Source of the DNA: Acutalibacteraceae bacterium
GTDB taxonomy: Bacteria; Bacillota; Clostridia; Oscillospirales; Acutalibacteraceae
Direction of reading: 5' to 3'
NCBI GenBank assembly: GCA_045533195.1
Contig: JAZSHI010000024.1
Coordinates: 448-64,447, forward strand
DNA: 64,000 nucleotides
Below, piece after piece: positions 1-64,000 of this stretch (positions are counted from its first letter, which is position 1; the number at the start of each line of letters is the position of its first letter). The notes beneath the pieces were generated by a model. The model ran no database searches and was not told where the DNA came from. It worked only from the letters and a program-made list of their open reading frames with translations. The position numbers and the translations under genes were made by a program.

Positions 1-214
1 CGTCTTCATTTTCCACATAATCCTCTACCGAATGGGTAGTTATACCGCTTAAATGGTTAAGAAGGTTTTCAAACCTAACCGACAGCACCTTTACCGCATC
101 AGCCTGAGCAACACTTATAGGATCAGTTGTCTTTGCGTCGGCATTTTTTACATAATAAAGGGAGGCAAACATCAAAAGATGAAGGGACAAAAACACTATT
201 AAAGCTTTTTTCAT
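1..214 (-). CDS. hypothetical exported protein, N-terminal fragment (gene continues past left window edge)
   Basis: ATG at 214 preceded by GGGAGAGG with a 5-nt spacer. My translation MKKALIVFLSLHLLMFASLYYVKNADA... looks like a signal peptide. Frame stays open to position 1. Confidence 0.45.
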   Translation of the reverse strand, partial: MKKALIVFLSLHLLMFASLYYVKNADAKTTDPISVAQADAVKVLSVRFENLLNHLSGITTHSVEDYVENED

Positions 215-499
215 ATTTACCTCTCCCTTCACCATATATTCTGTATATATTATATTATACACACCATATATGGATATTTCACCACAATTCGATTACATTT
301 TGGTTACAGTTCTGTAACCAACCACTATATGTTGTGGTGGGATTTTTATCGCTTTAACGCGTTTGTGTGCCAATTACACAAAAAACTCATAAAATGTTTA
401 AAAAATATGTTGATTATCACAAAAAACTGTGATATAATCAGCTTATAACATAAATACGTCAATTTGGCGTTCTTTCTTAAGATAAAAGGAGTGCTTACT

Positions 500-2536
500 A
501 TGAAACAATTCACCGCAGAAAATATTAAAAATGTCGTGTTACTCGGCCACGGCGGTTCAGGTAAAACCACCTTGGCAGATGCACTGCTTTATAACGCAGG
601 TCTTACTGATCGCATAGGAAATACAGGCGACGGTTCTTCGGTTATGGATTTTGATGCAGAGGAAAAGAAACGCGGTTCTTCGGTAGGTCTTTCGGTTTAT
701 CCCATTATTGCTGGAGAAAATAAAATAAATCTTTTGGACGCCCCCGGTCAGTTCGACTTTGTTTCGGGCGCATACGAAGGTCTTTCTGCCGCTGAAAATG
801 CAGTTATAGTTATTTCCGGTAAATCAGGTCTTACCGCCGGCGCCAAAAAGTCATACGATATGGCTAAAGAGATGGGCAAAGGCATTGCCTTCTTTATCGG
901 AAAGTTAAATTCCACCCACGCTCACTTCTACCGCGTAATTTCTGCCCTTACCGCTTCCTACGGCGCGGCTGTTTGCCCCGTTGTTGCTCCACTTGTTGAA
1001 GGCGATGCTGTTACGGCTTACGTAAACCTTATTACCAATACCGCTTACCGCGCAGACGGACTTAACCTCACCGAAATCAACTACACTCCCACCGATGAGC
1101 TTATTAAAATGCGCGACCTTCTCTTAGAGGCAGTGGCAAGTACCGATGAAGCCTTAATGGAAAAATATTTTGAAGGCGAAGTGTTCAGCGAAGAAGAGGT
1201 TATCTGCGCTCTTAAAAACGGTATGAAGTCAGGCGAAATCTGTCCCGTATTCTGCGGTGTTCAGGCAAGTGGTGACGCAATTGGGCTATTCGCAGATATT
1301 CTTTATAAAATACTTCCCTCTGCCGATATGACACCCGCTTTAAGTGTTGACGGCGACGAAATTGCCATAGACAAGGATGCTAAAACAAAGCTTTTCGTAT
1401 TCAAAACCGTTGCCGACCCCTTTGTTGGCAGACTTTCCTTCTTTAAGGTTGTTTCGGGAAGTATTGCTAACGATACAAGACTTACTACCATCCGCACAGG
1501 AAAAGAAGAACGTATTTCCAAGGTTATGATAGCAAAAGCAGGAAAACAGGAGGACTCCCCCGCCCTTTATGCAGGTGATATCGGTTGCGCTTCAAAGCTT
1601 GGCGACGTGAAAACAGGCGACACCCTTTCGGTTGACGGCGGTCCTGCCGTTAATCCCGCCGCCTTCCCCATTCCTTGTATTTCTTCCGCTGTTTATCCTA
1701 AGAACAAAGGCGAAGAAGAAAAGATTTCCTCTGGTATGGCAAGACTTTGCGAAGAAGATCCCACAATTTCTTATGCTTTTAATACCGAAACGGGCGAATA
1801 CGTGCTTTCGGCTATGGGCGAAGTTCACATTGACGTTATCGCTTCTCGCTTAAAGGCTAAGTTCGGCGCAGAGGTTGTTCTTCAAAAGCCCAAGGTTGCC
1901 TACCGCGAAACCATTCGCAAGTCCGCTAAGGTTCAGGGCAAATATAAGAAGCAGTCGGGCGGTCACGGACAGTTCGGCGACGTATGGATTGAATTTTCTC
2001 CCTGTGACTCTGAAGAGCTTATTTTTGAAGAGTCGGTTGTGGGCGGTGCTGTTCCAAAGAATTTCTTCCCTGCAGTTGAAAAGGGACTTCGCGATTCCGT
2101 TACAAAGGGTGTTCTTGCAGGATACCCAATGGTTGGCATAAAGGCTAATCTTTATGACGGCTCCTACCATCCCGTTGACTCCTCGGAAATGTCCTTTAAA
2201 ACTGCCGCTTCCCTTGCCTTTAAAGACGGTATCCCGCAGTGCGCTCCCGTTCTTTTGGAACCCTTTGGCACACTAAAGGTTGTTCTTCCCGAAGATAATC
2301 TGGGCGACGTTATCGGTGACATAAACAAACGCCGCGGCAGAATAATCGGTATGAATCCCCTTGAGAACAAACAGCAAGAGGTTGTAGGCGAGGTTCCCAT
2401 TGCCGAAATGAGCGACTTTGCAACAGCAATGCGTTCCATTACCGGCGGTATCGCTTCCTTTACTCTTAACTTCGAAAGATATGAAGAGGTTCCCTCCCAC
2501 ATAGCTCAGAAGGTTATTGAAGAAGCTAATAAATAA
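500..2536 (+). CDS. EF-G-like translational GTPase paralogue (divergent G3/G4 motifs)
   Basis: ORF 464..2536. ATG at 500 follows AAAGGAG. G1 is GHGGSGKTT, G3 is DAPGQ, and the C-terminal part resembles EF-G domains II-V (GGHGQFGDV, YHPVDSSE). Confidence 0.85.
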   Translation: MKQFTAENIKNVVLLGHGGSGKTTLADALLYNAGLTDRIGNTGDGSSVMDFDAEEKKRGSSVGLSVYPIIAGENKINLLDAPGQFDFVSGAYEGLSAAENAVIVISGKSGLTAGAKKSYDMAKEMGKGIAFFIGKLNSTHAHFYRVISALTASYGAAVCPVVAPLVEGDAVTAYVNLITNTAYRADGLNLTEINYTPTDELIKMRDLLLEAVASTDEALMEKYFEGEVFSEEEVICALKNGMKSGEICPVFCGVQASGDAIGLFADILYKILPSADMTPALSVDGDEIAIDKDAKTKLFVFKTVADPFVGRLSFFKVVSGSIANDTRLTTIRTGKEERISKVMIAKAGKQEDSPALYAGDIGCASKLGDVKTGDTLSVDGGPAVNPAAFPIPCISSAVYPKNKGEEEKISSGMARLCEEDPTISYAFNTETGEYVLSAMGEVHIDVIASRLKAKFGAEVVLQKPKVAYRETIRKSAKVQGKYKKQSGGHGQFGDVWIEFSPCDSEELIFEESVVGGAVPKNFFPAVEKGLRDSVTKGVLAGYPMVGIKANLYDGSYHPVDSSEMSFKTAASLAFKDGIPQCAPVLLEPFGTLKVVLPEDNLGDVIGDINKRRGRIIGMNPLENKQQEVVGEVPIAEMSDFATAMRSITGGIASFTLNFERYEEVPSHIAQKVIEEANK

Positions 2537-2544
2537 AAAAATAT

Positions 2545-2575
2545 CCTGACTTCGTTTGAAGTCAGGAATTTTTTT
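2545..2575. terminator. bidirectional rho-independent terminator
   Basis: Hairpin CCTGACTTC-GTTT-GAAGTCAGG flanked by an A-run and a T-run, between convergent genes. Confidence 0.75.
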
Positions 2576-2591
2576 ATTAGGGAGTAGGGAC
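2574..2591. repeat. repeat family B, short inverted copy 4
   Basis: TTATTAGGGAGTAGGGAC is the reverse complement of GTCCCTACTCCCTAATAA. Lies next to the terminator at 2545. Confidence 0.45.
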
Positions 2592-4298
2592 TTATATATA
2601 TTTCTTTATTTCCTTATTAAGCACTTCTCTGAACTTAATAAGTGTTAAATCATCATCGGGACAATAGGTAAACTTCATTTCGCCGAAGAAGTCTTCAATA
2701 AGCTTAATTGCCTTTTCTCTGCCTGCAAGCTCACTTAACTTCATAAGTGCTTCATAGTCTAATATTCCCTCGTAAAACACCTTCATTCTGGTACTGGTAA
2801 GAGCAGTTCCGTCATTATTTGGATAAGCCATAAATGAAGTGCCGGGATAGTTGCCGTAGTTACAGGGGAACACCTTAACGTCGCAAAGACCGTGGCTCAA
2901 TTTATCATAGTAATAGTTAAAGCCCCAATGCAAAAATCCTGTCATACCGAAATAGAACATCTGCACACCAACAATTCTGCAACGGGGTGCGGTGGTAGAA
3001 ATAAGACGGTTGGTAAAGCCTTCAACAAGGCTTTCACCGGTATAGTAAAGCCAACGGTTTTCTGCATTTTCAATAAATTTACCCATATCCTCGCTGTTTA
3101 CCGAAATAATGGGGGTATGGATTTTTGCCTCTTTATATACGTCGAAGCGGGAAATAGCATCGCCGTTTACATAGCCTTCAATTTCAGGAAGCACCGTATC
3201 AAGACATTTCTTATAGTTTTCAAGATGCTTGTCGCTGGGCTCGTCGGAAATATGGAAAAGAATGTTTTTGTTAACACCGGTTTTCTCGAGAATCGGCTTT
3301 AATGCTCTTAAATAGCTCTTTATAAAGAGGGTGTATTCTTCGCTCTGTGAATCGGTATTCCAACCGAAAAGCTGTTTATACTCGCCGTTTTCATAGCCCA
3401 TAATCTTGGGAGCAGCCTTTGCGCCCCACTGAGAATAAAGATGGCTGTGCTCAAAATGAGTCTGACCGGCTCTATGACAAACCTCTATAAAGCGTTCCAT
3501 AAGACTAAAATCAAATTCATAGCCGTCCTCGGTCTTTGTTACCTTTACAAGCTGGGCAGTCTTTCTCTCACAGCCTACAGAGGTATCAAGAGGAGGAGTG
3601 AATGCGGGAAGCAAAATCATATTCATTCCCGTATCGGCGGCAGCCTTTGCAAAGGACTCAATAATCTCAAAATGCTTATCAGAAAACATTTCAACGTTAT
3701 AAAGGTCTGCAAGACAGTCGCAATGGAACCAGTTAGTGTAAAGCAGTCTTTGTTCGCCGAGCTTTGCATCAATTACCTCAACCGTAAAGGTGCAGGTTGC
3801 CTTTATAACCTCAGCGCACGCGTCATAAAATCTTATGGTAAAGGTATGTTCACCGGGGGTAAGAGGATTGTTCTTTCCGCCGAGAGTAACCCATAGAGAC
3901 TGCCAAGAATAAGCGGCATTTAAAAGGTGATTTTCGCCCTTTTCAAAGAATATATTCTGCCACTGGAAGCCTTCGTTATTTATAATGCTATTGTTATTTC
4001 TCTTGTAAAGAATATCGGGATAAAGGCCGGGCTCGGTTCTGTCATAGTATTTATCGGGATTCATAGGTATAGCATTTATCAGGGGAACATATGCTACCTT
4101 GTATGTTTCATAATCGTTAATATCGGTTTCAACCTGGGCATACAAAAGCTCACTCGGTCTGTTTTCATCAATTCTATAGGCTATCTGAAAGGATGCCGGT
4201 TCGTCGGCAAAAACGGAAATTCTGTCGATTTCGCTTCCCTGCACTTTGTCAGGAAAAACCTTTGCAAGAGAAGAAACAATTTTTGTTTCAAGTTTCAT
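2592..4298 (-). CDS. DUF4091-like glycoside-hydrolase-like protein
   Basis: 568-aa ORF. N-terminus MKLETKIVSSLAKVFPDK and overall layout recalled as DUF4091 family. No search run. Confidence 0.6.
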   Translation of the reverse strand: MKLETKIVSSLAKVFPDKVQGSEIDRISVFADEPASFQIAYRIDENRPSELLYAQVETDINDYETYKVAYVPLINAIPMNPDKYYDRTEPGLYPDILYKRNNNSIINNEGFQWQNIFFEKGENHLLNAAYSWQSLWVTLGGKNNPLTPGEHTFTIRFYDACAEVIKATCTFTVEVIDAKLGEQRLLYTNWFHCDCLADLYNVEMFSDKHFEIIESFAKAAADTGMNMILLPAFTPPLDTSVGCERKTAQLVKVTKTEDGYEFDFSLMERFIEVCHRAGQTHFEHSHLYSQWGAKAAPKIMGYENGEYKQLFGWNTDSQSEEYTLFIKSYLRALKPILEKTGVNKNILFHISDEPSDKHLENYKKCLDTVLPEIEGYVNGDAISRFDVYKEAKIHTPIISVNSEDMGKFIENAENRWLYYTGESLVEGFTNRLISTTAPRCRIVGVQMFYFGMTGFLHWGFNYYYDKLSHGLCDVKVFPCNYGNYPGTSFMAYPNNDGTALTSTRMKVFYEGILDYEALMKLSELAGREKAIKLIEDFFGEMKFTYCPDDDLTLIKFREVLNKEIKKYI

Positions 4299-4402
4299 AA
4301 AAACACCTCCGTGATGCTTCTATATTAACATAACTCTCAAGCGCTTTGCAATAAAAATTGCAAATTTTTTCACTTTATGTTAAAATAATTTAGGTGATAA
4401 AT

Positions 4403-4717
4403 ATGTTTTCATTTTTTAAGAAAAAGAAAAATCCCGTTTTAAAGGAAATGGACGGCAGAGAGGTAAAATACGTTACCCGCCGTGAACATTTGGGAAACGG
4501 CGAGGTTCGTGAAGAAATTTTAGGCAAAGACGGACGAATCGTTCTTATTGAAGATGAAATAAGGGTGCTTTGCGGTGAAAAGGACGTATTTAAAGGCAAC
4601 ATAGAGACCTGTGAATACTTCAGACTTATGTCGGGCGACGGCATTACCGTTTCGGGCTTCAACAGCGTTATCGAAAAAGAGGATATTATTACAGTTTATT
4701 ATAAATATCATAGATAA
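4403..4717 (+). CDS. hypothetical small protein
   Basis: ORF 4394..4717. ATG at 4403 lies 5 nt after AGGTGA. No recognisable motif. Confidence 0.55.
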   Translation: MFSFFKKKKNPVLKEMDGREVKYVTRREHLGNGEVREEILGKDGRIVLIEDEIRVLCGEKDVFKGNIETCEYFRLMSGDGITVSGFNSVIEKEDIITVYYKYHR

Positions 4718-4732
4718 AGAAAACAACGGCTC

Positions 4733-5278
4733 CTACGAGTCGTTGTTTTCTTCTAAAAAGGAGAAAAGTTCATTTTCATCAAATGAAAATAGTAACGTTT
4801 TTGCTGTACTTTCCGCCATAAAGCCTTCTTTTACCGTATGGTCTATAAGGGCTTTAAGGGGTTCATAATATTTTCTGATATTAAAAAGAACAATAGGCTT
4901 TTTTATTTGCCCCAAGGAATTAAGGGTAAAAACCTCAAAAAATTCATCATAGGTTCCTATTCCGCCGGGTAGCACAATAATTGCATCTGCTTTTCCTTCT
5001 AATAGCGCCTTTCGGCTTCTCATATCCTCGGTGAATATAAAATCGGTACATTTATCGTACAAAACACCGTCGGGTTCAAAGAATTTCGGCGCAATTCCTA
5101 TTATCTCGCCGCCCCCTTCGGTCATACCTCTTGCCACGGCACCCATAAGTCCGTTTTTGCCGCCGCCGAAAATAAGGGTATGGCCTCTTTTAGCCATTTC
5201 TCTGCCAAGTTTTTCGGCAGCTTTTTTATATTCCTCGTTAATTGTCTCGCGCGCCGCGCCGTAAACTGTTATATTCAT
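4733..5278 (-). CDS. LOG family (TIGR00730) Rossmann-fold nucleotide-binding protein
   Basis: Motifs GGGKNGLMGAVARG and PGGIGTYDEFFE, typical of the LOG / lysine-decarboxylase-like family. Confidence 0.8.
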   Translation of the reverse strand: MNITVYGAARETINEEYKKAAEKLGREMAKRGHTLIFGGGKNGLMGAVARGMTEGGGEIIGIAPKFFEPDGVLYDKCTDFIFTEDMRSRKALLEGKADAIIVLPGGIGTYDEFFEVFTLNSLGQIKKPIVLFNIRKYYEPLKALIDHTVKEGFMAESTAKTLLFSFDENELFSFLEENNDS

Positions 5279-6321
5279 AGTTTAAACCCCGTCTCCAATG
5301 CCGCCGTAAGTGTTCTGCCAATTACCGTTGCCATTCTGAAAAATCCTAAATCGTTGGGATGACATCCGTCAACGGTACAGCTTTCACTAAAGTCACCGTC
5401 ATAAAGATGACAGCCATCCACAAAGTAAACATACTTATCGCCTTCCTCCTTGGCGCGCCGGTAGGTTTCCCTTATAATCTTTACTCCCCCTGCTATCCAC
5501 GGCTCTTGAGGATTGGTGGAGGGCGCAGTAACCATAACAACGGGAATAAAAGGATTTTTTAGTCTTACGGTCTTGTAAAAATTATAGTGAGTAGCATTCA
5601 GCATATCTAAATCATATGCGTTATGGTGATAATCAAGAACAAAAGCGCTCATTTTAAGACGTGAAATATACTCTGCTATTTCCTTTTCGCCCTTGGCATT
5701 TCCCGAAAATCCAAGATTTATATGGTCAACGCCCAGCTTTTGCGCAATCATAGCGCAGTAGGTATTTCCGGGACGACTTGCCGCAGCTCCGTGGGTAATG
5801 GACGAGCCGTAAAATACTATAGGTTTACCCATTTTGTTATACTGAGGAGCAGCCTTAAAGGAACTGCCCTTCTTTATGCCGATATAAAGCTCCTTGACCG
5901 CTTTAAAAAGGGGGAAATTAACTGTGTAACAGTTTTCGCCCGAAGTATCTAAAAGTCCTTCGTAACCGCTTTGGGCATTAACGGGTGGACGAAAACAGCC
6001 TACAAACACTTCACTGCCGTCATTTTTTCTTTTATAAAGGTCAAAGCCCCAAAGGGAAGAGGGCGCCATAATGGTTGGAATATATTCACCGCTATAAAAA
6101 GCTCTTATGGCAACAAAGGGCGAATCGGTAGTAAATCTTGCCCTCACCCCCGTTGACTGCTGTTTAAATCCATCTAAAATAGGAAAATCTAACGGCAAAC
6201 GGTGATAGTCCTCTGCCGCGCCGTGAATTGATACAGGAGACTCTGAGGCATTGTACCAGACAATATCGTCTCTGTCGATTTTGCCCGGCACCTCCATATT
6301 TTTATCCCTTATTTCTGCCAT
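5275..6321 (-). CDS. SGNH/GDSL hydrolase family protein
   Basis: Block I FYGSSITHG and block V VDGCHPND. Carries an N-terminal extra domain of about 160 aa. Confidence 0.7.
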   Translation of the reverse strand: MAEIRDKNMEVPGKIDRDDIVWYNASESPVSIHGAAEDYHRLPLDFPILDGFKQQSTGVRARFTTDSPFVAIRAFYSGEYIPTIMAPSSLWGFDLYKRKNDGSEVFVGCFRPPVNAQSGYEGLLDTSGENCYTVNFPLFKAVKELYIGIKKGSSFKAAPQYNKMGKPIVFYGSSITHGAAASRPGNTYCAMIAQKLGVDHINLGFSGNAKGEKEIAEYISRLKMSAFVLDYHHNAYDLDMLNATHYNFYKTVRLKNPFIPVVMVTAPSTNPQEPWIAGGVKIIRETYRRAKEEGDKYVYFVDGCHLYDGDFSESCTVDGCHPNDLGFFRMATVIGRTLTAALETGFKL

Positions 6322-6761
6322 TACTGTTTTCCCGTTGAGCCAAAACCACCTGCACCGCGCTCGGTTTCATCAAGTTCATTTACTTCGTTAAACTCAACCG
6401 ATAAAAAGGGCATTATAACAAGCTGTGCAATTCTGTCGCCGTTTTTAACGGAACGAACCACCTCGCCGTCATTATGAAGAGCAACAATATATTCTCCTCT
6501 GTAATCGGAATCGGCAACACCTACACAGTTGGCGGGACGAAGTCCCTCTTTTGCGGCAAGTCCGCTTCTGGCAAAAATTGCGCCGAAATATCCGTCGGGA
6601 ACAGCAATGCTGAGCCCCGTTCCGATTTTTACTGTGGAGTGTGGTGCAATTTCAACACTTTCACTTTCTAAACAGGCATAAAGGTCATAGCCTGCCGCCG
6701 CCGCACTTCCGCGGCTGGGTAAAACTGCATTGTCTCTTAATTTTTTAATTTTGATTTCCAT
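6321..6761 (-). CDS. dut: dUTP diphosphatase
   Basis: 146 aa with AAGYDLYA, RSGLA and GVADSDYRGE motifs of trimeric dUTPase. Confidence 0.9.
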   Translation of the reverse strand: MEIKIKKLRDNAVLPSRGSAAAAGYDLYACLESESVEIAPHSTVKIGTGLSIAVPDGYFGAIFARSGLAAKEGLRPANCVGVADSDYRGEYIVALHNDGEVVRSVKNGDRIAQLVIMPFLSVEFNEVNELDETERGAGGFGSTGKQ

Positions 6762-6774
6762 AACCTATCCCTCC

Positions 6775-6806
6775 AAAAAACAAAAAGGCGTATAAAACGC
6801 CTTTTT
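6775..6806 (-). terminator. rho-independent terminator after nrdDG
   Basis: Hairpin AAAGGCGT-N5-ACGCCTTT with a T-run on the minus strand. Confidence 0.65.
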
Positions 6807-7326
6807 ACAGGTTTAAAAGAACTACCTCGCCCTTTTCTCTTGTGGCGTTCATATCTATAAGACGCTGATTTTCACTACCTCTGAATTTCAGCATAAGATT
6901 TCTTTTATCTTTTTCAAAACGTCCGTCAACCATAACGTCAATTAAAGAAAGCATTTCCTCAGTACACTCTGTGTTAGCATAACCGCCCTTTGTCATAAGT
7001 TCCTCATAAGTAAATCCTGTGTAGCACCAGATATCCTTATTTGGAAGTTCCTTTTTTATGCGCCTTAAAAGGTTAAGACACTGTGGCTGATTTTTGGGCT
7101 CCATAGGTTCGCCGCCCAGAAGAGAAAGGCCCCGAACATAGTCGGGGCGCAATGCCTCTATAATTTCGTCTTCGGTGCTCTCGGTATAAAGCTTTCCGAA
7201 TTTAAAATCCCAGGTTGCACGGTTAAAACATTCTTCGCAATGATTTGTGCAGCCCGACACAAAAAGTGCAACCCGCACTCCCAAGCCGTTGGCAATATCA
7301 CGCTTTTTAAGTTCACCGTAATACAT
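6805..7326 (-). CDS. nrdG: anaerobic ribonucleoside-triphosphate reductase activating protein
   Basis: Radical-SAM cluster motif CTNHCEEC. Lies immediately downstream of nrdD. Confidence 0.9.
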   Translation of the reverse strand: MYYGELKKRDIANGLGVRVALFVSGCTNHCEECFNRATWDFKFGKLYTESTEDEIIEALRPDYVRGLSLLGGEPMEPKNQPQCLNLLRRIKKELPNKDIWCYTGFTYEELMTKGGYANTECTEEMLSLIDVMVDGRFEKDKRNLMLKFRGSENQRLIDMNATREKGEVVLLNL

Positions 7327-7327
7327 A

Positions 7328-9505
7328 TTATAAATGAAGCACTCTTTCTTTTATTTCCTGAGTACGTCCCTGATTCCAGTACTGTGTACCAATGTAACCG
7401 CAGGTACGTCTTGCAACGTTCATCTTGGTCTGATCTGTGTTATTGCAGTTGGGACATTTCCAGATAAGTTTTCCGTCCTCGTTTTCGGTTACTTCAATTT
7501 CACCGTCAAAGCCGCAACACTGACAGAAGTCGCTCTTGGTATTAAGCTCAGCGTACATAATGTTATCGTAGATAAACTTCATAACCTCAAGAACAGCCTC
7601 GATATTGTTCTGCATATTGGGTACCTCTACATAAGAGATAGCACCGCCGGGAGAAAGCGCCTGGAATTTAGCTTCAAGCTCTAACTTCTCGAATGCATCA
7701 ATAGGCTCGGTAACGTGAACGTGATAAGAGTTGGTGATATAGCTCTTATCGGTAATGTCCTTAATGATACCGAAACGCTTCTGTAAAGCCTTTGCAAATT
7801 TATAGGTGGTGCTTTCAAGGGGAGTGCCGTAGAGACTGTAGTCAATATTCTCTGCTGCCTTCCACTTAGCAGTGTATTCGTTAAGCTTCTTCATAATTGC
7901 AAGACCGAATGCCTCACCCTCAGGTTCGGTAAGCTTCTTGCCGGTCATAGCATATACACATTCCCAAAGACCTGCATAGCCGAGAGAAATGGTAGAATAA
8001 CCGCCGTGGAGATATTTGTCAATGGTCTCGCCTGCTTTAAGACGCAAGAGTGCGCCGTGCTGCCAGAGAATAGGAGCGGCATCGGAAAGAGTGCCTGTAA
8101 GACGCTCATGACGGCACTGTAACGCTCTGTGGCAAAGCTCCATTCGTTTATCAAATATATTCCAGAATTCGTTTAAATCCTTTTGGGCAGAAAGTCCGAT
8201 ATCTACAAGGTTTACGGTTACAACGCCCTGATTGAAACGTCCGTAGTACTTAGGATTACCGTTTTCATCAACAAAGGGGGTAAGGAAGCTGCGGCAACCC
8301 ATACAGGTATAGCAGTTGCCGTTACCGTTTTTGTCAATCTTATTCTGAAGCATAATCTTTTCAGAAATATAATCGGGAACCATACGCTTAGCGGTACATT
8401 TAGCTGCAAGTTCGGTAAGATACCAGTATTTGCTGTCTTCGGTAATATTATCTTCTTCAAGAACATAGATAAGCTTGGGGAATGCAGGGGTAATCCATAC
8501 GCCCTTTTCATTCTTAACACCCTGTACTCTCTGCTGAAGAACCTCTTCAATAATAAGAGCAAGGTCAGCCTTGGTGCGTTCATCCTTTGCTTCGTTAAGG
8601 TACATAAATACAGTAACGAAGGGAGCCTGACCGTTGGTGGTCATAAGGGTAACAACCTGATACTGTATCATCTGTACGCCCTTGCGGATTTCCTCAAGAA
8701 GTCTCTTTTCAGCTATAGCATCAATCTGATTGCCGTCAAGGGTAACACCTGCTTCGGCATATTCCTCTTTTACCATACTTCTTATCTTCTGACGGCTTAT
8801 TTCAACAAAGGGAGCAAGGTGGGTAAGAGAAATACTCTGTCCGCCGTACTGACAGGAAGCAACCTGCGCAATAATCTGAGTAGCAATATTACAAGCGGTG
8901 GAAAAGCTGTGAGGCTTCTCAATAAGAGTACCGCTGATAACTGTGCCGTTCTGGAGCATATCCTCAAGGTTAACAAGGTCACAGTTGTGCATATGCTGTG
9001 CAAAATAGTCTGCATCGTGGAAGTGGATAATACCCTGCTCATGTGCCTCTACAATATCCTTGGGCAGAAGCAAACGCTTTGTAATATCCTTACTAACCTC
9101 ACCTGCCATATAGTCACGCTGTACCGAGTTAACGGTGGGGTTTTTATTACTGTTTTCCTGCTTAACCTCTTCGTTGTTACATTCAATAAGACTTAAAATC
9201 TGCTCATCTGTAGTGTTGGACTTACGGATAAGAGCACGGGTGTAACGATAGGTGATATAACTTCTTGCTACACTGAAAGCGCGCTGATTCATAATCTGGT
9301 CTTCCACCATATCCTGAATTTCTTCCACGCTTAAAGCTCTGTTTACATTCATACAAGCCATTTCAACGTCTTCTGCAATACGTTTAATCTGGATAGGAGT
9401 CATACGTTCGCTGCTTACAACACTTTCGTTTGCCTTGGTAATAGCGGTAATTATCTTTGATGCGTCAAAATCTACTTCTCTACCGCTTCTCTTAATAATT
9501 TTCAT
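7328..9505 (-). CDS. nrdD: anaerobic ribonucleoside-triphosphate reductase
   Basis: ORF 7328..9520. ATG at 9505 lies 8 nt after GGAGG. N-terminal ATP-cone, C-terminal Zn ribbon (CQCCG...CPNC) and glycyl-radical motif RRTCGYIG. Confidence 0.95.
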   Translation of the reverse strand: MKIIKRSGREVDFDASKIITAITKANESVVSSERMTPIQIKRIAEDVEMACMNVNRALSVEEIQDMVEDQIMNQRAFSVARSYITYRYTRALIRKSNTTDEQILSLIECNNEEVKQENSNKNPTVNSVQRDYMAGEVSKDITKRLLLPKDIVEAHEQGIIHFHDADYFAQHMHNCDLVNLEDMLQNGTVISGTLIEKPHSFSTACNIATQIIAQVASCQYGGQSISLTHLAPFVEISRQKIRSMVKEEYAEAGVTLDGNQIDAIAEKRLLEEIRKGVQMIQYQVVTLMTTNGQAPFVTVFMYLNEAKDERTKADLALIIEEVLQQRVQGVKNEKGVWITPAFPKLIYVLEEDNITEDSKYWYLTELAAKCTAKRMVPDYISEKIMLQNKIDKNGNGNCYTCMGCRSFLTPFVDENGNPKYYGRFNQGVVTVNLVDIGLSAQKDLNEFWNIFDKRMELCHRALQCRHERLTGTLSDAAPILWQHGALLRLKAGETIDKYLHGGYSTISLGYAGLWECVYAMTGKKLTEPEGEAFGLAIMKKLNEYTAKWKAAENIDYSLYGTPLESTTYKFAKALQKRFGIIKDITDKSYITNSYHVHVTEPIDAFEKLELEAKFQALSPGGAISYVEVPNMQNNIEAVLEVMKFIYDNIMYAELNTKSDFCQCCGFDGEIEVTENEDGKLIWKCPNCNNTDQTKMNVARRTCGYIGTQYWNQGRTQEIKERVLHL

Positions 9506-9536
9506 AGCTTCTACCTCCATCTTTCTTTTTTACTAA

Positions 9537-9552
9537 CTACTATATATTGTGT
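9537..9552 (-). promoter_or_regulatory. putative NrdR box 1
   Basis: Minus-strand ACACAATATATAGTAG resembles the NrdR palindrome acaCwAtATaTwGtgt. Located upstream of nrdD. Confidence 0.45.
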
Positions 9553-9601
9553 ATCTAAAAACAGGGGCACCTATTCCCCTTCTTTGTTGAGCTCTATCAT
9601 T

Positions 9602-9617
9602 ATACCATATATAGTAT
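9602..9617 (-). promoter_or_regulatory. putative NrdR box 2
   Basis: Minus-strand ATACTATATATGGTAT, an AT-rich palindrome of NrdR type, 65 bp from box 1. Confidence 0.35.
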
Positions 9618-9723
9618 AAAAAGCAATAGGCAAACACAAAATATTTTTATTTTAGCCGTTTTACACAAATAAAACAACAAAAATTGGTCTTTTTCACTAT
9701 TCGACAATATTTTCTGTCTTTCG

Positions 9724-9760
9724 GCAAAAAACAAAAGACGGGAAACCGTCTTTTGTTTTA
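9724..9760 (-). terminator. rho-independent terminator
   Basis: Hairpin ACAAAAGACGG-GAAA-CCGTCTTTTGT with a T-run on the minus strand, downstream of the 9785..11293 gene. Confidence 0.75.
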
Positions 9761-9784
9761 AGTATTTAATGATTTTTAAAAGAA

Positions 9785-11293
9785 TTACTCACTTATATTT
9801 ATTATAAATCTGAAGGAAACTCTGCGGGAAGCCGCCATATCTACCTTTCCGTCTTTATCTTTAATAGGTTTGCTGTTGGAATATCCCACAGCTTCAAGTG
9901 TTGCAGCAAGTTTTTCATCAATGCTTACACAGTATTTTTTAACGTTGTCTGCTCTCTGTTTAGAGAAAGGCATACCTTCATCATAAGAAACACCGGAAAC
10001 GGGGGCAACGTGACCTTCTACCAAAGTCTTGGCTACAAAGCCCTCGTATTTTTCGTTAAATATAACAGAGGAATAAACGCAAGCAAATTTATCCAAAAAT
10101 GCCTTGCCTTTATCGGTAAGCACAGCGGAGTCACCGCCGAAAAGCACCGAGGAATCTAGGGCGAGTTCGCCGGTTTTCGCATCAACCGAAACAGAAATGC
10201 CTTCTTTTTCAAAGGCGCTGACAAGGTCATCCATAAGATTTTCTTTTTTCTTAAATATGGCTTCTATCTGAGCGTCGCTTAAAGCGTCAAGTGTTCCCGT
10301 CTGGTCTTCTACCACATAGTCGGAAAGAGAACCTCTTATTCTGTCGCTGTAGCTATCGTTATAGTAATAGGTGTTTTGGCCGTCGGTAAGGACAATTCCG
10401 CCATCACCGCAGTAAAAATAAAGATACTGATAGGTTTTTGTTCCCTTTTCCCACGGTACTGTAAAGGTAAACAGACCGTCTTCGGTAAGCTCTGCAATAC
10501 CGTCGTAAACCTGTTCGCCGTCAACGCCCTCAAAGTACATTCTTGACATATCGTCATCGGGGGAATATCTAAAGGTGATATTATCAATGCCGTCTAAGGC
10601 TTCGCTGTTTTTAGAAAGATAAGCATTAATATATAAATAGTCTTCTTCGCTGTGTGGGTCAAGTCCGCACATAAGGTCAACACTTGTATTCGAATTGGTG
10701 AGAGTAAGATGTCTTCCGTTAAAGGCAAAGGTATATTCAAGTGTTCCTTCGTTAAAGGCATATTCTATAGTATTATCTTCTTCATCGACTTCGAATTTAT
10801 CAAGAGGCTTTAATATAAGCTTGTTGTCCTCAACTGTATAGGCGCAAAGCATTGTATCAAGATTTATACTGCTTTCGTATTTTCGCATAAAGTAAACGCG
10901 CAACCAGTAATATCCCTTTACGTTATGAACCATATGGTTAAGGGTGTTTTTTCCTGCATCTATTCGCATAGGAACGGCGGAAATCTCTATTTCCTCTCCC
11001 ATATGGGTAAATTTTATGTAATTTGTTTCGTTACCGAATTTTTCTTCGGCTTCATCTCCACCTAAAAGACTATGTGTGCCGAAAAACATTTCTTCACTAT
11101 AGTCAAGCTTTGCGTATATATCCTGAGCATTAAGCTTTACTTCGGGAACACCCATAGGAACGGTGTTAACGGTAGAACTGCTTCCCTTAAAAATAAATCC
11201 GTTTTCGGTTTTATTATTGTTGCCCTTACCACCGCAGGCGCAAAGACTAAAAAGCATAAGTAAACATAAAAGTACGGCTATAATCTTTTTCAT
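9785..11293 (-). CDS. lipoprotein with C-terminal OmpA/MotB-like domain
   Basis: Lipobox LFSLCAC-GG. C-terminus has OmpA-like features (VEGHVAP..., FSKQRADNVKKY, SRRVSFRFI). Confidence 0.7.
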   Translation of the reverse strand: MKKIIAVLLCLLMLFSLCACGGKGNNNKTENGFIFKGSSSTVNTVPMGVPEVKLNAQDIYAKLDYSEEMFFGTHSLLGGDEAEEKFGNETNYIKFTHMGEEIEISAVPMRIDAGKNTLNHMVHNVKGYYWLRVYFMRKYESSINLDTMLCAYTVEDNKLILKPLDKFEVDEEDNTIEYAFNEGTLEYTFAFNGRHLTLTNSNTSVDLMCGLDPHSEEDYLYINAYLSKNSEALDGIDNITFRYSPDDDMSRMYFEGVDGEQVYDGIAELTEDGLFTFTVPWEKGTKTYQYLYFYCGDGGIVLTDGQNTYYYNDSYSDRIRGSLSDYVVEDQTGTLDALSDAQIEAIFKKKENLMDDLVSAFEKEGISVSVDAKTGELALDSSVLFGGDSAVLTDKGKAFLDKFACVYSSVIFNEKYEGFVAKTLVEGHVAPVSGVSYDEGMPFSKQRADNVKKYCVSIDEKLAATLEAVGYSNSKPIKDKDGKVDMAASRRVSFRFIINISE

Positions 11294-11299
11294 TTTTTC

Positions 11300-12139
11300 T
11301 TACTCCTTCTCGCTGTCTGTTTCCTTACAGAAGGTAATTATAAGAAGAATTGAACCAACAATGGGAATAAGTCCCATAAATATGTAATTCCAGTCTTTGC
11401 CCGTGTCACGAATACGTCTTACTGCAACCGAAACTATGGGCAACATGGAGGCCATGCAGGACAAAAAGCCTAAAACAGGATTTATAATCATTGCTCCAAG
11501 ATTAACAAGAAAAAGAAATAAATATCCAAACCACAATTCACTGCGAGATGCCTTACCGCTAAAGTTTACAATATTAGTAAACAAAAGAGCAATGGCTTTA
11601 CCAAAGCCTACACGTCCGTTGTTTTTAACCTCTTCGCTCTGATTATAAACAGGCTCATAAACAGGCTCTGTAGGTGCTGCGTAAGGAGTGTAAACAGGCT
11701 CCTCTAAAGTGGGCTGTGCTACGGGAGTTTCTTCTGCAACAGGCGCTTCCTCATAAGCGGGAACTTCTACAACAGGAGCTTCTTCCACTATAGGAGCAGC
11801 CTCGTAAGCAGGAACAATGGGAGCCTCTGCTACGGGTTCGGCTACAACGGGAGCAGCCTCATAAGCGGGAATCTCCTCTACGGGAGTTTCTTCTATTACG
11901 GGTAACTCTACTACGGGAGCTACTTCGTATGCAGGTTTTTCGGGAGCTTCGTAAACAGGATCATGAGGTACTACGGGAGCCACCTCGTAAGCGGGTTTTT
12001 CGGGCACTTCTGCCACAGGCTGAGCAACATGAGGAGCTACTTCGTAAGCAGGCTTTTCGGGAAGCTGAATCTTTGTACCGCAATTAGCGCAAAAAGCTGC
12101 GCCCTCGATTATTTCTTTTCCGCAATTTGTGCAAAACAT
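11300..12139 (-). CDS. zinc-ribbon / Pro-rich repeat / DUF805-like membrane protein
   Basis: N-terminal CTNCG...CANCG, then PEKPAYEVAP repeats. C-terminal SRSELWFGYLFLFLVN plus TM helices resemble DUF805. Confidence 0.7.
   Translation of the reverse strand: MFCTNCGKEIIEGAAFCANCGTKIQLPEKPAYEVAPHVAQPVAEVPEKPAYEVAPVVPHDPVYEAPEKPAYEVAPVVELPVIEETPVEEIPAYEAAPVVAEPVAEAPIVPAYEAAPIVEEAPVVEVPAYEEAPVAEETPVAQPTLEEPVYTPYAAPTEPVYEPVYNQSEEVKNNGRVGFGKAIALLFTNIVNFSGKASRSELWFGYLFLFLVNLGAMIINPVLGFLSCMASMLPIVSVAVRRIRDTGKDWNYIFMGLIPIVGSILLIITFCKETDSEKE
11885..12061 (-). repeat. in-frame tandem repeat (about 57-60 nt, three copies) encoding PEKPAYEVAP-x9-10
   Basis: Three copies of PEKPAYEVAP in the translated ORF. 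The DNA shows the repeated GAAAARCCxGCxTACGARGT unit. Confidence 0.8.
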
Positions 12140-12225
12140 AATAACAAACCACCTTTTTAAATTTTATAGTTCAATTATATCGCATTTATAATTTATATTC
12201 AAGTAATAATTTTTTTGATTTTTAC

Positions 12226-12711
12226 TCACTTTGTTGCTTCCGCCCCTAATAAAATAACCTGCTTTTGCTTTTTAACGGCATAGTCAAGAGCGATTTTTGT
12301 GCCGCTTTTTCTGTTAGTTGGAGCGCCCTGTTCATCATAATATACAATGCAAAAGTAACTACTATCTATCATTTCATAGTTACGCTCAACGTAAGAGGCT
12401 CTGCCTGAGTTCATTATCTTTTCGGGATAATAGGTGTCCTCGTAGCTTTCAAGTAAATAGTTTTTATAGCTGTCGCTTATATCGGGGTACTCTGCCCGTA
12501 CATAAATTCGTTTTATGTGCGGGTATTTTTCTTTAATTTCGGTCACTGTTTCAAGGCATAAACTGTTAAATCGGCTCTTGCTCCCGAAAAGAAAGGTGTC
12601 AACCTGCTTCTCTACAATCAGTTTTTCAATAATCGTTCTAAGTTTTATTTTTAGTTCCTCGGTTTCATTAATGGTTCTGTGACCGAAAAAACAGCAGATA
12701 TTTTTTAGCAT
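12226..12711 (-). CDS. SLOG / DUF1273-like protein (paralogue 1)
   Basis: N-terminal CCFFGHR motif and Rossmann-like layout, recalled from Clostridial DUF1273/SLOG proteins. Confidence 0.6.
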   Translation of the reverse strand: MLKNICCFFGHRTINETEELKIKLRTIIEKLIVEKQVDTFLFGSKSRFNSLCLETVTEIKEKYPHIKRIYVRAEYPDISDSYKNYLLESYEDTYYPEKIMNSGRASYVERNYEMIDSSYFCIVYYDEQGAPTNRKSGTKIALDYAVKKQKQVILLGAEATK

Positions 12712-12723
12712 ATACGTTCCTCC

Positions 12724-12743
12724 AAGTAAATAATATTTTACTT
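12724..12743. promoter_or_regulatory. inverted repeat AAGTAAA-N6-TTTACTT in the divergent SLOG/HTH promoter region
   Basis: Perfect 7-bp arms. A further AAGTAAAT half-site lies at 12766..12773. Confidence 0.35.
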
Positions 12744-12850
12744 ATTATATATCATTATTCACTTAAAGTAAATATATCTGCAGTTATGTCTTATAATAAT
12801 GCGCCTCATTTTTAGGTAAAATATATGTATAAAATGAGAGGTGCAAAATT

Positions 12851-13081
12851 ATGAAAACAGAGTTTCCTGAAAAATATATTACTCTTGGATTAAAGATTGC
12901 ATATTATAGAAGGAAATCGGGCTTCACCCAAGAATATTTCGCAGAACTCATCGGTAAAAGTTTAAGTTTTGTAGGTCAGGTCGAGGGTACAGGTACAGTT
13001 CGCGGCGTTTCTTTGGAAACTTTATTCAAAATTGCGCAGGTACTAAAAGTATCCCCCTCCAAATTGCTCGAAGAAGATTAA
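12851..13081 (+). CDS. XRE-family helix-turn-helix protein
   Basis: 76 aa with the HTH_3-like segment GFTQEYFAELIGKSLSFVGQVE. Divergent from SLOG paralogue 1. Confidence 0.75.
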   Translation: MKTEFPEKYITLGLKIAYYRRKSGFTQEYFAELIGKSLSFVGQVEGTGTVRGVSLETLFKIAQVLKVSPSKLLEED

Positions 13082-13094
13082 GCTGTATATAACA

Positions 13095-13140
13095 AAAAGC
13101 CATTTACACTCGGTTTCAAGTGTAAATGGCTTAGTGATTT
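13095..13140 (+). terminator. rho-independent terminator
   Basis: 12-bp stem GCCATTTACACT / AGTGTAAATGGC followed by a T-rich tail. Confidence 0.6.
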
Positions 13141-13278
13141 TTGGAACTTTTACTCTTGCCTTGCCCACTTAAAACCGTCATTTTTTGCACAAAAACATGC
13201 ATTGGCTTAAGTTTGGCTTATGGCTTACGATTTTAGCGGTTAAAAACCTCGAAAAACACAGTGTTTATGCGGTTTTTC

Positions 13279-14784
13279 TCAGTCCAAAGGTTTCATTGTG
13301 GGGAAGAGGATTACTTCTCTGATGGAGTCGGAGTTGGTGAGGAGCATTACGGCTCTATCGATGCCGATGCCCATACCGCCTGTGGGTGGCATACCGTATT
13401 CCATTGCGGTAAGGAAGTCTTCATCCAGCATTTCTGCTTCGTCGTCGCCTCGCTCACGAAGTTCAAGCTGTTTTTCGAAACGCTGACGCTGAACGATAGG
13501 ATCGTTAAGCTCGGAGTAAGCGTTTGCAAGTTCGCTGTGGCAAACAAAGAGTTCGAAACGCTCGGTAAGTCTCGGATCCTCGGGGGATGCCTTAGTAAGC
13601 GGAGAAACCTCAACAGGATACATTGTAATAAAGGTAGGCTGAATAAGTTTTCCCTCGACCTTTTGGTCAAAGCAGGCATAAAGAGCGTTACCCCAAGTTT
13701 TATCTGCAGTCTCGGCAAGTTCTACACCGATAGCCTCTGCCGCTTTAACAGCTTCATTATCATCAGTAATAGCGCCAAAATCAATTCCTGCATATTCCTT
13801 AACAGCATCAACCATAGTAAGTCTGCGCCAACCGGGAGTAAGGTCGATTTTTTCGCCAAGCCATTCTACTTCATAGGTGCCGTGAATTTCTTTTGCGGCG
13901 CCGGAAATAATGCCTTCGGCAATATCCATCATATCGTGGAAATCAGCATAAGCCTGATAAAGCTCAACTGTAGTAAATTCGGGGTTGTGCTTGGGGTCCA
14001 TACCTTCGTTACGGAAAATTCTGCCGATTTCATAAACCCTGTCCATACCGCCTACAATAAGACGCTTTAAGGGAAGCTCGGTAGCAATTCTCATATACAT
14101 CGGTATATTAAGAGTATTGTGATGTGTAACGAAAGGACGTGCAGCCGCACCGCCGACAATGGTATTTAAAACTGGGGTTTCAACCTCAATATAACCCATA
14201 TTGTCAAGGTAGCTTCTCATATATTTAATAAACTGAGAACGAACAACAAAGTTACGCTTAACATCCTCGTTCATAATAAGGTCAACGTAACGCTGACGAA
14301 AACGCAAATCGTAATTGGTAAGACCGTGGAATTTTTCGGGAAGGGGCAAAAGAGATTTTGCTAAAAGCTTAATAGCCTTTGTATGCAAAGAAACCTCGCC
14401 TGTTTTAGTAACGAAGGAGAAGCCCTCAACACCCACAATATCACCGATATCCATTTTCTTAAAGGCGGCATATTCTTCTTCACCAACGTCGTCACGTCTT
14501 ATGTAGCACTGAATTGTGCCTTTTTTATCGGCAATGTGGAAGAAACTTGCCTTACCCATAATACGACGGGACATAATTCTGCCTGCAACGTTATAGGTTT
14601 TTTCTTCGCCTTCGGTATATTCCTCTTTTATATCCTTGGAATTTCCTGTAACCTCATACTTGGTTATTTCGAAAGGATCCTTGCCCTGCTCCTTTAAAGC
14701 AGCAAGTTTTTCGCGGCGAACCTTTAAGATTTCATTTAAATCCTGTTCCACTACTGCCTGATTTTGTACATTATTTTCTGACAT
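13279..14784 (-). CDS. lysS: lysine--tRNA ligase (class II)
   Basis: 501 aa. Shows the OB-fold N-domain and class II motifs (FRNEG, GGMGIGIDR). Confidence 0.95.
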   Translation of the reverse strand: MSENNVQNQAVVEQDLNEILKVRREKLAALKEQGKDPFEITKYEVTGNSKDIKEEYTEGEEKTYNVAGRIMSRRIMGKASFFHIADKKGTIQCYIRRDDVGEEEYAAFKKMDIGDIVGVEGFSFVTKTGEVSLHTKAIKLLAKSLLPLPEKFHGLTNYDLRFRQRYVDLIMNEDVKRNFVVRSQFIKYMRSYLDNMGYIEVETPVLNTIVGGAAARPFVTHHNTLNIPMYMRIATELPLKRLIVGGMDRVYEIGRIFRNEGMDPKHNPEFTTVELYQAYADFHDMMDIAEGIISGAAKEIHGTYEVEWLGEKIDLTPGWRRLTMVDAVKEYAGIDFGAITDDNEAVKAAEAIGVELAETADKTWGNALYACFDQKVEGKLIQPTFITMYPVEVSPLTKASPEDPRLTERFELFVCHSELANAYSELNDPIVQRQRFEKQLELRERGDDEAEMLDEDFLTAMEYGMPPTGGMGIGIDRAVMLLTNSDSIREVILFPTMKPLD

Positions 14785-14798
14785 ATTTATCAGTCCTC

Positions 14799-15272
14799 TT
14801 ATTTAGAAATAGCAACAATTTTAAATTCAATCTCACCGTCGGGAGTTTCTGCCTTAGCGGTTTCGCCAACCTTTTTACCAAGAAGAACCTTTCCTACGGG
14901 AGATTCATCGGAAATAAGTCCGTTACCGGGATCAGCTTCAGCGCTGCCTACCACACGGAATTCCATTTCTTCATCAAATTCAATGTCAAGAACCTTTACT
15001 TTACTGCCGACAGTAACGGTTTTACCTGCGCTCTTCTTTTCGGCAATAAGCTCAACGTTTTTGAGCATTCCTTCAAGCTCTACAATTCTTGCTTCGATTT
15101 TTGCCTGTTCATTTTTTGCTTCATCATATTCGCTGTTTTCGGATAAGTCACCATAACCTCTGGCAACCTTGATTTTTTCAGCAATCTCGGTTCTGCCGGC
15201 GGTTTTTAAGTTTTCGAGCTCATCCTGTAATTTTTTGAGACCTTCCTCGGTAAGTTTAATTGCTTTAGCCAT
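14799..15272 (-). CDS. greA: transcription elongation factor GreA
   Basis: ORF 14799..15281. ATG at 15272 lies 6 nt after GAGGTG. Sequence has [13 protein letters not shown] and [13 protein letters not shown]. Confidence 0.92.
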
Positions 15273-15337
15273 CTTGAACACCTCATAAAAAATTATTTAT
15301 ACATACCAATCTATTATATATAATTATGCACAAAAAG

Positions 15338-16078
15338 TCAATATAATTTATATCCCTCTTTGTAATCGCCGTAAATGGCGCGAACCTCCTCTTCACATTC
15401 GGTAAGAGAAAGAGTAGGCATTATCTTTAGTCCTGCCTTTGAACATTTTTTGCCCTCGATAAGCACAAGAAAGGGCGGCAAGGAAAATCGCTGACAGACA
15501 AATCTTATTCTTTTGGGCTCGATTTTCTTTTCGCTCATTTTACTGAGAATTTCAGTAAGCCTTTCGGGGCGGTGACAGATACAAAGACGTCCTGCAGTAT
15601 TAAGCATTTTAAAGGCGGCATCAATTACGTCATCAATGGTGCAATCTGTTTCGTGACGGGCGGTTGCCTCTATGCTGTCAGGATTTTTTATACCCGTACC
15701 GTCGGCAAAATAGGGCGGATTACAGGTAACAAGGGTAAATTTGCCCGTTTTAAGTTCGGTTGGCAAATCCCTTAAATCAGCAAGTATGGGGGTAAATTTG
15801 TCGGTAAGATTTCTTTCTTTAGCGGTTTTTTCGGCAAGGAAAATTGCTTCCTCGCTTATATCCACACCTACCGCCTTTTCCACCTTTTCATCCCGAAGCA
15901 ACGCAAAGGGTATTATTCCGCAACCGGTACCCAAATCGACAAAGCTGTCCTTTTTCTTTGCATTTGCAAAGTTTGCCAGTAGCAGCGCATCGGTACCGAA
16001 GGCGTGATGCTTTGATACATAAAGGAAAGCCCCTTTTCTGTTTAGGGGCTCCTTTTTTAATTTTATGCTCTGGTCCAT
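15338..16078 (-). CDS. SAM-dependent methyltransferase, tRNA1(Val) m6A37 (YfiC)-like
   Basis: SAM motif DLGTGCGIIP and catalytic CNPPYF. Confidence 0.7.
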   Translation of the reverse strand: MDQSIKLKKEPLNRKGAFLYVSKHHAFGTDALLLANFANAKKKDSFVDLGTGCGIIPFALLRDEKVEKAVGVDISEEAIFLAEKTAKERNLTDKFTPILADLRDLPTELKTGKFTLVTCNPPYFADGTGIKNPDSIEATARHETDCTIDDVIDAAFKMLNTAGRLCICHRPERLTEILSKMSEKKIEPKRIRFVCQRFSLPPFLVLIEGKKCSKAGLKIMPTLSLTECEEEVRAIYGDYKEGYKLY

Positions 16079-17442
16079 TTTACACCCTGTGGAGTATCCT
16101 CTAATATGATACCCATTTCTTTAAGTTTATCACGGATAGCATCTGCTTCTTTGAAATTCTTTTCTTTTCTTGCCTGAGTACGCTTTGCAATAAGCTCTTC
16201 AACCTCGGCATCAAGACTATCGTTTTTACGGTTATAAAGGAAACCTAAAACGCCTGTAAGTTCATCAAAGACCTCTGCCATAGCATTAAGAGATTCTTTT
16301 TTTGCCCCTGCATCAATAGCCATATTAATATCCTTTGCAAGTGTAAATACGGCAGCAAGTGCATCTGCAGTATTAAGGTCATCCTCCATAGCCTCGATAA
16401 ACTCATTTTTATGAAGCTCAACAAATTCGGGTTTCTCGCCGCCGTCCTCTGCGTGAGAAAGGGCAAAATCAATTCTGTCTCTGCAGTTATAAAGACGCTC
16501 AAGAGCGCTCTTTCCCTGTTCGATAATATCAATGGAATAGTTTATGGGGCTTCTGTAATGAGAGGAAATCATAAGATAACGAATAGGCTCATAACCGAAT
16601 TTTTCAGCAACGTCACGAACTGTAAAGAAGTTGCCCAGAGATTTACTCATTTTGCGGTTGTCAACGTTAATAAAGCCGTTGTGCATCCAGAAACGCGCAA
16701 ATTCCTGACCGTTAGCGGCTTCGCTCTGCGCAATTTCGTTTTCGTGATGGGGGAAGATAAGGTCCTGACCGCCGCAATGAATATCTATGGTCTTGCCGAG
16801 ATATCTGCAGGACATAGCGGAACATTCAATGTGCCAACCCGGTCTGCCTTCTCCCCAAGGAGAGTTCCATTTGGGTTCGCCCGGCTTTGCGCCTTTCCAA
16901 AGACAGAAATCCATAGGGTCTTCCTTAATTTCGCCTACGGCAATTCTTGCGCCCGATTCAAGATCCTCAAGAGGCTGATGGGAGAGTTTTCCATACTCCT
17001 TAAACTTTTTGGCTCTGTAATATACGTCACCGCCCGATTCGTAAGCAAAGCCCTTTTCAATAAGGCTTTGGATAATCGAAATTATTTCATCGATATTTTC
17101 GGTGGCTCTGGGATGAACAGTGGCAGGTTTTACATTGAGTCCGTCAGAGTCGGTGCGAAACTCTTTTATGTAGCGTTCTGCTACCTCGGGCACAGTAATG
17201 CCCTCTTCATTTGCCTTTTTAATGAGTTTATCGTCAATATCGGTAAAATTCTGAACGTATTTTACCTTTATTCCGCGCCACTCAAGATAGCGGCGCAAAA
17301 CGTCGAAAACGCAAAGCGGACGGGCATTACCGATATGAATAAAGTTATATACGGTAGGACCGCAAGCGTAAATTTTTACTTCGTTTTCATCAATGGGAAC
17401 AAATTCCTGTTTCTCTCGTGTTAAGGTATTAAATATTTTCAT
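16063..17442 (-). CDS. cysS: cysteine--tRNA ligase
   Basis: HIGN motif (FIHIGNARP) and KMSKS motif present. 459 aa. Confidence 0.95.
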   Translation of the reverse strand: MKIFNTLTREKQEFVPIDENEVKIYACGPTVYNFIHIGNARPLCVFDVLRRYLEWRGIKVKYVQNFTDIDDKLIKKANEEGITVPEVAERYIKEFRTDSDGLNVKPATVHPRATENIDEIISIIQSLIEKGFAYESGGDVYYRAKKFKEYGKLSHQPLEDLESGARIAVGEIKEDPMDFCLWKGAKPGEPKWNSPWGEGRPGWHIECSAMSCRYLGKTIDIHCGGQDLIFPHHENEIAQSEAANGQEFARFWMHNGFINVDNRKMSKSLGNFFTVRDVAEKFGYEPIRYLMISSHYRSPINYSIDIIEQGKSALERLYNCRDRIDFALSHAEDGGEKPEFVELHKNEFIEAMEDDLNTADALAAVFTLAKDINMAIDAGAKKESLNAMAEVFDELTGVLGFLYNRKNDSLDAEVEELIAKRTQARKEKNFKEADAIRDKLKEMGIILEDTPQGVKWTRA

Positions 17443-17444
17443 AA

Positions 17445-18068
17445 CTATCGAATTCCTTTCTCTTCAAGTTCTTTAATACGTTGTTCAAGTCTGCAAATTT
17501 CCTGAGCAACAGGATCGGGAATGTGAATCTGGTCAAGGGGCTGAACCTTTTCGCCGTTACGTCTTACCACCCTTGCAGGAACACCCACAACGGTACAGTC
17601 GGGGGGAACCTCCTCAAGCACAACGGCACCTGCGGCAATTCGTGAATTATCCCCTACTTTAAAGGGGCCAAGCACCTTAGCGCCGGCGCTTATCATAACA
17701 TTGTTTCCAATGGTGGGGTGACGTTTGCCCGTATCCTTACCGGTACCGCCCAAAGTTACGCCCTGATAAATCAGTACGTCGTCGCCTATTTCGGTGGTCT
17801 CACCGATTACTATTCCAACACCGTGGTCAATAACAAGACGTCTGCCTATGGTAGCGCCGGGATGAATTTCTATTCCCGTTTTTCTTACACAGTCCTGAGA
17901 AATCCATCTTGCTATAAACTTAAAACCGTGTTTATAGAAAAAATGTGACCATCGGTGCATACGTATTGCCTTTACACCGGGATAAAGGAAAAATATCTCA
18001 AACCAGCTTCTTGCCGCAGGATCTCTTTCCTTTACCGCGCGAATATCTTCAAATGTTTTTATTAACAA
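17445..18068 (-). CDS. cysE: serine O-acetyltransferase
   Basis: ORF 17445..18182. Likely TTG start at 18068, 8 nt after AAGGAGA. The 38 aa upstream translate the T-box leader. Hexapeptide repeats are present. Confidence 0.85.
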   Translation of the reverse strand: MLIKTFEDIRAVKERDPAARSWFEIFFLYPGVKAIRMHRWSHFFYKHGFKFIARWISQDCVRKTGIEIHPGATIGRRLVIDHGVGIVIGETTEIGDDVLIYQGVTLGGTGKDTGKRHPTIGNNVMISAGAKVLGPFKVGDNSRIAAGAVVLEEVPPDCTVVGVPARVVRRNGEKVQPLDQIHIPDPVAQEICRLEQRIKELEEKGIR

Positions 18069-18100
18069 TACTCTTCTCTCCTTAAGTATAATAAATCTTT

Positions 18101-18127
18101 CGGGACGATGTGGGCATCGTCCCCTAC
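18101..18127. repeat. repeat family C hairpin (copy 1): GTAGGGGACGATGCCCACATCGTCCCG
   Basis: Identical 27-mer in opposite orientation at 35638..35664. 9-bp stem GGGACGATG / CATCGTCCC. Confidence 0.85.
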
Positions 18128-18362
18128 AAAAAAGCCTCTGATATTGCACAGCAATATCAGAGGCGAATAATCGCGGTTCCACTCCGTTTTATAACTTAAA
18201 ACTTTAACGCAGTTTTACGTCTTTGGATACTAAAATTTCCCCAAAGAAGCTAACGGGCGCAATTCATTTAATCTGCTTTCCCGTATGCCCTTTCAGTCGG
18301 TGAGGCATACTCCCTGTCGGCGCAAGAAAAAACTACTGTTTCCCGAATCATCGCTTTTCTTT
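18128..18362 (-). promoter_or_regulatory. T-box leader (tRNA-sensing riboswitch) of the cysE-cysS operon
   Basis: Minus strand has GCGATGA...AGTA stem I elements and the T-box sequence GGAGTGGAACCGCG (18172..18185). A terminator GCCTCTGATATTGC...GCAATATCAGAGGC plus T6 follows at 18128..18164. Confidence 0.8.
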
Positions 18363-18368
18363 TTTTAT

Positions 18369-18397
18369 ATTATATGCATTAAACCTGTTTTTGTCAA
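18369..18397 (-). promoter_or_regulatory. sigma-A type promoter (TTGACA-N17-TATAAT)
   Basis: Perfect consensus hexamers on the minus strand, with -35 at 18392..18397 and -10 at 18369..18374. Confidence 0.8.
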
Positions 18398-18410
18398 GTG
18401 CACGTAAGTA

Positions 18411-18908
18411 TTATTCCATTTTCTCTTTTATATATTCTATTACTTCGTTAGGATTTATTTTAAGTCCAAAAGCAAATTCATTATATAAGATATTTTCTGC
18501 ATTGGAAAAGGTTATCGCATCCACAGAATGAAGACGGTGTTTTGTTTTACTAAGCTCTTCGCCCTGAAGATAAATACAGCTTACCAGCCTGATAAGTGAA
18601 TATAAATCGCCGGAGCGTATTATTTCCTTAAAAACTTCGTTTCGCTTATTATCGTCCTCTATCCAGCAAAGCGGCTCTTCTTTAGCCTTTAAAATTATTT
18701 CATCGATTTCTTTTTTATCGACGGCGTATCTGATTTTTCCAACCAGTTCTTCATTGTCGGATGGCACGTAAACAGCAGAGCCTTTTTGATAAACAGGTTT
18801 TAAAACAAAATACTCTCTTTCCTTACCCGCCGTATTCATTTTAATTACATCGGTGATTTCACATACACCTGTAGTGCTATAGCTGACGAAATCTCCCTTT
18901 TTGAACAT
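18411..18908 (-). CDS. CarD/CdnL-family transcriptional regulator
   Basis: ORF 18411..18917. ATG at 18908 follows GAGGTGA. N-terminal KKGDFVSYSTTGVCEI resembles the CarD_CdnL_TRCF domain. Confidence 0.65.
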   Translation of the reverse strand: MFKKGDFVSYSTTGVCEITDVIKMNTAGKEREYFVLKPVYQKGSAVYVPSDNEELVGKIRYAVDKKEIDEIILKAKEEPLCWIEDDNKRNEVFKEIIRSGDLYSLIRLVSCIYLQGEELSKTKHRLHSVDAITFSNAENILYNEFAFGLKINPNEVIEYIKEKME

Positions 18909-18965
18909 AAAAATCACCTCTGAATCTATTGTAGCATAAATTCAGAGGCCGATGTAAGTAAAATT

Positions 18966-19553
18966 TTATTTTGTTGTATTAACAAATTCTTTGTTCTGAT
19001 AGAGATAAATGGCTCCCGAAATCACGCAAAGAACGGTACTTGCCCAAAGCACAACGTTAAAGCCTATATCAAGTCCCTTTTCAATAAGTCCGCCGTCGAC
19101 AAAGAACCATTCCTTTAGCTGTGCAAATGCAATGCCTAAAACTATAGCGGCAATTTGGGTTACGGTTTTAAGTTTTCCCCAAATATTTGCGGCAATAACC
19201 TTCTTGGTTTCACTGCTTACAACAATGAGTCTGAGGGAAGAAATAAGGAATTCTCTGAATAGAACGATAAATACTACCCATGTAATCTGCCAACCGATAT
19301 TATGCGCAATAAAGCCTAAAAATGCAGAAGTAGTAAGCATTTTATCGGCAAGTGGATCAAGGAATTTGCCGAAAGAGGTAACAAGGTTTCTTGCTCTTGC
19401 AATTTTGCCGTCAAGCATATCGGTAAATGCGGCAACGCCGAAAACTATGAGAGATAGTAAATAGTGATTGGGAAATTCAATAAGCATAAGAGCCATAAAT
19501 ACGGGGGTTAAAATTATACGAAGTACAGTAAGTTTATTGGGCAGATTCATCAC
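18966..19553 (-). CDS. pgsA: CDP-diacylglycerol--glycerol-3-phosphate 3-phosphatidyltransferase
   Basis: CDP-alcohol phosphatidyltransferase motif DMLDGKIAR...G...DPLADK, with multiple TM helices. Confidence 0.88.
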   Translation of the reverse strand: MMNLPNKLTVLRIILTPVFMALMLIEFPNHYLLSLIVFGVAAFTDMLDGKIARARNLVTSFGKFLDPLADKMLTTSAFLGFIAHNIGWQITWVVFIVLFREFLISSLRLIVVSSETKKVIAANIWGKLKTVTQIAAIVLGIAFAQLKEWFFVDGGLIEKGLDIGFNVVLWASTVLCVISGAIYLYQNKEFVNTTK

Positions 19554-20871
19554 ACATTTCTCCTAACAAATCATATTCTATTGAGTCGTTGACCGTCACG
19601 TCAACGAATTCTCCGAAATTAAGGGGGCGGGTTGCAAAGAAGAATATTTTTCCGTCAACCTCGGGCGCATCAAAGGGAGTTCTTCCGAAATAGCACTTAA
19701 GATAATCGTCATAGCCTTCAACTAAAACGGTTACCCTCTCACCGATTTTTTCTTCATTTTTCTCGGCTGAAATTACCATCTGGTCATCCATAATTAAGGA
19801 AAGTCGGTCTTCCTTAGTCTGCGCATCTATTTGACCGTCAAAGGTGGCGGCAACGGTATCCTCTTCAGGCGAATAGGCAAAGCAACCGAGTCTTTCAAAA
19901 CGGGTATCCTTTATAAACTGATGAAGCTCAGCGAACTGTTCCTCAGTCTCACCGGGGAAGCCCGTAATAAAGGTGGTGCGAAGGGTGATTCCCTCAACCT
20001 TGCTTCTTATTTTTTCAATAAGAGCGGTAATGCTTTTTCTGTCGCCTTTCCTATTCATTCTCTTTAAAATATCACCGTTAATATGCTGAAGGGGAATATC
20101 AAGATACTTAACGATTTTTTCATTTTCGTTTATTACGTTAAGTAGCTTATCGGTTATTCTTTCGGGATAGGTGTATAAAACCCTTATCCACTTTAGTTTT
20201 TCGATTTTACTAAGTTCTTCAAGCAGTTCAGGAAGTTTACTTTCACCGTATAAATCCTCGCCGTAAGCGGTAGTATCCTGCGCTACCACAACTATTTCTC
20301 TTACTCCGCCCTCAACAAGCTTTTCCGCTTCCTTTACACAGCTTTCAATGGTACGGCTTCGCATTTTTCCGCGAATCAGCGGAATTGCACAGTAAGTACA
20401 GCAGTTATTACAGCCGTCTGCTATCTTTAAATAGGCGGTAAAGGGGTAACTGCCTAAAATTCTTTCTCCGTCTAAACTTAAATCGGATTTTTTGCCAAAG
20501 TGATTTTTCTTTTTGCCGTCTAAGGCTTCACTAACGATTTTTGCAATATCCTTATTTGAGCCTATGCCCACAACCACGTCAACCTCGGGAATTTCCTCGG
20601 TTATATCGTCCTTATAGCGTTCGGCAAGACAGCCTGTTACTATTAATGCCTTTAAATTGCCTTCCTTTTTATAGGCAGCGGCTTCAAGGATGTTTTCAAT
20701 AGCCTCTTCCTTAGCACTTTCTATAAATCCGCAGGTGTTTATGATTATTGCATCAGCCTCGGCTTCTTCTACGCCGATTATAAACCCTGCATCAGCAAGG
20801 CTTTTAAGCATTACCTCGGCATCAACCTGATTTTTGGGACAACCAAGGGATACCATTGCTATTTTTTTCAT
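19534..20871 (-). CDS. rimO: ribosomal protein S12 methylthiotransferase
   Basis: MTTase N-domain (SLGCPKNQVD), radical-SAM motif CNNCCTYC and a TRAM-like C-terminus. Confidence 0.88.
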   Translation of the reverse strand: MKKIAMVSLGCPKNQVDAEVMLKSLADAGFIIGVEEAEADAIIINTCGFIESAKEEAIENILEAAAYKKEGNLKALIVTGCLAERYKDDITEEIPEVDVVVGIGSNKDIAKIVSEALDGKKKNHFGKKSDLSLDGERILGSYPFTAYLKIADGCNNCCTYCAIPLIRGKMRSRTIESCVKEAEKLVEGGVREIVVVAQDTTAYGEDLYGESKLPELLEELSKIEKLKWIRVLYTYPERITDKLLNVINENEKIVKYLDIPLQHINGDILKRMNRKGDRKSITALIEKIRSKVEGITLRTTFITGFPGETEEQFAELHQFIKDTRFERLGCFAYSPEEDTVAATFDGQIDAQTKEDRLSLIMDDQMVISAEKNEEKIGERVTVLVEGYDDYLKCYFGRTPFDAPEVDGKIFFFATRPLNFGEFVDVTVNDSIEYDLLGEMCDESAQ

Positions 20872-20875
20872 TTTT

Positions 20876-21490
20876 TTACTCCTCTGAATTAAATACGTCC
20901 AGTTTCATAACGCTGTTTATATCGGAAAACAAAAATCCGCTTCTTATCAGCGAATTGGTTACCTTCCTTACGCCTTCGGTTTCATACAGCTTATTTTTAT
21001 ATTTAGAATTTAATAAATTTCTTATTTTTTCCTGTTCGAAAAGGCTGTCGTAAATACAGATTTCCTTTGCCCTTTCGCTGCTTATACCTGATGTAATCAG
21101 CTTTTCCTTTGTGGCGCGGTTGGAAAGATTGTTTTCATCGCATTTTTCCTTAAGGCGCAAAGCATAGCTTTCGTCGTTTATGTAACCCAGCTCCTTACAG
21201 CGTTTAACCGTTTCCTCAACGCACCACGGGGCAAAGCCCGTTTTTAAAAGCTTTGCCCTCAGGTTTTTTTCACTTATACTGCTATTTGATAAATAGTAAA
21301 ATGCTCTGTTTTTGCATCTTAAAAAATCGGAACGGTCTTCAAGGTCATTAGCCGCGTCTTCGCTTATTTCATCCCCCGCTTTAAGAGAGAGGGTTTCAAA
21401 AAAGCTTTTATCAAGGTTAATGTAGGTGCCGTCATCAAAACGAACCTCTAAAATATGTCCCCGTCGGCGCAGTATTTCGGTTACCTTCAT
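20876..21490 (-). CDS. recX: recombination regulator RecX
   Basis: 204-aa helical-repeat protein immediately downstream of recA, overlapping it by 1 nt. Confidence 0.75.
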   Translation of the reverse strand: MKVTEILRRRGHILEVRFDDGTYINLDKSFFETLSLKAGDEISEDAANDLEDRSDFLRCKNRAFYYLSNSSISEKNLRAKLLKTGFAPWCVEETVKRCKELGYINDESYALRLKEKCDENNLSNRATKEKLITSGISSERAKEICIYDSLFEQEKIRNLLNSKYKNKLYETEGVRKVTNSLIRSGFLFSDINSVMKLDVFNSEE

Positions 21491-22596
21491 TATTCGTCAA
21501 CCGCTATGTCGATATTTACCTTTTTGCGTTTGCGGGGTTCCTCATTGGTCACCTGGGCAGGAGCGCTTACGGGAGTATTGGCAGGTGCCTTTGTCTCCGG
21601 CTTTGCAGTCTTTTCTGCCATAGCTACAGTTATTTTTTCCTCTAACTCCTTCATAAGCTCAGGGTTATCGAGAAGCAACTGCTTTACGTTATCTCTACCC
21701 TGACCTATACGGGTTTCGCCGTAATAGAACCAAGCGCCGCTACGGGAAAGAATACCAAGCTTTAATCCGGTATCAACAATTTCTCCCTCTTTGGAGATGC
21801 CTTTACCGTACATAATATCAAATTCTGCTTCCTTAAAGGGAGGCGCAATTTTATTCTTAACGATTTTTGCTCTTGTGCGGTTACCGACAACTTCACCGCC
21901 AACCTTAATGGACTCAACCCTTCTTACGTCAATTCTTACCGAAGCATAGAACTTTAAGGCTCTGCCGCCTGTGGTGGTTTCGCTGCTTCCGTACATAACG
22001 CCGATTTTATCTCTTAACTGGTTAATGAAAATTGCGGTACAGTTAGATTTGGAAAGAGCGCCCGTAAGCTTTCTGAGGGATTGTGACATAAGTCTTGCGT
22101 GAAGACCTACGTGGCTGTCTCCCATATCGCCTTCGATTTCAGCCTTAGGCACAAGGGCGGCAACAGAGTCGATAATAATTACGTCAACTGCAGCGCTTCT
22201 GACCAGCGCTTCAGCAATTTCCAAAGCCTGTTCACCTGTGTCGGGCTGAGAAACTAAAAGGGAATCAATGTCAACACCCAGCGCCTGAGAATAGGTAGGA
22301 TCAAGGGCGTGTTCAACGTCGATAAATGCGGCAGTACCGCCCATTTTCTGAGCCTCTGCCACTACGTGAAGGGCAAGGGTGGTTTTACCTGAGGATTCGG
22401 GCCCGTAAATTTCAATAATTCTGCCCTTGGGCACACCGCCTATGCCGAGAGCAAGGTCAAGACCAAGGGAACCTGTGGGAATATGGTCAACCTTCATATT
22501 TACATTCTCGCCAAGACGCATAATTGCGCCTTTACCAAACTGCTTTTCAATATTAGCAAGTGCCGTTTCAAGTGCTTTGCTTCTGTCTTCTGCCAT
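21490..22596 (-). CDS. recA: recombinase RecA
   Basis: Walker [10 protein letters not shown] and canonical RecA sequence throughout. Has a basic/acidic C-terminal tail. Confidence 0.97.
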
Positions 22597-22628
22597 ATCT
22601 ATATATCTCCTTTTGGTTTATTGTGTAA

Positions 22629-23477
22629 TCAGTATACCCTAGCCACAGTACCATAAACGACTCTGTGTATGCCGTTTATATCCTTAGCAGTGCCAATATC
22701 CTTAAGTCCCGCCTGTTCCATAAGAGAAATAACCGCTTCCCTTTGGTCATAACCTACTTCAAGAGCTATCATACCGCCGTCTCTGACAAATTCGGGATAT
22801 CTGCGAAGAATAACTCTATAGAAATCAAGTCCGTCCTCACCGCCGTAAAGGGCGCTGTCAGGCTCCTTTAAAACCTCTTCGCTTAAATTTTCCATATCCC
22901 GAGCATTTATATAGGGAGGGTTGCTAACAATAAGGTCGTACTGTCCGTCGGGAATATAATCAAAAACGTCTGCCTTCTCCAAAAACAGAGTCTCACTGCT
23001 GTTTTTATGAATATTCTTTTCGCAGTAAGAATAAGGAACGTCATATTTTTCAACCAAGGTGACACTGCTTTCCTTAAATCTGTTTGCAATGGTAATTCCT
23101 ACACAGCCGCTTCCTGCGCAAAGGTCAAGCACCCTTGCCTTTTCGTTTTTCTTCATAAACTCAAAGGCGGTATCAACCAAGGTCTCGGTATCGGCTCTCG
23201 GAATAAGACATCCTTCTCCCACAAAGAAATTAAGCCCGTAAAAGCTCCATTCACCTAAAATATACTGTAAGGGATAATGGTCAAGTCTTTGACCTACTAT
23301 CGACCTCCACATAGTCTCCTGCATCATATCAAGGCTGTCGGCATAGTGGGTTATTATTTCATTATTGGAAAGCTTGGTAATATATCTTATAATCTGTCTT
23401 GCTTCAAAGGAGCTGTCTTCTATTCCTGCATCCTTTAGAAGCTTTTTAGACTGTTGATAACACTCAAATATTGTCAT
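22629..23477 (-). CDS. prmC: release-factor glutamine N5-methyltransferase
   Basis: NPPY motif and SAM-binding DLCAGSGC. Confidence 0.85.
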   Translation of the reverse strand: MTIFECYQQSKKLLKDAGIEDSSFEARQIIRYITKLSNNEIITHYADSLDMMQETMWRSIVGQRLDHYPLQYILGEWSFYGLNFFVGEGCLIPRADTETLVDTAFEFMKKNEKARVLDLCAGSGCVGITIANRFKESSVTLVEKYDVPYSYCEKNIHKNSSETLFLEKADVFDYIPDGQYDLIVSNPPYINARDMENLSEEVLKEPDSALYGGEDGLDFYRVILRRYPEFVRDGGMIALEVGYDQREAVISLMEQAGLKDIGTAKDINGIHRVVYGTVARVY

Positions 23478-24495
23478 TTTCTTGCTCTGCTTCCTCTGCT
23501 TCTTCTACTGTTTCTTCCTCTAATTTAGGCAAAAACTTCTCTTTATCCTCATCACTCAGTACCTCACCCAGAGCGGCGATTGCAATTTCCAGCATAGAGT
23601 CATCAGGCTCCTTAGTGGTAATGCGCTGTACCCATACACCAGGGGCTGAAATAATTTTAGTTATAATGTTATCATACTTTCCGCAAAGTTTTAAAACTTC
23701 ATATCCTACACCGCAGATAAGAGGTACCATAGCAATTTTTATAAGCGACCAGACAATTCTGTTTGAATAAACGTCTTTAAAAGCTACTTGAACAAGGGTG
23801 GAAAAAATAACGCTTATGATTATCATAAGAATTAAAAAGGAGGTTCCGCAACGGGGATGAAAACGCTTTTGCTTTCTTGCGTTTTCTACCGTAAGAGGAA
23901 GTCCTGCTTCATAGCAGAAAATGGTTTTATGTTCAGCACCGTGATACTGAAAAACCCTTTTAATATCCTTCATAAAGGACACGCCTATAACGTAGGCTAA
24001 AAATATTATAAGCTTTATGCTCTGCTCGATAATCGAACGAACAATGGGGCTGAACTCCTCTACGTTAAAAAGAAGCTTAAGACCGTCAACTGCAAGTCGG
24101 GGCAGATACATAAAAAGGGCAAAGCAAAGGGCAAGGGCAAGTACCATAGCGATTGCCGAAATAACCGCCCAGGTGCCGTTGCTCATTTTTTTGGTTTCGC
24201 CCGTTTTTTCATCAACCTCATCGGCATAGCCCGATTTATCGGCGGAAATCATCATAGCCTTATAGCCAGAAATCATTGATTCCGCAAAGCCTACCACACC
24301 GCGTATAATGGGGATAGCAAAAAATTTGCACCTGTCCTTAACGGACTTGTCCTTCATATGCGTTATATCAATACTTCCGTCGGGAAGTCTTACGGCAAGG
24401 GCGCTTGGCTTATTTGGAGACTTCATCATAATTCCTTCAATAAGCGCCTGACCGCCAATTGAAGTAAATTTACACTTTTTGCATTTTTTACTCAT
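23464..24495 (-). CDS. DUF1385 (YqhQ-like) membrane protein
   Basis: N-terminal GGQALIEGIMMKSPN plus TM helices. Typical neighbour of prmC in Firmicutes. Confidence 0.7.
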   Translation of the reverse strand: MSKKCKKCKFTSIGGQALIEGIMMKSPNKPSALAVRLPDGSIDITHMKDKSVKDRCKFFAIPIIRGVVGFAESMISGYKAMMISADKSGYADEVDEKTGETKKMSNGTWAVISAIAMVLALALCFALFMYLPRLAVDGLKLLFNVEEFSPIVRSIIEQSIKLIIFLAYVIGVSFMKDIKRVFQYHGAEHKTIFCYEAGLPLTVENARKQKRFHPRCGTSFLILMIIISVIFSTLVQVAFKDVYSNRIVWSLIKIAMVPLICGVGYEVLKLCGKYDNIITKIISAPGVWVQRITTKEPDDSMLEIAIAALGEVLSDEDKEKFLPKLEEETVEEAEEAEQENDNI

Positions 24496-25951
24496 TTGTA
24501 TCGCCTTCGTTTTCAGGGGGAATTATTTTTTCGATTTCCTCTTCGGGAACAATGTAAATGGGAAGCACTACCGTAACGGTGGTTCCCACTCCCTCGGTAC
24601 TTTCAAGGAATAAAAGTCCTTGATGCTGTTTTATAATTTCATCGGCAACAGCAAGACCTATTCCGCTTCCTCTTACCGAATTGTTTGATTTGTAGAATTT
24701 TTCTTTTACTCTGTCAATATCCTGCGCGGGAATGCCCACACCGGTATCCTTGACGGTTATCTTTACACAGCCGTCCTCTAATACCTCCTGAATGAGCACC
24801 TGTCCCTTTTCATTTGTATATTTAACGGCGTTATCGATTATATTTATGAACACCTGCTTTATTCTGTCAGGGTCTCCGTTAACCGTAATTTCGTTTTTTG
24901 AAGGTGTAAAAAGCACCTCAATATTATGCTTGGCGGCAAGTTCTACGTACATATCCACAGCCCAAGAGAGTATCTCTGCTACGTTAAAAGGACGAATGTT
25001 CAAGGTAAATCTTCCGCTTTGCATACGTGAAAAATCAAGAAGCTCCTCCACAAGACCGGACAGTCTGTCGGCTTCGCTTAACACTACGTCAAGACCTCTT
25101 TCAACAAGAGCGGTATCCTCACCCACACTCATTTTTGCCGTCTCCGCCCAACCGCGAATGGCGGTAAGGGGTGTTCGAAGCTCATGGGAAACAGATGATA
25201 TAAAATCATTTTTAAGATTTTCTGCGGCAGTAAGCTCCGACTGCATATAGTTTATGGAATCGCAAAGCTCACCGATTTCATCAGCGTGTGTAGAGCTTAA
25301 TTGTTCCTTATAATCACCTGCCGCGATTTTTCTTGCGGCGGCAGAAACCGCTCTCACGGGACGTATAATGGATTTTACAAAGAAAAGTCCCGTTGTTGCC
25401 GAAAAGACAAGTACAAAAAGCGCAAGACCGATAACCATAATTACGCTTTCTCTTATCTGTCGGTTGCAAAGCTTTAAGGATACGGCATAACGAATGGCGC
25501 CGTTTGAGCCTTTTCCGTAATCTTCCAATATATAAGTACCTGCAAGAATTTTTTCTCCTGCGCTGCTTTTACCCATCCATACCGCGCTTTTAGTCTCACT
25601 TTGCAAGGCGCGTTTATAGTCGGGCATTGGTAAATCTTTTCTTTCAAAGCCGCTGGTACTGACCAGAATTTCACCATTTTTGTCAAGCACCATAATTTCA
25701 ATTTTGTCCTTCGCCTCAAATTCCTCGCAATATTCCTTTGCGGCGCGCGGGAAAAAATCACTGTCCATTGTAGAAAGCTGAGAAAAACTTCTTGCATACT
25801 CTTCTGCAGAATCTTCCACATTGTTAAGATAAGTATTTCTTACTACTACACAGGTCACAGTGGCAAGTATTAAAACTATTGTAAATACAGGCAGATAAAC
25901 ATTTTTTATCCATCTGCTTAAAATACTCTTAAAACGAACTTCAAAATTCAA
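24488..25951 (-). CDS. sensor histidine kinase (two TM, HAMP, HisKA, HATPase_c)
   Basis: H-box SHELRTPL, plus N and G boxes (DNAVKYT, GSGIGLAV). Confidence 0.9.
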   Translation of the reverse strand: MNFEVRFKSILSRWIKNVYLPVFTIVLILATVTCVVVRNTYLNNVEDSAEEYARSFSQLSTMDSDFFPRAAKEYCEEFEAKDKIEIMVLDKNGEILVSTSGFERKDLPMPDYKRALQSETKSAVWMGKSSAGEKILAGTYILEDYGKGSNGAIRYAVSLKLCNRQIRESVIMVIGLALFVLVFSATTGLFFVKSIIRPVRAVSAAARKIAAGDYKEQLSSTHADEIGELCDSINYMQSELTAAENLKNDFISSVSHELRTPLTAIRGWAETAKMSVGEDTALVERGLDVVLSEADRLSGLVEELLDFSRMQSGRFTLNIRPFNVAEILSWAVDMYVELAAKHNIEVLFTPSKNEITVNGDPDRIKQVFINIIDNAVKYTNEKGQVLIQEVLEDGCVKITVKDTGVGIPAQDIDRVKEKFYKSNNSVRGSGIGLAVADEIIKQHQGLLFLESTEGVGTTVTVVLPIYIVPEEEIEKIIPPENEGDTNE

Positions 25952-25972
25952 CTCAATTTATCCTTTTTTACT

Positions 25973-26677
25973 TTAAGAATTTGTGCTCCATTTATAACCC
26001 ATACCCCATACCGTTACAAGACGCGTAGGCTTTGAAGGGTCATCCTCTATCTTCATACGAAGTCTTCTTATATTTACGTCAACTATTTTTTCTTCTCCGA
26101 AATATCTTGCTCCCCAAACACGTGTCAATATATCGTTTCTGTCAAGGGCAGTATCGGGATTCTGGAAGAAATATTCAACTATCTGGAACTCTACCTGAGT
26201 AAGCTCAATGGGATTTCCGTTCTTAGAAAGGGTTCTTCTGCGAAGATTAAGAACAAACTCATCCAGCTTTATTTCATCTCCTGCCGAAACGGCTGTATTG
26301 CGGTTCATTTCCACACGTCTATATAGAGAGTCAACTCGGGCAAGAAGCTCACTTGGGCTGAAGGGCTTTGTAATATAATCGTCTGCGCCCAGCATAAGAC
26401 CACTTACCTTGTCCATTTCCTGAGTACGTGCGGTAAGCATAATAATACCAAGAGATTTACTTCTGCTTCTAAGCTCCTTACACAGCGTGAAGCCGTCCAT
26501 TCCGGGCATCGAAATATCAAGAAGGGCAATATCGAAGCTGTCGGGCGCCAAATCATATATTTCAAGAGCCTCTTCACCGCTTCCCGCCTGAACTGCGGTA
26601 TATCCTGCGCGCTGAAGATTAATGGCTTCAAATTCTCTTATTGCTACTTCGTCCTCTACCAAAAGAAGCTTTCTCAT
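25973..26677 (-). CDS. OmpR/PhoB-family response regulator
   Basis: Receiver domain (DISMPGMDG) and winged-helix C-terminus (VWGMGY). Confidence 0.92.
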   Translation of the reverse strand: MRKLLLVEDEVAIREFEAINLQRAGYTAVQAGSGEEALEIYDLAPDSFDIALLDISMPGMDGFTLCKELRSRSKSLGIIMLTARTQEMDKVSGLMLGADDYITKPFSPSELLARVDSLYRRVEMNRNTAVSAGDEIKLDEFVLNLRRRTLSKNGNPIELTQVEFQIVEYFFQNPDTALDRNDILTRVWGARYFGEEKIVDVNIRRLRMKIEDDPSKPTRLVTVWGMGYKWSTNS

Positions 26678-26680
26678 ATG

Positions 26681-28000
26681 TTATCCTCCTATAAGTGCAA
26701 ACGTTTCTTTTATGGTTTTTTCGTCAATCTCGAACTTATGTGCATCCTCCGATAGCTTTGCAAGCCATACCTGAGTATCGCTGATATCGAGAACAATATA
26801 GCCCTCGTTGTATATTGCGCTATCGTATGAGATTTTTGAAACAACCCTTATTCTGAAAATTTCATTACCGAACTTTTTATTCTTATAATCATAGTCATAA
26901 ACTATTCTTTCTCTCATTTCCAGATTTCGCACCGTTGCTGAATTAAATGCCAAATCCTTAGTAAGAGTCAGGCTGTAGCCGTCAGAATAATTCATAAGGG
27001 TATAAAATTTATCCACAAGCTCTTTCCCGTCAAAAGCCTTCCACACCGTAAGATATGCCGCCGATACCGACTGATTTATATCTACTGGCTGTTCTATCAT
27101 AACGGGAATTTCGGGAACAGAGTCATTATCAAAATCTCTGCAAGGAACTATCTGCGGACGGAAGGTATCCACCGTCTCCTTTGTTTCGGCATTGTAAAAC
27201 GGGGAAATGAGCGCTCCGTTATCAACATATAAAATCTCGGTAACAAGTCCCGCACCCTTTACACAGTCGATATATAAACAGTATCTTTCGTCACTCATTT
27301 TTACAAGTATTGGATCATAGTACGCTGTAACGTTAGGATCTAAAGTACATACACCCAGCTGAGCAACACCTCTTACGGTGATATCAAAATATTTTGCATA
27401 AGCGCTGACAGCCGCCTGATCAAGATAAACCGTCAAAATGTCGGTGGAAAAACCGTTATCCAAATCGCAAAGAACAAAGGTGGTGTAAGGCTCTTCTATA
27501 AGAGTCATTAAGGTCTTTCCTGTATAATCGTAAACCGAAACGGTCTTATCAACCGCACCGTAAACATTCCAGCCTACAACAATTTCTTTTGTGCCGTCGC
27601 CGTCAGTATCAACGAAATGCACCCTTTCGACACCGCCCGCTACGATTTCCTCGGTGGCAAAACAGCTCCAAACGCCGTCAACACTGCCCAACACCGATAC
27701 GTGCATTGTTACGGTATTATCTACGCTGGTGCTGTAAAAGGCAACCGCCTCGTTAACTCTGTCACCGTCCAAATCAACCAATGTTATGGCTGATTTCGTT
27801 TCGCCGGAAGCGGGGAATTTAAAGGAATATTTTCCGCTAATAGACTTTTCCAAAGCCTCTTGCACAGGCTGAAGCTCACCCGTCAGCTTTGGCGCGACAA
27901 GAAGGGATTCTGCATCTCTTGTAAAGGGGGAGCAACCGCAAAGAGACATACTCAGCAGTATAACTGCAAGACATATAATTAAAGCTGATTTCTTCTTCAC
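26681..28000 (-). CDS. lipoprotein, function unknown (FG-GAP/VCBS-like DxDGD motifs)
   Basis: Lipobox MSLCGC. Motifs DLDGDRVNE and DTDGDGTKE. Confidence 0.6.
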   Translation of the reverse strand: MKKKSALIICLAVILLSMSLCGCSPFTRDAESLLVAPKLTGELQPVQEALEKSISGKYSFKFPASGETKSAITLVDLDGDRVNEAVAFYSTSVDNTVTMHVSVLGSVDGVWSCFATEEIVAGGVERVHFVDTDGDGTKEIVVGWNVYGAVDKTVSVYDYTGKTLMTLIEEPYTTFVLCDLDNGFSTDILTVYLDQAAVSAYAKYFDITVRGVAQLGVCTLDPNVTAYYDPILVKMSDERYCLYIDCVKGAGLVTEILYVDNGALISPFYNAETKETVDTFRPQIVPCRDFDNDSVPEIPVMIEQPVDINQSVSAAYLTVWKAFDGKELVDKFYTLMNYSDGYSLTLTKDLAFNSATVRNLEMRERIVYDYDYKNKKFGNEIFRIRVVSKISYDSAIYNEGYIVLDISDTQVWLAKLSEDAHKFEIDEKTIKETFALIGG

Positions 28001-28100
28001 TGGGCTACCTCCTTTTGCACATACTTATACATAAAACATTGTACCACAAAAGTTACAAAATGGGAACAATTATTTTTAATTTTTACAAAAAATTAAAAAT

Positions 28101-28165
28101 AAGGGAGTAGGGGAATAGAAATTTCTTCTTACCCCTTTTCCCTATTCCATATTCCCTAAAATAAA
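28101..28165. repeat. repeat family B (C/G-tract element), copy 1
   Basis: AAGGGAGTAGGGGAATAG ... CCCTATTCCATATTCCCTAAAATAAAA. Related to the copies at 2574, 36235 and 54921. Confidence 0.7.
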
Positions 28166-28197
28166 ACAAATGCCTCACGTAAGCGAGGCATTTGTTT
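28163..28197 (-). terminator. rho-independent terminator of the ABC/GldG/DUF4340 operon
   Basis: 14-bp stem AAAACAAATGCCTC / GAGGCATTTGTTTT. Confidence 0.65.
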
Positions 28198-29744
28198 TAT
28201 TTTATCAGTTTCTCTATTTCTCTAACCAGTTTATCGTAAGCGGTGGAGGAAATCTGTCCCATAGGCGTTCCGCCCACGCTGTATTGATAACGGGAATCGC
28301 TTATTTTAAAGAAGGAAAGTACTGTCGGAGCAGAACCGTCGTGATGCTTTAAGGTAATACTAAGGTCAGCCTTCTTTGATACCTTCTGGGTATTATAATC
28401 AATAGCGGTAGTACCTATAAAGAGGGCATAGAAGGTCTGGAAAGGCTCACTTTCTATAGTTTTTCCGTTGCACTTAATGTCATAGCCTTCTTCATCTTCT
28501 TTTTTGTTAAGTGTGAAGGCGGCATTAATATCTCCCGTCACGTTAAACTCGCTAACGTCTGCGATAGACTCCAGCGCCATAAAGCCTAAATAGAAATCCT
28601 TTTCCTCATTGGAAAGATATTCCATACTGCTTATGGTAACGGTTCTTATCATTCTGTCGGTAGAAGCAAGAATGTAATACTGAGTCATACTTTCATCGGT
28701 TGCTTTAAGTTTATAGGAATAGTTCTTTCCTGCAACCTTTAAAGTGATTACAATATCAGGCTTATCAAGACCGAATTTCTTGATACTCTCTTTCGACTGG
28801 TCGAAGGACACAGCGCTTGAAGCAGAAACACCGTTTGCAAAGGAATTTCTTATATCCTCAACAACACCGTCTGCAATTCTGAGCTTCGGCGAAGTGCAGA
28901 TATAGGTGGCGTAGGAGCTAAATCTGTTATCCCTATTGGGAATAAACACAAGGGGCTTTTCAAATCTGCTGCCCGAAATTGTAAGGGTATCAAAGTCGCT
29001 AAGCACACCCTCACTGTCAAAATAACCTGCATTGTCGCTGTTTTTTTCAATTGCGGGAATTGCGGTGCTTATAGCAAGGTCTAAAGGCTCTACAATAAAG
29101 CCCGTAAGGGTGCTTCTGCTGACAAGATAAATTTTATTGGGATAGTAAGAAATATGCAAATATGCATACTGTCCGTCTGCAGTAGAATTACCCTGAGTCA
29201 GCACAAAGTTCTGTTTTTGGTCATTTGCCTCAACCTTTACGGTAACAACCGGCTTATCAAGACCGAACTGCGCTTTTTGGGTGTTTTGGTCATAATCATA
29301 TTCGCCGAATACCGTAACAGCAGATGCATATGACGCTATCTGATTAAGAGAGGTTTTATCAATAAGGGTTTCATCATAGCCCTCAAGGGTCCAAACCTGC
29401 TTTTGCTGTCCGCTTTCTTCTTTCATACTGCTGTTTAAAACCAAGGTGGCTGCATCGTGAATAACGGTAAGCTTTTTAAAGGAAGACGCACTTAACGTCA
29501 CCATCTGTTTAGGTTCAAAGGTACTGCCCTCGCCTGACGACTTTTCTGCAATATATTTTGCTACCCACCATACGCTGCCGCCAATTATGGCAACAACGAG
29601 GAAGATTGCCAGAAGTCTTAAGCCGAGACGGTGTTTACCCGCTTTTTTCTTATCTTTATGCTCACTTGGTGCGGCAAAAACCGTGGAGGAAGAAAAATCG
29701 TCCTCCTGTTCCTCGGGAATGAAATCCTTTTGGTTTTCAGACAT
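28197..29744 (-). CDS. DUF4340-like membrane-anchored protein
   Basis: 515 aa with one N-terminal TM helix. Sits downstream of a GldG-like gene, the typical DUF4340 position. Confidence 0.6.
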   Translation of the reverse strand: MSENQKDFIPEEQEDDFSSSTVFAAPSEHKDKKKAGKHRLGLRLLAIFLVVAIIGGSVWWVAKYIAEKSSGEGSTFEPKQMVTLSASSFKKLTVIHDAATLVLNSSMKEESGQQKQVWTLEGYDETLIDKTSLNQIASYASAVTVFGEYDYDQNTQKAQFGLDKPVVTVKVEANDQKQNFVLTQGNSTADGQYAYLHISYYPNKIYLVSRSTLTGFIVEPLDLAISTAIPAIEKNSDNAGYFDSEGVLSDFDTLTISGSRFEKPLVFIPNRDNRFSSYATYICTSPKLRIADGVVEDIRNSFANGVSASSAVSFDQSKESIKKFGLDKPDIVITLKVAGKNYSYKLKATDESMTQYYILASTDRMIRTVTISSMEYLSNEEKDFYLGFMALESIADVSEFNVTGDINAAFTLNKKEDEEGYDIKCNGKTIESEPFQTFYALFIGTTAIDYNTQKVSKKADLSITLKHHDGSAPTVLSFFKISDSRYQYSVGGTPMGQISSTAYDKLVREIEKLIK

Positions 29745-31309
29745 TATTTATTTCTCCTTATAAAGAATATAGCAAATGCTGCGGCAAGAACAAGTAAGGG
29801 AAGAACTCCCACAAATATAATTCTGACAGCCTTTACCGATGCGCTGGAGGTAACGTAAAGCTCACTTGTAGCATCTATAGTCTTGTTTTCGAATGTAATT
29901 GTCTTTTCGCTCATTCCCGTACCGTAACGAAGGGCATTAAGAGCGGTAAGCTTATAATCAACGGTACTTGCATATCTTTCAATATATTCCTGAGAAATAA
30001 AGTCAATACTTGAGAATGCAATTACACGGCTGAAGATACTCTTATCGGTGTCGTTATCAAAATCCTCTTCGGTAGAAATAATTGCATTGGAAAGCTTACG
30101 CTTTTCAAGGTCCTTTGAAGGAGCAACCGAAGGATCGGCGGAAACAGGAACAATTACAGATGTACCGTTTGTGCCGATAATGGTTTGGGTAGTTCTTCCG
30201 CCGTAGTTTTCGCCGTTTTCGTACATAGGTACGTTATAACCGCTTAAAAATGCATTGGCAATGGTAAATGGAGCGTTACTCTGTCCAAAAGACATATAGG
30301 TTGCGTGGTTTTTATCCATATAGTAACCGTCATTGGTTTCGAAAACTATACCGTTTTCAACCGCGATTCCCCATTCGCCAAGGAAGTTATAAAGGTTAGG
30401 CAATCTCTGATAGCCTGTATCACCGTAGAACAAAAGGGTTTTTGAAAGTTTTCCGTTGCCCTCTAAGAATACACTTAATGCGCTAAGCTCTTCTTTGGTG
30501 AAGTCCTTAACGGGAGCAACAATAACAGCCGCATCGTATTCCTGAGGAATTTCCTTTAAAATATCTCCTGTAATTTCGTCAACCTTAAAGTTATTGAGTT
30601 CAAGCACTCCTTTAAAGTAATCAAATGTACCTGCTTTGCTGTGGGAAGCAAGGAAAGCAACCTTTTTGGTTTCTTCGCTGATTACAGAAGCAACGGCGCT
30701 TGTAAGGGAGGTTTCAAGGCGGGAACCGTTAATGTAGTAGTAATCATATCCCATAGAAGCCATACCCGAGGTATCCTCAGCAGTATATATATCGGTAAGG
30801 GTAAGATTTCTGTAGTTGTCAAGGGTTGCGCCGCTTGAAGTTGTAAAGGAACAGGTTACAAGAATATCACCGTACATAAAGGACTCAGGGTATTTGGTAG
30901 AAATTTCAGCCATCTGAGTACCGTAGGGGTCCATATAGGTAACCTTGATATTTTTGTTTAAATCGGCATACTTTTCAAGGAACTTGGTGGTCTGCTCATA
31001 GTAGTCACCGGTAGAATCGGTATAACCCATCTGATTAGCATAGTAGTTCATATAACCGCCGTAATATTCACTTGCCGAAGCAGCCATTACGTAAATGTTA
31101 ATTTCTTTATCAACACTTTTAATATACTCTGCGTTTTCTTCGCTGATAGAGTGCTTTTTGTCGCTGGTAAGGTCATATTCCAAATCGACGCGCTTTGCAA
31201 GAAAGCTCATAAGAACATTCACTAAAATCGCGCCCGTAAGAACGATAGCAATAGCAAGTACAGCGTAACCGCCGCGTTTAAATAAAAATCTGTTTTTAAT
31301 CTTAGCCAT
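29744..31309 (-). CDS. GldG-family ABC-transporter auxiliary protein
   Basis: 521 aa with N- and C-terminal TM anchors. Position and size match GldG-like proteins. Confidence 0.6.
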   Translation of the reverse strand: MAKIKNRFLFKRGGYAVLAIAIVLTGAILVNVLMSFLAKRVDLEYDLTSDKKHSISEENAEYIKSVDKEINIYVMAASASEYYGGYMNYYANQMGYTDSTGDYYEQTTKFLEKYADLNKNIKVTYMDPYGTQMAEISTKYPESFMYGDILVTCSFTTSSGATLDNYRNLTLTDIYTAEDTSGMASMGYDYYYINGSRLETSLTSAVASVISEETKKVAFLASHSKAGTFDYFKGVLELNNFKVDEITGDILKEIPQEYDAAVIVAPVKDFTKEELSALSVFLEGNGKLSKTLLFYGDTGYQRLPNLYNFLGEWGIAVENGIVFETNDGYYMDKNHATYMSFGQSNAPFTIANAFLSGYNVPMYENGENYGGRTTQTIIGTNGTSVIVPVSADPSVAPSKDLEKRKLSNAIISTEEDFDNDTDKSIFSRVIAFSSIDFISQEYIERYASTVDYKLTALNALRYGTGMSEKTITFENKTIDATSELYVTSSASVKAVRIIFVGVLPLLVLAAAFAIFFIRRNK

Positions 31310-31324
31310 TTTACCGTCCCCCTT

Positions 31325-32029
31325 TTAAGACCATCTGCGTTTCTCGACAGAACGAACAGAAAGGAACACGAATACTATAATTACGGTAATGTAGTAAACA
31401 ACGTCCTCTACCTTTAATATACTGTCGGAGAAGCTTGTGAATCTGTCCAGCAAAGCAATGGCAGATGTGATTTTTGTAAGCCATTCAATTCCGATAATCT
31501 GGAATATCTGTGAAATGAACATTATTACAATGTTTGCAACTACCGAAAGAACTGCCGCAAGAGCTGTGCTTTCTGTAATGGAGGAAATAAAAATTCCTAT
31601 TGCAATAAGTGTAGAGCCTAAAAGCAAAGTTCCAAGCAAGGAATATAAAAACTGCAACCAGTTTGCTGCTGCATGGTAAGAAACTATAGTCTGGAAAATG
31701 ATTAGAGGCGCATTTGCTATAGCGTAAATTGATACACAAGCCCAGAATTTGCCCATAATTACAGAGGTTACCGAAACAGGAGCGGTAAGAAGCACCTGAT
31801 CCACCTTCTGACGCTTATCTTCACTTATGGTTCTCATTGTAAGAAGAGGAATAAGGAAGATGGTAAGATAAAGGGGGAACATAAAGGGAATTCTGTAAAC
31901 CTCGGTACTGCCCGCTTGATAAAGGGCTGCAAACATAAGACCTTCAATAGCAAAGAAGGCTGCAAAAAATACATAGGAAATAATGGAGGTAAAATACGCT
32001 CTCATTTCACGTCTAAATATAGCACTCAT
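31325..32029 (-). CDS. ABC-2 type transporter permease
   Basis: 234 aa with about 6 TM helices, adjacent to the ATPase gene. Confidence 0.8.
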   Translation of the reverse strand: MSAIFRREMRAYFTSIISYVFFAAFFAIEGLMFAALYQAGSTEVYRIPFMFPLYLTIFLIPLLTMRTISEDKRQKVDQVLLTAPVSVTSVIMGKFWACVSIYAIANAPLIIFQTIVSYHAAANWLQFLYSLLGTLLLGSTLIAIGIFISSITESTALAAVLSVVANIVIMFISQIFQIIGIEWLTKITSAIALLDRFTSFSDSILKVEDVVYYITVIIVFVFLSVRSVEKRRWS

Positions 32030-33124
32030 TTAGTTTTCCTCCTTTGCGTTTTCTTCCGCCTCGGCTTCATTTATTGCTTCAGCTATCGCTGCCTTCGTTT
32101 CAAGCTGTTCCTCGTCTATATCTTCAGCAACTTCAGCCTTTGCTTCGTTCTGCTGTAGGTCGTTATCAGACGGCTCAAAGTAAGACTGCATATCGTCATC
32201 TCCGGTAAGACGAAGGAATATCTGCTCAAGGGTAAGCTCGTTGCTTTTAAGAGACAAAAGAACCTTCTGTCTTTCTGCAAGACGCTTTGTTACCTCTGCT
32301 CTTATATCAGCATCAGCCTCGGGGAATATATGATAATCTCTGCTTCCGCTTTCAAGCTCACCAAGACATTCTACTGCCTTTACGTCCTTAACGCTTTTAA
32401 GTACGCCCATAACGTCATCCTCTCTGCCCATAACTCTGGCAATAAGAGAATGGTCTTTTGAGAGATTCTTAGAAAGGTTTTCGGGAGTATCATCGGCAAT
32501 TATGTGACCGCGGTTAATTATAATAACACGCTTACATACCGCCTGAACCTCGGAAAGAATGTGGGAGGAAAGAATAATGGTGTGATTTTTTCCAAGCTTT
32601 GTAATAAGATCGCGGATTTCAATAATCTGCTTAGGGTCAAGACCAACGGTAGGCTCGTCCAAAATAAGTACGTCGGGGTTTCCCACAAGTGCGCCTGCAA
32701 TACCAACACGCTGACGGAAACCTTTTGAAAGGTTTTTAATAAGTCTTCCTTCAACCTCGTCAATACGTACAAGACGGATAATTTCATCAATATGTGCTTT
32801 TTTCGGAAATCTTACCTTCTTTAAATTATATATGAAATATAGATACTCTCTTACAGTCATATCAAGATAAAGGGGAGGAATTTCGGGCAGATAGCCGATT
32901 CTCTTTTTAGCAAGTTCGGGATCGGTCATAATATTAAAGCCGTCAATTTTAACCTCACCCTGAGTAAGAGAGAGATAACCGGTTAAAATATTCATTATAG
33001 TGGATTTACCCGCGCCGTTAGGGCCGAGAAAGCCTACAACTTCGCCCTTGCTTATCCTAAAATTAGCATTTTCAACAGCCAGATGTGTGCCGTATCTTTT
33101 GCTTAGTCCGGAAACATTAATCAT
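32030..33124 (-). CDS. ABC transporter ATP-binding protein with acidic C-terminal tail
   Basis: Walker A GPNGAGKST, signature LSKGFRQR and Walker B LILDEP. The last ~60 aa are rich in E, A and D. Confidence 0.92.
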   Translation of the reverse strand: MINVSGLSKRYGTHLAVENANFRISKGEVVGFLGPNGAGKSTIMNILTGYLSLTQGEVKIDGFNIMTDPELAKKRIGYLPEIPPLYLDMTVREYLYFIYNLKKVRFPKKAHIDEIIRLVRIDEVEGRLIKNLSKGFRQRVGIAGALVGNPDVLILDEPTVGLDPKQIIEIRDLITKLGKNHTIILSSHILSEVQAVCKRVIIINRGHIIADDTPENLSKNLSKDHSLIARVMGREDDVMGVLKSVKDVKAVECLGELESGSRDYHIFPEADADIRAEVTKRLAERQKVLLSLKSNELTLEQIFLRLTGDDDMQSYFEPSDNDLQQNEAKAEVAEDIDEEQLETKAAIAEAINEAEAEENAKEEN

Positions 33125-33287
33125 TTAGGGACACTCCTTTTAAGAAATTAAAAACATTTATTACAGTTTACAACATTCCCTTTTATAAATTGTAAATAAA
33201 CTATAAATTGTTCATACAGAAATATTATACAATGTAATGCAAATTATATCAAGTATTTTTAGTTTTAATATTTTTCAAAAAAAATAC

Positions 33288-33316
33288 TTGACAATCTCGT
33301 TACAAGTTGTTATAAT
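33288..33316 (+). promoter_or_regulatory. sigma-A type promoter (TTGACA-N17-TATAAT) for the tRNA pair
   Basis: Perfect hexamers about 32 nt upstream of tRNA-Met. Confidence 0.8.
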
Positions 33317-33347
33317 GTCAAAGTCGCGATATGTGACTGATATAAAT

Positions 33348-33424
33348 GGCGATATAGCTCAGTTGGCTAGAGCATGCGGTTCATACCCGCAGTGTCGTAG
33401 GTTCAAGTCCCACTATCGCCACCA
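33348..33424 (+). tRNA. tRNA-Met (CAT), elongator-like
   Basis: Cloverleaf folded by hand. Acceptor GGCGATA/TATCGCC and anticodon loop TTCATAC. One A-C mismatch in the T stem. CCA is encoded. Confidence 0.85.
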
Positions 33425-33428
33425 ATAC

Positions 33429-33504
33429 GGCCCGGTGGTCAAGAGGCCTAAGACACCGCCCTTTCACGGCGGTAACACGAGTTCGAATCTCGTCCGGGTC
33501 ACCA
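33429..33504 (+). tRNA. tRNA-Glu (TTC)
   Basis: Near-identical to the B. subtilis tRNA-Glu as I recall it. Anticodon loop CTTTCAC. CCA is encoded. Confidence 0.9.
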
Positions 33505-33511
33505 ACAAAAA

Positions 33512-33547
33512 AGCCTGATTTGTCTAATAGACAAGTCAGGCTTTTTT
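33512..33547 (+). terminator. rho-independent terminator
   Basis: 13-bp stem AGCCTGATTTGTC / GACAAGTCAGGCT followed by T6. Confidence 0.85.
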
Positions 33548-33548
33548 G

Positions 33549-33718
33549 AATGATGTTTGCCTTTGGCAAATGATGTCACTTACGCTAACGATGACGGCTT
33601 CGCCTTGTGATGTCGCTTCGCTAATGTTTTCGAGCAAACATCGCATCATTGCGAGTTATACGAGCAACATCATTATGCAACGCATAACATCATATCACCG
33701 TCAGGTGATGCATCATTG
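33549..33718. repeat. degenerate ~20-nt ATGATGT / ACATCAT repeats
   Basis: AATGATGTTTGCC, AATGATGTCACTT, ACGATGACGGCTTCGCC and GTGATGTCGCTTCGC, then reversed units CAAACATCGCATCAT, CAACATCAT and ATAACATCAT. Confidence 0.6.
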
Positions 33719-33764
33719 AAACATTCTGGATTTTATGATATAATTTAAAAAAGGAGGCGATTTT

Positions 33765-34127
33765 GTGAAAGAAAACAAGCTTGCAGAGCTTTCGATGAAT
33801 TTTTCCGTAGATATTATAAATCTTGTAAAGCGTTTGAAAGCAAATCATGAATCTATTATTTCTAATCAAATTGGCAGAAGCGGAACAAGCATTGGTGCTA
33901 ATATCAACGAAGCACAATACGCACAAGGTAAAAAAGATTTTATTTCCAAACTAGAAATTGCCCTAAAAGAAGCAAGTGAAACAGGTTATTGGCTTGAATT
34001 ATTACGCAGAACAAATTATATCGACGAACAGCTGTATATGGCACTGTCTTCTAAATGCACTTCTTTAAGAGTGATGTTGATCGCATCCTGCCGCACCGCA
34101 AAGGAGAATTCCAGTGAAAAAAAGTGA
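33765..34127 (+). CDS. four-helix-bundle protein (23S rRNA-intervening-sequence protein family)
   Basis: GTG start 8 nt after AGGAGG. Motifs QIGRSGTSIGANINEA and ALKEASETGYWLELL. Confidence 0.8.
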   Translation: MKENKLAELSMNFSVDIINLVKRLKANHESIISNQIGRSGTSIGANINEAQYAQGKKDFISKLEIALKEASETGYWLELLRRTNYIDEQLYMALSSKCTSLRVMLIASCRTAKENSSEKK

Positions 34128-34223
34128 GTTTTATTTGCATGGTTAAGCCATTTTGCACAGAAAATTATTTGTGGCACGTATTTTCTGCAGCTTGATGTGA
34201 TACAACGCTTCGCTTTGATTATA

Positions 34224-34248
34224 CACACGCCTTCGGGCGTGTTTTTTT
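34224..34248 (+). terminator. rho-independent terminator
   Basis: CACACGCC-TTCG-GGCGTGT followed by T7. Confidence 0.75.
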
Positions 34249-35455
34249 ACTTCCCTATATAAACCTCGTCTTCGCCGATTAGAGTGCCTTCAAGGTCGTA
34301 AAGTTTAACATAGGCGTAGCCTGTTTCGGCATAGGCGGGGGTTTTAAACCATACCCACGTACAGCCTTCGCTGCCCGACTTCCAATTTTTTCCGAAATCC
34401 CCCTTTTGAACACTGCCGCCTGGGAAAACTATTTCATATTTTACAGTAGTGGTAGCATTTGGTGCGCCGCCCGAAAGAGTAACGTGAAAATAAACGGTAT
34501 CAAAACGGGATATAACGGCGCTATCGGTGGTTTTATCCTCTTTACTGTTATTTATAATACATTTGGCAGACCAAGAGTAAAGGCTTTTGTGAATTGCCTT
34601 TGATTCCTCATAATTTACGCTTACTAATTCCTTTAAGTATTCAAAGGTGGTCAAGTCCTCCGCATTTTGATGCCCTTTTACATAGGCAAACATTGACTGT
34701 TGTTTTAAATTAAGGCTATCCTCATAATCTGAAATTTCTTCAAAAATTTTAACCGCTTCGGTATATTTTCCTGCCTTGTGATAAGACTTTGCTTTGTTAT
34801 AATTTGACAGAACAAGCTGCTCGTTGCTGTCCTTATAATCGGCAAGTGAAGAAAAAATATTTACCGCCGCTTCCCACTTTTCGCCCTTTATCGCAATAAG
34901 TCCTAATTGATAATTACATTCCTTTATATTTTTTCCTGCTTCTTTATAATTACCAAGGGCATTGAAATTCTCCTTTGCCCTTTCCCACTCTGCTTTTTCC
35001 ATAAGTTTAAGGGCATCTTTATATAAACATTCTTTTTTAAGTCCTAAAGAATCGTGATATTCCCCCAGCTCATCAAAGAAAATATATGCTTCCCCGTATT
35101 TTTCATCACTAAAAAGCCTTAGCGCAACGTCGTATTTGGTTCTAAAAATTCTGTCACTACTGTCCTTATAGTCACCAAGGTCTTCAAATATCTCAATTGC
35201 CTTTTCATAATCTCCGTTTTTTATGTGACCAAGAGCTTTATTATATCTTAACTGCGGAAGAAGAATAACAACAAAAAGAATCGATAAGGCAACAAGCAAA
35301 ACAGCGGTTATGCATAATGCTATAACCGTTTTTCTTTTTTTCTTTTTTGCATTTTTAATTGCCAGTTCCTTAACCTCTTTAAGCTCTTCCTCAGCATTAT
35401 CATATGCATCCTGCCAGAACCTATCGGTATCGTTAATCTGAAATGAAGGCTTCAC
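34247..35455 (-). CDS. membrane-anchored protein with five 37-aa TPR-like 'LGDYKDS' repeats
   Basis: One TM helix, five repeats ending in GDYKDS, GEYHDS, GNYKEA, ADYKDS and SDYEDS, and a C-terminal beta-rich domain. Confidence 0.7.
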   Translation of the reverse strand: MKPSFQINDTDRFWQDAYDNAEEELKEVKELAIKNAKKKKRKTVIALCITAVLLVALSILFVVILLPQLRYNKALGHIKNGDYEKAIEIFEDLGDYKDSSDRIFRTKYDVALRLFSDEKYGEAYIFFDELGEYHDSLGLKKECLYKDALKLMEKAEWERAKENFNALGNYKEAGKNIKECNYQLGLIAIKGEKWEAAVNIFSSLADYKDSNEQLVLSNYNKAKSYHKAGKYTEAVKIFEEISDYEDSLNLKQQSMFAYVKGHQNAEDLTTFEYLKELVSVNYEESKAIHKSLYSWSAKCIINNSKEDKTTDSAVISRFDTVYFHVTLSGGAPNATTTVKYEIVFPGGSVQKGDFGKNWKSGSEGCTWVWFKTPAYAETGYAYVKLYDLEGTLIGEDEVYIGK

Positions 35456-35511
35456 TATAACCCCTCTTTTTTGTTTTATATACTGATTTTATCACCTTTT
35501 CCGACTTTTTT

Positions 35512-35548
35512 CAACAAAAAAAGAAGTCCTATTTCTAAGACTTCTTTT
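35512..35548 (-). terminator. rho-independent terminator
   Basis: Stem AAGAAGTC / GACTTCTT with a T-run on the minus strand. Confidence 0.55.
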
Positions 35549-35637
35549 ATCCTTTTATTAATGCTGTAAAAAACTTCACCAATATCTATTTTGGGGGCTT
35601 TATCTCTTTCGTTACAACATATATTAATTGGTATTTT

Positions 35638-35664
35638 GTAGGGGACGATGCCCACATCGTCCCG
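35638..35664. repeat. repeat family C hairpin (copy 2)
   Basis: GTAGGGGACGATGCCCACATCGTCCCG, identical to the reverse complement of 18101..18127. Confidence 0.85.
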
Positions 35665-35681
35665 TTTAAACTGTGCGAAGT

Positions 35682-35963
35682 TTAATAAAGTCGTCCGTAA
35701 TTCTTTTTTAATTCTTCTATTTTTTCTTTATTCTGTTTTATGAATTCCTCTGCATTTTCCTCACTATAAAAAGAGTATTTATAACCGCAAACACCGCAGA
35801 CGTATTCATAACTTTTAATTTGATAGGCATCGCAGATAGGACAAATTATGGTGTTGTCAAATCTTGAAAGAGGGTTTTTATATTGCACAAGATTTATATA
35901 TCTGTCGCCAATACTGTAAACACCATTTTTATCGGGGTGGCAAATAAAAACCAGAGATTCCAT
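35682..35963 (-). CDS. small zinc-ribbon-like hypothetical protein
   Basis: 93 aa with CPICD...CGVCG. AAAGGAG RBS lies 5 nt upstream of the ATG. Confidence 0.6.
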   Translation of the reverse strand: MESLVFICHPDKNGVYSIGDRYINLVQYKNPLSRFDNTIICPICDAYQIKSYEYVCGVCGYKYSFYSEENAEEFIKQNKEKIEELKKNYGRLY

Positions 35964-35980
35964 AATAACTCCTTTATAAT

Positions 35981-36222
35981 AAAAAAGTGCGGCAACCGAA
36001 GTTACCGCACCGAAAAACGCAAACTCCGATTGTCGCCAAACAAATTACAAGTAATGAGGATTTACACACACAATAGCTTGTAGGAATTTGCGGTTTTGCA
36101 AAATTTACAAAAATATTGTATGTGTATAAAAGGGTATAATACCCCCATAAAAACTGTAATCCTCCTAAAATATGCAATTTGTTTGGCGTATTTAGTATAT
36201 CACAGAAAAAAACAAAATACAA
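35981..36222 (-). ncRNA. candidate structured leader/sRNA: promoter, ~155-nt imperfect hairpin, terminator
   Basis: Minus-strand TTGTAT-N17-TATACT (36194..36222). Perfect 13-bp arms at 36176..36188 and 36034..36046. Terminator GTGCGGYAAC stem plus T6 at 35981..36010. Confidence 0.4.
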
Positions 36223-36234
36223 GAAATTAATTTC

Positions 36235-36278
36235 ATACCCTTTTTCCTACACCCTACACCCTATTCCCTAATAAAAAA
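36235..36278. repeat. repeat family B, copy 2
   Basis: CCTACACCCTACACCCTATTCCCTAATAAAAAA. Confidence 0.7.
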
Positions 36279-36313
36279 GAAATGAGCACATTCGGAGCGC
36301 TCATTTCTTTTTT
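36273..36313. terminator. bidirectional rho-independent terminator
   Basis: Stem GAAATGAGC / GCTCATTTC flanked by an A-run and a T-run. Confidence 0.7.
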
Positions 36314-36314
36314 A

Positions 36315-37163
36315 TTAAAGATTTTTAAACAATTCTTTCATTTCTTCGGTAAGGGGGGCGCCGTAGGGACAGTGTGCAAAGGCTTCTGCTGTTTTGATTT
36401 TTTTGCCCTTTTCTTCGCCGTAGATTTCAATAAGCTCTTTTCTGAAACGTGCGGCTGTTTTGGCATTACGTACTGCATATCCTCTGCGAGCAGCCATAAC
36501 CTCTTCGTCGGTGGTGTCTTCGGTTAAATTAATGCCCTTAAGCCACTCGAAGCGTTCTTCTTTGCCCTCAGGAACTTCATCGTGAGTAGTATAGGGAAGC
36601 CACTCATAAACCTGAGATACGTTAATGTCGGCTATCTTAAGTTTAATATCGTGTACGTCATCGGTAGGAACAATAAGAGCAAGTTCAAAATCGGGATTCG
36701 TAAAGCGATCCTCATAATAAAGAATAAGAGGAGTGTCGGTCATAGCAGGGGTGTCGGGACATTCGTGAGGAACGATAAGCATATAAGAAGCGTCCTGCAC
36801 CAAAATACCTGCGGCGCGGTGGTCGGCGTGATAGTCGTTAGCGCGGTGAGTGATAATAACGTCGGGATTATAGTTTCTTATATAGCGGATAAGTCTTCTT
36901 CTGTTTTCAAGGGTAGGCTCTAACGAACAGTCATTCATATCGGTCCATACGTCGTACTGAATACCAAGAAGCTCTGCTACCTGTGCAGATTCTCCTGCTC
37001 GTCTTGCAACCGTTTCCTCGGGAGTCATAATGTGGTGACCGCCGCTGCCGTTACAAAGGCTTAAAAATCTTACGTCGTGACCTTGTGCCTTGAGCTTCGG
37101 AGTAATACCTCCGCAACGAAATTCGTTGTCATCCTGATGTGCGCCAATCATTAAAAATTTCAT
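36315..37163 (-). CDS. PIG-L/LmbE-family deacetylase
   Basis: Motifs IGAHQDDNE and HRANDYHADH. Confidence 0.8.
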   Translation of the reverse strand: MKFLMIGAHQDDNEFRCGGITPKLKAQGHDVRFLSLCNGSGGHHIMTPEETVARRAGESAQVAELLGIQYDVWTDMNDCSLEPTLENRRRLIRYIRNYNPDVIITHRANDYHADHRAAGILVQDASYMLIVPHECPDTPAMTDTPLILYYEDRFTNPDFELALIVPTDDVHDIKLKIADINVSQVYEWLPYTTHDEVPEGKEERFEWLKGINLTEDTTDEEVMAARRGYAVRNAKTAARFRKELIEIYGEEKGKKIKTAEAFAHCPYGAPLTEEMKELFKNL

Positions 37164-37167
37164 AGTT

Positions 37168-38427
37168 TTACATCCTTTCGAGTTGTTCTTTGTGTTTATA
37201 AGAAAGCTTCATTGCTATAAGGAAAATAAAGCTTATAATAACCAAAATAATGAGTAAAGAAACAAGTGATAATGTGTAGTTACCAAAAATATCATAAAAA
37301 ATATTCATAGCAGGAGCGCCGATGGACATACCCAAATATGAAATAGAAACAAAAATTCCCAACACGTCATTATAGGATTTAAGTCCGAAAAATTCACCTG
37401 CATAAATCGGTAACATAACCGTTTCTAAGGGAAGAGAAAGAGCAAATAATAAAGCGCTTATAACGGCAATAATCTTACCGAGTAGGGTGTCTCCGATTGT
37501 AAGCAGAGCAGAAATATTTAAAATACCGCAAACAAGGGAAACAATAACAGCGGTTTTAAGTCCGAATTTATCGTAAAGTGTTCCGCTTAAAATTTTTGAA
37601 AAGGCAAGAGTAAAGGTATAAATACTGATAATTGTAGTAACCATTCCCTTTGAAAGACCGGTATCCTCCAAAACAGCAGCATAGGAAGCAGCAAGACCTT
37701 GAAGAATAAGGCAGGAAAGAAAAATAAAGCAGCAAATCATATAAAAATAAGGCTTTTTTAAAGCGTCTTTAATTCCGATACCTTCAAAATCTGCGGTTTT
37801 TTTGGTGGTTTTGTTGTCCTTGTGCAGAGCCGATTTGTTATTATCGGCATACAAGAAGAGAAAAAGAAGAAAAACCGCACCCACAAGACAGGCTATTAAA
37901 ATATAAGCCTTTTTATAACCGAAAACGCTGCTGCTTATAATAGGGGTTAAAATATTGGTTGCGATTGTTCCGCCGAAACCGTTAGCGGCAAGAACAATGC
38001 CCATAACCGTACCCACGTTTTTTGCCGCTCTGCGTCTGATTATTGAACCCACCATAGAGGTGGAAGTCCAGGAAAAGCCGATACCAAGGAACGTGCCCGC
38101 AAGATAAAAGCCGGAAAGTGTGGTTGAAAAGGCGAATAACAGCATAGAAGCTATGAGGAAAAGCAGTCCCGCAAGAATAAGCTTTTTAGTGCCGAATTTC
38201 GTAACAAGCGCTCCGAAAAAAGCATTGACAACAGCAGACGAAATAAAACGGAAGGTGTCGGCAACCGAAAAGGCGCTTCGGCTCATATTTAAGGCGTTTG
38301 TTACGGGAGATAGAAAAATGGTTTTACTGGTGGAGCAAAAGCCCAGACAAAGTAAAATCATCAAAAAGCAAAGCACATACACCAAAATGTTGTACCGCGG
38401 GCTGTCAAAAAATTTAAATTTCTTCAT
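37168..38427 (-). CDS. MFS transporter
   Basis: 419 aa with about 12 TM helices and an internal loop. Confidence 0.85.
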   Translation of the reverse strand: MKKFKFFDSPRYNILVYVLCFLMILLCLGFCSTSKTIFLSPVTNALNMSRSAFSVADTFRFISSAVVNAFFGALVTKFGTKKLILAGLLFLIASMLLFAFSTTLSGFYLAGTFLGIGFSWTSTSMVGSIIRRRAAKNVGTVMGIVLAANGFGGTIATNILTPIISSSVFGYKKAYILIACLVGAVFLLFLFLYADNNKSALHKDNKTTKKTADFEGIGIKDALKKPYFYMICCFIFLSCLILQGLAASYAAVLEDTGLSKGMVTTIISIYTFTLAFSKILSGTLYDKFGLKTAVIVSLVCGILNISALLTIGDTLLGKIIAVISALLFALSLPLETVMLPIYAGEFFGLKSYNDVLGIFVSISYLGMSIGAPAMNIFYDIFGNYTLSLVSLLIILVIISFIFLIAMKLSYKHKEQLERM

Positions 38428-38552
38428 ATAAAGCCTCCAACCAATTTAACAAAAATTTTCATTGACTTTAATATATATTGATTATACAATAAAAATAACC
38501 CAAAGTAGTTAGCAAAAGGTACATTTAATTTAACATTTCTTCCGAGGTAGTT

Positions 38553-39422
38553 ATGGAAAAGAGAAATACGGTAAAAAAAGAAATTGAAATAACAGGCTTT
38601 ATAAGTATATATTATTTTGAACACGGCAAGGAATTTCACCACGCCCCCGAACAGCACGATTTTTGGGAAATAGTTTACGTTGATAAGGGTGAAATAGTTG
38701 CCGTTACCGATGGTTTAGGTCAAACCTTGACGGCAGGTCAGGCAATATTCCATTGTCCAAATGACGTACACAGCCATATTTCAAATAAAAAAGTGCCTAA
38801 CAATATGTTTGTGGTAACCTTTTTAACAGACAGTCCCGCTATGTCCTTTTTCCATAAAAAAACCTTTGATTTAGACGATAACTCTAAAAAGCTTTTATCG
38901 CTTTTTCTTAAAGAGGCGAAGAACGCTTTAGGCGAAGTGCAGGGGGATTTTAAAAACCGTCACGCAATAGATTTTGAAGGAGAGGCTTTCGGTTCCACAC
39001 AGCTTATGGCAGCTTATCTTGAGGAATTTCTTATAAAGCTTATAAGAAGCGGTACGGGCGGTAACGCAATTTTGGAAAATGAAGAAGCAAAACGAATAGG
39101 CGACAATTCCACCGCCGTTCTTATTAAGAAATATTTAAACAGTATGGTTTACGAAAACCTAAGGCTAGAGGATATTTGCAATCACTTTTTTATGGGGAAA
39201 TCAAAGCTTTCCTATATATTTAAGGAAAACACGGGAAAAAGTCCTATGCAGTATCTGTCCTTCCTTAAAATAGAGGAAGCAAAAAGACTTTTAAGAGAAG
39301 GGAATATGAGTGTGGGCGAAATAGCAGACGCATTAAAATATTCGGGTATCCACAGCTTTACCCGCGCTTTTAAAAACGTCACGGGCTTTTCTCCAACCTC
39401 ATATATAAAGAGTATTTATTGA
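38553..39422 (+). CDS. AraC-family transcriptional regulator
   Basis: Cupin-like N-domain and a C-terminal double HTH (GFSPTSY tail). Confidence 0.88.
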   Translation: MEKRNTVKKEIEITGFISIYYFEHGKEFHHAPEQHDFWEIVYVDKGEIVAVTDGLGQTLTAGQAIFHCPNDVHSHISNKKVPNNMFVVTFLTDSPAMSFFHKKTFDLDDNSKKLLSLFLKEAKNALGEVQGDFKNRHAIDFEGEAFGSTQLMAAYLEEFLIKLIRSGTGGNAILENEEAKRIGDNSTAVLIKKYLNSMVYENLRLEDICNHFFMGKSKLSYIFKENTGKSPMQYLSFLKIEEAKRLLREGNMSVGEIADALKYSGIHSFTRAFKNVTGFSPTSYIKSIY

Positions 39423-39529
39423 GTGTGCAAAAAAAATAAGCAAAAAAATCAAAACATAGGCATTGCAAATTTTTAAAAAGTATGTTAAAATAATAACACA
39501 ATAATAATTTTTATAAAGGAGAGATTCCC

Positions 39530-40642
39530 ATGGCAGAATTTAACATTCCCGAAAAAGCAAGAGTTGCCGTATTAACAGGCGAAAAGAAGATTGATATTCT
39601 CACTCTTCCCGTACCCGAAATCGGTGACGACGAAGTACTCGTAAAGGTTGAGCAGACCGGTATCTGCGGTACCGACGTACACGAATACAAGGGCGACCCC
39701 TTTGGTTACATCCCTGTTGAGCTCGGTCACGAGGGTACAGGTACCGTTGTAAAGCTCGGTAAAAACGTTACTACCGACTATTACGGCAAACCCCTTAAGG
39801 TTGGCGACAAAATCGTTACAGGTCTTAAACCCTGTGGTGTTTGCGACACCTGTAAGAACGATCCCGAGCATATTCATCTTTGCCCCGGCGGCGAAATCTT
39901 CGGACTTATGCCCGGTGAAGAAGCATACAAGAACTTCAACGGTTGGTTCGGCGAGTATATCAAGGTTAATGCAGGCGGCGTTATCTTCAACGTAAGCGAT
40001 ATGGACGTTGACCTCCGTACCCTTATTGAACCCACAGCAGTTATCGTTCACGCTGTTGAACAGGCTAAGCAGATCTTTAACTTCAAGCAGGGCTCTTACG
40101 TTCTCGTTCAGGGCTGCGGACCTATCGGTCTTTTACTTCTCGCTATGGTTCGTACCATGGGTGTTAGAAATATTATCGCTGTTGACGGCGACAAGCAGAG
40201 ACTTGAAATGGCTAAAAAGCTGGGCGCTGCTTACACCGTAAACTTTATGGAAGAAGATGCTATTGCTAAGGTTATGGAAATTACCGGTACAGGCGCTGAA
40301 ATGGCATTCCAGTGCACAGGTTCTCCCAAGGCTGCCAGCACCATCTGGAAATATGTACGCCGCGGCGGAAGTATGTGCGAACTCGGCTTCTTCGTTGATA
40401 ACGGTGATACCACCTATAATCCTCACCTTGACATCTGTAACAAGGAAATCAAGGTTATCGGTTCTTGGACCTATCAGGCAAAGGACTGGATTCAGGCTTG
40501 TGAAGTGCTTAAGGAAGCACAGAAGGACGGCCTTCCCGTTGAAGAACTCTTAAGCCACAAATATGCACTTGCCGACATTAACGAGGCAATGGAAATGAAT
40601 ATCAGCATGAAGGGCTTAAAGATCGTTGTAATGGGCGAATAA
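39530..40642 (+). CDS. zinc-dependent medium-chain alcohol/polyol dehydrogenase
   Basis: GICGTDVHEY, GHEGTGTV, structural-zinc cysteines CGVCDTC...C, and NAD motif GCGPIGL. Confidence 0.9.
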   Translation: MAEFNIPEKARVAVLTGEKKIDILTLPVPEIGDDEVLVKVEQTGICGTDVHEYKGDPFGYIPVELGHEGTGTVVKLGKNVTTDYYGKPLKVGDKIVTGLKPCGVCDTCKNDPEHIHLCPGGEIFGLMPGEEAYKNFNGWFGEYIKVNAGGVIFNVSDMDVDLRTLIEPTAVIVHAVEQAKQIFNFKQGSYVLVQGCGPIGLLLLAMVRTMGVRNIIAVDGDKQRLEMAKKLGAAYTVNFMEEDAIAKVMEITGTGAEMAFQCTGSPKAASTIWKYVRRGGSMCELGFFVDNGDTTYNPHLDICNKEIKVIGSWTYQAKDWIQACEVLKEAQKDGLPVEELLSHKYALADINEAMEMNISMKGLKIVVMGE

Positions 40643-40675
40643 TTAAGCAAAACAAATCCCGAAAATAAATAAAAT

Positions 40676-40711
40676 GCGGTAGAAGAAAAACGAAACTTCT
40701 ACCGCATTTTT
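40676..40711 (+). terminator. rho-independent terminator
   Basis: Stem GCGGTAGAAG / CTTCTACCGC followed by a T-run. Confidence 0.75.
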
Positions 40712-40727
40712 ATAGTTTTTATACTTT

Positions 40728-40863
40728 GGCTCCCTCTGACGAGGGAGCTGTTGAGCGTTTAGCGAAACTGAGGGAGAGAAACTTAAGTAAAAGACGTTAT
40801 TATAGCTCTTCTCTCCCTCCGTCTTTTGCTTCGCAAAATCCACCTCCCTCGTCAGATGGAGGC
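40728..40863 (-). repeat. repeat family A (structured ~135-nt interspersed element), copy 1
   Basis: Reverse complement contains GGAGGTGGATTTTGCGAAGCAAAAGACGGAGGGAGAG, matching 53806..53842. Has terminal hairpins and an internal long-range stem. Confidence 0.8.
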
Positions 40864-40922
40864 TAGAAATTTTATTGTCAATTCAGCTGATAAACTACGC
40901 TTTGTATTTTTACAGCCATTTT

Positions 40923-42173
40923 TTAAAACATTCCTTTTCCGTAAACAAGTACGGCGGTATATCCGTTTGCCAGTTTAAGCGTTGACCAATAAACTGTAGT
41001 AAGGGTAGAATTAGCGCTGCTTTGTATTTGCTTTTTAAGTGCGTCATCGGAGCAGTTCTTTACAAGAATAAACGCCCAATCGGGTTGCCTTGAGTTATAG
41101 CAAGAGATAACCGTGCTTACAAAGGAATTATCGTTTAAGTCCTGAACTACGCTATCGGGATTCATATAATAGCTTTCCTTACATTCGGGGATAACCTCAT
41201 CGTAATCTTCAGAATAAGTGCGAAGGGAATCGCTGAATGCAAAGTAAAGTCCGCTGCCCATACTGCAGTTCTTTTTTGGAATAAGCTCATCGGTGGAAGC
41301 ATCGGCATTATACCATTTTCCGTCAATTTTAAAGGCAGTCCAGGTGTGGCCTATTTCTTCTTCGCTGCTGTACATTTTTTCAGCCGCTTCGATTCCTGCC
41401 ATTCTAAAGAGCAGGGAAAGAGCGTTTGCAAAACCGTCGCATTGGGTTTTTCCTGTAATTAAAGCGTCGTAGAGATAAGGGAATACGTCGGTTTTTCCGT
41501 CATCATCCTCGTATTTTTCATACTCAACGTTTTGCGCTAAAATTTTATATAGATGCTCTGCTTTTTGGTAGTCTGAAAGATTTTGGGGAAGGCTTTTTAT
41601 AACATCTTTAACGGCTTCAACCGCTAATAGTTTTTTGTTGAAGTGCTCGGCGGAAAAATTGAATATTGTTATGTAATATCCGTCAAAGGCAGCCTCTCCT
41701 GTATAAAAATCTGTAATTTCCACAGGGATAGAGGAAGTAAAGGTGCCGCCTTCAAAACGCAGATTTTGTTCAAGCAGAGGAGAATCAAGGGAAAGGAATT
41801 CGGCTATTTTTATAATATCATCCACGCTCTCCACAAGAAGCGAATCAACTAAAATATTGGAGTAGCTGTTTTCAAGGGCATATTCAAGAGCTAAATAAAC
41901 CTGCTGTTCGTTGGCGGTAAGAGCGTTATAGTAAATATCACTTCTAAGATATTTGTACCCAGAGGTGTAATCATCGAAAAAGGCGGCGCTTAAGTACTGC
42001 TCTTTGTCTTCCTTTAAAATTGTGCCGTTAGAAAATCCGAAATAGGCAGAATTTTCAACCTTCTCAATAATTTTTCGGCTGTTTATGATGTTGGAAAAAT
42101 CCGAGGCAAAGGAACAGCCCGAAAGTAAAAAACAAATAGCCAAAAAAACAGCAATTATTTTAATTTTCCTCAT
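40923..42173 (-). CDS. lipoprotein with transglutaminase-like cysteine-protease core
   Basis: Lipobox LLSGC. Motifs TQCDGFANA and IGHTWTAFKIDGKWYNAD (C-H-D triad pattern). Confidence 0.75.
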   Translation of the reverse strand: MRKIKIIAVFLAICFLLSGCSFASDFSNIINSRKIIEKVENSAYFGFSNGTILKEDKEQYLSAAFFDDYTSGYKYLRSDIYYNALTANEQQVYLALEYALENSYSNILVDSLLVESVDDIIKIAEFLSLDSPLLEQNLRFEGGTFTSSIPVEITDFYTGEAAFDGYYITIFNFSAEHFNKKLLAVEAVKDVIKSLPQNLSDYQKAEHLYKILAQNVEYEKYEDDDGKTDVFPYLYDALITGKTQCDGFANALSLLFRMAGIEAAEKMYSSEEEIGHTWTAFKIDGKWYNADASTDELIPKKNCSMGSGLYFAFSDSLRTYSEDYDEVIPECKESYYMNPDSVVQDLNDNSFVSTVISCYNSRQPDWAFILVKNCSDDALKKQIQSSANSTLTTVYWSTLKLANGYTAVLVYGKGMF

Positions 42174-42240
42174 ATCGCACCTACTTTCAACATAACTATA
42201 TCATAAATTAGCAAAAAATTCAATGCTGGGGTATATAAAG

Positions 42241-42268
42241 AAAAAAGACAAGCCAAAAGGCTTGTCTT
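42241..42268 (-). terminator. rho-independent terminator after tRNA-Arg
   Basis: Stem AAGACAAGCC / GGCTTGTCTT with a T-run on the minus strand. Confidence 0.8.
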
Positions 42269-42345
42269 TGGCGCGCTGTAAGAGATTCGAACTCCTGGCC
42301 TTTTGGTCCGTAGCCAAACGCTCTATCCAGCTGAGCTAACAGCGC
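42269..42345 (-). tRNA. tRNA-Arg (ACG)
   Basis: Reverse complement reads GCGCTGTTAGCTCAGCTGGATAGAGCGTTTGGCTACGGACCAAAAGG...ACAGCGCGCCA. Anticodon loop is CTACGGA. Confidence 0.9.
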
Positions 42346-42440
42346 ATTAAATAATGTTGCCAAAGTATAATACCACAAAGAAAAGAAAAAATCAAGTATT
42401 TTTTTATAAATCTCAAAAAAAGAGAAAAAACCGTAAGGAT

Positions 42441-42698
42441 TTACGGTTTTTTGTACATTAAATATTTTTCTCTTGTGGCAATACCTCCGCGTATATGCCG
42501 TTCATCTTTGTTTTTCTTTAAAACCTTAGCCACCTGTTTATAAAGGTCGGGTTTAATGGCTTTAAGGCGGTCGGTTACATCTTTATGTACGGTGGATTTG
42601 CTTACGTTAAAAACGGTGGCGGTCTGCCTTACGGTTGCCCCCGTTTCAACTATATACCGTCCAAGCTCCGCCGCCCTTTCATACGAAAAATTTTTCAT
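42441..42698 (-). CDS. spoIIID: sporulation transcriptional regulator SpoIIID
   Basis: ORF 42441..42713. ATG at 42698 follows GGGAG. Motifs GATVRQTATVFNVSKSTVHKD and ERHIRGG. Confidence 0.9.
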   Translation of the reverse strand: MKNFSYERAAELGRYIVETGATVRQTATVFNVSKSTVHKDVTDRLKAIKPDLYKQVAKVLKKNKDERHIRGGIATREKYLMYKKP

Positions 42699-42815
42699 AC
42701 AATCAACTCCCAAAAGGACTTAGTTAATTGTATGAGACCAAGCCAAAGAATATACCTCTCGTTAGTACTGCTGCTTGCTAAGTATAAATCTTCAAGCGCT
42801 TTATAGTATTTTTTA

Positions 42816-42983
42816 TTATTTATTCTTTTTATACCAATTCATAAATTCGGCTGTGTTTTCTTTACAGACATAATTTTGATCGCTGTTTAAAAGCTCAATC
42901 ATACGCTTTTCATCATCAGTAGGCTCCTTTTTAGAGTTCAGCGCCTTTATAATGGTTATAATTATTCGAAACAGCAAATTCAT
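42816..42983 (-). CDS. possible 55-aa ORF (not in ORF track)
   Basis: My translation is MNLLFRIIITIIKALNSKKEPTDDEKRMIELLNSDQNYVCKENTAEFMNWYKKNK. RBS is weak. Confidence 0.25.
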   Translation of the reverse strand: MNLLFRIIITIIKALNSKKEPTDDEKRMIELLNSDQNYVCKENTAEFMNWYKKNK

Positions 42984-43218
42984 TTACTGTTTCGACACCA
43001 AATCTTTGATTTGGTCACAAATTTTCAAAGAAAATTTGACTTCCCTGCTTTCAATAAAAAACTACAGCATTCGGTCAAGTCCGAATTTACTGTTATTAGC
43101 ATATCATAATATCCAAAAGTTTTCAATTTAATTATAAAGGCATTTTTATTAATCTTGAATTGCAAATAAAAATATCGTATAATCAAAATTACAGTATTAA
43201 AATTCTTGGAGTGAAATT

Positions 43219-44583
43219 ATGAAGGATAGCAAAGAAATGCTGGGTACTGCGCCGATTGGAAAATTGTTGTTTAAATTAGCGGTGCCGACTGTAATAGCTC
43301 AGCTTATTAATATGCTGTATAACATAGTTGACCGCATTTATATCGGTCATATATCGGGAGAGGGAAGCCTCGCACTTACGGGGGTTGGCGTTTGTATGCC
43401 GATTATTATGATTATTTCGGCATTTGCGGCTCTTATTGCTTCGGGCGGTGCGCCGAAGGCATCCATCCTTATGGGCGAGGGTGACAATAGCTCTGCCGAA
43501 AAAATTATGGGCGGTTGCTTTTCCTTGCAGATTATTATTTCTGCCCTTCTGACCGCCGTTTTGCTTATTTGGAATAAAGATCTGCTTTTAATGTTCGGCG
43601 CCAGCGAAAATACTATAGATTACGCCACCGCTTATATGAACATCTATGCTATAGGCACCGTTTTTGTGCAATTAACTCTCGGTATGGGTGCATTTATTAC
43701 GGCGCAGGGCTATACCAAAATAAGTATGATGACGGTGCTTATAGGTGCTGTCAGCAATATTATTCTTGACCCCATATTTATTTTCGGCTTAAATATGGGC
43801 GTAAAAGGAGCGGCTTTTGCCACTACTCTGTCACAGGCAATTTCTTGCCTTTGGGTGCTTATATTTCTTTTCGGTAAGAGAACCTATCTTAAACTTAAAA
43901 GACATAATTTCCGCATAGACGGAAAACTAATTTTCCCTTGTATTGCCCTCGGAACAGCAACTTTTATTATGCAAAGCAGTGAAAGTGTCATTTCGGTCTG
44001 CTTTAATTCTTCGCTCCTTAAATACGGCGGAGATATTGCCGTAGGCGCTATGACCATACTTACGAGCGTGATGCAGTTTGCTATGCTTCCGATGCAGGGC
44101 ATTGCACAGGGTGCGCAACCGATTTTAAGCTATAACTTTGGAGCTAAAAATACCCAGCGTGTAAAGAAAACCTATAAGCTTTTGCTTATAACCTGTCTTA
44201 TTTATTCCTTTATAATCTGGGGAAGTGTTATGTTGTTCCCGAAAATGTTTGCGGGTATTTTTTCTCCCGACGCTTCGCTCATTGAATTTACCGCAAAGGC
44301 ACTTCGTATTTATTGCGCCGTACTGTGTATATTTGGTATTCAAATTGCCTGTCAGATGACCTTTGTTTCCATTGGCAACGCGCCTTGTTCCATTATTGTT
44401 GCCGTTGTACGTAAATTTATTTTACTTTTACCGCTTATTTACTTAATGCCACAGCTGATACCGAATAAAACGATGGGTGTTTATACAGCAGAGCCCGTTG
44501 CCGATTTTATAGCAGTAACCTTTACCGCCATTCTTTTTGCTTTCCAATTCAAAAAGGCACTAAAGTCCTTATCCGCCAAATAG
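43219..44583 (+). CDS. MATE-family efflux transporter
   Basis: 454 aa with 12 TM helices and N-terminal PIGKLLFKLAVPTVIAQLINMLYNIVDRIYIG. Confidence 0.9.
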   Translation: MKDSKEMLGTAPIGKLLFKLAVPTVIAQLINMLYNIVDRIYIGHISGEGSLALTGVGVCMPIIMIISAFAALIASGGAPKASILMGEGDNSSAEKIMGGCFSLQIIISALLTAVLLIWNKDLLLMFGASENTIDYATAYMNIYAIGTVFVQLTLGMGAFITAQGYTKISMMTVLIGAVSNIILDPIFIFGLNMGVKGAAFATTLSQAISCLWVLIFLFGKRTYLKLKRHNFRIDGKLIFPCIALGTATFIMQSSESVISVCFNSSLLKYGGDIAVGAMTILTSVMQFAMLPMQGIAQGAQPILSYNFGAKNTQRVKKTYKLLLITCLIYSFIIWGSVMLFPKMFAGIFSPDASLIEFTAKALRIYCAVLCIFGIQIACQMTFVSIGNAPCSIIVAVVRKFILLLPLIYLMPQLIPNKTMGVYTAEPVADFIAVTFTAILFAFQFKKALKSLSAK

Positions 44584-44614
44584 ACACTACCCATGTTTAG
44601 CATAGTATATTGTT

Positions 44615-44652
44615 AAAGGCATCACTTCTCTTTTTGATGTGATGCCTTTTTT
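44615..44652 (+). terminator. rho-independent terminator
   Basis: 11-bp stem AAAGGCATCAC / GTGATGCCTTT followed by a T-run. Confidence 0.75.
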
Positions 44653-44730
44653 AATATACTTTTATTTTTCGGTTGCTGTCTATCGGTAACACAAAATCAG
44701 GGTGCTGATTACCGTGCTGAAAAGATTTGT

Positions 44731-44952
44731 TTATGCTTTCATTATACTCATGAAAATCCCAAAAACAATGGTTACAACAATAATAATCAGACACAGCTTT
44801 GCAATTTTTAGCAAAAAAGCAATACCCATTATCCAGGATAAAAGCAACGCTCCTATGGCAAGTATTGCACAGCCAAGAACGATTTTTCCCGTTGCGCACT
44901 TTGCCCAAAGGATTATCAGACCTGCTATAACCAATAAAATCACCCAAAACAT
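44731..44952 (-). CDS. small hydrophobic membrane protein
   Basis: 73 aa with three predicted TM segments. AAGGGGA RBS upstream. Confidence 0.5.
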   Translation of the reverse strand: MFWVILLVIAGLIILWAKCATGKIVLGCAILAIGALLLSWIMGIAFLLKIAKLCLIIIVVTIVFGIFMSIMKA

Positions 44953-44993
44953 ACTCTTTTCCCCTTGCTTACATAAGTTTTATACAATAAGGC

Positions 44994-45041
44994 AAAAAAA
45001 TCCTCCTACAAGTGTATATGTTGATTTTACACTTATAGGAG
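44994..45041 (-). terminator. strong rho-independent terminator ending the WYL-led operon
   Basis: 16-bp stem TCCTCCTATAAGTGTA / TACACTTGTAGGAGGA with one mismatch, then T7 on the minus strand. Confidence 0.85.
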
Positions 45042-45096
45042 GACAAAGGTATGTCTGCCTTAATTATTTAGTTGTCGGCATATTTAATGATTAAAA

Positions 45097-45255
45097 TTAT
45101 TTATTTTCAATTTTCCCCAAGCCGTCGCATTTTGGGCAGTCGATTACCCCATCACCGTGACAATAGTCACATTCTTCTCCGTCTTCATATCCGAAGCCGT
45201 CACAATGAGGACAATCTAATTCACCGCTGCCGCCGCATTTTGAACAATCAACCAT
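45097..45255 (-). CDS. 52-aa DnaJ-type zinc-finger mini-protein, (CxxCxGxG)x4 (not in ORF track)
   Basis: My translation is MVDCSKCGGSGELDCPHCDGFGYEDGEECDYCHGDGVIDCPKCDGLGKIENK. AAGGAG RBS lies 7 nt upstream of the ATG. Confidence 0.8.
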   Translation of the reverse strand: MVDCSKCGGSGELDCPHCDGFGYEDGEECDYCHGDGVIDCPKCDGLGKIENK

Positions 45256-45275
45256 TTTGTGACTCCTTTATAAAA

Positions 45276-45449
45276 TTAATATTTTCTGTTTATAACCCAA
45301 GAATGCGGTTGAGGTCTGCCCAATTTGTTTTTAGGTCTGCGAGAACAACTGCCGGGTTGAGGTCTTCCGAAGTTACTGAGCTGTGTGCTTCTGGCTCCAC
45401 ACCATCTGCACATATACTCAACCTTCATAATCTTTTTTCCTGTAGGCAT
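45276..45449 (-). CDS. 57-aa basic CxxC mini-protein with duplicated GRPQP motif
   Basis: ORF 45276..45458. GAAAGGA abuts the first ATG and is better spaced (9 nt) for the ATG at 45449. Contains CRWCG, FGRPQPGSC and LGRPQPHSW. Confidence 0.6.
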   Translation of the reverse strand: MPTGKKIMKVEYMCRWCGARSTQLSNFGRPQPGSCSRRPKNKLGRPQPHSWVINRKY

Positions 45450-45492
45450 TAAAACCATTCCTTTCTGTTAATATTTTATTGCTTTTTAATTT

Positions 45493-48174
45493 TTAAATAA
45501 GTAAATCTGCAATTATTTTTTCTGCTGATAAGTCGGTTAGTTGTACTTTGTCAACAAATTCTGCAATACCCGAAATTTCACCTACGCAATATTTATATTG
45601 ATGACTTACTGTAAATTCGTTTTCCAAATTAAGCTTAATCTTTATGTTTGATTCAACCGATACCTTTTCGGGAGTTTCCAGCAGCGAACTCACAAGGGCT
45701 TTATCCATCTGTGTTTCAATAGTTTTCTGTCCTAAATTTAAGCTGATTTTCCCTTTTGTCTCGTCATACTCTCCGTAGCTTATTGCGTTTACGGGGATTT
45801 CGAACAGATTAATTAAAGATTCCTTGTTAATTTGTTTTAAGGCTTCGATTTTTTTCTCTATTTCCTTGGCGAGTAAGAAACTTTCCTCAACCTGTTTTTC
45901 TTTTTCTTTCTTCATAGTATCTGCTGTTTCATTTGCAAATTCGCATACATCAGAAACAGCTTTTTTAAACTCCGAAACACCATTTTTTGCCTTTTTCTCG
46001 AAATGCTCGGGAACATCACGAAGGAACTCGTTCATAGTTTCCGACGCTGAAAGAATACATTCGCACCTTTTTGCACACTCTGCATCAATTTTCTGCAGTA
46101 TGTCGGGAAGTCTTTCTTCCAATTCCTTTGCAAAAACAAGTTGCTTTTCTTTTTTATCATTTAATAGAGCAGTAACATTATCAAATAAGTTTTGGTCTAA
46201 TAACGTGGCAAAAAGCAGAGCGCATCTCTCATACAGATTTTTTACTGCAATTTCTTTTGCAATATCCTCATAAACATTCTGAGTCTCACATATTTTCTTG
46301 CTTTCTTTTTCTACATCATATACAATTTCCAATTTTTCGTTAATGATAAGACTGTTTTGGGTGTTATTATAAAACTTAAATATAAATTCTTTGAAGGCAT
46401 CGTAATCCAACTGCATTGCTGCAAGAAAAACCGCGCCAAAACCGTCGGAAGTTAAAGAATTAAAACAGTCATTTTTGTTTTTTAAGGTTTCTAAAACAGG
46501 GATACTTGTAAATCTTGCGGCGATTAACGGAAGATTTAAGCCGTCTGCATCTATGAATTCTGCGTATTGGTTACTCTGGGTAACCTCTTTAGTATCACCG
46601 TTGATTGCGTAGGTCTTAAGCAATGAGGAAATGGCATTAATCATCCGGTTGTACTCTTCTTCAAGGTGTTCTATGCTACTGCTTACCTCATCAGAATTTT
46701 TATACTTTTCCTCGTCTTTTTTAAGAGAATCCAGCAAAGAACGGCTTTCTATATACTTGAATTCCAAAAGAGCAAGATTGATTTCTGCACAGCGAACATC
46801 AAAGGAGTCCTTGACTTTTTTAGCATCTTCAATTAATTTATGCGCTGTATCGAATTTACCTACTTGCATATAATATACAGCTTTACTGTAGAGATGTAAG
46901 CAATATTCGTCAAGATGCTCATTTTTGTGTTTTTCCACCGTATCCTTCAAGCAATAGCCTAAGGCTTCATCACTTGCAATTTTTGTGTAAAATTGGCTAA
47001 GCTCATAAATTTGACTGTATTCGTATTGCTTAAGCAAAAGCTCAACGAGAATTTTAAACGCCTCTGTTTTTTCTTTTACGAGCTCATCAGGAGCGCCGGA
47101 AATGGCGGCATTTACTGTGTCAGACGCACTTTCTAAAGAGTCATGCTTCTCAAACATTTTCGCCATATTTATGCTTTTTTCAATCCATTCTCTTTGTTCC
47201 TTCAAATAACGCTGATATAGAGTTTCTCTTAGTTTTTCAACAGTTTTCAACCGATTTTCTTTTTCAGAAGAACTAATTAGGTTATGCTCATATAATTCGT
47301 CTATGGTTGCTTTGGCTAAATCAGGCTTCTCGGCTTTCAGCTCAATCTCAAGCTTTAAATTGTAATATTCTTCTTTTACGTCATCTGAAAAATCATCTCT
47401 TATTTCCTGATTTTGCAGTAAACCAAGAGCACCCTTTAAATTGCTTTCTTTTTCAGCCTTTCTCGCCTTTTCAACGGCTGCTTTTAAATCAGCAAGGTCT
47501 TTTGCATAGGTTTCACGGAAATTTGATATAGCTTCTTTTGCAGTCTCGATAAATTCCTTTGCATTGTCGAAGGAAGCGTAAGAAGCTTCATACATATTTA
47601 AAAGCTCCTCTGCTTTATCCATATTTTCAAGATATATGTAGGCTTGAATATAAAGAGCGCGGTAAACCATTAAATCTTCAAAAGAGGTATTCCTTTCGTA
47701 TCGCTTTTGTTTATCCAGTAATTCAAGGTAATTCTCAATATCGCTTTCGTTTGAAAGTGCTTCTCGGAGTTTATTTATGTCGATAGGATCACCAAGTTTA
47801 TGCAAATTATATATTAATTTACCCACACCTATTGCGTAGTTCGGAGATTTTCCGTTGACTGTAACGTTATCACCCTTTAAAGACACGTTGCTTTTTAAAA
47901 GTTGGTCATAGGTTATACTCTCAATCACTCCAAATGACCGCCCGTATATTTTCTTGTCTGTAAAACAGGTGCCATCTTTTGCAGAGCCAAAAAGGGTAGA
48001 GTCATACAAAGCATACACCGTTTCTGTATTGGGAATATTCATATAATATTTGGCGTTTTGCAGTTTCTTTTCGGGGATTGTATTAAAATAATAGCTTATA
48101 CCGCTATACTCTTTGAGCACTTGTTTAACATCATCAATCATAGTGCCTGTTGATTGTTTATTTGTTTCAGACAT
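45493..48174 (-). CDS. 893-aa protein: putative N-terminal membrane-proximal module plus long helical/TPR-like region, no enzymatic motif seen
   Basis: AAGGAGGG RBS 5 nt upstream. N-terminal IPEKKLQNAKYYM...VYALYDSTLFGSAKDGTCFTDKKIY. The remainder is rich in K, E and L. Confidence 0.85.
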   Translation of the reverse strand: MSETNKQSTGTMIDDVKQVLKEYSGISYYFNTIPEKKLQNAKYYMNIPNTETVYALYDSTLFGSAKDGTCFTDKKIYGRSFGVIESITYDQLLKSNVSLKGDNVTVNGKSPNYAIGVGKLIYNLHKLGDPIDINKLREALSNESDIENYLELLDKQKRYERNTSFEDLMVYRALYIQAYIYLENMDKAEELLNMYEASYASFDNAKEFIETAKEAISNFRETYAKDLADLKAAVEKARKAEKESNLKGALGLLQNQEIRDDFSDDVKEEYYNLKLEIELKAEKPDLAKATIDELYEHNLISSSEKENRLKTVEKLRETLYQRYLKEQREWIEKSINMAKMFEKHDSLESASDTVNAAISGAPDELVKEKTEAFKILVELLLKQYEYSQIYELSQFYTKIASDEALGYCLKDTVEKHKNEHLDEYCLHLYSKAVYYMQVGKFDTAHKLIEDAKKVKDSFDVRCAEINLALLEFKYIESRSLLDSLKKDEEKYKNSDEVSSSIEHLEEEYNRMINAISSLLKTYAINGDTKEVTQSNQYAEFIDADGLNLPLIAARFTSIPVLETLKNKNDCFNSLTSDGFGAVFLAAMQLDYDAFKEFIFKFYNNTQNSLIINEKLEIVYDVEKESKKICETQNVYEDIAKEIAVKNLYERCALLFATLLDQNLFDNVTALLNDKKEKQLVFAKELEERLPDILQKIDAECAKRCECILSASETMNEFLRDVPEHFEKKAKNGVSEFKKAVSDVCEFANETADTMKKEKEKQVEESFLLAKEIEKKIEALKQINKESLINLFEIPVNAISYGEYDETKGKISLNLGQKTIETQMDKALVSSLLETPEKVSVESNIKIKLNLENEFTVSHQYKYCVGEISGIAEFVDKVQLTDLSAEKIIADLLI

Positions 48175-48185
48175 TTTTACCCTCC

Positions 48186-49184
48186 TTACACAGCCTCTAG
48201 ACGTGCAATATACTCTTGTCCGCGCATAAGACTTTCCATAGATTTTTCTTCCAATTCGCCTTCCTCATTAAGAAGGGATGTATCTATTATGGCTTTTATG
48301 GTAATTGCAAGTTGAACACAAGCGTAAATGGATTTCCTTTCTTCATCACTATATTTGCTGTAATCCTCGCCGGATGTATTGATAATATCACACATATTAT
48401 TAACAGCGCATACAAAGAATTGATTCAGTATTTGTAAAATTCCGTTTAACTGACTTGCTCTTACCATTATTCCGTTAAGCACAATGCAGGTACTAAGCAC
48501 TTGCTCGTTAAGTGTCTGCGCCCGTAAATATTCGGATTCGGCATCATTAAATTTTTTCTTTGCCTGACTAGCAAAAATAGAGCCTGCAAGAGAAATTACC
48601 GAACCAACATTTAATCCTTTAAGCACCGCGGCTCCGCCTGCCATACCCAAACCTCCGGCAGCCTTTGCGCCTCCGCCCAATAAAGCTAATGCGTGTTTAG
48701 ATGCCGCCGCACCGGCTAAGCCGCTATGGGTAACGGTACGCAAAACAACGGCTTGTGTACCTTTTGAAACGAGACTTCCGATAGCAATTGAAGCGGCTCC
48801 GCCCATTGCGAGATCTTTTGCTGCAATGGCGGCTTCTTTTATTTCAAGAATTTCTTGTTTGTGTTCGGTGAAATGTTTTAATTCATTAATTCCTTCGGTT
48901 TCCTTGAAATTGACATTTTTGATTCTTTCAAAATTGGTCACAAAATCACTCATACTTTCTGCAAGTATATGGATTTTGGTGTCGGCAAACTTTTCCAGCC
49001 TGTCCATTGCTCTGTTATTGGCATTTTCCATATTTTGTTTTGCGGTATCAGAAAGCTGTTCTGCCTGATTTTTTAGCTCTTTGGCAGTTGAAAGATCGTT
49101 AGCTCCGTCAACACCCTTCTTGACACCATGGGCAGCAGAAGCAATTGATATTGCGCCGAGTATTAATGGAATAAATATTGGCAT
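48186..49184 (-). CDS. 332-aa helical protein with N-terminal hydrophobic helix and central Gly/Ala-rich amphipathic segments
   Basis: AAGGGGG RBS. N-terminus MPIFIPLILGAISIASAAHG. Central AMGGAASIAIGSLV...GLAGAAASKHALALLGGGAKAAGGLGMAGGAAVLKGLNVGSVISLAGSIFA. Confidence 0.85.
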   Translation of the reverse strand: MPIFIPLILGAISIASAAHGVKKGVDGANDLSTAKELKNQAEQLSDTAKQNMENANNRAMDRLEKFADTKIHILAESMSDFVTNFERIKNVNFKETEGINELKHFTEHKQEILEIKEAAIAAKDLAMGGAASIAIGSLVSKGTQAVVLRTVTHSGLAGAAASKHALALLGGGAKAAGGLGMAGGAAVLKGLNVGSVISLAGSIFASQAKKKFNDAESEYLRAQTLNEQVLSTCIVLNGIMVRASQLNGILQILNQFFVCAVNNMCDIINTSGEDYSKYSDEERKSIYACVQLAITIKAIIDTSLLNEEGELEEKSMESLMRGQEYIARLEAV

Positions 49185-49199
49185 AATATAACCCCCTTA

Positions 49200-50549
49200 T
49201 TAAAATTCTAATACTAAAGAATCGTCCATCATAAATTCGTCGAATTCTTCAAAGTTTTTAAACTGAATGGTTCCTCCAACTTCAGCGGTTATGGTATTTA
49301 ATGCCGAAGTTAATAAATCTATATTATTGGTATCTAAGGCTGTTGCTAAGGAAATAAGACTTTCTTTGAAAACCTTTTGACGTTTTTCCGACTCAATAAA
49401 GGTGCTGTTAAGAAGAAATTCTCTTTCCTCTTTTATAACATTTATAGCCTCTTGAGAGAGAACTCTGATTTCATTCAGACGTTGGGATGAGACCATTTCC
49501 TCCTCAAAAACATTCATAGCATACTTATATAATTCGCTGTAAACTGCTGTTACGATTGTGGAAGATGCCGCTTGCGTTAAAGCCGCCGCTACCCCCTTCA
49601 TACCCATTGAAAGAGAAATAGACGTACCGATGGAAGTACCCCACGCCTGTGACACCTGAAACAAACCGTCCTGTCCGATTTTAAGGAAAAACTGTGTATC
49701 TGTGATTTCACCGTTAATATATTCTTTAAAATGCTCCTTGACGTTTTCTGCCGTTGCTGTCAGCTCATTTAAGTCAAGATATTTTGAAATTTTCAGCTTT
49801 TCGCAGGCTTTGACTATGTAGTCATTAATTGCTTCTTTAGATAATTCACCGACTTTTTGAGTGGCTGCCTCGGTTAAAGACATTTCTCCGTTAATTAAAT
49901 TTTTGGCAGTATCAATAGCCTCGCCTGAAATACCGAATTTTTCGGTTGCTTTTGAAACAACACCGTCAATAGCCTTATGCTTTATTTCGTCCACCGTTTC
50001 AGTAACAGAATTTTCGATTATCTCTTGAGCAGACATACTTCCGTCTAAAAAACCGTGTAGATTTTCAATTCCCTTGTTTAAAAGCGTTTGTGTCGAATCG
50101 GTTGCAAATAAATCCGCCTTTTTAACGGCATCAGTCTTATATTTTTTACTTTCAAGTTTTTTGTGTTTTTGTGCGAAAGAGTCGGAAACATTTTTCTGTA
50201 TTCTGTCGCACAACATTTCCGGTAAAACTTCTTTGGTTTTTGACAGCACTGCGTTTTTTGAAATTTCTAATGCTTCACTTATATTTGCATCTTCATTCTC
50301 AATACCTTCCAGTCCGCTTGAAAGACCTGCATATACAATAGAGTATATACCGCTTTTTATATCTGAGGATTTACTGTTTTCTTGGTTACTGTTAAATGTA
50401 TCATAAAGTTCGTCAACCTTTTGGTGTACTGCGGATGCAGTCGCTTCCTTTAAGGATGATTTTTCTTCAACCATTTGGGCGCCGCCGTTTATTAATACAC
50501 AAATAACCTCGGATAAAGCATCTGTATCTATTTTTGAATTAATTTTCAT
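49200..50549 (-). CDS. 449-aa helical protein with one Gly/Ser/Ala-rich hydrophobic hairpin
   Basis: GAGGTGA RBS. Hairpin region AWGTSIGTSISLSMGMKGVAAALTQAASSTIVTAVY is flanked by long predicted helices. Confidence 0.85.
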   Translation of the reverse strand: MKINSKIDTDALSEVICVLINGGAQMVEEKSSLKEATASAVHQKVDELYDTFNSNQENSKSSDIKSGIYSIVYAGLSSGLEGIENEDANISEALEISKNAVLSKTKEVLPEMLCDRIQKNVSDSFAQKHKKLESKKYKTDAVKKADLFATDSTQTLLNKGIENLHGFLDGSMSAQEIIENSVTETVDEIKHKAIDGVVSKATEKFGISGEAIDTAKNLINGEMSLTEAATQKVGELSKEAINDYIVKACEKLKISKYLDLNELTATAENVKEHFKEYINGEITDTQFFLKIGQDGLFQVSQAWGTSIGTSISLSMGMKGVAAALTQAASSTIVTAVYSELYKYAMNVFEEEMVSSQRLNEIRVLSQEAINVIKEEREFLLNSTFIESEKRQKVFKESLISLATALDTNNIDLLTSALNTITAEVGGTIQFKNFEEFDEFMMDDSLVLEF

Positions 50550-50577
50550 ATAATCACCTCGTGTTTTTGAAAGAATA

Positions 50578-51552
50578 TTACTGATTTGAATAATTATTTA
50601 TAATCTTTTCTGCTTCCTGACGAATGCTTTGAGCAAATTCCTTTGGGCTTATTACCGTTACCCATGCGCCCTGACTTAAAATCCACATTTTAATGCCGTC
50701 GCCATAGGTTTCGGCTTCTATTAAGTATTTGTTTGCTCCTGTTCGTTCAATGACTTTGGCGGTGGGAAGCTTATCGAGAACTGCCTGAACCGACGGGCCG
50801 GAAAATTCAAATCTTATTTTACGAAGTTTGCCGGGCCACATAAAGAGACTTCTTTTGCGAAGTAATCCTTCGTCGAAGTCGCGGAAATCATCATCGCAAA
50901 ATTTCTTTCGGTGTTCGATTATATTCTTTATTCTGTCAAGGCGGAAATAATACGGTTTTTCCGTATTGCCCTCACACACAAAGGCGATTAAGTAAAAATA
51001 ATAATCGGTGAACATAACCGAGGCAGGCCGCAGACGGTGTGTAACCCATTTCCTATCCATTCGGTAGTATTCAATTGATATTTCCTTTTTCTCGGTAATG
51101 CAATTAGTAATCTGCCATAGTCTATCCTGCACACTTGCACAATCGTGCTTAACCTCGGGGTAGTGATACAGCTCTTTTCGGATAAGCTCTGCAAGATTTG
51201 TCTTATTGTCACCCGTAGTAAAGCGCTTGAGCTTATTGATAAGCGTTAAAAGCTCATCCCTTGAAAAAGCGCGCGCCCCTATTATAACCTCCACAAGAGC
51301 AAAAAGCTCTTTATTGCTTAAAAATTCATCCATAAAAAGATGATAACATTTATTTTTATGTGAGTATTCCAACTCTGTGTTACCCACAAGTTCACGATTA
51401 TCAGAGAGAAACGCCTTTAAATCGGCAATGTTTCGGCTAACGCTTTTGGTAGATACGCCGTATTCGTCAGCGAGTTTCGAGACCGATATGTCTTCACCTC
51501 GAAGAGCACGGAAGAAAATCTCCAAAATTCTGTACTGCTTTGTGTTTTCCAT
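50578..51552 (-). CDS. HTH-WYL-WCX transcriptional regulator (BrxR/CapW/PafBC-like architecture)
   Basis: ORF 50578..51585, likely ATG at 51552. N-terminal HTH (YRILEIFF...VSKLADEYGVSTKSVSRNI) and WYL-like core ISIEYYRMDRKWVTHRLRPASVMFTDYYFYLIAF. Confidence 0.8.
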   Translation of the reverse strand: MENTKQYRILEIFFRALRGEDISVSKLADEYGVSTKSVSRNIADLKAFLSDNRELVGNTELEYSHKNKCYHLFMDEFLSNKELFALVEVIIGARAFSRDELLTLINKLKRFTTGDNKTNLAELIRKELYHYPEVKHDCASVQDRLWQITNCITEKKEISIEYYRMDRKWVTHRLRPASVMFTDYYFYLIAFVCEGNTEKPYYFRLDRIKNIIEHRKKFCDDDFRDFDEGLLRKRSLFMWPGKLRKIRFEFSGPSVQAVLDKLPTAKVIERTGANKYLIEAETYGDGIKMWILSQGAWVTVISPKEFAQSIRQEAEKIINNYSNQ

Positions 51553-51600
51553 TTTTTTAATCCGCCTTTGTAACTTTAAAATCATTTTATAAAATTACTC

Positions 51601-51616
51601 GGACATACTGTTGTCC
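51601..51616. promoter_or_regulatory. palindrome GGACA-N6-TGTCC between the leader terminator and the WYL-gene RBS
   Basis: Perfect 5-bp arms. The same GGACA/TGTCC pentamers form the outer ends of the leader hairpin (51695..51803). Confidence 0.4.
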
Positions 51617-51629
51617 CATAAAAAAACTA

Positions 51630-51663
51630 AAATAAAAAATGCGCAGCCGAAGAGGCTACGCAC
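51630..51663 (-). terminator. intrinsic terminator inside the 5' leader of the WYL-led operon
   Basis: Minus-strand GCGTAGCC-TCTTC-GGCTGCGC followed by ATTTTTTATTTT. Confidence 0.7.
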
Positions 51664-51806
51664 GAAAATCATACCCTCTGCTGTTTAAGGTTGCTGGACA
51701 CTTAAATTAAACTTTGTTGCAAAGTCAGCCAGCGGGTATGGTTTTACCATAACCGGTTTTGCAACAAAAGATTAAAATAAACCGATTTTAACTTAAATGT
51801 CCAACA
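51664..51806 (-). ncRNA. candidate structured leader RNA (three-tier ~110-nt hairpin)
   Basis: Arms 51790..51803 and 51695..51708 (GGACATTTAAGTT / AATTTAAGTGTCC). Inner arms TTGTTGCAAA / TTTGCAACAA. Apex GGTTATGG-TAAAA-CCATACC. Confidence 0.45.
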
Positions 51807-51811
51807 TAGTG

Positions 51812-51840
51812 ATTATAACATAAACACTTTTATTTGTAAA
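51812..51840 (-). promoter_or_regulatory. sigma-A type promoter (TTTACA-N17-TATAAT)
   Basis: Minus-strand hexamers at 51835..51840 and 51812..51817. The predicted start site falls at the 5' arm of the leader hairpin. Confidence 0.65.
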
Positions 51841-51947
51841 TCTATTTTATTGCTAATTTTCAAAGGTGCAATTGTACTAAAGAAATATCGGTTTTGTTTT
51901 TTCTTTAGTGAAAAGCGACGATTTTATATTATGTTAAATAAATATCA

Positions 51948-51976
51948 TTGCTTTTTTATTTTTACTGTGATATAAT
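51948..51976 (+). promoter_or_regulatory. pckA promoter (TTGCTT-N17-TATAAT with TG extension)
   Basis: Hexamers read directly from the sequence, about 110 nt upstream of the pckA ATG. Confidence 0.6.
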
Positions 51977-52086
51977 AACCTCATAATTAGGGAGAATATG
52001 GCTTTGCTGTTAAAAATTCCCCATTGCCCAAAATTTTAAAAGGGCAAAATTATGACAATAATATATTTAGGAAAGAGGTAATTTTT

Positions 52087-53691
52087 ATGAAAAACTTAGA
52101 TTTAAGCAAGTATGGCATTACCGGTGTAAAAGAAATAATCCACAACCCTTCTTATGAAGAGCTTTTCGCCGCTGAAACCGATCCTGCTCTCGAAGGCTTT
52201 GAAAAAGGTCAGGTAACCGAGCTTGGCGCGGTTAACGTTATGACCGGTATCTACACAGGTCGTTCCCCCAAAGATAAGTTCATTGTTATGGATAAAAACT
52301 CTAAGGACACTGTATGGTGGACTTCTGATGAATTCAAAAACGACAACCATCCCTGCAGCGAAGAAACCTGGGCAGTATTAAAGGATATTGCAACTAAGCA
52401 GCTTAGTGAAAAGAAGCTTTACGTTGTTGACGTATTCTGCGGTGCAAACGAAGACTCAAGAATGTCTATCCGTTTCATTATGGAGGTTGCTTGGCAGGCT
52501 CACTTTGTAAAGAATATGTTTATTAATCCTACCGCTGAAGAGCTTGAGAAATTCGAACCCGATTTCGTTTGCTACAATGCTTCCAAAGCAAAGATTGAAA
52601 ACTTCAAGGAATTAGGTCTTAACTCTGAGACCGCTTCTGTATTCAACATTACTTCCAGAGAACAGGTTATTCTTAACACCTGGTACGGCGGTGAAATGAA
52701 GAAGGGTATGTTCTCTATGATGAACTACTACTTACCTCTTAACGGTATGGCTTCTATGCACTGCTCCGCTAACACCGATATGAACGGCGAAAACACCGCT
52801 CTCTTTTTCGGTCTTTCCGGTACAGGTAAAACTACCCTTTCTACCGATCCTAAGCGTCTTCTTATCGGTGATGATGAGCACGGCTGGGACGACAAGGGCG
52901 TATTTAACTTCGAAGGCGGCTGCTATGCTAAGGTTATTAACCTTGACAAAGAAAGCGAGCCTGACATCTATGCTGCTATCCGCAGAAACGCTCTTCTTGA
53001 GAACGTAACCGTTGATGAAAACGGCGTTTGCGATTTCGCTGACGATTCCGTTACCGAGAACACCCGTGTTTCTTACCCCATTGACCATATCGAAAAGATC
53101 GTTCGTCCTGTTTCTGCAGCACCCGACGCTAAGAACGTAATCTTCCTTTCTGCCGATGCTTTCGGTGTACTTCCTCCTGTTTCTATTCTTACTCCCGAAC
53201 AGGCACAGTACTACTTCCTCTCCGGCTTTACCTCTAAGCTTGCTGGTACCGAGCGCGGAATCACCGAGCCTACTCCTACCTTCTCTGCCTGTTTCGGTCA
53301 GGCTTTCTTAGAGCTTCACCCCACCAAGTATGCTGAAGAGCTTGTTAAGAAGATGGAAAAGAGTGGCGCTAAGGCTTATCTCGTAAATACCGGTTGGAAC
53401 GGCAGCGGTAAGCGTATCTCCATTAAGGATACCCGCGGTATCATTGATGCTATCCTTGACGGTTCTATCCTTAAGGCTGACACCAAGACCATTCCCTACT
53501 TCAATCTTGAAGTTCCCACCGCACTTCCCGGTGTTGACAGCGGTATCCTTGATCCCAGAGACACCTATGGCGATGCAGCCGAGTGGGATACAAAGGCAAA
53601 AGACCTCGCTTCCCGTTTTGTTAAGAACTTTGATAAGTACACCGGCAATGATGCAGGTAAAGCACTTGTTGAAGCAGGTCCCGAACTTTAA
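52087..53691 (+). CDS. pckA: phosphoenolpyruvate carboxykinase (ATP)
   Basis: ORF 52024..53691. ATG at 52087 follows AGGAAAGAGG. Kinase-1a motif GLSGTGKTT and typical PckA sequence. Confidence 0.93.
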
Positions 53692-53708
53692 TTTTAAACT
53701 TAAAAAAA

Positions 53709-53746
53709 GCAGACGTTGTGCCAAAGGGCATAACGTCTGTTTTTTA
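53709..53746 (+). terminator. rho-independent terminator
   Basis: Stem CAGACGTT...AACGTCTG followed by T6. Confidence 0.8.
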
Positions 53747-53781
53747 TGCTCTAGGATTTAGGAACTAGGAGCTATGAAAAA

Positions 53782-53917
53782 GCCTTCCCCTTTTGTTCGG
53801 AGGGGAAGGTGGGTTTTGCGTAGCAAAAGTCGGATGAGGTGTAGTAAAGAAGGTTAGAGCAAACAAAACTTCCACCTCACCACCGCCTTCGACGGAGCCT
53901 CTCCTCAAGGAGAAGCC
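53782..53917 (+). repeat. repeat family A, copy 2
   Basis: GCCTTCCCC-TTTTGTTCGG-AGGGGAAGGTGGGTTTTGCGTAGCAAAAGTCGGATGAGGTG ... CACCTCAC ... GGAGCCTCTCC-TCAA-GGAGAAGCC. Confidence 0.8.
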
Positions 53918-53922
53918 TTTAT

Positions 53923-54423
53923 TTAGTGATATTTGTAGGGATCAGTGTGAGTATTTTCCCCTACAAAATTTATTATATTTTTGTTATTCTCCATTGCATA
54001 TTTGACCGTTTTATATGCTCCGCCGTGGTTGTGTTCAATATACGAGATAATAAGGTCGGCTCTATCTACCATTTCGCGATTTCGGATTTGTATGGCTGAT
54101 TTGGGGTGCGAATAAGATGCGCTATAGGAAATTTCAACTTCGCTGTAATATTCTTCGAAATATTTTTTATTGTTATTATATTCGGCAGTTAAATAGGGCA
54201 AAACAAGAATTAAAGAGCTGTTATCATCTCTATAGGTTTTTCTGACTTTGCGAATAACAGAGGAAACAATTTTATCAAATTCGCCGTTACGTCCTACCAG
54301 AAAATCCACATATTCCTTTTCATCAATGAGCTTTTTTATTTTTTCTTCCAGTAATTCCTCTATCCTTAAAGGATTTTCTATATATCTGTGACCGAAAAAA
54401 GCAACCGTGAAAATATTTAGCAT
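53923..54423 (-). CDS. SLOG / DUF1273-like protein (paralogue 2)
   Basis: N-terminal VAFFGHRYI motif. Same size and layout as 12226..12711. Confidence 0.6.
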   Translation of the reverse strand: MLNIFTVAFFGHRYIENPLRIEELLEEKIKKLIDEKEYVDFLVGRNGEFDKIVSSVIRKVRKTYRDDNSSLILVLPYLTAEYNNNKKYFEEYYSEVEISYSASYSHPKSAIQIRNREMVDRADLIISYIEHNHGGAYKTVKYAMENNKNIINFVGENTHTDPYKYH

Positions 54424-54472
54424 ATTTCACTCTCCTAATTACTGATTTTAGTTTTATATTATCTCATATTAT

Positions 54473-54540
54473 ACCGCTAATATCGGTAATTAGCAACTAT
54501 AATCGGTAATTTAATCGTGAATATTACCGCTCTAATTATT
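54473..54540. promoter_or_regulatory. cluster of CGGTAAT repeats in the divergent SLOG/HTH promoter region
   Basis: TCGGTAATT at 54483 and 54503 (20-nt phasing). Inverted ATTACCG at 54533. TACCGCTAAT at 54473. Confidence 0.35.
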
Positions 54541-54569
54541 ATACAATAACAAAAAGAGAGGTGTTCACG

Positions 54570-54881
54570 ATGGATTTGCAGTTTATAAGAGACAGAATTT
54601 CAGTTTTAAGAACAAAAAAGAATGTATCTGAATATAGAATGAGTACTGATTTAGGTCATAGCAAAAGTTATATACAAAGTATTTCATCCGGTAGGTCTGT
54701 ACCTTCACTTGGAGAATTTCTTTATATCTGCGAATATCTTGGTGTGACACCTAAAGAATTTTTTGACCAAGATATTAAAGAACCTCTACTTGTCAGCAAA
54801 TTATATGAATTAGCACAAAATATGTCGGAAAAAGATTTAGAAGTGCTTATCAACACAGCTGAACGTCTTAATGACAGATAA
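54570..54881 (+). CDS. XRE-family helix-turn-helix protein
   Basis: ORF 54561..54881. ATG at 54570 follows AGAGAGGTG. HTH segment EYRMSTDLGHSKSYIQSISSG. Confidence 0.75.
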   Translation: MDLQFIRDRISVLRTKKNVSEYRMSTDLGHSKSYIQSISSGRSVPSLGEFLYICEYLGVTPKEFFDQDIKEPLLVSKLYELAQNMSEKDLEVLINTAERLNDR

Positions 54882-54920
54882 AAGTTTTAATGGGCGGATG
54901 TGGGTATATGCACCTACAAA

Positions 54921-55007
54921 AACCCCTTTCCCTACGCCTACACCCTTTCCCCTACACCCTATTCCATCTGTGCGAAGTACAGCCCTATTCCCTAAAAAAA
55001 CAGCCCA
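54921..55007. repeat. repeat family B, copy 3 (longest)
   Basis: CCCCTTTCCCTACGCCTACACCCTTTCCCCTACACCCTATTCCATCTG...CCCTATTCCCTAAAAAAA. Confidence 0.7.
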
Positions 55008-55018
55008 AACGCTCTGCG

Positions 55019-55495
55019 TTAAGGCTGTTTTTTTATACACGGCATTATGCCTTTATCCACTATATCAATAACCGCGTAGGAAAAAAAGGAATCGCGCGGA
55101 AAGGAGAGAGAACCGGGATTAACAATATACAGTCCGTCATCATATGCTGAAAGAGAGCAGTGTGTGTGTCCGAAGAGGGCAAGGGAGCAATTATTTTCTC
55201 TGGCTGTTTCTTTTATCTTCTCAAGGGTATATTTTACGCCGTATTTGTGGCCGTGGGTGAAAAATATTCGCCTGTTGTTAACCATTACAATACCTTCCGA
55301 TTTATAGGGAGAAGCAATATCGCAGTTGCCTGAAACAACGTGAAAATTTTTATCATTAAACTGCTCTTTAACGGCATCAATATCATTTGTATTGTCACCG
55401 AGAAAAAAGACTTCCTTTATATCGCTGTGAAAGGAAAGCACCGAAAGAATTTTTTTAATATTTCCGTGTGTATCCGATAAAACCAGAATTTTCAT
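55019..55495 (-). CDS. YfcE/MJ0936-family metallophosphoesterase
   Basis: Motifs LSDTHGN, GDN, GNCD, HGH and GHTH. Confidence 0.85.
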   Translation of the reverse strand: MKILVLSDTHGNIKKILSVLSFHSDIKEVFFLGDNTNDIDAVKEQFNDKNFHVVSGNCDIASPYKSEGIVMVNNRRIFFTHGHKYGVKYTLEKIKETARENNCSLALFGHTHCSLSAYDDGLYIVNPGSLSFPRDSFFSYAVIDIVDKGIMPCIKKQP

Positions 55496-55554
55496 TTTTA
55501 TCCTCCGTCATATAAAGCTCTGAATTTTCATATTTTTTAGGGGGTGAAATTTTA

Positions 55555-55752
55555 ATGGGCTATGATATAGAAAAAATGATAGAAAACGCCAAAAAAGGCG
55601 AGACAGACAAGATTCTTAACAGTTTAAGCAAAAGCGATGCCGAAAGGTTTAAGCAGATTATTTCCGATAAGGAAGCTACACAAAAACTTCTTGGCAGCGA
55701 ACAGGCTAAAAAATTACTTGAGATGCTGAAAAGAGGCGGTATGGGTGGATGA
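55555..55752 (+). CDS. hypothetical small protein
   Basis: 65 aa with GGGGGTGA RBS-like sequence upstream. Overlaps the next gene by 8 nt. Confidence 0.55.
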   Translation: MGYDIEKMIENAKKGETDKILNSLSKSDAERFKQIISDKEATQKLLGSEQAKKLLEMLKRGGMGG

Positions 55753-56065
55753 TTTAAGCGCGGCGCTGGGCGAACTTTTAAATAACCCCGAGACCGTATC
55801 TAAAATAGGAGAAATGGCTAAAAATCTTTTCCCCGAGCAAGAGGTAAAAAGTGATGAGTCTTCTGCTGATATGCTGAAAATTATGTCGCTGATAAATAAA
55901 TTTAAAAACACGGGTGAGAACGAAAATCAACGGCTTTTACTGGCTCTTAAACCGCATTTAAGCGATGAAAGACAGAAAAAGGTTGACGTGGCAGTAAAAA
56001 TCTTAAAGCTTCTTGACCTGATGCCTATTTTGTCGGAAAGCGGCTTACTTGAAAATTTTTTGTAG
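55745..56065 (+). CDS. hypothetical small protein
   Basis: 106 aa. GTG start overlaps the upstream stop, suggesting translational coupling. Confidence 0.55.
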   Translation: MDDLSAALGELLNNPETVSKIGEMAKNLFPEQEVKSDESSADMLKIMSLINKFKNTGENENQRLLLALKPHLSDERQKKVDVAVKILKLLDLMPILSESGLLENFL

Positions 56066-56080
56066 GAACGGGGAGAAACT

Positions 56081-56341
56081 ATGACAGAATTTGAACGGGC
56101 AAAGCAGGAAGCAATTTCCAGAGTACAAAAAATGAATGAAAGCTACCGCCAAAAAATCACGCAGGAGAAAAGGGAAACTCAAAAAAAGGAACACAACGCA
56201 CTTGATATAATGAAGCTTATCCGTTTTGATTCGGTAAAAAGCGATCCTGACCGTCTTTTACTTTTAGGGGTTCTCCTTTTGCTATCTATGGAAAAGACCG
56301 ATGAAAAACTGCTTTATGCATTGCTTTATATTATGATTTAA
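56081..56341 (+). CDS. hypothetical small protein with C-terminal hydrophobic helix
   Basis: 86 aa. GGGGAGA RBS 6 nt upstream. C-terminus LLLLGVLLLLS...LLYALLYIMI. Confidence 0.6.
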   Translation: MTEFERAKQEAISRVQKMNESYRQKITQEKRETQKKEHNALDIMKLIRFDSVKSDPDRLLLLGVLLLLSMEKTDEKLLYALLYIMI

Positions 56342-56690
56342 AGGCGAAAGGGTTTGTCATGTATAAAAAGAGTTACAAAGTTATTACAGCTTTGAAACAA
56401 ATATGAAGTTATGTAAACCAAGTGGCTAAAAAAGTTATTAAAGTTTTGCACAGAGATATACACAATTTTGCCCGATTTTTTTAAAAAATCCCTTGAAATC
56501 AAGGCTTTACTGTTCAAAATTCGGTGCATAACTTTAATAACACCAACAAAAAACATAATATGGTAATTGTATTATGTAAACCAAAAGCACTAAATAACGA
56601 AAAATTTTACATAGAAAAATCTTAAAAATTTGTTTACTTTTGACAAAAGATGTGATAGAATTGGGATGTCAAAAAAAGGAGTAGATTCTG

Positions 56691-57173
56691 ATGAAGACAA
56701 AAAGAATAGCAGCTCTGCTCTTAGCAGTGGTTTTTCTACTGTGCGGACTTTGCGGCTGCGGCGAAAAGGAAACCTTGACAGTTGATGAAATAAGCGAAAA
56801 GCTTAACGAGCTTTGTTTTGTAAACGTAGATAATTATGAAGTTAGTAAGGCAGATATTGAAAACCGTTTTAACTTTGACGGCAATAAATTCAGCGACTAT
56901 TCGGTAAGGCTGTGTGACAGCGAAGAAAAATTCATTTGTGTAGCCGTAGTTACCTTAAAAAACAGCGAAGACAAACAAGAGCTTACCGATACCTTTAACG
57001 CGGTTGCTAAAAACACGGCTTCATCCTACGGCACACTTAACGCTTCAGAATATGCAAAAATTCAAAAAAGACTTTTTTATGAATATAAAGACATTATTAT
57101 TTTTATAGTCGCAGACGATTACACAGCGCCGGAAAATTATCTTAAAGAAATCGGCGCAAAACCGATAGCATAA
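56691..57173 (+). CDS. lipoprotein, function unknown
   Basis: Lipobox LCGLCGC-GE. AAAGGAG RBS upstream. Confidence 0.75.
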   Translation: MKTKRIAALLLAVVFLLCGLCGCGEKETLTVDEISEKLNELCFVNVDNYEVSKADIENRFNFDGNKFSDYSVRLCDSEEKFICVAVVTLKNSEDKQELTDTFNAVAKNTASSYGTLNASEYAKIQKRLFYEYKDIIIFIVADDYTAPENYLKEIGAKPIA

Positions 57174-57201
57174 AAACCGAGGAATCTTCCTCGGTTTTTT
57201 T
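57172..57201. terminator. bidirectional rho-independent terminator
   Basis: Stem CCGAGGA-ATCT-TCCTCGG flanked by an A-run and a T-run, between convergent genes. Confidence 0.8.
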
Positions 57202-57239
57202 ATACTCATAGATTAAGAGGTTGTATCAAATCCGTCTTC

Positions 57240-58595
57240 TTACTCTTCATCCGACGGCATTTGCTCCGAGGAAGTATTGCCTGATTCATCACCTGACGTA
57301 TCACCTGATTCGTCACTCGGTACATCGGAGGAAAGGTCATTTTCGTTATCACCTAATGCATCAGAGGAAGTGTCAAAACCGTCGTCATCCTGCGTCGGCG
57401 CGGATGGAGTCGCATTATTTTCAGGTCTACTTTGCTGAGAGGCGCTTTCATTCCTGCTAACCGTAGCTCCCGAAGATTTAAACCAACCGGTTTTATCTAC
57501 ACCGTTTTCTTTAAAGTAGTCTTCGGGGGAAATATCGTCATATAAAAACGCTCTTAAAACTTTACCCGCAAACTCATAATTATAGTAAACGGAGGAAGCA
57601 CCTGTACCTCTGAAGTCAGCATTAATTATATATTTGTCATGGGGTATGCGTGATTGAATCATACTGGGACGATTAACCAAAGACTTACCCATAGAAAGTA
57701 TTTCTGAATTAGAAAGAGAAGTTTTTATATAAGGAGCAAGTTTATTTACAATAGAAGGATATTTTAAAGGACTGGTATCTAAAACCTTTTCCAAAAGAAG
57801 TTCGAGAACAAGGCGTTGACGTTCGGTTCTGCCAAAATCGTTGTTACTGCCCATAGCATTTTTTGCATGGCGAATACGGGAATATGCCACCGCCTGAACA
57901 CCGTTTAATTTTTGTTTTCCGGGTTTAGTTATTAAATAAGAGTCAGGTTTGACCTTTAAATAATAGCAAATCTCTTTTATCATAGTGTTTATGCCAAGAT
58001 CTGCAGTAATTTCATCTTTTGTTATTTCTACCTCTATTCCGCCCATAGCATCTATAATATCTGCCATTGCGTAGAAGTTTACGGTAACATAATCTTTGAT
58101 ATCAAGACCGAAAAGTGTGTTAAGGGTTTTTACGGCAAGGGTAGGACCGCCTAAAGAATAGGCAGTATTTATTTTGTTATATACGGTCTTTCCGTTATTA
58201 TTTATAGGCACAAGGCTGTCGCGCATAACAGACACAAGCTTTAAGGTGCTGTTCTTTTTGTTTACGCTTAAAATCATTATAGAGTCACTTCTGCCGGAAA
58301 AATCCCCTACCTGTCTGGCATCTACACCGAAAAGAGCTATATTTATAACGTTTTCATCAATAACCTGAGTAATGCCTAAATTGGAAAGATCCTCATTATT
58401 AAACTCTTTATCTCGGTTGATTTTTGTCATAACTCTGACACCATAACCAACAAAACAGGAGATTATAATAACCAGACTCAAAACTATTGATAATAAAATT
58501 ATACGTTTTTTCTTTTTACTTTTCTTTGTGTTTTTCTTTTTTCCGGTATTTTTATGTGAAGAAAAGGAATTAAGATCTATATTGTTGTTATCCAC
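57240..58595 (-). CDS. LytR-CpsA-Psr (LCP) family protein with acidic low-complexity C-terminal tail
   Basis: N-terminal TM helix. LCP motifs LFGVDAR...GRSDSIMILSVN. Tail is rich in S, D, E and G. Confidence 0.88.
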   Translation of the reverse strand: MDNNNIDLNSFSSHKNTGKKKNTKKSKKKKRIILLSIVLSLVIIISCFVGYGVRVMTKINRDKEFNNEDLSNLGITQVIDENVINIALFGVDARQVGDFSGRSDSIMILSVNKKNSTLKLVSVMRDSLVPINNNGKTVYNKINTAYSLGGPTLAVKTLNTLFGLDIKDYVTVNFYAMADIIDAMGGIEVEITKDEITADLGINTMIKEICYYLKVKPDSYLITKPGKQKLNGVQAVAYSRIRHAKNAMGSNNDFGRTERQRLVLELLLEKVLDTSPLKYPSIVNKLAPYIKTSLSNSEILSMGKSLVNRPSMIQSRIPHDKYIINADFRGTGASSVYYNYEFAGKVLRAFLYDDISPEDYFKENGVDKTGWFKSSGATVSRNESASQQSRPENNATPSAPTQDDDGFDTSSDALGDNENDLSSDVPSDESGDTSGDESGNTSSEQMPSDEE

Positions 58596-58607
58596 GTATT
58601 TTCCTCC

Positions 58608-59426
58608 TTAACAAATTTCGCGATATATATCGCCTTTTTTAAGTTTTGTGATTTCTGCTGCTTTTTTAGCGGCAGAAGAGGTGCTGTCACCTTTTTTTAT
58701 AAAATCTTTTGCAAGGCTTATTGCTTCCTCTAAAGTGTATATATGTTCTGTTTCCTTTGCGCCTGAAACAATTATAACAAATTCTCCCTTAGGCTCTTTT
58801 TCGCTATACATTTCTAAGGCTTTGCTAAGTCTTGTGCGAATAACCTCTTCGTGAATTTTGGTAAGCTCTCGTACAAGGGCAATTTCTCTGTCTCCCAAAT
58901 ATTCCAGCATATCCCTAAGGGTTGCAATAAGTTTATGGGGAGCCTCATAGAATATCATTGTACGTTTTTCTGATTTGAGTTCTGCAAGATGTGAGCGCCT
59001 ACCGGGCTTATTCATAGTAAGAAAGCCTTCAAAGGTAAATCTGCCCGAGGGCATACCCGACATAGCAAGTGCCGTTATAACAGCGCTGGGACCGGGGACC
59101 GATTCAACAGGAATACCGCTTTCGTGAGCCAGTCGAACCATATCTTCGCCCGGATCGGATATGGCAGGCATACCCGCATCGGTTACAAGAGCGCAGCTTT
59201 CCCCGCTAAGCAGTCGGGAGATAATTTCGCCGCCCCGTTCCTTTTTGTTGTGTTCATAGTAAGAAAGCATCGGTTTTTTGATGCCTAAATGATTAAGAAG
59301 CTTGACAGTAACTCGCGTATCCTCGGCAGCTATAAAATCAACCTTTGAAAGTATATCTGCCCCACGGGGACTTAAGTCCCCTAAATTCCCTATGGGAGTA
59401 CCGACAAGATAAAGTTTGCCTTTCAT
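58608..59426 (-). CDS. rsmI: 16S rRNA (cytidine1402-2'-O)-methyltransferase
   Basis: N-terminal GKLYLVGTPIGNLGDLS and TDAGMPAISDPG. Confidence 0.92.
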   Translation of the reverse strand: MKGKLYLVGTPIGNLGDLSPRGADILSKVDFIAAEDTRVTVKLLNHLGIKKPMLSYYEHNKKERGGEIISRLLSGESCALVTDAGMPAISDPGEDMVRLAHESGIPVESVPGPSAVITALAMSGMPSGRFTFEGFLTMNKPGRRSHLAELKSEKRTMIFYEAPHKLIATLRDMLEYLGDREIALVRELTKIHEEVIRTRLSKALEMYSEKEPKGEFVIIVSGAKETEHIYTLEEAISLAKDFIKKGDSTSSAAKKAAEITKLKKGDIYREIC

Positions 59427-59520
59427 AACCCACCTCTAAATAATATTGCTCTGTTATTTTATCATAATTAAACATCTAATTCAATAACAAAAAAGTAATA
59501 AAAAGGCTTCTTTTCGGCAT

Positions 59521-60450
59521 TTATGCTCTTTCTATGAATTTTTTTAGGTTATTCATAAGACCTTCTTTATTGGAAAAATAGCTCATTGAGTGTCCTGCAT
59601 CCTCTACCGAAAAAAACTCTTTTTCATTTTCGTAAAGGTCGAAGCACTCCTTTGTCATACTATAGGGAACAAAAGCATCTGCCTTTGAATGAATAAAGAA
59701 TATAGGTAATTTTGTCTTTTTTAGCTGTGCTTTTACGTCTGTTTCATCCAAATTTACCTTTTCGAAAAGTTTTCCTCCCAGTTTTATGAAAAAATAAATA
59801 ATTTTTTTATTAAGCTTCATTTCGCCTATAACCTTTTGCATAATCTCTTTTGCCGAAGAAAAGGCGCTGTCGCTTATTACTCCCTTTACTCTGTCGGGCA
59901 GCTTTTCTCCTGCCGCCATAAGTACGGTGGAACCACCCATGGAAACTCCGCAAAGCACTATTTTTTCACTTTCCTTTATATTTTCCTCGGCATATTCTAT
60001 CCAACTTAAACAGTCTTTTCTTTCCTTTATTCCCATTGTGAGAAATTTTCCCTCGCTTTTTTCGTGGGCGCGCTGAGAAACGAGTAAAAGACTGTAACCC
60101 ATTTTGTTATAAAAATCAAAAACCCCCGCGCTGTCTCTGTAGGGAGAGCTTCTGTAGCCGTGGAAAAATATTATTAGAGGAGCTTTTTTGTTTTCCGCTT
60201 CATAAAATCTTCCAAAAAGTGTTTTTTTATCATAACTCTTTATTTTAATTTCTTTAAAGGGTTTACTTTTATTATAGCTTATTCTCTTTGTAAGCTCGTC
60301 CTTAAAGGGTAAATATTGTTCGGTTTCAGGAAAATAAAAATCTGATTCTTCCCTATATTCAACCTTGTGAAGTCCTGCATAAAAACAAATATAGGAGGTT
60401 ATAAAAAAGCATATTATAATATTTAAAACTGCAAATACCATCCAAAACAT
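59521..60450 (-). CDS. alpha/beta hydrolase with N-terminal membrane anchor
   Basis: Nucleophile elbow GVSMGGS and a C-terminal D...H pattern. Confidence 0.8.
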   Translation of the reverse strand: MFWMVFAVLNIIICFFITSYICFYAGLHKVEYREESDFYFPETEQYLPFKDELTKRISYNKSKPFKEIKIKSYDKKTLFGRFYEAENKKAPLIIFFHGYRSSPYRDSAGVFDFYNKMGYSLLLVSQRAHEKSEGKFLTMGIKERKDCLSWIEYAEENIKESEKIVLCGVSMGGSTVLMAAGEKLPDRVKGVISDSAFSSAKEIMQKVIGEMKLNKKIIYFFIKLGGKLFEKVNLDETDVKAQLKKTKLPIFFIHSKADAFVPYSMTKECFDLYENEKEFFSVEDAGHSMSYFSNKEGLMNNLKKFIERA

Positions 60451-60609
60451 TTTTTTATTTCCCCTTTCTTTTAATAATGAAAAAATATACCTTTCTTAAC
60501 CGATAGTTGTGAACAAATTGTAAACTTTTTGTGTCCGACGCATTGTGACATAATTCGACAACCTCTATGAGTATAATAAAAGAAAAAAACAAAACGGAGG
60601 AAAAAACAT

Positions 60610-61140
60610 ATGAAAAAAGAAAAATTCTGTTGTTTTATTCAAAACAACTATTCTTTTTTGGAGGAAAATCAGGCAGAAAAAGAAAGAAGCGAGAATATTA
60701 AGAAAAAAATTAAGGAGCAAATAGATTATTTAATCGAAAAAGAGAATATTTCAGAATTCTTTACAGGTATGGAAGAAGGCGCCGATCTGTTTTACGCAGA
60801 TTATATTCTTTCTAAAAAGAAAGAAAAAGACATAAAGCTTCACTGTGTTATTCCATTTGAAGAACAGGCAGTTTTATACAGCGAAAAGGAAAGAGACCTT
60901 TATTTTGACGTTGCCCAGAGGGCAGACAGTGAAATTATGATTTCCCGAAAAAGAATTTCGGGAAGCCGAGAAAAACGAGACAGCTATATGGTTGAAAAAA
61001 GCAGTGTTATTATTTTACTTTGCGATATAAAAAGCTCTCCGGAAATTTTGAATTTTCAAAAAATCGAAAAAAACAAGCAAATAATAGTTATTGACCCTGT
61101 TAATTCCAATTTAAACGCGAGTTTTAAATGCATAGTGTGA
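60610..61140 (+). CDS. SLOG / DUF1273-like protein, divergent (paralogue 3; GHR motif lost)
   Basis: Starts KFCCFIQNNY instead of CCFxGHR. The remaining layout (FFTGMEEGADL..., IKLHCVIPFEEQ) is DUF1273-like. Confidence 0.5.
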   Translation: MKKEKFCCFIQNNYSFLEENQAEKERSENIKKKIKEQIDYLIEKENISEFFTGMEEGADLFYADYILSKKKEKDIKLHCVIPFEEQAVLYSEKERDLYFDVAQRADSEIMISRKRISGSREKRDSYMVEKSSVIILLCDIKSSPEILNFQKIEKNKQIIVIDPVNSNLNASFKCIV

Positions 61141-61163
61141 CAACACATTAATTTTTAAAAAAG

Positions 61164-61192
61164 CCCCTGTAAGTAAAATTACGGGGGTTTTT
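61164..61192 (+). terminator. rho-independent terminator
   Basis: Stem CCCCTGTAA / TTACGGGGG followed by T5. Confidence 0.75.
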
Positions 61193-61302
61193 GATGTTTT
61201 TATTATATAAATATATAATAAACTATTGAAATATTATTTTTTTATGTTATAATATATACGTATATTTATATTTTATATTACATTAATAGAAAGGTGAGGC
61301 AT

Positions 61303-62631
61303 ATGAAAGTAGAATCTGTTCAGGATATATGGGAATTAGTCTGTGCAGAAATGAAAAAGAATTTATCTGAAATTGCCTTTGACGTATGGCTTAAAGACCT
61401 TCACCCCATTGAACTTAAAAATGGTGAATTTATTCTCGGCATATATTCTGCCTATAAGAAGAACATTGTAGAATCAAATTATATTGAATCTATTCATAAG
61501 CATTTAAAGGATATTATGGGCTTTGAGGTAGCCGTAACAATTTTGGTAGAGGATGAAAGCGGACAGGTTGTCGTTCCCTCTAAACCAATTAGTGACGGCT
61601 CCTTTGAATCGGAATATACCTTTGATAATTTTATTGTCGGTTCCACAAACCGTTTTGCTCACGCTGCAAGTATGGCGGTGGCAGATAATCCTAATATTAT
61701 CTATAATCCCCTTATTATTTACGGACGCAGCGGTGTTGGTAAAACACATCTTCTTTTAGCTATAAAAAATCATATCAGAAAAAAATATCCCACAAAACAG
61801 ATAGAATACATAAGATGCGAGGATTTTACAAATCAGCTTATCTCCGCTCTTCATGAAGGCTCGTTAGGACTGGGCACACTTGATAGCTTCAGAAACCGTT
61901 TTCGTACCACCGATATTCTCTTAATCGACGATATTCAGTTTATTGCAGGTAAAAATCAGACACAGGAAGAATTTTTTAATACCTTCAATACCCTTTATCA
62001 GAATAAAAAACAGATAGTTGTTACCTGTGACCGTCCTCCTAAGGATATAAAGCTTCTTGACGACCGACTTCGTTCCCGTTTTGAAAGCGGTCTTATTGCA
62101 GATATTACTCCCCCCGACTTTGAAACCAAGGTTGGTATTATCCAAAACAAAAAACAGCAGCTCGGTATTGAAATTCCCGAAAACATCGTTTATTACATTG
62201 CCGAACACATTCAGGATAATACCCGTCAGCTTGAAGGGGTTGTAAAGAAAATTCAGGCTCTTATTTTAATCGACCAGAAGGTTCCCACCCTTTCAATTGT
62301 TCAGGGCTTTATTAAAGAGGTTGTAAGCGATACCCGTCCCGAGCCTATTAAAATAGAACAGATTATAACCGAGGTTGCAAGAACCTATAACGTAAGCGAA
62401 GGGGATATACTTTCCACCAGAAGAACTGCCGACCTTGTAAAAGCAAGACAGGTTGCTATGTATATCGCAAGAGAAACAACCGAACTTCCCTACTCGGCTA
62501 TAGGCGAATCCTTTGGAAAAAATCATACAACGGTTCTTTATACCGAGAAAAAGGTTAAGGAGCTTATGAAAGAAAATCCTTACGAAAAAACAGTTATTGA
62601 GGATATAATTAAGAATTTAAAATCCGAATAG
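61303..62631 (+). CDS. dnaA: chromosomal replication initiator DnaA
   Basis: ORF 61294..62631. ATG at 61303 follows AGGTGA. Walker A GRSGVGKTHLL and a C-terminal DnaA-box-binding domain. Confidence 0.96.
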   Translation: MKVESVQDIWELVCAEMKKNLSEIAFDVWLKDLHPIELKNGEFILGIYSAYKKNIVESNYIESIHKHLKDIMGFEVAVTILVEDESGQVVVPSKPISDGSFESEYTFDNFIVGSTNRFAHAASMAVADNPNIIYNPLIIYGRSGVGKTHLLLAIKNHIRKKYPTKQIEYIRCEDFTNQLISALHEGSLGLGTLDSFRNRFRTTDILLIDDIQFIAGKNQTQEEFFNTFNTLYQNKKQIVVTCDRPPKDIKLLDDRLRSRFESGLIADITPPDFETKVGIIQNKKQQLGIEIPENIVYYIAEHIQDNTRQLEGVVKKIQALILIDQKVPTLSIVQGFIKEVVSDTRPEPIKIEQIITEVARTYNVSEGDILSTRRTADLVKARQVAMYIARETTELPYSAIGESFGKNHTTVLYTEKKVKELMKENPYEKTVIEDIIKNLKSE

Positions 62632-62870
62632 TTATGAACAAAGTTAACAGTAACTGACATAAAGTATTTAACAGGGCTGTTTAAAACTTAAAAACGGTGC
62701 AAATTATGCACATTTTATTAAATTTTAATTTAACATCGTTTTTTCTTTGTTTTAAAGCCTTTCAGGCACTTACTGACAGAACTGACAGCTATATGAAGAC
62801 TGTTATATAATTTATATTTTCTCTTAGGAAAATTTTCTTTTTTTAAAAATTTTGAAAGAAGGTAAACAAA

Positions 62871-63971
62871 ATGATTTTTTCAGTAGAACGTAACGTTTTT
62901 CTTGATGCGGTAACAAAGCTTTCCCGCGTTGTTTCTTCTAAAACAGCCTATCCTGAGCTTGAAGGTATTTTAATTTCTGCTGAACAGGGCAAAATCACCC
63001 TAATCGCATATAATCTCGAAATGAGTATGCAAAAGGAAATCTACGCAAGAACCGAGGAGGACGGCGATATCGTTCTTTCTGCCAGAATTTTAGGCGATAT
63101 TTTTAAAAGACTTAACGGTCCCACGGTTCAGATTTCAACAGATGATAAAAATATCTGCCATATAACCTGTTCAAGCGCCGTTTTTGACATTCCCGGAATG
63201 GATGCTATGAACTATCCCGAAACTCCTTCCTTTGCTGATGGTAAAGATTTCAGTTTAAAGGGAGAAACTCTCTTTGATATGACAGAGGGAACCTCCTTTG
63301 CAGTTGCCCCCGTAGAAGGAACAAGACCGGTTTTAATGGGTATTAATGTTTCTCTTAATGAGGGAAATTTAAAATTTGTTGCCATTGACGGCTATAGACT
63401 TGCCATTCGTCAGACAAAAATTGATAATAACGGTGAATTTAATTTCATAATTTCGGGCACTATGCTTAATGAAGTAGTACGTCTTATTTCTGACAAAGAG
63501 CAGGATGTTCCCATTAGTGTGGGAGGAAAAATGATTTCCTTTAACATTGACGGCTATAAGGTTATCTGCCGATTAATAGAAGGAGAATTTGTTAATTATC
63601 AAAGAACAATTCCTGCTTCACATAATCAAAAGATAGTTGTTATGGTAAGAGATATACTTTCAGTTTTTGACAGAATTTCTCTTTTAATAAGTGATTCCTT
63701 TTCAACTCCCGTAAGATGTATTTTAAATGAAGAACATATAAATTTCTCCTGCTCAACTGCAGTAGGTAAGGTTAATGAAACCTATGAGGTTGACCTTGAA
63801 GGAGAACCTTTTGAAATAGGACTTTCTTCCCGTTATCTTACAGAAGCTCTAAAGGCAATAGAAGATGATATGGTTCAGATTAAATTTGATTCTTCTAAAC
63901 AGGGTGTTGTTATTGAACCTCTTCAGGGTGATGATTATATGTATATGATAATGCCTATGAGGTTAAAGTAA
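62871..63971 (+). CDS. dnaN: DNA polymerase III beta sliding clamp
   Basis: 366 aa. Typical three-domain clamp sequence ending in PMRL. Confidence 0.95.
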   Translation: MIFSVERNVFLDAVTKLSRVVSSKTAYPELEGILISAEQGKITLIAYNLEMSMQKEIYARTEEDGDIVLSARILGDIFKRLNGPTVQISTDDKNICHITCSSAVFDIPGMDAMNYPETPSFADGKDFSLKGETLFDMTEGTSFAVAPVEGTRPVLMGINVSLNEGNLKFVAIDGYRLAIRQTKIDNNGEFNFIISGTMLNEVVRLISDKEQDVPISVGGKMISFNIDGYKVICRLIEGEFVNYQRTIPASHNQKIVVMVRDILSVFDRISLLISDSFSTPVRCILNEEHINFSCSTAVGKVNETYEVDLEGEPFEIGLSSRYLTEALKAIEDDMVQIKFDSSKQGVVIEPLQGDDYMYMIMPMRLK

Positions 63972-64000
63972 TGCAGGAAAAAATAATAAATATAAAAGAA

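Follow-up and report, generated by a model that had tools for sequence, protein, structure and literature searches.

The 64-kb stretch of DNA analyzed here, hereafter the window, carries an island at approximately 44.7–51.84 kb that is flanked by a MATE transporter gene and by pckA, the latter lying at 52087 and divergent from the RNA promoter described below. A prophage was considered as the surroundings of the island and ruled out; the neighboring genes are chromosomal housekeeping genes. The island is headed by a WYL regulator gene on the minus strand (50578–51552), which encodes a 324-aa protein of wHTH-WYL-WCX architecture as assigned by Pfam and Foldseek, and whose start codon is the ATG at 51552 (product beginning MENTKQYR, as in the orthologues) rather than the ATG at 51585 further upstream. 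Behind it on the same strand follow three variable cargo genes (45493–50549, encoding proteins of 449, 332, and 893 aa) and, at the far end of the island, a gene for a 73-aa membrane protein (44731–44952). All three cargo proteins are of unknown kind, although the 332-aa protein matches the PADLOC candidate PDC-M09A, and a sequence search of four island proteins against the PDB gave no match. The 240 bases upstream of the regulator gene that were flagged in the initial annotation appear, from the arguments set out below, to be two separate units, namely a self-contained RNA gene and the WYL regulator's own promoter.

Judged from its sequence, the interval 51632–51840 on the minus strand is a complete transcription unit, consisting of a near-consensus promoter, a structured RNA, and a strong intrinsic terminator. 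The promoter (51812–51840) combines a −35 element TTTACA at 51835–51840 with a 17-nt spacer and a TGn-extended −10 element TATAAT at 51812–51817, matching at 11 of 12 positions, and is far nearer to consensus than anything downstream of the RNA. The RNA itself (51632–51806), which we designate type A, measures approximately 170–175 nt from its predicted start site to the terminator U-run. Its outer stem, P1, begins 6–7 nt past the −10 box and comprises 17 bp, with the 5′ strand UGUUGGACAUUUAAGUU (51790–51806) at the predicted 5′ end of the transcript and the 3′ strand AAUUUAAGUGUCCAGCA (51692–51708) followed by a conserved AAC linker. Enclosed within P1 are a middle stem with the arms UUGUUGCAAA and UUUGCAACAA and an apex of the form GGUUAUGG-UAAAA-CCAUACC. 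The stem designated P2 (51758–51767 with 51714–51723) surrounds the apical hairpin, in which X (51747–51754) and X′ (51726–51745) are separated by the loop UAAAA. Beyond P1 lies the tail segment X″, CAGCAGAGGGUAUGAUUUU (51665–51683), which is a partner of X′, and then the terminator (51632–51663), a stem of 10 bp (51654–51663 with 51639–51648) that contains six G-C pairs and runs into TTTTTATTTT, as in an intrinsic (Rho-independent) terminator. The 191-nt fold has a minimum free energy of −65.6 kcal/mol and a z of −7.4; 200 shuffled sequences were all less stable. The initial annotation had placed a promoter, a hairpin, a terminator, and a palindrome in this region, and all four are present on the minus strand at those positions; the hairpin arms were likewise found, although the outer stem is longer than had been described.

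Relatives of this RNA occur in approximately 35 other places, of which 18 are distinct close relatives, and the combination of promoter, structured RNA, and terminator is conserved among them, in support of the unit proposed at the outset. With the type A covariance model, built from 13 sequences, the RNA of the window scored 185 bits and 23 type A matches were obtained. Of the 80 orthologous WYL loci, 12 carry a type A RNA as judged by blastn and the covariance model, and so does every further contig fetched through close WYL homologues. The initial annotation had named covariation of the stems as a point to check. In an alignment of 19 distinct type A sequences, the paired fraction of cells is 94%, compared with 35–45% when the partners are slid against each other, and the P1 5′ strand is 98% paired. 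Covariation within type A is modest because the sequences are approximately 82% identical; nevertheless, seven pairs have changed on both sides compared with 3.8 in shuffles. At one position in P1, G-C and A-U pairs occur in a 10/9 split, one side-hairpin pair takes three Watson–Crick forms, and the terminator has four covarying pairs. The type A element had no match to phages or plasmids by blastn, and a scan with the type A core pattern returned no viral contigs and one metagenome contig.

The same alignment bears on a second suggestion of the initial annotation, in which the pentamer GGACA at the four arm ends was read as an array of binding sites for the regulator. Of the 19 type A members, only that of the window has GGACA in its 5′ arm; the remaining 18 read GGAUA, with a conserved U·G wobble at that position, and the outer stems of the other RNA types described below are unrelated to type A in sequence. 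The array did not survive this comparison: the occurrence of GGACA at four arm ends is a coincidence of the window's one sequence. Furthermore, each of the three mismatches in the window's arms is G·U-compatible on the transcribed (minus) strand only, and since wobbles are tolerated on this strand only, arm pairing operates at the level of RNA.

Beyond type A, the family includes several sequence types that have their architecture and 3′ module in common. Type B RNAs were found at four loci and type C RNAs at two, in the same position before the WYL gene, with differing sequences and a like plan. In its 5′ part this plan consists of a promoter, P1 from the start of transcription, inner stems, and an apical hairpin that often carries a GGUAAAA loop, and in its 3′ part of the P1 3′ strand, a RAC linker, a tail whose pairing partner lies in the interior, a U-run, and a GUGCG…CGCAC terminator. 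The type A covariance model matches types B and C over their full length and in the right place (E = 1e-4 to 0.1), and a P1 of 12–18 bp is present in 15 of 15 representatives with unrelated sequences. P1, the inner stems, and the X′:X″ pairing are kept across types despite differing sequences, as expected of a conserved sensor fold with support from covariation. In all 29 members aligned, the −35 element and TGnTAtAAT lie in one register, with the −10 element ending 6 nt before the outer-stem G and with unconserved spacers. The RNA-bearing loci all have a GUGCG…CGCA-type terminator, with energies of −14 to −22 kcal/mol and six to seven U. When the 3′ module was made into an nhmmer profile with type A left out, a search of 1.1 Mb returned every type A end and no other match. 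One member, L102, is intermediate in sequence, combining a type B-like loop with a type C 3′ module.

The family is not confined to WYL loci. Members in other settings, which came from the type A model, pattern searches, and blastn, include a second copy within the window itself, with its promoter at 36194–36222 and its RNA at 35980–36187 on the minus strand (type A model, E = 0.002; 3′-module profile, E = 2e-17). This copy is followed 17 nt past its U-run by a 93-aa Cys-rich open reading frame at 35963 and then by a TPR protein gene; among phages and plasmids, blastn matched it to two unannotated gut-phage scaffolds and to no plasmid. Elsewhere, the next gene encodes a small membrane protein of 140 aa whose SHOCT match is weak and sub-threshold (L034, RNA at 10003–10207 on the minus strand), a 95-aa membrane protein (L100, on an IMG/VR viral contig and the only result of 3′-module pattern scans of viral contigs), an EcoRI-family adenine methylase (L101, on the gut phage scaffold MT835503), a lipoprotein (L102, on the gut phage scaffold MT835845), or, after a type A RNA on a metagenome contig (L081), a BspA-type LRR surface protein. 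Together with the WYL loci these make seven independent contexts, in which the next gene is always co-oriented and is different each time. In the six non-WYL contexts the start codon lies 17–45 nt past the U-run, and no second promoter is evident between RNA and gene.

The initial annotation could match the sequence to no known riboswitch class, and a search of Rfam 15 bore this out. At the gathering threshold only tRNAs were found across the whole window, the best results of a permissive search with the element were sub-threshold miRNA and sRNA models (E ≥ 0.3), and Rfam 15 returned nothing for the second copy and six other members. No WYL- or defense-associated structured RNA was found in the papers searched, and short open reading frames inside the RNAs are, by inspection, not conserved as leader peptides. 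The RNA thus belongs to a family that has neither an entry in Rfam 15 nor a description in the papers searched, and that is distributed among gut Clostridia and their phages.

A central feature of this family is a competing pairing. The initial annotation had noted that the 3′ half of the apex can pair with the downstream tail, and this pairing is both conserved and covarying between types. In the window, AAAACCAUACCCGCUGGCUG pairs with CAGCAGAGGGUAUGAUUUU at −19.9 kcal/mol, compared with −11.6 ± 2.8 kcal/mol for shuffled tails, and when measured against shuffled tails the duplex between tail and interior has z = −1.9 to −4.8 in 12 of 15 representatives. The partners change together from type to type: CAUACCC with GGGUAUG, UCUCU with AGAGA, UCUCC with GGAGA, UCUCG with CGAGA, CCCCUUU with AAAGGGG, CGCAAAUUCC with GGAGUUUGCG, and CGCAGACCUC with GGGGUUUGCG. 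The tail segment X″ resembles X, the 5′ half of the very hairpin with which the tail competes. By these patterns, X″ pairs with X′ either in competition with the apical hairpin or as a pseudoknot with it. The X′:X″ helix ends 0–4 nt before the terminator stem. A classical antiterminator, in which the 5′ arm of the terminator is sequestered, was convincing by eye, with the helix extending into that arm in 17 of 19 type A members; it failed the shuffled-arm control, in which the gain was −4.9 kcal/mol compared with −3.6 kcal/mol for shuffled arms. The reading of the element as attenuator-like thus stands in part: six relatives lie 17–45 nt before a start codon, whereas a classical antiterminator could not be demonstrated beyond the level of shuffled controls.

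Downstream of the RNA, the palindrome GGACA-N6-TGTCC at 51601–51616 is, by prediction, the operator of the WYL regulator. A −10 box TAAAAT follows 11 nt past the palindrome on the minus strand (51584–51589), with no −35 hexamer, and next come a ribosome-binding site and the ATG of the regulator gene. The motif RGACA-N6-TGTCY occurs exactly twice in the 64 kb, compared with 0.13 expected, and the other occurrence (45041–45056, minus strand) lies upstream of the 73-aa gene, again 11 nt from a −10 box TAAAAT (45024–45029), which precedes the ribosome-binding site of that gene. The recurrence of operator and −10 box within the island provides independent support for the motif as an operator and promoter. 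Further support comes from 80 orthologous WYL loci (59–83% protein identity) in Oscillospiraceae, Lachnospiraceae, Fusobacterium, Synergistes, Megasphaera, and other groups. A dyad RGACA-N5–7-TGTCY is located 46–88 nt upstream of the ATG in approximately 68 of the 80, the palindrome has the consensus gGACA.aC.T.TGTCc, and alignment of 68 distinct upstream regions on the dyad shows, in 58 of them, a TATAAT-like hexamer beginning exactly 11 nt past it. At these promoters the −35 spacing leads to hexamers that lie within the palindrome and agree with TTGACA at three or fewer of six positions.

This promoter is largely found without the RNA. Approximately one quarter of the 80 sampled loci are preceded by a structured RNA, which is missing upstream of most orthologous WYL loci, and nine loci have a small XRE-type gene in its place. 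A general upstream promoter in loci lacking the RNA was considered and rejected, as the same strand carries an extended −10 element in 11 of 48 loci and the opposite strand in 7 of 48. Because the dyad and its fixed −10 box are conserved, mostly without RNA, the WYL gene is independent of the distal promoter. The initial annotation had held that expression of the whole island would require read-through of the terminator; this claim is not supported, an autonomous WYL promoter being present in approximately 68 of 80 loci, and the defense island probably does not depend on terminator read-through. As for the cargo, that of the window is common only to L003 and its near-identical copies L083–L092, and other WYL loci carry a dynamin-like GTPase with DUF87 and LHH/SUKH, or AAA ATPases. 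The RNA as part of the cargo system was rejected, as RNA-bearing loci differ in cargo, and for the same reason the RNA is assigned to the regulator module and not to a particular effector.

The WYL protein belongs to a large family, with 2402 homologues in gut Firmicutes at E ≤ 1e-10. Its Pfam domains HTH_11, WYL, and WCX are all above cut-offs, which gives it the wHTH-WYL-WCX architecture. A phmmer search against the PDB gave no match, and a profile of the WYL orthologues found PafC only (E = 0.009). An AlphaFold (AF2) model (pLDDT 77) compared with the PDB by Foldseek matched DriD (2e-13), PafBC (2e-11), CapW (1e-9), and BrxR (2e-9), with the ssDNA complexes of DriD and CapW among the matches. 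In published DriD promoters, which lack a −35 element, the binding site occupies the −35 position and keeps a constant distance from the −10 element (PMC13004042). In the window, likewise, the −35 hexamer is absent and the dyad takes its place, with fixed spacing to the −10 box, and the best structural matches of this wHTH-WYL-WCX protein are DriD and PafBC. The regulator differs from DriD and PafBC in heading a mobile island with variable, defense-like cargo, as do BrxR and CapW, with which it also has its domain architecture in common. BrxR and CapW bind palindromes at their own promoters, BrxR at sites downstream of the −10 element and CapW at sites overlapping it (PMC9122601, PMC9122588). 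The palindrome at the regulator's own promoter together with a second site in the island recalls R-BOX1 and R-BOX2 of the BrxR system (PMC9122601). Unlike those sites, that of the window is upstream of the −10 box; moreover, the sequence similarity of BrxR and CapW to the window's protein is remote, and no RNA partner was found for either system in the papers searched. Hence, the anatomy of the promoter is of the DriD type, and the promoter grammar of the WYL family looks, by analogy, like that of an activator rather than like BrxR/CapW repression. By analogy with BrxR and CapW, steric repression would be equally possible.

What, then, might the RNA do? The explanation of the whole that we consider somewhat better than even is that two adjacent autonomous units are present, a cis-acting attenuating leader RNA and a WYL-dependent promoter. 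For the RNA itself, a cis-acting, transcription-attenuating leader is the most likely reading, with a probability that we would place close to an even chance. The six non-WYL genes lie directly past the U-run with no second promoter evident and must, therefore, be transcribed through the terminator, which favors such a leader. In its order of elements, the unit resembles a terminator-type riboswitch or attenuator, with a promoter, a P1-closed structured domain, an intrinsic terminator, and then a ribosome-binding site and gene; like these, it has a conserved, mutually exclusive pairing (X:X′ or X′:X″) and belongs to a family defined by structure and not by sequence. It differs from them in having no Rfam match, in that its downstream genes have no common metabolic theme, in that the alternative helix abuts the terminator with no demonstrable overlap, and in that an autonomous promoter stands, in the window, between terminator and gene.

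The last two differences also speak for a stand-alone, trans-acting small RNA of approximately 170 nt, stable, which would act on other targets or bind a protein and whose linkage to the neighboring genes would be only genetic. An independent promoter follows the RNA at WYL loci, so that a cis role is not required there, and a switch overlapping the terminator could not be demonstrated; the unit is complete, its ends are both base-paired (the 5′ end in P1 and the 3′ end in the terminator hairpin), and terminators as strong as those measured across the family mean that the RNA may simply be a small RNA of this kind. A protein partner might be, for example, the WYL domain as a binder of ssDNA or ssRNA, since WYL domains of relatives bind single-stranded nucleic acid according to PMC11662680. 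Against this explanation, a co-oriented gene lies directly downstream in seven of seven contexts, with its start codon 17–45 nt past the U-run in six; the partner genes, being unrelated, offer no common trans target; and inspection found no conserved single-stranded seed complementary to the WYL mRNA. We regard a small RNA as unlikely, if still a serious contender. A processive antitermination cassette would account for the conserved fold and strong terminator with no overlapping antiterminator: the RNA would modify its own polymerase to pass the adjacent and later terminators, while the terminator would block all other traffic. The put RNA of phage HK022 and the EAR RNA are structured RNAs located immediately past a promoter, in phage or accessory operons with terminators. 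The RNA of the window is likewise structured and immediately past its promoter, and such a cassette would suit both the phage and mobile-element contexts and a downstream operon of at least 6 kb. The RNA has, however, no match to put or EAR in sequence or structure and no similarity to the Rfam families searched, which are expected to include the EAR (epsC) motif, and the X/X′/X″ competition would be left with no obvious role; on balance, both the cassette and its blocking terminator are improbable.

Two further explanations fare worse. In one, the promoter at 51812–51840 would drive the whole island, WYL gene and cargo alike, by terminator read-through only. This would agree with the closeness of that promoter to consensus and with the way in which family members elsewhere appear to work, but the palindrome with its −10 box at 11 nt in 58 of 68 regions, mostly with neither RNA nor upstream promoter, and its recurrence at 45024–45056 before another gene make so simple a model very improbable. 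The other would place the function in the DNA, with the hairpin arms serving as protein-binding sites in an array of WYL operators, as MITE ends, or as inverted repeats around an invertible switch. It is true that the window's arms contain GGACA and TGTCC and that the downstream genes (methylase, surface proteins, defense) resemble typical phase-variable sets. The replacement of the 5′ GGACA by GGAUA in 18 of 19 type A members, the one-stranded G·U compatibility of the arm mismatches, and the unrelated arms of types B and C nevertheless oppose a DNA-level element, as do the single orientation of the interior in all 29 members and the presence in 64 kb of only two dissimilar copies, each with its own promoter. 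A MITE with many genomic copies, which had been named as an outcome that would refute the original proposal, was excluded, as a scan of the window that allowed up to three mismatches found the core a single time, the second copy differs, and every copy has a promoter and terminator. An inverton was likewise rejected: the promoter lies outside the repeats, the interiors are the same way round in 29 of 29 members, and the mismatches are of G·U type on one strand only. We consider a DNA-level element barely credible.

For the attenuating leader and WYL-dependent promoter, the following mechanism may be proposed. A strong sigma-70-type promoter would start the transcript at the first base of P1, giving a P1-enclosed domain of approximately 140 nt with inner stems and the apical hairpin X/X′ with its GGUAAAA-type loop, followed by the AAC linker, the X-like segment X″ able to pair with X′, and the strong intrinsic terminator. 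Most polymerases would stop at this terminator. A signal that shifts the balance between X:X′ and X′:X″ might alter the fraction that reads through, the signal and the link to the terminator both being hypothetical. Downstream, a wHTH-WYL-WCX dimer would bind the palindrome in the place of a −35 element, exactly 11 bp upstream of the −10 box, and the second operator would control the last gene of the island. At WYL loci the RNA unit could then feed the regulator gene with a low, attenuated level of transcription that does not depend on WYL, and could insulate the island from transcription entering from outside. It is tempting to speculate that a self-activating, DriD-like promoter needs a basal amount of regulator, and that leaky termination of a constitutive upstream unit supplies it.

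Taken together, the interval contains a structured RNA of a new family, whether leader or small RNA, and immediately downstream of it a probable WYL-dependent promoter. How defense islands stay silent and yet inducible is a question for which WYL regulators are the best-studied handle. For these regulators, the present analysis offers a testable promoter grammar for a large WYL family of gut Firmicutes, namely a dyad exactly 11 bp from the −10 element and no −35 element, and an unannotated RNA family found upstream of genes for a phage methylase, surface proteins, and membrane proteins as well. As a small RNA, it would be a candidate partner for a nucleic-acid-sensing WYL domain. If it is a switch, it would represent a new orphan class of riboswitch or attenuator tied to phage–host conflict, which would gate WYL-controlled defense islands, a phage methylase, and surface proteins, and which at WYL loci would secure the basal supply of regulator for a DriD-like self-activating circuit. 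Perhaps, and here we can be only tentative, the family is a new class of cis-regulatory RNA switch, whether riboswitch or factor-dependent attenuator, that gates accessory and anti-phage genes in response to a signal of infection or stress.

The RNA family, whose type A copy precedes the gene for the WYL regulator that heads the island, has a second member in the window, at 35980-36222 on the minus strand, which consists of a promoter, an RNA of ~208 nt and a near-identical 3' module (GCGACAAUCGGAGUUUGCGUUUUUCGGUGCG). A Cys-rich ORF of 93 aa (35682-35963) starts 17 nt past the U-run of this copy, and is followed by the gene for a 402-aa TPR protein (34247-35455). Additional, more diverged RNA types may be represented by elements upstream of the operator in L077 (~4140-4172) and L080 (~136-193), two WYL loci from Synergistaceae and Clostridia that are only distantly related, at 59-60% identity. 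Each of these elements has a terminator of the GGCGCG/GGUGCG type that matches the profile of the family's shared 3' module weakly (E 0.4-0.5). In nine other, orthologous WYL loci (L012, L015, L016, L047, L048, L052-L054 and L058), the position held by the RNA in the window is occupied by a small XRE-type HTH gene, which lies upstream of the WYL gene in the same direction and is followed in some by a terminator. In L096, a type A RNA (1839-2014) stands between tandem WYL paralogues (658-3057).

The far end of the island probably carries a second WYL-controlled promoter. Within 45024-45056 (minus strand), a second dyad matches the degenerate operator RGACA-N6-TGTCY exactly, and a -10 element, TAAAAT, begins exactly 11 nt past it, with the gene for a 73-aa membrane protein (44731-44952, minus strand) downstream. 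This arrangement can be likened to R-BOX2 of BrxR. Two small minus-strand ORFs of 60 and 52 aa (45097-45458), past the 893-aa gene, probably also belong to the island operon; the latter encodes a DnaJ-type zinc finger of four CxxC motifs, two of them in the CxxCxGxG form.

Beyond the island, pckA (ATP-dependent PEP carboxykinase; 52087-53691, plus strand) is divergent from the RNA promoter, and the minus-strand ORFs listed across it are spurious. The window's three tRNA genes lie at 33348-33501 (plus strand) and 42272-42345 (minus strand), and the latter, ~2.4 kb past the island's far end, could mark an integration hotspot. Among the cargo, the 332-aa protein (48186-49184, minus strand) matches the PADLOC defence candidate PDC-M09A (2.7e-15) and, weakly, LeoBC, and its 449- and 893-aa neighbours had no match in Pfam, PHROGs, NCBIfam, PADLOC or PDB (sequence search). 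Together, these three genes possibly constitute an uncharacterised defence system.
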